Source: a bacterium
Lineage (GTDB): Bacteria > Hinthialibacterota > Hinthialibacteria > Hinthialibacterales > Hinthialibacteraceae
Reading direction: 5' to 3'
Assembly: GCA_963663405.2 (NCBI GenBank)
Contig: CAXXSM010000083.1
Span: 1 to 37,631 of the forward strand
Length of the DNA stretch: 37,631 nt
The notes beneath the pieces are model-generated. The model did no database searches. It was not told where the DNA came from and saw nothing but the letters and a program-made list of their open reading frames with translations. The translations under genes and the position numbers were made by a program. Below are positions 1 through 37,631 of the stretch, piece by piece. How positions within the stretch are numbered: position 1 is the stretch's first letter; each line of letters starts with the position of its first letter.

Positions 1-1507
1 ACCAAATCCGCCGCTTCCAAAATTCGTTTCAATGGATACCGATCCGGACGCCGCGCCATCTCATACGGCGTTGAGCCTTCCGAACGAATGTGCATTTCCG
101 CTTCCGGAAGTAATCCCACATCCCGCGTGTCTTCCATCCATTTTCGATGAACGTTGCGCAGTTTTTCTAAGATATCTTTATGATTAGGGGAATCCACTAA
201 GTTAGTGAATCTCATGTGGATCGGTTTCCGTATCATAGAGTTCCTCAATCGGTTTCGTTGGCCCCATCATAAACGCCGCAGGACCGGACAGTTTCTTCTC
301 TTCGTTTAACCGGCGCAGTTCTTTCATGATCGACGCCTGATCAGGATAGAAACTGGTTTGGATATAGGGCAGGTGCGGCATGTAATTCCGGATATATTCA
401 TACCGTTTATCACGCACGGACCGCGAGATTTCATACGCCTCATCAACACGGCTTGACGCGCCGAAGGTATAGTCCGGAGCCGGGCCCGTCTGCTCGCCGA
501 GAAACGCCGATCCCTGCATATATTGAGGAATCGGCAAACCAACCAAGCTTAATATTGTTGGCGCGAAGTCCACAAAACTCACCATTCGTTCAACGGCCTG
601 CCCCGGTTTCATCCCCAGAGCCTTCTGATATTTTTCAGGCGCGCGGATCAGTAATGGCACATGAAGCCCAGAATCATACAGCGTCCGCTTGCAGCGGGGA
701 ATCCCCAAACCCTGGTCAGAAAAGAAAAATACGATTGTGTTATCCGCCAGACCGTCTTCTTCCAACTGCTGAAGCCGTTCACCCACTTGTTTATCCATGA
801 GAGTGATCAAGTTGTAATACCGCGAAAAAAATATTCCGCGTAACGGGCGTATCAGGATAATAAGGAGGCAAGGTCGCCTGAGCAGGATCGTGCCGTTCAT
901 TGGGGGAGAGTTTTGACGTGTATTTCTCATAGAACTCATCGTCCGTTCCATTGATCTGCCCTTGGTGTGTTGTCATGATGTTGAAAACGCTGAAAAACGG
1001 CTGATCGGATTTACGGCGGCGCCAATGCGCGGTTGGACTCGACTCGTCCCACATAGTATCGTCTTTAAAATTATAATCTTCTTTATAATTATTCGAGCAA
1101 TAGTATCCCGCTTTTCGCAGAAGATGAGGAAGCGTCTGAATCTCATCCGGCAAAGGTACTCTCGACCGGAGATGCTGCGTTCCGAGCGATGTAGCGTATA
1201 CACCGGTGATCAGACAGGAACGGGAGGGAGAACAAACCGGCGCCACTGCGAACGCGCGGCTGTAAAGCGTCCCCTTTTCCGCAAACCGGTCCAGGTTGGG
1301 TGTCAGGGAGTACGAATCTCCATAACAACCCAGTTTCGGACCGATATCCTCACAGGTGATCCAAAGGATGTTGGGTCTATCATTCTGTTTTCTTCCAGAT
1401 AACTGTCCCGTCTGCCCAATGCGTCCAGAGATTGTGAGAGCCGAAGCCGAAAGACCAGCGGTTTTCAGAAAATCACGGCGGTTTTTCATACGTGAATTCA
1501 TATTCAT
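1..1507 (-). pseudogene. Tat-exported sulfatase (formylglycine, Cys-type), interrupted by two +1 frameshifts and running off the left edge
   Basis: ORF 791..1507 has a twin-Arg signal (RRDFLK), PNILWITCED and the CSPSR motif. ORF 202..951 continues it (SRYYNLITLMDKQVG...TIVFFFSDQG...LYDSGLHVPLLI...EELYDTETDPHE). After the TAA at 202-204 the +1 frame reads NLVDSPNHKDILEKLRNVHRKWMEDTRDVG... open to base 1. Likely start is ATG 1501 (GAGGGG 7 nt upstream). The shifts could be sequencing errors rather than a true pseudogene. Confidence 0.85.
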
Positions 1508-1530
1508 TCCCCTCTCGTATCGTATTTCAT

Positions 1531-3393
1531 TCAGAGTTTCGCCAATCGTAGAATGACATCTTCCGGTTGTTGCTGCGCGGAGATCATGGATTTCTTACTG
1601 ATCAATCGCTCCACCTTCCCATCGCGAACCAAGAAAAAATGACCGGGTTTCAAAGCGGGTAAATGGCTTGTGGCGTCCAACCGGCATTCACTCAACATCG
1701 GTTTCACTTTTTTAATTGAGGTTTCTTCCTTAATCCGGCCAAGAAACCATGTGCGAACCGTATCCCGGCACTTATAATCAAAATCCCCCGGACTCTGTGT
1801 CGCTAAAAATACGGAAACACCGGCGGACCGCGCCCGGCGGAGTAAGTGCTCCATCGGCTCCTTCGCGGCGGGTTTGCGGGTAGCGGGCAGATAGATATCC
1901 GCTTCATCAAACAATACAATCGCTTGCAGCTGGGGGCATGGATGACGGCCGATCCAACGCCCCATCTCAATTAAAAACTGCGCAATCCAGAAATCCACAT
2001 CCTGCGTTTCGCCAAGAAATTTCGTGCAAATGATACTCAACCGGGTTTTTCCCGCGCGTCCAGATCCACTCGTTCCCAACAACTGTCCAATATCCAACCG
2101 TTCTCCCTTCCCTTGCAGGAGTTCATTTTTTGTGAAGCGGATCGTTTCCAAATCTGTAATCAGTGTTTTAAACAATTTAGAATCAAGCCGTCCAATCGTG
2201 TTCATAAATCCTGATTCCCGGTTATCAAGAAGCAGAACGATTTCATCAATGGTAATGTCCGTTTGAGGAGCGAACTGGAGAAGATAGGTAATCGCGCATT
2301 GAAGGATCGCCTGTTTGGGATTATGAACGCTGGATTGAGGATATCCAATCATCCGGCAAATTGAAGTGGCCGCCTGCTGGGCGATCTGATCCCGTTCAAC
2401 GCGACCCAGGTCTTGTGCGTTAAAAGGCGCCAAAGCGATTGAAAGTGATCGGCCGCGTGAATCCCCCGGTGTGTATACGGCGATTTCCACACGCTCTTTT
2501 AACATTTCCCGCATCTTGGCGCCTTCATCGGAAGCCGGCGCATTCCATGACGCGGGATTCGCGTAACTGCTTAAGTCACCTTTTCGATCGATCATAATCG
2601 CGGGAACGCCGCGCACAAGACACTGTTCAATTAATGCCAGCGCCGCCGTCGTTTTCCCGCAGCCCGACCCCCCAACGAACGCCACATGGCGTATCAATTC
2701 ATTCCCCTCTAAAAAAACAGGCTGAACGGCGCGGTCATCCGTCCATCCGGCAGTAATTTTTGAATCCTCATTTGCTGGCAAATCAACCTGAGACTGGACG
2801 GCAAGAGAAGATTTGATTCCATTACTTTTTAAAGTTGATCGCCGGCCGTTTTCAACACCAGCGTCAAAGGACTCCTGTTCAAACGCCGTTTGAACACAGT
2901 CCGATAAATCAAAAATCGCTTGAACGCTGGGAAGGCGGGACAATGGTTTCGCGCGGCGCAGCCAAGTGAAGAATTCCGGTTTCGCCCGGTTACGCTTATG
3001 AAATTCTTGAAAGGCCATCATCGCGCGCCAATCAGAATCTTCAATAACCACACACCGCGCGCCTTTCTTAATCAGACCGCCTAAATATTGAACGATCTTG
3101 CTGGCGGGAGCGCTTGGGAATTCAGCCGTTCGAACAATGATAATCCGGCCCGCGCTGACAGAGGAGACAAACTCTTTAATCTCCCGTTCAAGTCCTCCAC
3201 CTCGGGCGTCTTTGTTGCAAAGACCAATTACGAGTGGCTCTATCCAACCGTTTACTTCGATACGATTATTCTGAGCCTTGATTGAGAGCGTAGAAGTATC
3301 GTCCAATTCCCGGGAACTGATCATGAGAGACTGCGCGAGAATCTGCGTGAGTTTAACGGATTCGACCGGAGGCTGCAAAGTATTGTTGATCAA
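1531..3393 (-). CDS. HerA/FtsK/VirB4-superfamily ATPase (DUF87/DUF853-like); probably the C-terminal part of a fusion with 3413..4705
   Basis: RHVAFVGGSGCGKT (Walker A), MIDRKGD, IVLFDEADIYLP (Walker B), LLRRARSAGVSVFLATQSPGD (Arg finger and ATQ motif). The frame stays open upstream of the TTG start to 3453 (KPALSDRENATAFERAWNDCL). Confidence 0.85.
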   Translation of the reverse strand: MINNTLQPPVESVKLTQILAQSLMISSRELDDTSTLSIKAQNNRIEVNGWIEPLVIGLCNKDARGGGLEREIKEFVSSVSAGRIIIVRTAEFPSAPASKIVQYLGGLIKKGARCVVIEDSDWRAMMAFQEFHKRNRAKPEFFTWLRRAKPLSRLPSVQAIFDLSDCVQTAFEQESFDAGVENGRRSTLKSNGIKSSLAVQSQVDLPANEDSKITAGWTDDRAVQPVFLEGNELIRHVAFVGGSGCGKTTAALALIEQCLVRGVPAIMIDRKGDLSSYANPASWNAPASDEGAKMREMLKERVEIAVYTPGDSRGRSLSIALAPFNAQDLGRVERDQIAQQAATSICRMIGYPQSSVHNPKQAILQCAITYLLQFAPQTDITIDEIVLLLDNRESGFMNTIGRLDSKLFKTLITDLETIRFTKNELLQGKGERLDIGQLLGTSGSGRAGKTRLSIICTKFLGETQDVDFWIAQFLIEMGRWIGRHPCPQLQAIVLFDEADIYLPATRKPAAKEPMEHLLRRARSAGVSVFLATQSPGDFDYKCRDTVRTWFLGRIKEETSIKKVKPMLSECRLDATSHLPALKPGHFFLVRDGKVERLISKKSMISAQQQPEDVILRLAKL

Positions 3394-3412
3394 ACAATCG
3401 TTCCACGCGCGC

Positions 3413-4705
3413 TCAAACGCAGTCGCATTCTCCCTGTCGCTGAGCGCCGGTTTCTAGAATCACTTCCGGCGGGGGCGGCATCTGACCCGCCGCTGCCTTA
3501 TCCAGGTATTCCCGCAGCCAATTCAGCGCATCGCGGGTACGTCGTTTCCCTAATCGTTCAATCTCAGACGCTGGAATCGGCGCGGTTGGATCAGCGGGAT
3601 CAAATACGACATTCATGCGTCTAAAAAGATAACGCAGCCGGTACTCTGCAAGCTGTTTAATCTCTTCCACTGTACGCTGACTGTCTAGAACAACCGGTTC
3701 CGGATCAATCTCGATCCGGTCTTGGATCGACTTCGCCACTTCATCTTTCAGTTTTAAATAGTAATCCTCTAAACAGCTGATGATGACCAAACAGGCGGGT
3801 ATCCGGTCGGCTATATCACGCGCGGCCGTCATGACGCGCCGGAATTGGACCTTTGCGTCTTCCATATTGTAAATATCCTCCATCTGATCCAGACAGAGGA
3901 TAAGAGGCGTATGATGAGCCGCCCACATGAGCCGGCCAATCCATTCAACAAGAAAAGCCGGATCTTCTTTCCGGTTTCTTGGAACGATCCCACCGAGTGA
4001 GTGGCGATAGCGCGGCGAAAGGTTTTCACACCGAAGGTATTTCAACACCAGATTCTTCAAATAAGGATCGTTTCGCTGCAGATAAAGAAACGCGGATATC
4101 AGATCGATATCGATCCCATAAAAACGCGGTTCCTTCACAATACATTTCGCCATAAACGAGACGGCTTTTTGTACACCCTCCAGGGAGATATCCTTTTCGC
4201 GAAAAGCCGTCATCAATTCCTTTCGGACACTCATTTTGATTCGCTCAACAGTAGATCCACTTACAAACGTGTCCGCTAGCGCATTAGATAGACGTATCAA
4301 TCCACTTGTCGATGTGCGGGTTTCATAATAGGGACGATCAAGAGATTCAATTAGATACCCAAGAATATATCGGGAATAATCTTCTGTTTCGGAACTCATC
4401 TGCATGTAGCCGAAATAGCCCAGGCTCCGCTGGTGTGTGGTATTCCGAAACGCGCGGAGAAGATGTGTCTTCCCCGCGCCGGATTCCCCTAACAAAAGAA
4501 GAATCCGTCCGGATGTAATATCCGGCGTGTTAATAGCGCGGTCAAGCAATCGCTCAAAGGCCGCCCGCGCCTCCACGTGGATGGCTTTCACATCAAAGGG
4601 ATCTTCTTTCCAAATATCATGACGGTATGAAACGGAATGAAAAATCTCAGGCGCGTTTCGGTCACAATAGGCTTTTAAACGTGGATCATGAGGAGAGAGG
4701 TTCAT
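3413..4705 (-). CDS. AAA-like P-loop ATPase; probably the N-terminal part of a tandem ATPase fusion
   Basis: ILLLLGESGAGKT (Walker A), LILCLDQMED (Walker B-like). ATG overlaps the upstream stop (ATGA, 4702-4705), with GGAG RBS. Ends just after a Pro-rich linker (GQMPPPPE). Confidence 0.8.
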   Translation of the reverse strand: MNLSPHDPRLKAYCDRNAPEIFHSVSYRHDIWKEDPFDVKAIHVEARAAFERLLDRAINTPDITSGRILLLLGESGAGKTHLLRAFRNTTHQRSLGYFGYMQMSSETEDYSRYILGYLIESLDRPYYETRTSTSGLIRLSNALADTFVSGSTVERIKMSVRKELMTAFREKDISLEGVQKAVSFMAKCIVKEPRFYGIDIDLISAFLYLQRNDPYLKNLVLKYLRCENLSPRYRHSLGGIVPRNRKEDPAFLVEWIGRLMWAAHHTPLILCLDQMEDIYNMEDAKVQFRRVMTAARDIADRIPACLVIISCLEDYYLKLKDEVAKSIQDRIEIDPEPVVLDSQRTVEEIKQLAEYRLRYLFRRMNVVFDPADPTAPIPASEIERLGKRRTRDALNWLREYLDKAAAGQMPPPPEVILETGAQRQGECDCV

Positions 4706-5745
4706 TCGTCTCCTCCATCAAAGCGGATGAAATGATAACAGGCGTTTAAATGCCTTGTTTCCGACGCGGCGACATCTCCAGGATCCATCGCTTCCACGAG
4801 ATCCGCGCGGCTCAACGTTAACAATCCGTTCTGATGCGCCTCGACAAGACGCGATTGGAACGATTCTTTGTCCAAGTTATAATTACGATGCATTTCTCGA
4901 AACAGCCACCATACATGTGAGATAAAAATCTTTTGCGTACCAAACCAGCCCGTTTGACAATTCCGCGCGGTGAGAATGACATTCTCCGCGAAAGCCGATA
5001 GATCAAACGTCGCGTTGGATTGAGACTCATCTACAGTTCTGTTTTTTGGCGCAGCCGTTTCAATCCCATCGACGAGACTACGCAACGCCGCCATCTGTAA
5101 TTCGCTTTTATCGCTTCTCCGCGCCCCAATCTCTTGAGAGGGCAGCAATTTTGCCAATTGTTCTAATGTCTGACGCCGGGGAGTATTCACCAAAGGATTC
5201 AAGAGATGTTCCTTCACCGCGTTCAAGTGAAATGGCGCGTCTGTCTCTACATCCAACGCCCGCCACAGCAGCGCGTCGAAAGCCTGTTTGAGCGTCGGGA
5301 ATTCCGGCACTTTCAGCGCGCGTTTTTTTTGAAGGATCGCTGCGCGCAGCCCATCCACCTTGGCCAGCCGGTCTTTCTGCTTCTCGTTATCGAGCCGCAA
5401 ACCAAGCGAGAGAGAAACGAGATAAACATTCTTTAATCGTCCCCAAACCGTCTTCTCCGGAATTTCATTCACCCCCAAAAAAGCAAGCGCCGCTTCCCTT
5501 CCCTTCGCGGTTAAAACCGCGCGTACGCTTCGTTTCGCTTTCGTATTTTCGATTAAGCCGTCATTAAAAAGAGACGTCCAGCATGTCTCAAACAAACCAA
5601 TCCATTCTTCCCCCAAAATCCGGTGCTGTACAAGCGGTGACAAATCCTTTCGAACATTGATGGGTGTTAAACCAGAATCGCCTGGATCTAAAAGACGTGT
5701 CAAAATTAAATATCGAATCGCGTCATCGGAAGGTTGATATTCCAT
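4702..5745 (-). CDS. Uncharacterised ~347-aa protein, possibly with winged-helix domains, translationally coupled to the ATPase
   Basis: Long ORF; ATG at 5745 has a GGCAGGA RBS (the track start at 5781 is TTG). Basic, helical N-terminus ending in a wing-like 'GLIE...AVLTAKG' segment; C-terminal segment GWFGTQKIFISHVW...LVEAHQNGLLTLSRADLVEAMDP. The fold call is inference. Confidence 0.75.
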   Translation of the reverse strand: MEYQPSDDAIRYLILTRLLDPGDSGLTPINVRKDLSPLVQHRILGEEWIGLFETCWTSLFNDGLIENTKAKRSVRAVLTAKGREAALAFLGVNEIPEKTVWGRLKNVYLVSLSLGLRLDNEKQKDRLAKVDGLRAAILQKKRALKVPEFPTLKQAFDALLWRALDVETDAPFHLNAVKEHLLNPLVNTPRRQTLEQLAKLLPSQEIGARRSDKSELQMAALRSLVDGIETAAPKNRTVDESQSNATFDLSAFAENVILTARNCQTGWFGTQKIFISHVWWLFREMHRNYNLDKESFQSRLVEAHQNGLLTLSRADLVEAMDPGDVAASETRHLNACYHFIRFDGGDE

Positions 5746-5956
5746 GATTTCCTGCCCCCAATCGTTCCTGCGAACCAGCAAAATCCGAAGCTTTTATTGT
5801 ATACCCTTGAATAGAAGTGTTTAAAGAGGCGTCCTCCAGAATATAGAATTGGATTTTTTAATACTCATTCTATCTTCATGCGATTTTCAGCAAAAAAAAA
5901 GATCAAAAAACGAAAAAGTAAGAATTATACAACAAATAGAATTCATCAAATCGATG

Positions 5957-5985
5957 TTGCGTTCTTGTGAAGAATATCCTATCCT
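5957..5985 (+). promoter_or_regulatory. Possible sigma70 promoter for the ABC-type ATPase
   Basis: TTGCGT-N17-TATCCT in an AT-rich divergent intergenic region, 36 nt before ATG 6022. Confidence 0.3.
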
Positions 5986-6021
5986 AAATTCGGATCGAAT
6001 ATTCTAAAACACGGTAAAACA

Positions 6022-7305
6022 ATGCTAATTGAATTCTCCGTAACTAATTTTCGCTCGTTTAAAGACCGGCAATCATTGAGTTTAGTGGCGAATAATCAAG
6101 ATCACGATCATACGGACAGCCTCATCAGTTTAAAAGAGATTGGTCTCGATAATGTGAATCTGATCAAAAGCGCGGTGGTTTATGGAGCGAACGCGGCGGG
6201 GAAAAGCAATCTGTTCAAAGCGGCGCGGTTCATGCGTGAATTTGTGCTGGATTCAGCGGAGAACGCAAAATCAAGGATGGAGACCGGTACCGCACCGTTC
6301 CGGCTCGATATGGGATACGCCAACGCGCCCAGTGAATTTGAGATTATCTTCATTCATGAAGGTATTCGCTACCAATATGGTTTTGTTTTGGACCGAAAAG
6401 CCGTGCATAAAGAATGGTTGTACGTCTTCCCAAAAGGAGAGCCGGAGAATTGGTTTCTTCGTCTTTGGAACGCGGATGTCAGGAAATATGCGTGGCAGTT
6501 CGGTGAAGAATTAAAAGGAGATCCCACCCGGTTGAAAGGGATTACGCCCTGGAATGTATTATTTCTATCCAACGCGGCGAAAGAGAACCATCCCCAATTG
6601 ACGAAAGTGTATGAGTGGTTTTTAAACTCTTTCCAATTTATCGATTGTTCCTCGGAAGATTTCGATCCTCAATATACAATCTCCATGATGAATTCCGATC
6701 CTATTTTGAAGAAAACGATCGGCGACCTAATGAAACAGGCGGACGCGCGGATCACCGGTATAGACATCGAAACACATGCCGCCAGTGAAATGGAATTACC
6801 CGCCGATTATCCTGAAGAAGCGAAACAGGAACTGCTAGAAGAATTTCAGGGGATGGAAGTGTTGAATTTTCAAATGCGCCATCGGTCCACCGATCCAAAA
6901 ACCGATATTGCGTTTGACAGGGAGGAGGAATCTTCGGGCACATTGAAATATTTTTCCCTGCTTGGCCCTTGGCTGGATTATTTAACGAATGGGGTCACGA
7001 TCTTCGTGGATGAAATCGACGCCAATATGCACCCCCTATTGACACGTTATCTGATTCAGATCATCAATCTACCCAGCAATGATGAAGGAGCGCAATTGCT
7101 ATTTACAACACGCGACAGCGCCCTCATTGACATGTCACAGTTCCGCCGGGATCAAGTCTGGTTTGCCGAGAGAAACCGGGGAGGCGCGACAGTGATCTAT
7201 CCCTTGACTCACTATAAATCAAGTAAGACCAAACCGAAGGAAAAAGATTTTATCGAAGGCCGTTTCGGTCTGATTCCCTTTTTGAAAAGCGAATTTCCTT
7301 TTTAA
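6022..7305 (+). CDS. AAA_21 / RloA / AbiEii-like ABC-type ATPase
   Basis: MLIEFSVTNFRSFKD N-terminus, VYGANAAGKSN Walker A, ESSGT signature, IFVDEID Walker B, ANMHP D-loop, AQLLFTTRD (H-loop position), FRRDQVWFAE and GRFGLIP C-terminus. Confidence 0.9.
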   Translation: MLIEFSVTNFRSFKDRQSLSLVANNQDHDHTDSLISLKEIGLDNVNLIKSAVVYGANAAGKSNLFKAARFMREFVLDSAENAKSRMETGTAPFRLDMGYANAPSEFEIIFIHEGIRYQYGFVLDRKAVHKEWLYVFPKGEPENWFLRLWNADVRKYAWQFGEELKGDPTRLKGITPWNVLFLSNAAKENHPQLTKVYEWFLNSFQFIDCSSEDFDPQYTISMMNSDPILKKTIGDLMKQADARITGIDIETHAASEMELPADYPEEAKQELLEEFQGMEVLNFQMRHRSTDPKTDIAFDREEESSGTLKYFSLLGPWLDYLTNGVTIFVDEIDANMHPLLTRYLIQIINLPSNDEGAQLLFTTRDSALIDMSQFRRDQVWFAERNRGGATVIYPLTHYKSSKTKPKEKDFIEGRFGLIPFLKSEFPF

Positions 7306-10300
7306 TACAGGCGCCAAGGGGATATAAATGTCGCGGGATTCGTCGGCTCCGGTGTGGGTTCAGGCTCGCTGATGGAAAAAATCAATCGAGGACGAAGTTC
7401 AGGAGCAAGCCCTTCGCTGCTATGAAATCTGTGACCAAGCCATTCAGTACCTTCCGTACGCAACAAAAATCCATAGTTGGACGCTTCATTATTGATCCAT
7501 AAACGTACCAATTCCGTTACATCCCAATCCACCCAAGTTGGTTCGCTGAACGCTGGAATGGTAGTTGTCGTGTAAATAAAAGGATCAAAATCCCCTCCTG
7601 GCGTTCTCCAAGCGGAACCGGGCGCGGCCAATGTCCATGTAACGCCATCGGGAATATAACCAGCGCCGGGATATGGATTATCTCCCGTTCCTTCTATCCA
7701 GGGAGACGTAAGCCGGAAAACGTTCACGACTTGCGGACGTTCATCTCCCGCGTCAACATTTTGAATGTGATAGAGAGATAATACAGCGCTATCAATTTCT
7801 ATCCCATCCGGTATCGGGCTAAGGTCGAAACGGATCAAAATACGGTGACGTTCGACATCTTCTCGAAACGTGCCTAGCACATCCCATCCACCCAGCTGTG
7901 TCGTTTCCTCCCAGAGATTCGTAATCACAGCGTCGGCCACACCTGTATAGTTCACATCCGGGCTGATTCCTCTTTGAAAGATCCAAGTTCCTGGACCTAT
8001 GGGAATGCTTGTGGGTTCCAGTTGCGGTGGATTGGTATCCGTGGGAAGCGGAGTCGGCAAAGATGTGACTGTCGGAATGGGTGTAAAGACAGGTTCTTGC
8101 GTTGGAGGGGATGTTTCAATCGGTGGAACGGGGGTTGGGATTTGTTCATCCGCTTGAACGAAATGAAGAAAGATCGTTCCCGCCGCGACGGCGTTAACCA
8201 GCTCTTTGCTCGAATGATAATGACTTAAATCCCCTTCATAGAAGGGGTCTTGGCTGCCAGTGTTAAAACTGGGAATGGCGTATTCCTCCATCCATCGAGA
8301 CTCGCCCGTGATCGCGTAAGCCAGGGCGAACGCGTCCGCCGCAAGAAGCATCCACGAGTTGATTTCATTACCCGTGCATCCGCTGAACCACGCGCGATCC
8401 CCATCCCGTGTCATATGGTTGGCCATTGCTTGGAGCGCATGTTCAAGAGCGGGTATCGCCTCTTCATTCAACGGTTCTCCCGCGTCTAACGCGGCGAGAA
8501 TGTATTCCCCATGGCTGCGCGCAAATAACGCCGACGTCCAGCTGCCACAAGTAAAAGAATCCTGCATGCATACATACCAACGTGCGGCGTTACCCGCGCC
8601 AACAAGATAAGCGTGATCGCCGGTAAGACGCCATGCCCAAACGAGAATCCTTTGCGCATTCGCAATAGAACGGAGTGTATCTGTCCCATAGCCTTCTCCC
8701 GAACCGGCGCCCCACGCCAGCGCCGCGCAGGGATCACTGCCGCTATTCCGCAGCCGCCAGAGGGTGTTATCCGCCATTTCAATCGCCGCTTCACGTGTCA
8801 CCTCATCCCCCGTGAGAAGCGACCAAGCCACCAAACCGGTGACGCCATAGTAGAGATCTGGATGAGGGCTGTTGCAATTCCGATGAGGATTGGTCAATCC
8901 ACTTTCATCGTGCATGCTGTGTCCCCAAGCGCCGCCATCATACCAATTGCGGGTAGATTCGTATCCTCGAACACGAGCGTGATAGATATCGATATCAGCA
9001 AAATGGCGATTGGAGATTTCCGCCCATCGCCACCATTCCTCACCATTGATACGCAACGCCTGATGGAGGAATCCTAGGCTTACGTCATATTTCACGTTAT
9101 AAGGGCTTCGGCCATCTTCAAAATCAGTTGGCAAATCGCCGAAATCGGTCCACCCAAATAAATCCCACTGAACTTGCGCGTCGTTCACACTGGCCGCCAA
9201 TCCATCCCGGTTCTCCCGTGTGGGATCGAACTGCGCGTCGAGGTAGTCTTCATAATCAAAAAACTCATCCTCCCGCCGAGGTCCAATGTATCCAAGACCG
9301 TGAGTCGAACGAAGCCATGAAAAGGCTGAATGCGCGATTACATCCCCAGGAGGCGTGGAGGATGGGTCAAGCGTAATCCAAACATCGTGAGTTTTCTGTT
9401 CACCCGTGCGGAATCGATGATCGATGGAGTATTCACCAGGAAACATCCCCAATTCCAACCGTCCCTCTCTTGCGCGCAGGGCTTTGGGGAACAGTTCGCG
9501 AAACCAAGGAACATACATCTGAATTCCCCCCGCTGTCAAAATCCCTTCCGCGATGTTTCCAGTTTCCACTTCCACACCATCACGCAGATGGACAAATCCA
9601 CGCCGTATAACTCCAGACTGCATACGTGGCCCTTGTCCCACATAGAAATCCCAATTTTCAGTCCCACTCGAATCCTGATAGAGAATTTCCTCCGAACCTT
9701 CTGGATTCGCTAAAAGAAGCGACCATGTAATATCATCGAAAGCAATCATTCCAGGACTGTTAAGGCCTTGAAAAATGGGCTGACTGGAACTGACTTCACA
9801 ATCACCATTATCAGCGCCGGGTACTTCCCATCCCATCGAAGCGGGGGTATGGTTCGTCAATGTCAGACGGACACGGACATAGGGAAGCCCAGCGAAGAAA
9901 TGAATACGCGCCGTAAGATCGAGACCATGAACCGCTTCTTGAGAACGTAAACAAACCATTGTCCGCAATGGACCGCGTTCGATAAATTCGATCTGCGCGG
10001 GCCGTTCAGGAAGATCCCATGTAGCGCCGAGGACACGGGCGCCGCCGTCTGGACCTTCAATGGATTCAAAAATATTGTTGTTAGGCGCAATGTGATAGCG
10101 CCCAGCTCCCGTATCAATGACAAAGCTTCCATCGCCTGAATCCGTCACGGTTATCACTTGTGATGGAATAGGAGATTCTCCCTGTTCCAACCAATATTGA
10201 TTCCCAGCTTCCGCTTGAAAATCCACAAGCAACCATGAAATCGTATCGTCAATTCCCGAACGAGCGGAATTTCGGATTTGGCTGGGAATCGGACCGTTGG

Positions 10301-12434
10301 AACTCGTAACCATAAATTCGCTTGGATCCCACTCCCCACGTGGCAATGGCACGCCTACTGTTACGGGAATCGCCTCAGTAATCCCCTCCGGAAAACGGAT
10401 CTCTAATGGGATAGAGGAAATCCCACCGCTAGGGACATATGGTGTGGGTGTCGAAGGCTGCGGCCTAGAAGTCATTGTAGGAGTATTGGTCTGCAAACGA
10501 GTCGGAACAGGTGTATCAGTCACGATCGGGGGAGGAGTAAGAATATCGCTCCCTCGATTGATAATCAACCGGTTACCGCTAGGAGAAACAGCGAAACCGG
10601 TCACAGTGATCAGTCCATCCTCATCAGCGGTCACTGTGCCATTAGCGACCAATGCGTTATCACTGACACGCCGGTTCTCCCATGTATACACAACATCAGG
10701 ATGAATAAGGAATTGTTGGAGCCGCCGGGGTGTTACGTCAACTGTCTGATCGCCATCAAGGGAGCGTATCGCGATTTCCCACCAACCCGGCGTATCGACG
10801 GGTGGCCCAGCCCAATCATTCCAGGAGGCGGACCATTCCAACGTCATGTTGTATCCCCCCGTCCTATCCGGTACCGGCGGCAGACTGCCCGACGCGTACG
10901 TCAAGCCTGGCAGAGTCTCATTACGTACAAAAGACAATCCATAAAAAGGACCGGAGGCGCCGGGTTCCCACAATTCTCCCGCAGTTGGGCCTTGTCCATT
11001 AAATCCAACCCATGTGTGATCCGCTTCCACAATCGCGCCGGAAAATGCGCGGCGGGAGAGGCAGAAAGGCTCATAACCAAGCCGTCCTTGAGATTCCCAG
11101 GCGATCACACGATCCAACGTGCCATGCGCCAGAGAAATGAAAGCCATATCATCCCCCCGGCGTTCGATCAAATTCGCTTGATGATTCTGCCAATCCCACA
11201 CACCGGTTCCATTATATCGCGTCAAATGACCGGCATAGACGCCACGATTCTCGATCGGCAAGTTTAAAGCAACGCTGCCCCATTTCGGTTCAAGATCCGA
11301 GCCGACCCAATCGAGACCTTCTGTACCAGTCGATCCTTCCCGATAATTGGTCATCGGTTCGCTGCAATACACCGCCGCAAACACATTGGGATACCGCAGA
11401 GCCAACGCAAGAGCGCCGCTTCCTCCCATCGAGTGCCCATAAGAATAGACACGCTCTGGATCGATGTTGTAACGAGGATCTCTCAAGGTATCGTAGACAG
11501 CGCGCAACAGCCGTTCTTCCGTGAAATTAACGATAGGACCCGTGGTAACAGGAGCGCTTTCCGGCGGAGTATATTGATGAGTGGCGCTATAACCGTAATA
11601 CCAGGATTGCCGCGGATCGTCGCACCATAATTCGATTGCGCAGTAATAATGCGATCCATCCCCCGCTTCATAACGGCTGCCATATCCTTCTATATGCAAA
11701 ATGAGAGCGTATTGATCCGGCGTTACTCCACTACATTGTTCAGGCGAAGGCAATCCAACAAAATAATTATAAGCATAGGTAAGGCCGTCTGTTGTTTCAA
11801 ACGTTGGATTCCAATTTGCGAAATCCATGAACTGCGTATACACCCGGCCGAGACCGTTTTCAGATTCCCATACAAGAATGGGTTCGGGATCGGCGGGGAT
11901 TTCCTGAATTGGGCCAATTGTGTTTTCCCCACTGAATGCGGATCGATTCTCTTCGCCATTGTAAACCGTTGTGACAGCGTAGTAGGAATTTTGGGGTTCC
12001 GTCGTAGTCCATACAAACAAGCCGGTTGTAGCGCGTAATTCCGGCCCCAGCGGTTCAATCACATATGTCCGGATAGATGTGTACCCGCCATTCGCTTCCG
12101 GTGGATAGTCTGTAGCGCGCATACGTTCCGTATGATACGCGCTCGATCCTTCCGGCAGCGTGACCAGCAAATGGGCCTGATTCAGGTTGGCGACGGTAAT
12201 GGGCGCCGTATGTCTGTAAACGCGGTACTGTTCTCCGTGGAGATCCGTTAATTCAAACCAAGTTAAAAACGTCTGGCCACTCCGGTGAAAAGCGTTCAAA
12301 TTAGAAGATTGGGACGGCTGCGCCACCCCCTCTCTGTCAAACAAGAATAGCGCGAGCAGTATAAAAAAAGCCGATAAAATAGCGCGTTTCTGGCATCGAA
12401 TCGGGGAAGAAATAAAGAAGAGCTTACGATTCAT
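7302..12434 (-). CDS. 1710-aa secreted multidomain protein: alpha/beta-hydrolase esterase + PcRGLX/YetA-like (rhamnogalacturonan-lyase-like) region + DNRLRE/CBM96-like domain
   Basis: N-terminal hydrophobic signal; YSYGHSMGGSGA nucleophile elbow (11421-11438); P/T-rich linkers; IPVTVGVPLPRG...SWLLVDFQA and FGWTDFGD typical of YetA/PcRGLX-like proteins; RILIRFDLSPIP...SAVLSLY...WDVTELVRLW...NYGFLL...SSE...RPRL C-terminal domain. AAAGGA RBS upstream. Confidence 0.8.
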   Translation of the reverse strand: MNRKLFFISSPIRCQKRAILSAFFILLALFLFDREGVAQPSQSSNLNAFHRSGQTFLTWFELTDLHGEQYRVYRHTAPITVANLNQAHLLVTLPEGSSAYHTERMRATDYPPEANGGYTSIRTYVIEPLGPELRATTGLFVWTTTEPQNSYYAVTTVYNGEENRSAFSGENTIGPIQEIPADPEPILVWESENGLGRVYTQFMDFANWNPTFETTDGLTYAYNYFVGLPSPEQCSGVTPDQYALILHIEGYGSRYEAGDGSHYYCAIELWCDDPRQSWYYGYSATHQYTPPESAPVTTGPIVNFTEERLLRAVYDTLRDPRYNIDPERVYSYGHSMGGSGALALALRYPNVFAAVYCSEPMTNYREGSTGTEGLDWVGSDLEPKWGSVALNLPIENRGVYAGHLTRYNGTGVWDWQNHQANLIERRGDDMAFISLAHGTLDRVIAWESQGRLGYEPFCLSRRAFSGAIVEADHTWVGFNGQGPTAGELWEPGASGPFYGLSFVRNETLPGLTYASGSLPPVPDRTGGYNMTLEWSASWNDWAGPPVDTPGWWEIAIRSLDGDQTVDVTPRRLQQFLIHPDVVYTWENRRVSDNALVANGTVTADEDGLITVTGFAVSPSGNRLIINRGSDILTPPPIVTDTPVPTRLQTNTPTMTSRPQPSTPTPYVPSGGISSIPLEIRFPEGITEAIPVTVGVPLPRGEWDPSEFMVTSSNGPIPSQIRNSARSGIDDTISWLLVDFQAEAGNQYWLEQGESPIPSQVITVTDSGDGSFVIDTGAGRYHIAPNNNIFESIEGPDGGARVLGATWDLPERPAQIEFIERGPLRTMVCLRSQEAVHGLDLTARIHFFAGLPYVRVRLTLTNHTPASMGWEVPGADNGDCEVSSSQPIFQGLNSPGMIAFDDITWSLLLANPEGSEEILYQDSSGTENWDFYVGQGPRMQSGVIRRGFVHLRDGVEVETGNIAEGILTAGGIQMYVPWFRELFPKALRAREGRLELGMFPGEYSIDHRFRTGEQKTHDVWITLDPSSTPPGDVIAHSAFSWLRSTHGLGYIGPRREDEFFDYEDYLDAQFDPTRENRDGLAASVNDAQVQWDLFGWTDFGDLPTDFEDGRSPYNVKYDVSLGFLHQALRINGEEWWRWAEISNRHFADIDIYHARVRGYESTRNWYDGGAWGHSMHDESGLTNPHRNCNSPHPDLYYGVTGLVAWSLLTGDEVTREAAIEMADNTLWRLRNSGSDPCAALAWGAGSGEGYGTDTLRSIANAQRILVWAWRLTGDHAYLVGAGNAARWYVCMQDSFTCGSWTSALFARSHGEYILAALDAGEPLNEEAIPALEHALQAMANHMTRDGDRAWFSGCTGNEINSWMLLAADAFALAYAITGESRWMEEYAIPSFNTGSQDPFYEGDLSHYHSSKELVNAVAAGTIFLHFVQADEQIPTPVPPIETSPPTQEPVFTPIPTVTSLPTPLPTDTNPPQLEPTSIPIGPGTWIFQRGISPDVNYTGVADAVITNLWEETTQLGGWDVLGTFREDVERHRILIRFDLSPIPDGIEIDSAVLSLYHIQNVDAGDERPQVVNVFRLTSPWIEGTGDNPYPGAGYIPDGVTWTLAAPGSAWRTPGGDFDPFIYTTTTIPAFSEPTWVDWDVTELVRLWINNEASNYGFLLRTEGTEWLGHRFHSSEGLAPELRPRLIFSISEPEPTPEPTNPATFISPWRLY

Positions 12435-12960
12435 GGATGAAGTCCTTTCTTCAGAATACTTGTGCGTTAATACCTAGATCCCGGAATTTCCACTAGCGCA
12501 GCATAGCGCTTTCCGCTTCACATATCATTATTCTTGCTTCGTAATAATGGAAATCGAAATAAAATCGAGCGCAGTATATCACCAATATATCAAGGAAATG
12601 TGGATTACGTCAAAATTATTTCGCATCATTTCACCATACAATTCTTACCGTGAATGGAAATTCATTTTTTAAAAATAAAAAAAACTAAACAAATTCCTGA
12701 TTGGGTATTTAAATAACGAGTTTTATTCTTCAACTATATGATTAATAAATGCCCGTCATCACTATCATTGAAAAGAAATCAGAAGAAGCGATCACACTTC
12801 AGCTTGATTATCCATTGATTCTTAGCTTGGAAACAAGAATGGAATGGTATCATTGGTGAAATGATGCTATGATTATGCGTTAAGGCTTTGGACCAAGTTC
12901 TTTTGTTCATTCCTAAAGAGACCGTGGTTTCAAGCCATTATAAACGATGAGGTATAAAAC

Positions 12961-14118
12961 ATGAATCATCTGTCTTCTCTCACACGCCGTTCGTTTTTAA
13001 AACGGGGTTCACTCGCCGCTGGCGCGGTCACCGCTGCGATTCCGGCAATGGCTGCGGAAGCCGAAAAAGAAGTAAAACCTAAAATTCTCAATCAAAAGGA
13101 AGGTATGACATACCGCCGTTTGGGCAAAACCGATATTTATTTATCAGCGATTTCACTCGGTGGATTGGTCAACGAACCCGGCGTTCATAAATATGGTATT
13201 GAAAAAGGAATCAACTTATGCCACATATCCACGAGCTACATCGGTGGCTCGTCCATTGTCGAACTGGGTAAATTGATGAAAACCCATCGGGATAGAGTTT
13301 ACCTCGCGTTGAAAGATAATTTCCTCGACGGTGGCGAGTCGGAGGAAGAGGCGGTCAAAAAAGTCGACGGCGTGCTAAAAACACTCAATACAGATCATGT
13401 TGATTTCTTCATGCTGAACGAACATTCCCCTGACGACGCCGCAAAACCCCGAAATCTCAATAAAATTGAAAAACTGAAAGAATTGGGGAAAATCCGCTTT
13501 GTCGGTCTGACCTGTCATAAAGAGGTATATAAAACAGCTGTCGCGGGGATTCAAAGTGGTCTCTACGATATCATTATGCCTGTCTTGAACCAGCCCATGT
13601 ACGAAGAATTAAATGACGACTTGCGGGAGGCGCATAAAAAAGGCATCGGGATCATGGGGATGAAAACCATGAGACAAATGAAAGGCGACGCCCAGATCGC
13701 CTACCTCAAAAAAATGCTCCACAATCCGGCTATCACAACCGTCAACAAAGGAATCGGCTCGTTCGAAATGGTCGATGAATGGGCGAAAGCGTCCAATGAA
13801 GTCCTCACCAGTCAGGAGAAGCGATCACTTTATCAATATGCGCACGCCACACGCAGCGATAACTGCATGATGTGCGATGACTGCACGAACGCCTGTCCCA
13901 ACCATCTTGAAATCTCCACCATGCTCCGTTGTTCGGATTATTACCACGATGAATGCGGCGACGCATACCATGCGAGAATGACCTATGCGGAAATCCCATC
14001 ACATCTACGGGTGGATCATTGTGATGATTGTGGAAAGTGTGAAATCGCATGCCCGAATGGTATCGCTATCCGCAAGAAACTGGAACGATGCAAAACACTC
14101 TTTCACACATTTGCGTAG
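12961..14118 (+). CDS. Aldo/keto reductase family protein with Tat-like leader and C-terminal 4Fe-4S dicluster
   Basis: RRSFLK leader, MTYRRLGKTD, LKELGKIRFVGLTCH, CMMCDDCTNACP and CDDCGKCEIACP. GAGG RBS. Confidence 0.9.
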   Translation: MNHLSSLTRRSFLKRGSLAAGAVTAAIPAMAAEAEKEVKPKILNQKEGMTYRRLGKTDIYLSAISLGGLVNEPGVHKYGIEKGINLCHISTSYIGGSSIVELGKLMKTHRDRVYLALKDNFLDGGESEEEAVKKVDGVLKTLNTDHVDFFMLNEHSPDDAAKPRNLNKIEKLKELGKIRFVGLTCHKEVYKTAVAGIQSGLYDIIMPVLNQPMYEELNDDLREAHKKGIGIMGMKTMRQMKGDAQIAYLKKMLHNPAITTVNKGIGSFEMVDEWAKASNEVLTSQEKRSLYQYAHATRSDNCMMCDDCTNACPNHLEISTMLRCSDYYHDECGDAYHARMTYAEIPSHLRVDHCDDCGKCEIACPNGIAIRKKLERCKTLFHTFA

Positions 14119-14170
14119 AATATCAATTCTCAATACATAAATCCTTATTTCTGAGGAGGTATTGATCACA

Positions 14171-14488
14171 ATGAATGGACAAACACTAGGCTGGGCCGGT
14201 GGAATCCTTGGTGGAATCATCGGAACCCTGGGCGGTATAATCGGTTGCTATTTCAGTATAAAAAACACAAATGGGCCGAAGGAAAAATCCTTCATGATTA
14301 AATCCGTTGTGGTGATGTGGATCGCGATTCTCTTGTTTCTGACTTTGTTGTTCACTTTACCGAAACCTTATAATTTTCTTCTCTGGATTCCATATGGTAT
14401 TCTGTTGCCCATTGCCATTCTGTATGGAAACCGAAAACAACAAGAGATTCGCAATTCGGAAAAAGGAACGCAACAAGCACACACATAA
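14171..14488 (+). CDS. Small membrane protein with about 3 TM helices and a Gly-rich first helix
   Basis: GAGGAGGT RBS 10 nt before ATG 14171; GWAGGILGGIIGTLGGIIG followed by two hydrophobic segments. Confidence 0.75.
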   Translation: MNGQTLGWAGGILGGIIGTLGGIIGCYFSIKNTNGPKEKSFMIKSVVVMWIAILLFLTLLFTLPKPYNFLLWIPYGILLPIAILYGNRKQQEIRNSEKGTQQAHT

Positions 14489-14505
14489 ATCAATGTTTCT
14501 TTTTA

Positions 14506-15351
14506 CTATCTTTGATTAATGATCCCCCGGTTGTATAACCAGTCAATACAACGATCCGGCCAGGCCGCGACGAATTGGTTCGTTTTCATAATTCCAAAAC
14601 CGTGCCCTCCCTGCTCGTAGATATGCATCTCAACTGGAACCTTAGCTTCCATCAGTTTGAGATAATAGTTTATGCTGTTTACCGGAGATGTTGTACCATC
14701 ATCACTGGCATGGATGAGAAGTGTAGGAGGATGGTTTGATTTGATTGATGAATCCAGGTCAATATTGCGGATCGTACAATACACAGGTATCGTAAAATCC
14801 GGCCGTGCGGATATTGAATTGACGTCGGATTTTTGCTGAGAATTCTGTAAATCATAATGAGTTGACAAATTAATGGCCAAATGCGCCCCGGCTGAGAATC
14901 CCATCACACCGATCCTGCTTGGGTCAATCTTCCATTCCGCCGCCCGGGAACGAACAATACGCATGGCCTGAATCGCATCCTCAAGCGCCAATTGAGGATC
15001 AAGGCGATATTTGAGTACAATTCCCGTGATACCATTCCTATTCAGCCATTTTGCGATCTGGTAGCCCTCTTTATTGATTGTGACATGGTGATATCCACCT
15101 CCAGGACAGATTAATATTGCAGTTCCGGAAATGGCTTCAATATTAGGGGTAAAGACCGTAATCGTTGGCCGTTGAACATTGGTAATTCGTTGGTTTTCGA
15201 TTATCTCATTCTCTATTTTCGCATCGCTTGATTTGTCATATTCCCAAAGTTCCAAAATCTCTGGAACTTGTGAAAAACAGGTTGAAGAATTTGCGGACAC
15301 GAAAAAACAAAAAACAAGTAAGGAATACAACAATCGATACAAAATCTCCAT
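14506..15351 (-). CDS. Secreted alpha/beta hydrolase (BD-FAE / xylan esterase-like)
   Basis: Signal peptide, ICPGGGY, RIGVMGFSAGAHL, HASDD, HIYEQGGHGFG (Ser-Asp-His triad). GAGGAG RBS. Confidence 0.9.
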   Translation of the reverse strand: MEILYRLLYSLLVFCFFVSANSSTCFSQVPEILELWEYDKSSDAKIENEIIENQRITNVQRPTITVFTPNIEAISGTAILICPGGGYHHVTINKEGYQIAKWLNRNGITGIVLKYRLDPQLALEDAIQAMRIVRSRAAEWKIDPSRIGVMGFSAGAHLAINLSTHYDLQNSQQKSDVNSISARPDFTIPVYCTIRNIDLDSSIKSNHPPTLLIHASDDGTTSPVNSINYYLKLMEAKVPVEMHIYEQGGHGFGIMKTNQFVAAWPDRCIDWLYNRGIINQR

Positions 15352-15424
15352 GATTCTTTACTCCTCAGAAGTAACAGCAAATCGTTTGGATAGTATAGGC
15401 GTATTTTAACGGAGAATCAAATTC

Positions 15425-15449
15425 TATTGAGAACAGAGATTGAAATTCC
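15425..15449 (+). repeat. Copy 1 of a 25-nt element upstream of each SGNH paralogue
   Basis: TATTGAGAACAGAGATTGAAATTCC, 23/25 identical to 17106..17130. Confidence 0.7.
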
Positions 15450-15607
15450 GCGATCGTGAGAGAAAAATGCTAGATGATTTAATCATTAATGATTTCTTAA
15501 CAGGTAGGGTAAATTGAAACTGCGCTTCTCTCTGATTTTCCCTGCAATCGTGCTATAGTAAACAATCGGTATAATACAAACCTCACTCAATTGGACACTC
15601 TATCGAT

Positions 15608-17008
15608 ATGAAAAAGTTGAAAACCTTTTTAATCAATACGAGTTTGTGTCTATTCAGTATACTTATCACATCGCTCGTTTTAGAAATCGGCGCACGTCTT
15701 TATTTTTCATATCTAGACCCAGCCACTGCGGCCCATATTCAGGAACATCAAAACGCTATTGCGCGATACAATGAACGTGGCTCGATCTACCAACCGCATC
15801 CCTACATTTCCTATACCCCCGGAGATGTTGCGATCGGATTGGATAGCTGTGTGATTAACGATCAAACATTCACGATCAAAAAAGAACCCAATACACTACG
15901 AGTCGCTTGCCTGGGCGGTTCAACGACGAAAAATTCGTATCCTCGTTACCTCAAAAAAGCGTTAGCAATTTGCTTTCCCGATCGATCGATTGAAATCATG
16001 GATTGGGGATGCCAGGGATGGACCATCGTCGAATCAACGTTGAACTATGTCCTGCGAGTTCAAGCCTTCAAACCAGATATTATTATTCTTCATCATGGGA
16101 TTAACGACGTGGCTCCACGGATTCGCCGGAATTTCCTGCTGGATTATACTCACTATCGGAAAGCATATAGTTTCTATGGACTGGATTGGTTCGATCAAAT
16201 GTCCGGATCAAGCTGGCTCTTGGCTTGGCTTGAATTTAGATTGGGGAGACATTGCGAAGACCTGGATACTTGGACAGTTCATCAAAATATGCCATTAATT
16301 TCGCTTGAAGAATACCCAAAGCCAGAAACTCTGGAAACATATACAAACTGCCTTGAAACTATCACACGCGTCGCAGAGGGTGATAAATCAAAAGTGATTC
16401 TCGCTGGGATGATATACAATGTAACTCAAGCGTTAATTCCCGAATACGCCGCAATTGTCGAAGAACACAATAATCTAACCCGTTCTTTTTCTGAGCATAA
16501 TAATCTGCTCTATATTGATACGCAATCCAATTTCAAACACCATCCCCTTTATTTTGCCGATCAATGTCACCTACTATCTTATCCGGATGAAATCAAAGCG
16601 TTTCTTTTGGCCAGCGCAGCGGCCCGTGTAATGGGTCGCCAACCTCACGCCTGGGTGACTGATGATCTGGGTAGCAACGTAGATTTATCCTTGGGAAAAG
16701 ATCTTGATCCTGAAAACAAGCGGCAACTAGTCATTCATTGGAACTATCCACACTCTGATATCAATGAATATCATGTTTATATCCAAGTCGATGGGGAAAA
16801 GGAAGAATTTTTAGGGAGACACACAAAGAGAAATCAACCTTACATGATTTGGGAATCCGGTAACGAATTCATCGCGCAGGGCTTTCAGGAAGGGCCATTG
16901 TTTGGTCATACATATCGATTTTCCATCTATGGATTGGGTGGCGCGTTATACGCGCCCCTATTAACCGTGGGTCCTGTAGAATACGAACAGGAGAGCGATT
17001 CTTCCTAA
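15608..17008 (+). CDS. Membrane-anchored SGNH/GDSL hydrolase with extra C-terminal beta-rich domain (paralogue 1)
   Basis: N-terminal TM, RVACLGGSTT (block I), HHGIND (block III), DQCH (block V DxxH). Confidence 0.85.
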   Translation: MKKLKTFLINTSLCLFSILITSLVLEIGARLYFSYLDPATAAHIQEHQNAIARYNERGSIYQPHPYISYTPGDVAIGLDSCVINDQTFTIKKEPNTLRVACLGGSTTKNSYPRYLKKALAICFPDRSIEIMDWGCQGWTIVESTLNYVLRVQAFKPDIIILHHGINDVAPRIRRNFLLDYTHYRKAYSFYGLDWFDQMSGSSWLLAWLEFRLGRHCEDLDTWTVHQNMPLISLEEYPKPETLETYTNCLETITRVAEGDKSKVILAGMIYNVTQALIPEYAAIVEEHNNLTRSFSEHNNLLYIDTQSNFKHHPLYFADQCHLLSYPDEIKAFLLASAAARVMGRQPHAWVTDDLGSNVDLSLGKDLDPENKRQLVIHWNYPHSDINEYHVYIQVDGEKEEFLGRHTKRNQPYMIWESGNEFIAQGFQEGPLFGHTYRFSIYGLGGALYAPLLTVGPVEYEQESDSS

Positions 17009-17105
17009 TTACTTGTACTCCTGATTTCGTAAACGGACGCCCTTTATGACTTTAATTCAATCGATCAGCAAACACTGGTTAGACGATTTCGGGTATAACA
17101 AGATT

Positions 17106-17130
17106 TATTGAGAACAAGGATTGAAATTCC
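17106..17130 (+). repeat. Copy 2 of the 25-nt upstream element
   Basis: TATTGAGAACAAGGATTGAAATTCC. Confidence 0.7.
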
Positions 17131-17208
17131 ACCATCACAGATTAAGAATATTCTTTATAATTCCAATTCCACCAAATCATTAAAATTCTATATAGGGCGC
17201 CAGCTCAA

Positions 17209-18609
17209 ATGAAAAGAAATAAAGCGTTTTTAATCAATACTAGTTTGTGTATATTTAGTATTCTTATCACAGTGTTAGTCTTAGAAATCGGCGCTCGTTT
17301 CTATTTTTCTTATCTAGATCCAGACACAGCGGACCGCATAAAAAAACATCAAAACGCAGTTGCTCGATTTATAAAACGCGGATCGATCTACACTCCTCAT
17401 CCCTACCTTTCATACACTCCCGCGGACGTAACGGTTGGCCTAAAACACTGCGTTATTCACGATCAAAAGTTTATGCTCGAAAAGAAACCAGATACTCTAC
17501 GGATCGCCTGCCTTGGAGGTTCCACAACAAAAAATTCATATCCCCACTATTTCCAAAAAGCGCTGGAGCCCTGTTTTCCCGATCAATCCCTTGAGATCAT
17601 GAATTGGGGATGTCAAGGCTGGACGATTGTTGAATCGACATTGAATTACGTGCTTCGCGTTCAAGCTTTTAATCCCGATATTGTTATCCTTCATCACGGG
17701 ATTAACGATATCGCGCCACGGATTCGTCAGAATTTTGTTCTCGATTACTCTCATTACCGGAAAGCCTATCTCTTTCCAGGTTTAAATCTTTTTGATCGAT
17801 GGTCTGGAACCAGTTGGTTGTTGGCCTGGTTGGAATTCCGTTTGGGGAGACGCTGCGCGGATTTGGATAGCTGGACAGTTCAATCGAACTCTCCATTGCT
17901 CCTCTCCAATGCGCCCCTTGAGCCAGAAACATTAAATCCATATACACAATGTCTGGAAACCATTGCCAATCTTGCCCAGAATCATGGTTCAAAATTGATT
18001 TTCGCAGGAATGATTTACAGTGTCACTCAAAACTTGATTCCAGAATACGTCCCCATTGTGGAAGAACACAATCAACAAACACGCTCGTTATCGGAACAAA
18101 AGGATCTGCTTTATATTGATGCGCAATCCAATTTCAAACATCATCCACAATATTTTGTTGATCAATGTCACTTAACCTTTTTTGCAGACGAGATCAAGGC
18201 GCAGCTTTATGCGAGCGCAGTCGCCCATGTAATGAATCGCGAACCCCGTGTTTGGATTACTGACGATCTGAATACCCAAGAGGATTTATCTCTTCGAAAA
18301 GATATCGACCATGTAAACGAACGGAAATTAGTAGTTCGCTGGAAATTATCAGATCCTGAAATTCAAGATATTCATATCTACGTGCAAGTAGATGGAGAAA
18401 AAGAACAATATTTAGGCCAACGCGCAAATCCAAATGATTCATTTTTAGTATGGGAATCCGGGAATCATTCAATTGCGCCGAATTTTCGAAACGGACCGGA
18501 ATTCGGGCATACGTATCGATTCTCTGTGTACGGTTTGGGCGCAAAAATATATCCTCCTTTACTAACCATCGGCCCCGTAAAATACGAACAGGAGAGCGAA
18601 TCTTCTTAG
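17209..18609 (+). CDS. Membrane-anchored SGNH/GDSL hydrolase (paralogue 2, tandem duplicate)
   Basis: Same 466-aa length and motifs as paralogue 1; 45 of the first 60 residues identical. Confidence 0.85.
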   Translation: MKRNKAFLINTSLCIFSILITVLVLEIGARFYFSYLDPDTADRIKKHQNAVARFIKRGSIYTPHPYLSYTPADVTVGLKHCVIHDQKFMLEKKPDTLRIACLGGSTTKNSYPHYFQKALEPCFPDQSLEIMNWGCQGWTIVESTLNYVLRVQAFNPDIVILHHGINDIAPRIRQNFVLDYSHYRKAYLFPGLNLFDRWSGTSWLLAWLEFRLGRRCADLDSWTVQSNSPLLLSNAPLEPETLNPYTQCLETIANLAQNHGSKLIFAGMIYSVTQNLIPEYVPIVEEHNQQTRSLSEQKDLLYIDAQSNFKHHPQYFVDQCHLTFFADEIKAQLYASAVAHVMNREPRVWITDDLNTQEDLSLRKDIDHVNERKLVVRWKLSDPEIQDIHIYVQVDGEKEQYLGQRANPNDSFLVWESGNHSIAPNFRNGPEFGHTYRFSVYGLGAKIYPPLLTIGPVKYEQESESS

Positions 18610-18658
18610 TCACTGAAGACGATATAATCTCAGGAGAATCAATCCACTCACGTTAAAG

Positions 18659-18696
18659 AAAGCCGCAGAGAGTGTACACCTTTCTCTGCGGCTTTT
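18659..18696. terminator. Probable bidirectional intrinsic terminator
   Basis: AAAGCCGCAGAGA-N11-TCTCTGCGGCTTT(T), a perfect 13-bp inverted repeat between convergent genes. Confidence 0.8.
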
Positions 18697-18720
18697 AGTG
18701 AATTAACCACCAAGGGCCGG

Positions 18721-20016
18721 TTAAACGACTTCGGGAACGACGAACGGTTCGCGGTATTTAGGTTTCAATAACCGGTTGGCTTCATCATCATCGACAAAGC
18801 GTTCGAAGAGAGGATCAAATTCGAGCGCCCGTCCCGTCTGGAACGCGATGTTGCCGAGATGGGCGATCGCGGATGATAGGTGGATGGTCTCCACCGGCCC
18901 GTTCTGATCGGACATCTTCCGGCTGCGGACAGCTTTGTGGAAATTGGCGAAGTGATCGCCTCCTTCGCTTCCTTTCGGTCCGGGTTTTCGATCGGAACCT
19001 AAGAAGGTTTCATACGAGCCATAGCCATTGATGACCATGTATCCATCTTTGCCATAGAAGATGTTCCCTACGGTGACTCCCGCCTCTGTGTTCGTGTCCC
19101 AAGGCCGGGTTTCAAACTGAATCATTTTGTTTTCGCGGGTAAATTTATAATTCGTAGATAGCCATTCCGGTGTTTCTTTGTCATCGTCCCAAAGGAACCG
19201 GCCCCCCATCGCGACCACTTTATCCGGCAGGGATTTCATACCAAGGCCCCACAAACACATGTCGGTTTGATGGACACCCTGGTTGCCAACATCCCCATTA
19301 CCAAACGCCCAATGCCAATGCCAGTTGTAATGGACGATGTTTTCAGAATAGGGCCGCCACTGCGCCGGTCCAAGCCAGAGGTTGTAATCAAGATGTTCCG
19401 GCACAAATGTTGTTTGCTTCTTCCCAATAGAGCCACGGGTCCGGAAACAGAGTCCCCGCGCGAGATAAACTTCACCAATCACGCCATCACGCAGTAATTC
19501 GACAGCCTCCTGCAAAGCGGGGGAACTGCGCAATTGGACGCCGTGCTGGACGATACGGCGGTATTTATAAGCCGCTTCGATCATTTTGCGGCCTTCAAAG
19601 ATATTATGGGAACCGGGTTTTTCGACGTAGACATCTTTCCCCGCTTGACAGGCCCAGATCGTAGCCAACGCATGCCAATGGTTTGGGGTGGCGATACTGA
19701 CGGCGTCAATCGAGTCGTCCGCAAACAGGTCGCGCATATCCGTGACGGTTTTCACCTCTTTCCCATACTCCGCTTTGAACTTCGCCGCCCGGTCCGTGAG
19801 AACTTTCTTATCTGGATCGCAGAGAGCGACGACTTCCACATTCTCCGCGCCCTGATGCGCTCGAATATGCGCCTGTCCACGGCCATGCACGCCGATCACG
19901 GCGACGCGAATGAGGTCGTTGGCGTCCGCCCAGGATTTTGACGTTCCAATCAATTGACCGGCGGCGATCACGCCGGCGGCTCCTTTGACAAATGCTCTTC
20001 GCTTTAGATCGTTCAT
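18721..20016 (-). CDS. Gfo/Idh/MocA family oxidoreductase with Tat signal
   Basis: RRAFVK leader, IRVAVIGVHGRG, IATPNHWH, GKDVYVEKP, LWLGPA, GNQGVHQTD. Confidence 0.92.
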   Translation of the reverse strand: MNDLKRRAFVKGAAGVIAAGQLIGTSKSWADANDLIRVAVIGVHGRGQAHIRAHQGAENVEVVALCDPDKKVLTDRAAKFKAEYGKEVKTVTDMRDLFADDSIDAVSIATPNHWHALATIWACQAGKDVYVEKPGSHNIFEGRKMIEAAYKYRRIVQHGVQLRSSPALQEAVELLRDGVIGEVYLARGLCFRTRGSIGKKQTTFVPEHLDYNLWLGPAQWRPYSENIVHYNWHWHWAFGNGDVGNQGVHQTDMCLWGLGMKSLPDKVVAMGGRFLWDDDKETPEWLSTNYKFTRENKMIQFETRPWDTNTEAGVTVGNIFYGKDGYMVINGYGSYETFLGSDRKPGPKGSEGGDHFANFHKAVRSRKMSDQNGPVETIHLSSAIAHLGNIAFQTGRALEFDPLFERFVDDDEANRLLKPKYREPFVVPEVV

Positions 20017-20187
20017 AATTCACCCTTTCGATTCTCATTGTTTGTATTCTTAATATCACAGAGCGTAATATGGAATGGAATACTATCCTCTCTTTAAAAG
20101 ACTCAGGATCTATCCATGAACAAGGTCAATGTAGCAGTGTATTCCGCGTGTCTGAAGGGGAATTCGCAGGGATCACCCGCTTCAATC

Positions 20188-20349
20188 CTAATCATCTTGT
20201 GTATCGTCAGTCAGGTCTGGATTTTTCAGATCCCCAAGCATCCGCTGAATATCAAAAAAACCAAAGACAATCACCCATAGACTCATAGCGGCGAACGCCG
20301 TGACACTGGCGAAAAAGATGTATTTCCAAAACACGTTCCAAGTATCCAT
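20188..20349 (-). CDS. 53-aa single-TM protein coupled to the symporter
   Basis: MDTWNVFWKYIFFASVTAFAAMSLWVIVFGFFDIQRM...; the ATG overlaps the symporter stop (TAATG), with GGAAAGGG RBS. Confidence 0.7.
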   Translation of the reverse strand: MDTWNVFWKYIFFASVTAFAAMSLWVIVFGFFDIQRMLGDLKNPDLTDDTQDD

Positions 20350-21917
20350 TATGATAATCCCTTTCCTGTCTGTTTGGGTGAGTCCGGCCAAATCAACGAG
20401 CCCACAATCATTGCGAGAATGCTTAACGTTAAAGCGAACAGTCCCATCACGGGAGCGTTCAATTCAAATCCGATGATATGTTCAATCGCCTCGTAGTGTA
20501 GTAATTCCCTTATTTTGCTTAAACCGAAAATCGCGCTGAAGCCCGCCAGTAACGCCAAGATAGCGCCCGTGGAACTGGCCCGTTTCCAATACAATCCAAA
20601 ACTGAGAACAGAGATCGCCCCCGTTGAATAGATTGCGCCGGTGATTCCCATGTATTCCCAGATATCGTCGGATCCCTCATACCAAAGGCCCCATAAAAGG
20701 ATGTAAATCCCGATCAGCACAATGATCAAACGGGTAAGAAAGACTTTTCCTTTGTCGGTAAGTGGTTTCCCCTGCCGCAGAGGATTCACAATATCCAGAA
20801 CGATCACGGAGGACCAGCAAAGTAGATAACTATCATGCGTGGACATAAATGCGGCGATCATGGCCGCCGTGACCAAGCCCAGAAAACCCGTTGGCAGGAC
20901 ATGCGAAAGGAAGATTGGCATCGCATACAAATTATCCAAGGCTTCCGCATTTCCAGTTGGGAAAAACGCTTCTTGAAAAATACCGCCTGTCGTCATCACA
21001 AACACAAACGCCGAAACGCCTAAAAAATAAGGGATCAAAAAACGGATCAGAAAAGAGATCGATGAAAACATATACTGCCGCTTGACCACTTTGGTATTCC
21101 GGCCCGCTAACGCGCGGGTGACAGCGGTCGGCCAGATAGCGCAACTGACCAGCGCCAGCACACCCTGCCAACTCATGTACGCTGGACCAAAGCCGCTTCC
21201 TTTAATGGTCGGATCAAAGCCGGACGGGCCTTTATGTTGTTTCACGATTTCTACCATCTCGGACCAGCCGTACGTGTTGAGAATTAAAAAGACGACCAGC
21301 AGTAATCCCATAGAAAGCACAGTAAACTGAACGTAATCCGCCAAGACGACCGAGACCATGCCGCCAAGAATGGTATAAAACAACACCAGCGCGATCAACG
21401 TGGTCATGACCACAACAAGCAGTCCGCCGGATGGATCGATACCGGTTACGCCAATGATGAATTGCGAACCGACCTTCAGAAACAATCCCATGTTTAAAAT
21501 ACCACCGAACGCCAACAGGATTCCTCCAAGAATACGCGCCGGCCGCCCGAACCGCATTTCGTAATATTCAGGGATCGTCATCGCCTTGGTCCGGCGCAGG
21601 GGGACGACAATGAATCCCGTCAATCCGACGAGAAATGTGACGATACAGGCGATCACGGCGATGTGAAACGAAGCGAATCCGCCCGTAAATCCTTTCTGCG
21701 CCGAATACATGACTGTAATCAATCCCATCTCCGTGCCCGTCATTGTCGCCACGGACAGGGCCGTCCCTAAATGACGGCCCGCGACGACATAATCAGCGAC
21801 ACCGCTGATAAACCGCCGCGCGAACAAGCCGATGAAAATGGATATCGACACATAACCAATGACGATAAGCCAATCGATCAGGGAAAAATGCCCACCGGAA
21901 AACACACTGGATTCCAT
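20349..21917 (-). CDS. Sodium:solute symporter (SSS/SLC5) family protein
   Basis: DYVVAGR, TIPEYYEMRFG, YTILGGMVSVVLADYVQF, IAAFMST, GLYWKRA; many TM helices. Likely start ATG 21917 with AGGAG RBS. Confidence 0.92.
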   Translation of the reverse strand: MESSVFSGGHFSLIDWLIVIGYVSISIFIGLFARRFISGVADYVVAGRHLGTALSVATMTGTEMGLITVMYSAQKGFTGGFASFHIAVIACIVTFLVGLTGFIVVPLRRTKAMTIPEYYEMRFGRPARILGGILLAFGGILNMGLFLKVGSQFIIGVTGIDPSGGLLVVVMTTLIALVLFYTILGGMVSVVLADYVQFTVLSMGLLLVVFLILNTYGWSEMVEIVKQHKGPSGFDPTIKGSGFGPAYMSWQGVLALVSCAIWPTAVTRALAGRNTKVVKRQYMFSSISFLIRFLIPYFLGVSAFVFVMTTGGIFQEAFFPTGNAEALDNLYAMPIFLSHVLPTGFLGLVTAAMIAAFMSTHDSYLLCWSSVIVLDIVNPLRQGKPLTDKGKVFLTRLIIVLIGIYILLWGLWYEGSDDIWEYMGITGAIYSTGAISVLSFGLYWKRASSTGAILALLAGFSAIFGLSKIRELLHYEAIEHIIGFELNAPVMGLFALTLSILAMIVGSLIWPDSPKQTGKGLS

Positions 21918-22133
21918 ACATAAACTCCTATATATCCGCTGAATTTCAATTTTATTTCTTCCAACATATACCAGATAATCATAAACTACCTGTATCACAA
22001 ATTCTAGTTTGTCAGGAAATCATTTATTTTGCAGCAGAGAACCATTCCCAGGATCATTTTTTAGAGGATTTGGAATAATGAAAGGGAGATTGAGATTAAA
22101 AAAAGAAAGGACGATTGTCAAAAATTTTATCCT

Positions 22134-23327
22134 TTATCGCTCAACAATAACCACCTTATCATCCTGTAGCGATAGATGGCTTCGTCCTTGCAGGAAATTC
22201 ATCAACTCTTCGCCGAATAATTTCGCCGCTTGGGGGGTGAGGATTCCTCGATCAACTAATTCCTGCGAGGTCTGAAATGAACCGGTCAAGAGAGAATTGT
22301 ATCTTTTGGTATCAATCAAATATTTGAGCGCCACATCATGCCGGGAAGCCATGATGGTCAAAAAACAGCGAAGTAAATCAACCGCTTGCGAACGGGCGGG
22401 AGAAGGAGGCGTGAATTTCCGCACGAGCGGCTCGCCGCTGTTTTCCCCCAGGCGGATCGCTTCTAAAATCGAATCCCCCTGCCGGAGAAGTTCTTTTTTC
22501 GGCACTCCACGAAACGTTTTGAGTTGATCGAAATCTTTGGGACGGACAACGGCCAGGTTGAGCAGGACGTTATCATCCATCAACCATTTACGCGGCACAT
22601 TCAATTCCCGAATGCGTTTCTCTCTCCACCGGGCGACTTCTAACAAAACTGGATAATGTTTCGGTTTGACACGTCCACTCTTGTACAACCGTTTCGCAAT
22701 CAATTCGGGATTCGGTTGATATAAAGCCTCTTCTTCATACTGCCTTGAAAGAGACAACGCCCATTCCCGGCGCCCCCGGCGATCGAGTTCTACCAGCATG
22801 CGCTCCCCCAACTCCACAAGATGAATCACATCGGAGTGCGCATATTCAATTAAATGCGGGGGTAAAGGGCGCAGTGACCAATGCGCGCGCGCCTGACCTT
22901 TTTTCACTTCTACGTTCAACATGGATTGCAGAAGAGTTTTTAAACCCACACTGTCACCATATCCGCACAACGACGCGGCGATCGATGTGTCTAAAACCGG
23001 TCTCGCCACGATCCTAAAACTACTGTGCAAACATTCCTGATCACCAAAGGCGGCATGCGCAACTTTGAGGATTTTTGGATTCTGCAGGACATCCAGCAAT
23101 GGACCAAATGCGGAAGAAACACCTTGATGATTCGACCGTAATACTTCCGGCGCATCAATCAGCCAGGATTCCCGGCGCGTCGCGAGCTGAATGATTTCCA
23201 ATTGAGGGAAAAAAGTGCGCTCGCGGATGAATTCCGTATCAAAAGCAAGAATCGGCTCGTTCTCGACCGTTTTCGCCAACTGCGCAATTTCTTTGGCGGA
23301 ACTGATCGGTTTTGGATGTTGAATCAT
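22134..23327 (-). CDS. rnd: Ribonuclease D (DEDDy exonuclease + HRDC)
   Basis: LAFDTEFIRERTFFPQLEIIQ, KVAHAAFGDQE, LDTSIAA, WSLRPL...YAHSDV, and an HRDC region WREKRIRELNVP. Confidence 0.9.
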   Translation of the reverse strand: MIQHPKPISSAKEIAQLAKTVENEPILAFDTEFIRERTFFPQLEIIQLATRRESWLIDAPEVLRSNHQGVSSAFGPLLDVLQNPKILKVAHAAFGDQECLHSSFRIVARPVLDTSIAASLCGYGDSVGLKTLLQSMLNVEVKKGQARAHWSLRPLPPHLIEYAHSDVIHLVELGERMLVELDRRGRREWALSLSRQYEEEALYQPNPELIAKRLYKSGRVKPKHYPVLLEVARWREKRIRELNVPRKWLMDDNVLLNLAVVRPKDFDQLKTFRGVPKKELLRQGDSILEAIRLGENSGEPLVRKFTPPSPARSQAVDLLRCFLTIMASRHDVALKYLIDTKRYNSLLTGSFQTSQELVDRGILTPQAAKLFGEELMNFLQGRSHLSLQDDKVVIVER

Positions 23328-23916
23328 TAGTCTGTTATTCCCGTTTCTTCCCTCCGCATGCGCGCATATTCGTTCACTTTCCGCTATCGATGAAATTAAT
23401 ACACTATATTGAGTAATTCAAAAAACCGATTAGATAAAACGCAAGGATTAAGCCCTTTTCCCTGGATCTTTTTTGAATTTTTTTTATAGAACCAGCTTTT
23501 TAACGTTCCACGCTATAGAAAAATACCACATTACACGCATAAAATAAATTGGAGTGATGTTCGATTATAATTTTCCAACAAATCTTTGGTTCCTTAAATC
23601 GATTTCCACCGCTCATTCATATTGATAAAAGAACCAACATGATCGAGATCACAACCTGCAAATGAATATGAGTCGTGGGAGATATCACGAATGAGAAAGT
23701 CCCGGAAACTCATTTTCATATAAAACACTTGGTTCCAGCGCTTTTAATGAATATGATAACAAAAATGTTTTATCCTATTATAGTGTATCCTGTACATGCC
23801 CCCTCTATCAACACCTCTATCAATAGGTATATATTTCTGTTTTATACTTTTTTAGCGTTATGTCTTAACGAACCGGAAAAAATGTAAGCTATCAAAAAAG
23901 AAATGGAATTAAAACA

Positions 23917-25383
23917 ATGAATCGTATTGGTTTCTCTCTCCTTGTCATGATGGTGTTCACCACCCCAGGAGGCGCCGTTGACGCTCCCAAGCCGTTATTC
24001 CCAATCCCGGCTGAACAGCAGATCGCCTGGCAGGAAATGGAGTATATCGCTTTCGCCCATTTCGGGATGAATACATTCACGAATAAAGAATGGGGCGATG
24101 GAACCGAGGATCCGGCGCTCTTCAATCCTACTGAATTTAACGCGCGTCAATGGATAAAGGTTATCAAAGACGCCGGAATGAAAATGTTGATCCTTACCGC
24201 AAAGCATCACGATGGATTCTGTCTCTGGCCCAGTCAATACACCGAACATTCCGTAAAAAACAGCCCCTGGCGCAAGGGAAAAGGGGACGTGGTCCGTGAA
24301 ATCGCGAACGCTTGCCAGGCAGAAGGGATCAAACTGGGGATATACTTGTCTCCCTGGGACCGGCACGAGCCAACATACGGCGACTCCCCTGTTTACAATA
24401 AATTTTTCCGGAACCAGTTGCGTGAATTACTTGGCTCTTATGGAGAGATCACTGAAGTCTGGTTCGATGGAGCCTGTGGAGAAGGCCCCAATGGGAAACG
24501 GCAGGTGTATGATTGGGACAGTTATTATGCCGTCGTGCGGGAGATGCAGCCGAACGCGCTGATTTTCGGGTGCGGTCCCGACATCCGCTGGGTGGGCAAC
24601 GAATCGGGCGTCGCCCGTGAAACAGAATGGAGCGCGCAGTTCATCACAAATGACATTCTCAACCGCCACTGGGTGGAATACCATCGCAGTTACGTCAATG
24701 GAAGCGGCGCCGATCTGGCCGATCGAATCGCGAAAAATCACGGTAATCACAAAATGATGTGGTATCCAGCGGAATGCGATGTCTCAATCCGCCCAGGCTG
24801 GTTCTATCACCCGGATCAGGATGAAAAAGTCAAATCACTCGAACACCTCATTGACATCTATTACAAATCCATCGGACGAAACGGGGTTTTTCTGTTGAAC
24901 CTGCCACCGGATCAACGGGGTTTGATCCATGAAAACGACGCGGCGCGACTGCTGGAACTGCGTGAGACGATCGATCGAACTTTTCAATACGATGTAGCCG
25001 CTTATCAATCGGCGAAAGCGAGCAATGTCCGGGGGAATCATTCCTTTTTCAACGCGGACAAAGCGGTGGACCGCAGCAAACACACCTACTGGGCCACGGA
25101 TGATGGCGTCACGAGCGCGACACTCGAAATCAATTTCGGCGAAATCAAACCGTTTAATGTCAGCATGATCCAAGAGCATATCGCATTGGGCCAGCGGATT
25201 TATGAATACTCCATTGAAGTATGGATTGGAGGCTGGAAAGAGATCGCGCGAGGCACGACAATCGGATACAAGCGCTTAAATCACTTCCCCACAGTAAAAG
25301 TGGCGCGTGTTCGATTGGTGATTCATAAATCCCGCGCCTGTCCCGTGATTCAATCCTTCGGCCTTTACAATGCGCCGAAATAA
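23917..25383 (+). CDS. GH29 alpha-L-fucosidase with C-terminal F5/8-type domain
   Basis: Signal peptide, FAHFGMNTF, LTAKHHDGFCLWPS, YLSPWDRH, EVWFDGA, RWVGNE, PAECDVSIRPGWFYH. Confidence 0.93.
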   Translation: MNRIGFSLLVMMVFTTPGGAVDAPKPLFPIPAEQQIAWQEMEYIAFAHFGMNTFTNKEWGDGTEDPALFNPTEFNARQWIKVIKDAGMKMLILTAKHHDGFCLWPSQYTEHSVKNSPWRKGKGDVVREIANACQAEGIKLGIYLSPWDRHEPTYGDSPVYNKFFRNQLRELLGSYGEITEVWFDGACGEGPNGKRQVYDWDSYYAVVREMQPNALIFGCGPDIRWVGNESGVARETEWSAQFITNDILNRHWVEYHRSYVNGSGADLADRIAKNHGNHKMMWYPAECDVSIRPGWFYHPDQDEKVKSLEHLIDIYYKSIGRNGVFLLNLPPDQRGLIHENDAARLLELRETIDRTFQYDVAAYQSAKASNVRGNHSFFNADKAVDRSKHTYWATDDGVTSATLEINFGEIKPFNVSMIQEHIALGQRIYEYSIEVWIGGWKEIARGTTIGYKRLNHFPTVKVARVRLVIHKSRACPVIQSFGLYNAPK

Positions 25384-25462
25384 TCCAATTTTAGTATGTC
25401 TTAATCAGATAAAAAACTACAAGTATTTATTGTTCCTATTCCTTTAAAACATCTCTTACCCC

Positions 25463-25496
25463 TGCCCCTTTTTGAGCAACTGTCTGAAATCGAGCA
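25463..25496 (+). promoter_or_regulatory. Tandem putative enhancer-binding-protein sites upstream of amtB-glnK
   Basis: TGCCCCTTTTTGAGCA (25463-25478) and TGTCTGAAATCGAGCA (25481-25496): TGY-N10-GCA twice at an 18-bp period, 110-140 bp upstream of the -24 box. Confidence 0.45.
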
Positions 25497-25604
25497 ACAA
25501 AATTGTTGAATTACAGCAATTTTTCATTCAAAAAATCATCAAACAAACACCTCTAATCCAATATAATTCAAAGACTTAATATAAATTCAATACATTTTTG
25601 TCAC

Positions 25605-25620
25605 TTGGCACAATTTTTGT
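25605..25620 (+). promoter_or_regulatory. Sigma54 (-24/-12) promoter of amtB-glnK
   Basis: TTGGCAC-AATTT-TTGT versus consensus TGGCAC-N5-TTGC (GT instead of GC at -12); the nitrogen-gene context fits. Confidence 0.6.
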
Positions 25621-25764
25621 CCTATCACTATGAATTCTAGTTGGAAAATCATGTTCAAAAAAAAGCAATCTAATTCTGGACCATTTTTAATTTTTCATAA
25701 TGAATTCATAAATTGAGATCAAAGAGATTGATCATTCCAAATACATTTCGTAAGGAGTTTGATT

Positions 25765-27108
25765 ATGTTGAAAGGGAAAAAGTCTTTTCTCTTGTTGTTG
25801 ACATTGCCTCTTCTGCTCGTGGTTTTCGCTGCTCCCGCATTTGCCCAAGAAGAAGCCAAGATTGACACAGGTGACACGGCTTGGCTTTTGATGTCATGCG
25901 CTTTGGTCATGATGATGACCGCGCCGGGATTGGCGCTCTTTTACGGGGGATTGGTTGGACACCGGAATGTGCTTTCCACCTTGATGCACAGTTTTTTCCT
26001 TCTTTGCCTTATCAGCGTCCAATGGGTTGTCATCGGCTATTCGATCGCTTTTGGCTCCGATATTGGAGGTTTCATGGGAGGAATGAATTATTTCCTCATG
26101 AATGGTGTTGGTGTTGAACCCAATGGGACGATTCCTCATATTGTATTCGCCATGTTCCAAATGATGTTTGCGATCATCACAGTTGCGCTCATTAGTGGAA
26201 CCTACGCCGAACGAATCAGTTTCAAGGCGTTTGTTCTCTTCTCCTTGTTATGGGCAACAATTGTATACGATCCGCTCTGCCATTGGGTTTGGGGAAAAGG
26301 CGGATGGTTATTAAATCTTGGCGCGTTGGATTTCGCCGGTGGAACCGTAGTTCACATCAGTTCCGGCGCCGCCGCTCTTGTCTCTTGTCTTATCATTGGA
26401 AAACGAGACGGTTACCCACAATCAATCAATCCTCCTCACAACGTTCCTTTTACATTGATCGGGGGGGCGCTGCTCTGGTTCGGATGGTTTGGTTTCAACG
26501 CGGGCAGCGCATTGGGAGCAAACGGAACGGCGGGGATGGCGTTCGCCGCGACCAATACCGCTTGCGCCACAGCGGGTTTAACCTGGGCGCTCGTAGAATG
26601 GTTATACCGGGATAAACCAACGATTTTAGGAGCGGTCACCGGGGCTGTGGCCGGTTTGGTCGCCATTACACCCGCCGCGGGATTTGTAAGCATCCCCTCC
26701 TCTCTCGCTATAGGAATCGGCGCAGGTGTAATCTGCTTCTGGGGCTGCAGTTGGTTGAAGAACACGATTGGATATGACGACGCTCTTGACGTAGTCGGCG
26801 TTCACGGTCTGGGTGGCACATGGGGCGCACTTGCGACGGGCTTATTTGCGCAGGAAGCCTATGGCGGCGCCAATGGATTGTTTTTTGGAGACGCCGCTCA
26901 ATTTGGGAAACAAATTATCAGTGTTCTCGCTGGATGGGGCTGGGCCGCTCTTGGAACGGCTGTTATCCTATTTCTCGTCAAAGCGATTACACCGTTGCGT
27001 GTATCCAAAGAAGAAGAGATTATCGGTCTCGATCTTTCCCTTCACGGGGAAGTGGCTTATCACTATGATTCGTCGAGTACAACTCGCGCATTAGGAATGA
27101 AAGAATAA
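25765..27108 (+). CDS. amtB: Ammonium transporter AmtB
   Basis: Cleavable leader, GDTAW, PGLALFYGG, FQMMFAII, HWVWG, DFAGGTVVH, WFGWFGFNAGS, GLVAITP, DDALDVVGVHG. AAGGAG RBS favours ATG 25765. Confidence 0.97.
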   Translation: MLKGKKSFLLLLTLPLLLVVFAAPAFAQEEAKIDTGDTAWLLMSCALVMMMTAPGLALFYGGLVGHRNVLSTLMHSFFLLCLISVQWVVIGYSIAFGSDIGGFMGGMNYFLMNGVGVEPNGTIPHIVFAMFQMMFAIITVALISGTYAERISFKAFVLFSLLWATIVYDPLCHWVWGKGGWLLNLGALDFAGGTVVHISSGAAALVSCLIIGKRDGYPQSINPPHNVPFTLIGGALLWFGWFGFNAGSALGANGTAGMAFAATNTACATAGLTWALVEWLYRDKPTILGAVTGAVAGLVAITPAAGFVSIPSSLAIGIGAGVICFWGCSWLKNTIGYDDALDVVGVHGLGGTWGALATGLFAQEAYGGANGLFFGDAAQFGKQIISVLAGWGWAALGTAVILFLVKAITPLRVSKEEEIIGLDLSLHGEVAYHYDSSSTTRALGMKE

Positions 27109-27122
27109 AAGGAGATTATACA

Positions 27123-27461
27123 ATGAACAAAATCGAAGCGATTATTCGTCCTCATAAATTGGAAGATTTGCGAACGAGTTTAGAGGAACTCGGTGTACAA
27201 GGCATGACGGTCAGTGAAGTACGCGGTTTTGGCCGCCAACGTGGGCACTCGGAAATCTACCGGGGCCGGGAATATACCGTCGCGTTTCAACCCAAGATCA
27301 AAATCGAGATCATGGTCGAAACGGATATTACCGAACAGGCGATCGAAGCCATTCGAAGCGCCGTCAACACCGGTCAAGTCGGTGATGGAAAGATCTTTAT
27401 CTATCCGATTACCGATGTAATCCGAATTCGGACCGGTGAACGGGGATCCGAAGCGCTTTAA
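27123..27461 (+). CDS. glnK: P-II nitrogen regulatory protein
   Basis: 112 aa, KIEAIIRP, GFGRQRG, T-loop YRGREY (Tyr51 retained), TGQVGDGKIF, RIRTGE. Adjacent to amtB, hence GlnK rather than GlnB. Confidence 0.93.
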   Translation: MNKIEAIIRPHKLEDLRTSLEELGVQGMTVSEVRGFGRQRGHSEIYRGREYTVAFQPKIKIEIMVETDITEQAIEAIRSAVNTGQVGDGKIFIYPITDVIRIRTGERGSEAL

Positions 27462-27519
27462 GGATCGACCCGCCAGGGATCGATCCTCTCCGCTTTAAAT
27501 AATCAAATCACACATAGAG

Positions 27520-27544
27520 GGACGCTGAAAAGCGTCCTTTTTTT
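27520..27544 (+). terminator. Intrinsic terminator after glnK
   Basis: GGACGCT-GAAA-AGCGTCC followed by T7. A second hairpin, AGGATCGA...TCGATCCT, lies at 27461-27487. Confidence 0.88.
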
Positions 27545-27623
27545 AGGACGTATTTGCAATCCGAGCACGAATGAACTACCGTATGTACTCCGGAAGAAAT
27601 AATCGAAAGACGGTTTTTAATAC

Positions 27624-27653
27624 TGGACAATGTACTTTTATTACATATAGTAT
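27624..27653 (+). promoter_or_regulatory. Possible sigma70 promoter with an internal palindrome for the pilin-like pair
   Basis: TGGACA then TATAGT (16-nt spacer) or TAGTAT (18-nt spacer); ATGTA-N7-TACAT lies in the spacer. Confidence 0.35.
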
Positions 27654-27712
27654 GGTTATCCGATAAAGGAACAATAACAATCTATCCAGGTGAAGAGCTG
27701 AAAGGAACAGAA

Positions 27713-28312
27713 ATGAGCAGTCACGAAGAAACCCGAAATTCATTTACACTGATTGAACTGTTGATTGTTGTGGCCATCATCGGGATTCTCGCGGCCATTG
27801 CTGTACCTAATTTTTTGAACGCACAGATCCGGGCGAAAATTGCCAAATGCGAATCTGAAATGAAATCGCTGGGAACCGCGATTGAAATGTATCACATCGA
27901 TCATAACCGATACCCGTTATTTGTCGGCGTAGACGGTGTCAACATCAATCCAGTCAACCGGCGTTTGATCCCACTGACCACACCCGTCGCCTACATCGCC
28001 GCCGTTCCTCAAGATCCTTTTTTGAAGAAGATACATGGGCAGCGAGTTGTTGAGGACCAGCATGAAGCCTACGTCACCTATGATTACGTCGACGCTTGGT
28101 CGGTGATTAATCATGGGGGAGCGACGATTGTCGGCCGCAGCCTTCGCTGTTGCGAATGGCAGATCTCCGGCGCCGGGCCGGACTGTAACGCAGACACATA
28201 TGGTACCGCGCCTCTCTATAATTCGACCAACGGTCTTCTCAGTTGGGGAGATATGTACGTCCTGGGTCCGCGAGCCGGCTATCCCTGTGATCCGAGTTTG
28301 ATTGGGATCTAA
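27713..28312 (+). CDS. Prepilin-type N-terminal cleavage/methylation protein (pseudopilin-like), copy 1
   Basis: RNS|FTLIELLIVVAIIGILAAIAVPNF class III signal with Glu5; DPF and WQISGAGPD motifs. AAAGGA RBS. Confidence 0.9.
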   Translation: MSSHEETRNSFTLIELLIVVAIIGILAAIAVPNFLNAQIRAKIAKCESEMKSLGTAIEMYHIDHNRYPLFVGVDGVNINPVNRRLIPLTTPVAYIAAVPQDPFLKKIHGQRVVEDQHEAYVTYDYVDAWSVINHGGATIVGRSLRCCEWQISGAGPDCNADTYGTAPLYNSTNGLLSWGDMYVLGPRAGYPCDPSLIGI

Positions 28313-28339
28313 CGCTCAATAGAGCTGAAAGGAACAGAA

Positions 28340-28939
28340 ATGAACAGCCACAAAGGAATCCGAAATTCTTTTACACTGATTGAACTGTTGATTGTTGTGG
28401 CCATCATAGGGATTCTGGCGGCCATCGCTGTGCCTAATTTTTTAAACGCGCAGGTCCGGGCTAAAATTGCAAAATGCGAATCCGAAATGAAATCATTGGG
28501 AACTGCGATTGAAATGTATCACATCGATTATAACCGGTATCCGCTGTTCGTCGGCCCGGATGGCGTCAACATTAATCCAGTCAACCGGCGCCTGATTCCA
28601 TTGACAACACCCGTCGCCTACATCGCCGCTGTGCCCCAAGATCCGTTTTTGAAGAAGATTCACGGGGCACGCGTTGTGGAAGACCAAAATGTAGCCTATG
28701 TCACATATGATTATGTTGACGCTTGGTCAGTAATCAATCATCGGGGCGCAGCGATTGTCGGCGCCAGCCTCCGGTGCTGCGAATGGCAGATCTCCGGCGC
28801 CGGCCCAGATTGCAATGCGGATACATACGGAACCGCCCCCTTATATGATGCGACGAATGGCCTCACCAGCTGGGGGGATATGTATATCCTAGGACCGCGA
28901 GCCGCGTATCCGTGCGACCCAAGTTTGATTGGAATCTGA
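28340..28939 (+). CDS. Prepilin-type protein, copy 2 (tandem duplicate)
   Basis: 181/199 residues identical to copy 1 by manual count; identical leader AGAGCTGAAAGGAACAGAAATGA at 27694 and 28321 (627-bp period). Confidence 0.9.
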   Translation: MNSHKGIRNSFTLIELLIVVAIIGILAAIAVPNFLNAQVRAKIAKCESEMKSLGTAIEMYHIDYNRYPLFVGPDGVNINPVNRRLIPLTTPVAYIAAVPQDPFLKKIHGARVVEDQNVAYVTYDYVDAWSVINHRGAAIVGASLRCCEWQISGAGPDCNADTYGTAPLYDATNGLTSWGDMYILGPRAAYPCDPSLIGI

Positions 28940-29127
28940 TCGTTTTTTGTAATCCAAATATCCACAAAAATGATTCGTTTAAAAGGGAACCAATTCCTCC
29001 GTCTCCTTTTGCATTCTTTTCAATCATGTCGCTACTCGGTAATCCGCAACGTCATACAATTCCAATTTGCCAGAAACAAAAAAACCGCGTTCACAAATAA
29101 GATAGAATTTATAGTAAAAGGATAAGA

Positions 29128-29547
29128 ATGAACCTAGACAACAAAGATTATATTGTCATAACACAGTGCCACATTGTGAAAGAACGTTGTTCGGGATACG
29201 CCTGCGAACGATCGTTTAACGAACGCTCCGGTGGATTTACCTCGTATCCGAAGAACAAAGCCTATCGGACACTCAATCTGACCTGCGGGGGATGTTGTGG
29301 ACGAGCGTTGAACCGGAAACTCAGTCATCTCATCAGAGAACTTCAAAAGAAGGAACGGATCAAAAAAGACCGGATCGTTGTTCAACTTTCCTCCTGCATT
29401 ACAAAAAATAACTACCACGGCCCCCCCTGTCCACACCTTGATTATCTGAAAAACATCATCGCAAAACTCGGTCTTGACATATGTGAAGACACGTATATCA
29501 GTAAAAGAGCCGAAGAGCGGCGAAAAGCAGGTTTATATTCGGAATAA
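29128..29547 (+). CDS. CGGC domain-containing (putative metal-binding) protein
   Basis: QCHIVKERCSGYAC, TCGGCCG, LSSCI, PPCPH Cys/His pattern. Confidence 0.85.
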   Translation: MNLDNKDYIVITQCHIVKERCSGYACERSFNERSGGFTSYPKNKAYRTLNLTCGGCCGRALNRKLSHLIRELQKKERIKKDRIVVQLSSCITKNNYHGPPCPHLDYLKNIIAKLGLDICEDTYISKRAEERRKAGLYSE

Positions 29548-29733
29548 AATGATACTATAATACTCCAATCATCATCTTTTCTTTCATATTAACTCCTTCT
29601 CATCTCTTCTTTTTTATTAGAAAAATTCGATTCACACGTTTTCTTGCTGTATAATTTCTACAATAAAATGACCTCAAACCATCGAGGTAAGTTCATGGAT
29701 TTGCCTGGAATCATGAATTAGTATAGGAGAATC

Positions 29734-32700
29734 ATGAAAAGACTAACACGATGGATTGAATTCGCTTTTGGCAATCAGATCACCCAATTCTGGAAATACT
29801 TGGGATCGGCGTTGATCCTGCTTTTTCTGTACACGCCTATCGTGGCTGCTGAGAATAATCTTGAAGCAAAGATAATCATCGTAACCAGTCCAGAACAATG
29901 GCTGACGGGTGAACCCATCCTGTTCGACGCGTCGGAATCGACAGGTGATTTCGTATTTTATGAATGGAAGATCCTAGGCGCCTCAGAAGAGATCCTTACA
30001 GAGACCACCTTCTCTCCAGCGTTTACCGTCACATTCAACACTTCCGGCAAGAAGGCGGTTCTACTCAGTCTCATTGATGAAGACGGAGAAATCCACGGTC
30101 CTGTTTATCAACTGTTTTCAATTCAATCCAGAGGAGGTACACCACCCGTATTAAGCCTCGAAAGTCTGCATATCAACAGTCCCCTTTCAGAGAGAGACGA
30201 TGGGGTGGCGTATCCAGGTGAAACGATTCAACTGTTTCTTACACTGCAAAACGCAGGAGGCCAAACCGCTTTTGATACAGATGGAAAATTGATCCCCATT
30301 CTGGGAGATATCTCCATCGATGATAACCGGAGCGTAGAAACATTTGGTGATATTGCGCCAGGCGATACCGCTGCGAACGCCAAAGGGTATTCCATTACGA
30401 TTCCAGACACCGCAGAGCCTGGAACTACTGCGATTCTTTTGCTGCAAGTTACCTATCAATCTACATCAATTATTGTGCGCGGGATCTCGATCATCGAAAT
30501 CGAACTATGGATCACTGATATTGCCCCCCCCGATCCAACACCAACTAACACACCAACAACGACTCCCACAGTTCCTCAATTGGAACTTATAGATTATTGG
30601 ATCGATGATTCTTCCTCCCTTTATCCAGACGGACAAGCGAATCCTGGTGAGACTTTTTATCTTTTTCTGACGTTCGAGAACATTGGAGGGGAGAGCGCTT
30701 TCGACGTTCGTGTGGAATTATCCACATTAATCGATGGCCTTATCATTGAGGAAAGCCGGAAACAGCAATCATTCGGCGATCTCGCGCCGGGGGAAACAGC
30801 TGTTAATACGGCTGGATTTCAAATCACGATCCCCGAAACAGCGAATCCTGGAGATTTACTTTTTCTTTCTCTTGATTGCAAATACTTGATCGGTAGTTGG
30901 GGATTTTCTGGTGAATCTAACATTGCATTGCTAATAGTAGTTAATGAGCCTTTATCCACAACGCCCACTTCTACGCCAATCCCCACTCCACTAGCGCCTA
31001 CACCCTACCCACCAGGATCCATAGAGTTCAACGGCCATCGAATCGTCCGCGACGTGGTTCCCGGTTTACCTCAATCGGGTGATGGGGCGATCAATCCTGG
31101 CGAAACGATCGCCGTAAAACTCAGCCTGACCAATCACACCGATACTGCAATCGAAGGCATTGAAGCCACCATAAGTTCCGGCAGCGCTGACATTACATTA
31201 TTAAACGACACAGTACGCTGGAATCGAATTGGAACTGGCGAGACAGCCTTCTCCGCAAATCATTTCGGCGCGGTGATCGCACAGTCCGTGACACCGCCGC
31301 ATCCGATCCCGATTCAAGTCCGCATCACAGGACCACAGGATTTATTACTCGAAGAAACATTTGAATTGTGGGCGCTTCAGTCCGTCAACCTGGGTCCCCA
31401 GAGTGGAAATGGGATTTTGCCAACTGATCTTGTCTTTGTCGATGAGACCAATCGGATCTATGTAACAAATGAACGAACGAATACCGTTTCCGTTGTAGGA
31501 CGGAGAACCGCCGCAAGTATTCCTGTCGCAGCGCAACCCGGTCCGATTATGTACGATCCCTATTTCAAGAGAATCCTTGTAGGACACCAGAATATCCCTC
31601 AAATAACAGTCATCGATCCATTTTTAGACATCGTAACACAAGAAAAACAGATTGATGAATTAGGCGGTGTTTCAGGTTTTGCTGTGGCGCCGTCACTGAA
31701 CCGTATCTTTGTTTCGAACAAAAACCTAGGGAAGATATTCATCCTGAACGCGGAGGATCTTGCGCCAGTTGATACATTAACTGGTTTCCCGTATATCTCA
31801 TCTTTGGCGTTTTTAGAATCGATACAGGTATTAGTCGTGTTGGACTCAAGCGAGCAAGTATTATCTTTGCTTCCATTCCCCGACGGAGAATCATTCAAGG
31901 CGTCTATTCCAGGTTCTGTATCCATTTATGGCCCAATGACTGTCGATGTTGAGAACGGTGAGATTTATTTCGGTGGAGACGCGCAAGGCCAAGAGGGTAT
32001 TTTTAAATACTCCATCGATTATAACGCATGGGACTTCTTCGCAACGGATCAGAGAGTTCGGACGCTGTATTTCGACACGCCAAGCAACCGGTTATTCGTC
32101 TCTTTGGTAAAACAAATGCGAAGTGATCCAAGCCTTATCGCACTCGATAATCAATCCGGTGTTCGTCTTGACGCTTCGAATATTGGAAGTGTTCTTGGAG
32201 CTATTGAGATCGAACGAAAATCACAAGATGGAAGCCTTTATGTTATCGATGCGGCGGAAAACAGGCTCTATCAATTCACTCTAGATTCATTGAATGAACC
32301 TAAGGACAACGTCATGTTAGGGAACACACCCGAGGCCGCCGTTGTAGATTCCGCGCGGGGGCGTGTGTATGCGACTAATCGTAACGCTTCTCTATTAATG
32401 GCGATTGATACCATATCCGCCAGAATACTAGAATCACTCTACGTAGGAGATAGTCCTAGTGGAGCCGCATTCGATCCAATTCGTAATATTGTTTATATTG
32501 CCTTACAAAAGGAAGACGCAGTGCTCGCCGTAAGCGCTGATGGCGCGCTGCGTGGAATTAAAAAATATGATGTGCCGTCCGATCCATTTCAAGTTGGTGT
32601 GGATACACAGAGAAACCGGATCATCGTCAGCTGTCAATCGGCCGGTAAAGTATCGATCATCGATCCCAATGAAGGAATGGTTACCTCCGTCGACGCGGGC

Positions 32701-35265
32701 CGCAAACCGTTTGGTGTGGCGGTCAACGAACGATTGGGGCGATTTTATGTAACACAGCAAGAGATAGAATCGGAAATTTTCGCATTCGAAACGGAATCAG
32801 GCAATCTACTCAAACACCTTGAATTGCCTTTAGGAACTTCCCCCGCCGCGATTGCGATCGATCAAGAAACCGGACGGATTTATATTGGGATGTTGAGACA
32901 CAAAGAAGTATGGACTTTTGATGAGGAGTTGAACCGCATTGAGAACTTGACAGCATATATTGGTGATATTATCAACAGCCTCGCGGTGGACGCAGTTCGG
33001 CGCCGTCTCTACGTTTCCGCTTTGACGGCGGGTCAACTGCGCGTATTCGATCTCGATACTCTCGAACCGATACGAACGGTGGATGTCGGGCAATCTCCCT
33101 TTGGGATTGCGGCAGAGGAAGAAACGGGCTGTGTTTATGTCGCGACAGAAGTTGGGGGATCCCTTGTTTTCTATCAAGATAAAGAAGACCAACTTACTTC
33201 CCTTCCCGCACCAGAATCTCTTCAAACCGAAAACCGGGATTCCCAAGTTTACCTGCAATGGTCCCGCGTCGATGGCGCGCAGGGATACATTGTGGAACGC
33301 AGACAGACTGGTCGCAATTCCTATATTCCTTTGCTCTCAATCCCACTGCCGGAAAATCGAACCGAATATATTGATACAGATGTAGTCAACGACCTGACAT
33401 ACCAGTACAGAATCCGCGCTGTGGATCAAGGCGAGCGCTATGGAACGCCGGTCATATCAGAACCTGTTACTCCAGAACGAATATACGAACCGCATATAAT
33501 TATCAAACCATTCACCCGGCATATCCGTCTCGTACCGGGAGAACAGGGAAGTTTCTCAATCGCTCTTAGACCCATTTCAGGATTCGCCGAATCGATTGAA
33601 ATGGCGCTAAATGGAGGAGATCATCCCCTTATCGCTTCGTCTCAAATTATCCCCGCCTCATTACCTGATCCAAGCGCGCCAAGCGTTATTCAGGTATCAA
33701 TCGAAACGCGGGAAGATAGTGGAACCTACTCATTCATCCCTCTGGAATTCTCCATCACAGATGGAGAACAGAATGAGATCATCGATCTCTTTCTTGAAAT
33801 GATCCCCCAAAGAGAAATCAGCGATGAATTTAATAGTGAAAGGGAAACGCGGATACAGAAATTCCTGGGTGGAGTAATTCCAATATCGTTGACTATGGAC
33901 CGGAAAGAGGATCCATCGGGAAACATGATTGCGATTATAAACGGGGAAATAGCGGTTACCCAATTGGACACATCGATCGATCTCAATATCCAGAAACCGG
34001 ATGGAGAAACGATCGATCTCCCCGGCGTGTTAGTAGAGAACAGCCGCTTCTCCGCCTCCATTCCAACAGGGAGCCAAGAAGAAGGGCTATGGCGAATCAC
34101 CGCTGCGTTTCGAGGGAACGATCTCGTTCCCGCCGGACAGAGTTCCCAGTTTCTTCTTCCTATCGAGACAGGGGGCGGAGGCCGGAAGAATTCCCAGTTA
34201 TCAATTCGGATGGACGAGAAACCAACCGGTTTCAGTGATGGTTCGTTCATTTTCGCCGCAGGGCCTCCATCCAACATGCGGTCTCAATCGTTTATCGATG
34301 GATTCATCGATCGCGTAGATACGATCCTAAAACAACGTAACTTTTCCGAAGGGCAACTGCGCGTCATGCGCGCGGATGGAGGATTATTAATTCCCAATGC
34401 GTTTACTCTTAACGACCTGCGAAACGCCATCAAAGAGACAACGAGTTTGAATCCACTGATCCTTTATTTCCTGACCGATATCAACCAATCAGGTCAGTTG
34501 ATTATCAATGAAACGGAACGGCTGTCTCCTGGTGATCTGAATGAAATACTCGAACAAGATCGTGAAGGGACGCCTTCTGTGATTATCGTGGATGGTTACC
34601 GGGCGAATTTATTTATTGAAAACATGAATCAAGAGAACAAGGTTCTCATCGCCTCCACAGGTTCAGGGGAAGCCAATACAGCATTGTTTGGCGTTTTCTC
34701 CGATGGCGCACAATTCAGTTTTTCCAATTTCTTTCTTGACGCTATCCATCTAGGAAAAAACATCGAAGATAGTTTCGCGGTGGCTTCACAAAAAATGATA
34801 ACATTGCAAGGCCCCTTTATAACACAAATTCCCCGTCTATACGTTGAAAACGAATCCCTCGCGCAATCACCGCTAGGAATGGGGGTGGAGACTCCCCTAG
34901 CCCCACTCACAGACCGGATCCCACCAACAATCACAGATCTGATTCAAAATCAAAACGCGGAAATGGAGGAGACTCATTTATCCCTCGAAATAGAAGCGCA
35001 AGACAACCGGGAGATCCAATCGGTCGTAGCCATTCTTGGAGACTCCACACAGGGAATCAAAATACCTCTTAAAAAAAATGAAGCGACGGGCCGGTACAAC
35101 GCTGGAATCACCGCGGATGACCTCCCTCCGACCACACCGGATCAAACCTTCATCCCCGTCTCGGTGATCTGCACAGACACAAGCGGAAACCTTTCCGAAC
35201 CGGTTGTAACCTCCATCTTGATAGGAGATAAAATGACTTGGGTACAAAACTGGTGGAAGATGTAA
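29734..35265 (+). CDS. 1843-aa secreted/surface protein: PKD-like, 3 Ig-like repeats, YVTN/YncE-type beta-propellers, FN3, caspase/C13-like fold region
   Basis: Signal peptide; ILFDASES...YEW; three DG.x.PGET...L.L.N repeats with P/T linkers; repeated RIYVTN/RVYATN/RLYVSA blades; PAPESL...LQWSRV...Y.VER...YQYRIRAV. AGGAG RBS. Confidence 0.85.
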   Translation: MKRLTRWIEFAFGNQITQFWKYLGSALILLFLYTPIVAAENNLEAKIIIVTSPEQWLTGEPILFDASESTGDFVFYEWKILGASEEILTETTFSPAFTVTFNTSGKKAVLLSLIDEDGEIHGPVYQLFSIQSRGGTPPVLSLESLHINSPLSERDDGVAYPGETIQLFLTLQNAGGQTAFDTDGKLIPILGDISIDDNRSVETFGDIAPGDTAANAKGYSITIPDTAEPGTTAILLLQVTYQSTSIIVRGISIIEIELWITDIAPPDPTPTNTPTTTPTVPQLELIDYWIDDSSSLYPDGQANPGETFYLFLTFENIGGESAFDVRVELSTLIDGLIIEESRKQQSFGDLAPGETAVNTAGFQITIPETANPGDLLFLSLDCKYLIGSWGFSGESNIALLIVVNEPLSTTPTSTPIPTPLAPTPYPPGSIEFNGHRIVRDVVPGLPQSGDGAINPGETIAVKLSLTNHTDTAIEGIEATISSGSADITLLNDTVRWNRIGTGETAFSANHFGAVIAQSVTPPHPIPIQVRITGPQDLLLEETFELWALQSVNLGPQSGNGILPTDLVFVDETNRIYVTNERTNTVSVVGRRTAASIPVAAQPGPIMYDPYFKRILVGHQNIPQITVIDPFLDIVTQEKQIDELGGVSGFAVAPSLNRIFVSNKNLGKIFILNAEDLAPVDTLTGFPYISSLAFLESIQVLVVLDSSEQVLSLLPFPDGESFKASIPGSVSIYGPMTVDVENGEIYFGGDAQGQEGIFKYSIDYNAWDFFATDQRVRTLYFDTPSNRLFVSLVKQMRSDPSLIALDNQSGVRLDASNIGSVLGAIEIERKSQDGSLYVIDAAENRLYQFTLDSLNEPKDNVMLGNTPEAAVVDSARGRVYATNRNASLLMAIDTISARILESLYVGDSPSGAAFDPIRNIVYIALQKEDAVLAVSADGALRGIKKYDVPSDPFQVGVDTQRNRIIVSCQSAGKVSIIDPNEGMVTSVDAGRKPFGVAVNERLGRFYVTQQEIESEIFAFETESGNLLKHLELPLGTSPAAIAIDQETGRIYIGMLRHKEVWTFDEELNRIENLTAYIGDIINSLAVDAVRRRLYVSALTAGQLRVFDLDTLEPIRTVDVGQSPFGIAAEEETGCVYVATEVGGSLVFYQDKEDQLTSLPAPESLQTENRDSQVYLQWSRVDGAQGYIVERRQTGRNSYIPLLSIPLPENRTEYIDTDVVNDLTYQYRIRAVDQGERYGTPVISEPVTPERIYEPHIIIKPFTRHIRLVPGEQGSFSIALRPISGFAESIEMALNGGDHPLIASSQIIPASLPDPSAPSVIQVSIETREDSGTYSFIPLEFSITDGEQNEIIDLFLEMIPQREISDEFNSERETRIQKFLGGVIPISLTMDRKEDPSGNMIAIINGEIAVTQLDTSIDLNIQKPDGETIDLPGVLVENSRFSASIPTGSQEEGLWRITAAFRGNDLVPAGQSSQFLLPIETGGGGRKNSQLSIRMDEKPTGFSDGSFIFAAGPPSNMRSQSFIDGFIDRVDTILKQRNFSEGQLRVMRADGGLLIPNAFTLNDLRNAIKETTSLNPLILYFLTDINQSGQLIINETERLSPGDLNEILEQDREGTPSVIIVDGYRANLFIENMNQENKVLIASTGSGEANTALFGVFSDGAQFSFSNFFLDAIHLGKNIEDSFAVASQKMITLQGPFITQIPRLYVENESLAQSPLGMGVETPLAPLTDRIPPTITDLIQNQNAEMEETHLSLEIEAQDNREIQSVVAILGDSTQGIKIPLKKNEATGRYNAGITADDLPPTTPDQTFIPVSVICTDTSGNLSEPVVTSILIGDKMTWVQNWWKM

Positions 35266-35302
35266 GATAGAAATCAACGGCTACGCGTCCTGAACCACTC
35301 AC

Positions 35303-35331
35303 TTGACAAAAAGATTTAATAAAAAGATAAT
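35303..35331 (+). promoter_or_regulatory. Sigma70 promoter of tRNA-Gly
   Basis: TTGACA-N17-GATAAT, 14 nt before the tRNA. Confidence 0.75.
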
Positions 35332-35345
35332 AAAAGACACAATCA

Positions 35346-35418
35346 GCGGGAATAGCTCAGTTGGTAGAGCATCAGCTTCCCAAGCTGAGGGTCGCGGGTT
35401 CGAACCCCGTTTCCCGCT
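35346..35418 (+). tRNA. tRNA-Gly (CCC), CCA end not encoded
   Basis: Acceptor GCGGGAA/TTCCCGC, D arm GCTC-AGTTGGTA-GAGC, anticodon arm TCAGC-TTCCCAA-GCTGA, T arm GCGGG-TTCGAAC-CCCGT, discriminator T; followed by CA rather than CCA. Confidence 0.97.
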
Positions 35419-35479
35419 CATTGAAAATACTAGACTTACGATCAGAACCTTCCTTCTTTAAAACACGAAAATAATCCAA

Positions 35480-35500
35480 TGGTGGCAGTTTGGTGGCAGT
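35480..35500 (+). repeat. Direct repeat TGGTGGCAGT x2, candidate integrase arm-type sites
   Basis: Perfect 10-bp copies at 35480-35489 and 35491-35500 (11-bp period), about 60 bp from the tRNA 3' end. Confidence 0.65.
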
Positions 35501-35557
35501 ACTTTCCGTATATATCCTACATAAAAAGGATTTCACAGCATTGTTTTCATGTAGAGA

Positions 35558-35884
35558 TTACATCGAATTGATCTTCTCTATTAAATTTTCAATACTGATT
35601 TTTGAGACTTGTTTTTGATTGGTATTATTGTTTAGTGGTTTCTGTTGTGTGGGAATAGGAACTGACGCGCAATTTTTTGTTTTTTCTTTTTCATACGAAT
35701 TCGATTCAACTTTGAGAGATTGAAGATCGATTCTCCAATCGCCTCCGCGACCCATTCGTAATTGGATTCGAACAGCTGGAATTTGGCCATTTTGGATTAA
35801 CCTTCGGATGTGCTTTTCTGAGTATCCAAAGATATCCGAAAATTCTCGCACCGTTACAAAACGTTTATTGAATGAAAGGTCCAT
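35558..35884 (-). CDS. Excisionase-like HTH_17 DNA-binding protein
   Basis: FVTVREFSDIFGYSEKHIRRLIQNGQIPAVRI...GGDWRID. Confidence 0.8.
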   Translation of the reverse strand: MDLSFNKRFVTVREFSDIFGYSEKHIRRLIQNGQIPAVRIQLRMGRGGDWRIDLQSLKVESNSYEKEKTKNCASVPIPTQQKPLNNNTNQKQVSKISIENLIEKINSM

Positions 35885-35971
35885 CTCTTACTTTAAGACC
35901 ATCTTCCATTAATATATTCAACTAATAAACCAAACTCATATCGTTTTTCTGTTCATCTTAGTAATCCCTTC

Positions 35972-36199
35972 TCATAACGGCTGATTCTTCTCTTCCACAA
36001 ACATGAAGAGATTCTCCTGCGCTCCTGGATCATCGCCGATCAGCGAAATTGGAAGCATGGAGCCCTTCATCAAGAGAAAATGAATTTCCCCTTTAGCTTT
36101 TTTGAAAAGAGCTGGATCCAAGGCGCCTCGATGATATCCATCGCCATTTTCATCCTGCTTCTTCTCAAAGACACTGACGAGATTGACTTTCGGTTTCAT
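35972..36199 (-). CDS. 75-aa hypothetical protein
   Basis: MKPKVNLVSVFEKKQDENGDGYHRG...; GGAAAGGA RBS before ATG 36199, 20 nt after the primase stop. Confidence 0.6.
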   Translation of the reverse strand: MKPKVNLVSVFEKKQDENGDGYHRGALDPALFKKAKGEIHFLLMKGSMLPISLIGDDPGAQENLFMFVEEKNQPL

Positions 36200-36219
36200 G
36201 ATGCTTTTTCCTTTCCGGT

Positions 36220-37224
36220 TTATTGGGATTTTGTCCTTTGAAACAAAGGACAATCTTTGGAACAGAATGATTTGATGACAGGCTCTCCGCAGCAGTAGCC
36301 GCGATACTCTTTCTCATAGGCCCACTGCGTTTGCGACTTGATTTCATGGTCCGTGATTCTTTGCTTTCCATTGATTGGCTGGTTTTTCAGGGACCATACT
36401 TTCAAAACCACCATCGCTATATCAAATGGAAGGCCGATTCGCTTGAGGTGAACGGCCAGCCGGAAACAGGCGACACGTTGATTCTCAGATACGCCTTGAT
36501 CGAGAATATCCCGGGCGCAGGGAGGCAGGGCAAAGGATTTGTGTATATCAATAGAATTAGGCTTTGATATACCGTTCTGTGGCCTGAGATCGTTCATCTC
36601 AATCGTTTCATCGAGAACGGATTCGGGAACAGGATGAATCGTTGCAAGAAAATCCCATTGATCTGGATAGGGATTAAATGAATCATTTGGATCAACAAAC
36701 ACAGTTTTCCCTTTTCGGACTAACTGACCGAACATCGGCGCGTTGATGAAATTGCCGTATTGATTGGCTGAATTGAGCCGGTCTTGTTTGGGGAACACTT
36801 CGACATCCGGACATTCAATTTCTTGGAGAATATGCTGGATCACCATCCGCGCTTTTGCGGCGAGAACGCCCTTTTCATCAAAGAAATTACAGACATGAAA
36901 TCCTTTGGATTTACTGACTTCGACATACGCGGGGATTTGATAGTGTTGAGCGCGATGAACGAATAGAACGACGGGATCAGGATCCAAATGGTCAAAGTCG
37001 ACTGCGATAGCGCGGGTGCGGTCATCCATCAGCAGAAACACTCCATACGGCCGCATCCCTTTCAGATGATTGATCAATACCTTATCTTCCACCGGTTGTT
37101 TGATGACACAACACCGCTTGGTTTTCGGATCGTAGGTCCCATAGACATTTTTCAATCCTGAAAAACGGCTTATAAAAATCTTTACTTTTTCATTTGTCTT
37201 GAGTTGATTATTTGACGCAACCAT
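36220..37224 (-). CDS. Archaeo-eukaryotic primase (TOTE/CAPP-like AEP domain) fused to a PriL-CTD-like Cys-rich domain
   Basis: IAVDFD (motif I), SKSKGFH (motif II), EVFPKQD and YGNFINAP...DQWDFL; C-terminal LPPC...FRLAVHL...YCC...FCSKDCP. GAGGA RBS. Confidence 0.8.
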   Translation of the reverse strand: MVASNNQLKTNEKVKIFISRFSGLKNVYGTYDPKTKRCCVIKQPVEDKVLINHLKGMRPYGVFLLMDDRTRAIAVDFDHLDPDPVVLFVHRAQHYQIPAYVEVSKSKGFHVCNFFDEKGVLAAKARMVIQHILQEIECPDVEVFPKQDRLNSANQYGNFINAPMFGQLVRKGKTVFVDPNDSFNPYPDQWDFLATIHPVPESVLDETIEMNDLRPQNGISKPNSIDIHKSFALPPCARDILDQGVSENQRVACFRLAVHLKRIGLPFDIAMVVLKVWSLKNQPINGKQRITDHEIKSQTQWAYEKEYRGYCCGEPVIKSFCSKDCPLFQRTKSQ

Positions 37225-37330
37225 CGTTTCTTCCTCTCTATTGCTTGGTTTTCTGCTTTTTCGAAATCGGCTTTTACTTTTTTAGCGGGAAGAAATGAGG
37301 GGATCTTTCAGGATACTCAAAAAAAAAGTT

Positions 37331-37630
37331 CTATTTTTTTGTGTAAACCTGATCGAGTAAACGGCTGGTCTGTAAATGGAGTTGGATTAATGAAGGGATG
37401 GATTCGACGAATTGCGCGGGAGAACGATCTTTGAGCCGCATGGGAATGACTTCGCTCAATCGGCGCGGGAGAATTTCTACCATCTCACGTTTGGTTCGCC
37501 AATCACACGGATCAAGATGTTTGGCGAAAATCCAGCGGATGTATCGATCTTTCCGATCGGCTTTGATCAATTCGGCTATTTGAGAGGCCAAAAACTTAAA
37601 TCCACGGCGCCCTTCATTCCCAGCGTCCTC
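37331..37630 (-). CDS. Hypothetical protein, 5' end beyond the window
   Basis: The frame of track ORF 37331..37591 is open to the right edge (EDAGNEGRRGFKFLASQ...). Confidence 0.6.
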   Translation of the reverse strand, partial: EDAGNEGRRGFKFLASQIAELIKADRKDRYIRWIFAKHLDPCDWRTKREMVEILPRRLSEVIPMRLKDRSPAQFVESIPSLIQLHLQTSRLLDQVYTKK

Positions 37631-37631
37631 C

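Follow-up and report, generated by a model that had tools for sequence, protein, structure and literature searches.

The window, by which we mean the whole 37,631-nt stretch of DNA analysed, contains three minus-strand ORFs that correspond to a partner protein, an AAA ATPase and a HerA-type ATPase. The ATG of the AAA ATPase ORF overlaps the stop codon of the partner gene as ATGA, and the HerA-type ORF begins 19 nt past the stop of the first ATPase ORF. A first-pass annotation, made from the sequence letters, had reported these ORFs with their overlap, spacing and motifs, including GESGAGKT (Walker A) and LCLDQMED (Walker B) in the first ATPase, and all of them were found as described. An AbiLi-like ATPase adjoins this copy (PADLOC scan of the seven window proteins). 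The features of the locus are listed below.

4702..5781, minus strand: partner gene; translation from the TTG at 5781 gives 359 aa, and from the ATG at 5745, 347 aa
3413..4705, minus strand: N-terminal part of the broken ATPase gene, 430 aa, predicted Orc/Cdc6-STAND-type AAA+ module and helical lid
3413..3455, no strand: frameshift interval in a variable linker, where one base fewer at any position joins both frames
2812..3453, minus strand: middle domain, predicted restriction-endonuclease (PD-(D/E)xK) fold followed by three to four helices
1531..2811, minus strand: variable linker and HerA/FtsK-type ATPase module (Pfam HerA_C, DUF87)
1531-3393, minus strand: HerA-type ORF, 620 aa, with Walker A GGSGCGKT, Walker B FDEAD, RRARSAG and ATQSP

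The first ATPase ORF matched the Pfam families AAA_16 (36.5 bits, cut-off 32.6) and AAA_22 (31.2 bits, cut-off 27), with nSTAND1 just under the Pfam cut-off. The nearest Atlas clusters of this N-half carry AAA_22, AAA_16, nSTAND1 and BrxC_BrxD, and one homologue, P0288, is labelled 'Orc1-like AAA ATPase domain-containing' by a source. These Pfam families and Atlas neighbours assign the N-half to the AAA+ ATPases that form the Orc/CDC6 clade; a sequence search of the ORF against solved structures gave no significant match (best E 0.038; Cdc6 E 0.19). The second ATPase matched HerA_C (39.4 bits) and DUF87 (32.4 bits), both above the curated cut-offs, and its nearest solved relative by sequence was the YjgR HerA-like helicase (2e-10). 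Only distant HerA and terminase-type matches were obtained for this ORF in PHROGs, and nothing among the window proteins exceeded any NCBIfam cut-off.

The first-pass annotation had read two separate ATPase genes, while observing that removal of one base would fuse them into about 1057 aa. The HerA frame is open from 3453 and matches fused relatives from 3417 onwards, which lies upstream of the TTG of the ORF and overlaps the stop of the first ORF; therefore, removing one base anywhere in approximately 3413-3455 gives a protein of about 1057 aa, and the fusion is confirmed by both the frame and the overlap of homology. The homology is far beyond chance, because relatives of the window ATPase matched with E-values down to 1e-177. 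The first ATPase ORF is 45% identical to residues 10-415 of the fused homologue P0008, and among the matches listed for the HerA ORF, itself excluded, 94 of 119 have the fused form, with 997-1083 aa and both AAA_16 and HerA domains. Of the 72 genome loci whose N-half is complete, 67 likewise have a fused ATPase; the five split loci are broken at differing places, none of them at the linker of the window. Moreover, a contig of the public run X5 covering 3368-3519 lacks one letter at 3425, inside the sole interval in which such a loss restores the frame, so that another sample carries the allele lacking the extra base, as one contig at depth 2. No contig of run X4, the best holder of the window, spanned 3425, and runs X1 and X2 cover only 2-4 of 30 bins and are uninformative on this site. 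Taken together, these results indicate that a single frameshift, located in a variable linker, has split one gene into the two "ATPase genes", fused relatives being the norm. The alignments also indicate that the frameshift is recent, because homology runs upstream of the first start codon of the downstream ORF, an invariant tryptophan lies there, and X5 carries the one-base-shorter allele. The frameshift in the window reflects either a true mutation or an error in the assembly.

The stretch of about 200 aa between the two motors, left as unknown at first pass, could be identified by modelling as a restriction-endonuclease fold that looks inactive. Its AF2 model (pLDDT 90.9) follows the order alpha-beta-beta-beta-alpha-beta-alpha-beta, which is the strand and helix order of restriction endonucleases. 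The fold call rests on VIA Z-scores: the best matches were VC1899 (Z 8.0) and Can2 and Cdn1 (7.3), followed by LlaBIII, Cap4, HamA, FokI and others, and nearly all of the top rows were PD-(D/E)xK nucleases at moderate Z-scores of 8.0-5. Foldseek returned MspJI, EcoT38I and Cap4; neither this model nor that of the partner had a Foldseek PDB match at E<=0.001. In a 76-row alignment, no acidic residue of the catalytic triad is conserved and strand 3 reads C-N-K, while W17, L88, R108, F151 and W164 are invariant. The invariant tryptophan in the FERAWND stretch of the window aligns with the conserved WND motif of the relatives. After the nuclease fold, the model shows helices at 139-155, 159-168, 175-181 and 184-197 and no wing strands.

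The partner has no Pfam family match, and a Pfam domain was found in none of the 120 listed among its 168 homologues, whose mean column identity is 39%. No PHROGs match and no DndG/DptG match in PADLOC were found for it. Its AF2 model (pLDDT 92.1) opens with a winged helix at the N-terminus, continues with a helical middle and ends in a conserved alpha/beta domain. Residues 1-93 resemble the winged helices of PadR, MarR and F-93 (VIA Z 9-10.8), an assignment resting on Foldseek probabilities over 80-90 residues and on the VIA Z-scores, so the winged helix that had been suspected in this protein is present at its N-terminus. In the model, the C-terminal domain (residues 249-345) arranges its elements in a wHTH-like order. 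A predicted complex of the N-half, middle domain and partner scored 0.00, which gives no verdict either way on binding.

The pairing of partner and ATPase, suggested from this one locus, proved to be strict. In all 68 species-representative loci with at least 1100 nt of room, the partner is the gene directly upstream of the ATPase, within 300 nt in 65 of them and within 650 nt in the other three, and the same order was found in the genomes G011 and G015 and at G000:C147, a second, intact copy in the genome of the window. The annotation had missed a third gene, which is absent in the window and usual in the full cassette: in 50 of 65 loci with room, and also in G011 and G015, a gene upstream of the partner encodes a DUF559 nuclease domain. 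In the relatives, its residues D361, E372, D374, D388, R389, K391 and D392 are invariant. No match to the nuclease-gene profile was found in the window or at the second copy, and the best match in the whole genome to the nuclease homologue P0244 had an E-value of 0.83. The gene is absent in 15 of the 65 loci, including a whole Polyangia clade; therefore, a nuclease model cannot hold for all members.

We identified at least 567 confirmed loci of the cassette among species-representative genomes of many phyla, with loci in Planctomycetota, Myxococcota, Cyanobacteria, Nitrosomonas, Chromatiales, Verrucomicrobiota, Desulfobacterales and Bryobacterales. Strong matches occurred in only 3 of 41 related genomes, the genome of the window counted, and in 3 of 35 genomes of the phylum, and the two copies in this genome are only 45% identical to each other. 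The distribution is mobile and patchy, and the cassette is probably horizontally spread. The second copy adjoins Cas3 and Cse1 (type I-E Cas), a HIRAN/ARPP-1 protein and a DDE transposase, and nuclease-less myxobacterial loci adjoin caspase/bDLD3 and WD40 proteins. Enrichment near defence genes, which had been put forward as a check at first pass, was visible only in part: PADLOC matches were found for 21 of 134 flanking proteins (11 of 21 loci), compared with 10 of 118 proteins (6 of 19 regions) in arbitrary regions of the genome of the window. This is only about twofold over a crude control of one genome, with non-independent loci and with generic families (mad2, RtcR-like, kinases) in both sets, and is too weak as proof of enrichment.

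The annotation had also proposed an undescribed system. HerA/FtsK 'capture' neighbourhoods coupled to Orc/CDC6 AAA+ ATPases have been predicted by comparative genomics (PMC10853773) and were taken up again in PMC12839542. As described in the text of PMC10853773, they comprise an Orc/CDC6 AAA+ ATPase, an inactive REase after the AAA+ core, a HerA/FtsK ATPase and a fast-evolving wHTH protein, encoded in one or several polypeptides within mobile, patchily distributed operons, of which the two ATPases, the inactive REase and the patchy spread have counterparts here, the partner being a probable counterpart of the wHTH protein; their active REase is matched in the relatives of the window only, by the DUF559 gene. 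By this domain set the family matches the capture families, an identity that we infer from the text of that paper. In contrast to them, the copy in the window lacks an active REase gene and carries a frameshift in its ATPase gene; moreover, the text leads one to expect an Orc/CDC6-type wHTH after the inactive REase, whereas the helices modelled there lack wing strands. PADLOC 2.0, a search suggested at first pass, holds no model for the cassette, and we found no experimental test of any member in the literature. The window locus is a degraded further member of an already predicted kind of system.

We consider it likely that the locus represents a degraded copy of an Orc/Cdc6-HerA cassette of two to three genes, which has spread horizontally and is predicted to defend against foreign DNA. 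Its core would be a multi-domain, DNA-binding-type partner and one giant protein of about 1060 aa, with a putative Orc/Cdc6-type AAA+ ATPase, an inactive restriction-endonuclease-fold domain and a HerA/FtsK-type ATPase in this order, to which most relatives add the upstream gene with a DUF559 (Vsr-like) endonuclease domain. Following the model set out in the text of PMC10853773, foreign DNA would be found or held by the partner and the inactive nuclease-fold domain, the Orc/Cdc6 module would serve as an ATP-dependent loading or assembly switch, and the HerA/FtsK ring may pump the foreign DNA towards the nuclease, which would cut it. The conserved module of a DNA-binding-type partner and a double ATPase proposed at first pass thus stands, while the defence role attached to it stays a prediction. 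Since the window has no nuclease gene, this copy is probably inactive or working without the usual effector. Being frameshifted as well, it is a poor candidate for phage or plasmid challenge, and its value is as a further example of repeated nuclease loss in the family. The cassette itself is common and combines two different DNA-handling ATPase motors in one protein; if an intact three-gene relative protects against phage or plasmid, a computational prediction would become a new defence system, and it could then be asked in what way an initiator-type AAA+ switch and a HerA pump work together with a nuclease.

Nuclease-less members suggest a further reading, which we hold as possible but tentative: the two-gene core of a multi-wHTH partner and an Orc/Cdc6-inactive-REase-HerA giant may be a self-contained sensor and translocase with interchangeable effectors, whose nuclease-less versions protect without cutting. 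The effector would be the DUF559 nuclease in most lineages and caspase/death-like-domain or WD40 proteins in Polyangia; several planctomycete-type copies and others, both of those in this genome among them, would have none. Protection might then come, for instance, from the stripping or pumping of invader DNA or from a signal to unlinked effectors; if true, this would add a new mode of action to those of HerA-based immunity.

It is unlikely, in our view, that the split and the missing nuclease make up a working variant with separate polypeptides that needs no nuclease or has its effectors elsewhere. In its favour, the domains of this family are also found arranged differently: among 84 N-half homologues of 236-753 aa, 53 are 570-700 aa long, and the one checked, P0288, comprises the AAA+ module and the middle domain and ends in the next linker; four database proteins of about 620 aa start no more than about 11 alignment columns from the start of the downstream ORF of the window. 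Loci without the nuclease make up a persistent clade in Polyangia, and the nuclease is absent from the intact second copy too. Apart from the single frameshift, both window ATPase ORFs are stop-free, and the HerA-side ORF (first row of alignment A2) keeps the residue at every invariant column. However, the invariant tryptophan of the middle domain and its surrounding helix precede every ATG, GTG and TTG of the downstream ORF, and therefore a separately started protein would lose them. We ranked an evolved two-gene form low for this loss, for the in-frame X5 allele and for the five split loci, none of which breaks at this linker.

HerA/FtsK pumps and Orc/Cdc6 ATPases elsewhere serve replication, segregation and conjugation, and the cassette could accordingly help a mobile element in its maintenance, segregation or transfer, as an Orc/Cdc6-like initiator, an FtsK-like DNA pump and a DNA-binding adaptor, and not be an immune system. 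PMC10853773 itself describes the capture neighbourhoods as bearing traits of mobile elements as well as of defence systems, and the second copy lies near a transposase. We regard this as very unlikely, because integrase, relaxase, primase and replication genes are all absent from the conserved flank clusters of 80 loci, the neighbour with the highest conservation is an endonuclease, and the alternative neighbours are caspase/bDLD3 proteins. That the window sequence yields the full-length protein through programmed +1 ribosomal frameshifting near the stop of the first ORF is extremely improbable: a +1 shift anywhere in 3413-3455 would yield it and the last sense codon of this ORF has a purine-rich AGGGAG 11 nt upstream, but 67 of 72 relatives are plainly fused without a shift, no split locus breaks at this linker, the X5 contig is an ordinary in-frame allele, and the site is presumably unlike a prfB-type slippery context.

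Named systems share parts of this architecture. In DndH, too, a REase domain is combined with an inactive enzyme-fold domain, wHTH modules and, at the C-terminus, a HerA/FtsK ATPase, and the HerA-type ORF (P0003) matched DndH weakly in PADLOC (5.5e-5), over the ATPase part only; the cassette differs from DndFGH in lacking DndF, DndG, the inactive methylase and the SWI2/SNF2 parts, and in its N-terminal ATPase. Sir2-HerA, DUF4297-HerA and NurA-HerA likewise join a HerA-type hexameric ATPase and an effector in a compact operon, whereas the HerA of the window is joined in a fusion with a second ATPase and with a domain of nuclease fold. As noted at first pass, their partners are missing: no Sir2, DUF4297 or NurA domain was found in the seven window proteins with Pfam and PADLOC, and anti-phage HerA models matched only weakly and partially (PADLOC, NCBIfam; HerA_antiphage 20 bits, cut-off 800). 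BrxC_BrxD, found in the nearest Atlas clusters of the N-half, is an AAA+ ATPase from the ORC/Cdc6 clade (PMC12839542), but no PglZ, PglX or BrxA/B/L of BREX was detected by PADLOC among the seven window proteins scanned. The best PADLOC match of the HerA half was mad8 of MADS (8e-16, partial, profile 28-258 of 314), ahead of the HerA models at 5e-9 or weaker, but no other mad model matched P0001 to P0003. The likeness to BREX and MADS is, judged from these matches, one of shared ATPase clades and not of shared systems. The only other mad match among the seven window proteins was mad3, over a 21-residue Walker-A stretch (2.6e-6) of the AbiLi-like neighbour.

The cassette in the window comprises three co-directional ORFs on the minus strand:

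4702-5781, minus strand: partner gene ORF, 347 aa counted from the ATG at 5745
3413-4705, minus strand: first ATPase ORF, 430 aa, with Pfam AAA_16 and AAA_22
1531-3393, minus strand: HerA ORF, 620 aa, TTG start, with Pfam HerA_C and DUF87

The ATG of the first ATPase overlaps the partner's stop codon (ATGA), the TTG of the HerA ORF lies 19 nt past the stop of the first ATPase, and every motif quoted in the first-pass annotation was found in these ORFs. All four Pfam matches exceeded the curated cut-offs. The partner matched no Pfam family and no PADLOC model, the HerA ORF gave only a partial PADLOC match to mad8 (8e-16) together with weak HerA matches, and scans of the cassette proteins against NCBIfam and PHROGs yielded nothing further above threshold.

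Among the matches listed for the HerA ORF, 94 of 119 non-self homologues were 997-1083 aa long and carried both AAA_16 and HerA domains, the closest being 47% identical. Of the 72 genome loci in which the N-half (the AAA+ part) is complete, 67 likewise had a fused ATPase gene, and the breakpoints of the five split loci lay at five different places, never in the linker that is interrupted in the window. When the fused homologue P0008 was aligned to the window by tblastn, its residues 10-415 fell in the frame of the first ORF and residues 433-1049 in the second frame, where the aligned stretch starts at nt 3417, ahead of the TTG (3393), and overlaps the stop codon of the first ORF. Given that the first frame ends at 3413-3415 and the second is open from 3453, one base fewer within ~3413-3455 would give a single ORF of ~1057 aa, exactly as had been read from the sequence before. 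No start codon (ATG, GTG or TTG) was present between 3453 and 3393, yet among the residues encoded by this stretch is a Trp shared by all 76 aligned sequences. Judged by sequence, the two ORFs therefore result from a recent frameshift in one gene and are not an evolved two-gene form.

We then searched public sequencing runs and compared the contigs of four with the window. A 151-nt contig at depth 2 in a run from a different study (X5) spanned 3368-3519 and lacked one letter at 3425, within the frame-restoring interval, indicating that the in-frame allele occurs in nature. In the run with the best coverage of the window (X4), the site was bridged by no contig, and one contig begins at 3426. 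With the X5 contig at this depth, the extra base may have arisen by mutation or by an error of assembly. The gene immediately after the broken ATPase gene, encoding a sulfatase (202-1507, minus strand), is likewise divided into two overlapping ORFs, a second frameshift:

791-1507, minus strand: sulfatase ORF piece, Pfam Sulfatase positions 1-157
202-951, minus strand: sulfatase ORF piece, Pfam Sulfatase positions 204-300

None of the other long ORFs in the window, which reach 1843 aa, is broken. Elsewhere, in a Verrucomicrobia MAG (L013:6570-9827), the fused gene is broken by a single in-frame stop just ahead of the HerA Walker A region (HerA-half profile positions 233-236).

Other domain arrangements were also found. 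N-half homologues of 236-753 aa were mostly 570-700 aa long (53 of 84; examples among P0249-P0311), and P0288, the sole member of this class that was aligned, carries the AAA+ and middle domains and ends in the next linker, so the class seems from sequence to stop ahead of HerA. Four database proteins of ~620 aa start near the start of the window's downstream ORF. Together with the N-half-only class, they indicate that the cassette family tolerates several domain splits, and PMC10853773 likewise describes several in such systems.

The assembly that holds the window, G000 (8.44 Mb, 170 contigs, 82% complete), carries a second copy on contig C147, intact, fused and 45% identical to the window copy, at G000:C147:24000-40016 (L089):

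9800-10837 of L089: partner gene
6648-9803 of L089: fused ATPase gene

The spread was patchy, with strong matches in 3 of 41 related genomes, G000 included, and in 3 of 35 genomes of the phylum; in all strong-match related genomes the partner lay directly upstream of the ATPase. A scan of species-representative genomes confirmed at least 567 loci (567 of 581 candidate stretches), and the best 80 of these, analysed further, came from Planctomycetota, Myxococcota, Cyanobacteria, Nitrosomonas, Chromatiales, Verrucomicrobiota, Desulfobacterales and Bryobacterales. Using profiles from our own alignments, the pairing of partner and ATPase noticed in the window held in all 68 loci of this set that had a complete N-half and 1100 nt or more of sequence before it: in 65 the end of the partner lay no more than 300 nt from the ATPase, and in the other three within ~650 nt.

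Clustering of flank ORFs from the best-80 loci revealed one widely conserved neighbour of ~400-450 aa, which immediately precedes the partner in the same orientation and whose C-terminus is a DUF559/MTES_1575 endonuclease domain. Seven acidic or basic residues are invariant in its alignment (D361, E372, D374, D388, R389, K391 and D392), and it weakly matched the solved DUF559-type 'endonuclease-like protein' 3hrl (E 0.0014). A profile search detected this gene in 50 of the 65 loci that offered 1300 nt or more of room, as well as in the related genomes G011 and G015, and did not find it in the window or on C147; a nuclease-gene query (P0244) against the whole G000 genome gave a best match of only E 0.83. 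We built a midpoint-rooted FastTree tree of the HerA half from 78 of 84 candidate sequences, excluding those without a near-full-length HerA-half profile match in one ORF. Nine nuclease-less loci formed one Polyangia clade, while the other eight, the window and C147 among them, were scattered among nuclease-bearing relatives, and the closest branch to C147 was that of the nuclease-bearing G011. This scatter suggests, at the sequence level, that the nuclease gene has been lost repeatedly.

Some nuclease-less loci have other conspicuous neighbours. In two myxobacterial loci, proteins with caspase and bacterial death-like domain 3 directly follow the cassette (L053:9796-12111 and L063:9919-12246); Sorangium loci have ~1200-aa WD40 proteins after it (e.g. 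L060:9942-13622) and YcaO and TfuA genes before it. In a further nuclease-less myxobacterial locus, L074, a caspase-domain gene (3905-4750) lies just upstream of the cassette. These neighbours may be alternative effectors.

The partner, described earlier as possibly winged-helix, was predicted by AF2 (pLDDT 92.1) to have an N-terminal winged helix, for which Foldseek gave probability 1.0 to F-93, AspA and ArsR, with no match at E<=0.001. Residues 1-93 to 1-145 gave VIA Z of 9-10.8 to PadR, MarR and Hel308 winged helices, and profile searching added a weak similarity to DtxR (0.0026). Past the winged helix the model shows helices; conservation is highest in the alpha/beta domain that follows them (residues 249-345), whose elements are in wHTH-like order. 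The ~200-aa middle domain of the ATPase, previously called unknown, now has a likely fold. Modelled from a 76-row alignment (pLDDT 90.9), it has the order alpha-beta-beta-beta-alpha-beta-alpha-beta, as in restriction endonucleases, and nearly all its top VIA rows were PD-(D/E)xK nucleases at moderate Z (VC1899 8.0; Can2 and Cdn1 7.3; then LlaBIII, SfsA, Cap4, HamA, MunI, FokI and Avs4). The aligned sequences share no acidic triad, with C-N-K on strand 3, so the modelled domain looks like a catalytically dead restriction-endonuclease fold. The nearest Atlas clusters of the N-half carry AAA_22, AAA_16, nSTAND1 and BrxC_BrxD, and the nearest solved relative of the HerA half by sequence was YjgR (2e-10).

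The first-pass annotation had regarded the system as a candidate undescribed one, but PMC10853773 describes this kind computationally, with Orc/CDC6, active REase, HerA/FtsK and wHTH as core domains plus an inactive REase that separates the AAA+ core from its C-terminal wHTH. Compared by text description, the domain lists agree feature by feature apart from two: the active REase is absent in the window copy, and the winged helix after the inactive REase has no clear counterpart in our middle-domain model. A recurring set of HerA/FtsK, ORC/Cdc6-like ATPases, fast-evolving wHTH domains and effector nucleases also appears in PMC12839542. In the literature searched, no experimental test or system name was found for the cassette. 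By its domain content, the window copy is thus a new, degraded member of a computationally described kind.

The authors of PMC10853773 propose that the HTH parts bring the apparatus to the DNA of an invader, which HerA/FtsK then moves to the restriction component. We infer that the cassette would act against invaders in a similar way: DNA would be recognised by the wHTH partner together with the dead REase domain, the Orc/Cdc6 module would serve as an ATP switch, the HerA ring would translocate DNA and the DUF559 protein would cut it. The window copy is probably inactive or effector-less. The family deserves testing, though with another member than this one.

Divergent from the window cassette lies an AbiLi-like AAA_21 ATPase (6022-7305, plus strand; PADLOC AbiLi 5e-88, AriA 2e-36), with no obvious AbiLii partner after it; the next gene, on the other strand and overlapping its end, encodes a 1710-aa esterase/CBM-type protein. 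The C147 copy is flanked by type I-E Cas3 and Cse1 on one side and by a HIRAN/ARPP-1 protein and a DDE transposase on the other. A PADLOC scan (E<=1e-10) of 134 flank proteins from 21 diverse loci matched 21 proteins in 11 loci, with families including IetAS, Cas3, Cas12k, BrxL, type II methyltransferase, PDC-S03 and PDC-S17. As a control, 20 arbitrary G000 regions (ORFs in 19) gave matches for 10 of 118 proteins in six regions, five of the ten from one CRISPR-Cas locus. The excess was only about twofold against a single-genome control; the loci compared include related ones, and generic families (mad2, RtcR-like and kinases) turned up on both sides. The association with defence is at most suggestive. 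A mad2-like ORF directly follows the cassette in three distant loci (L016:9824-10822, L029:10121-10909 and L042:10073-10846; partial PADLOC matches, 2e-16 to 3e-20); this model may represent a generic domain, since it also matched two G000 control regions. Another control region (L107, G000:C75:5001-14000) encodes a WYL regulator along with a set of type I-G/U CRISPR-Cas effectors (Cas3g, Cas8g, Cas7g and Cas5/6g), indicating that G000 has at least two CRISPR-Cas types. Within the window, two adjacent plus-strand ORF pairs of equal length, 15608-17008 and 17209-18609 (466 aa each) and 27713-28312 and 28340-28939 (199 aa each), may both be tandem paralogues.
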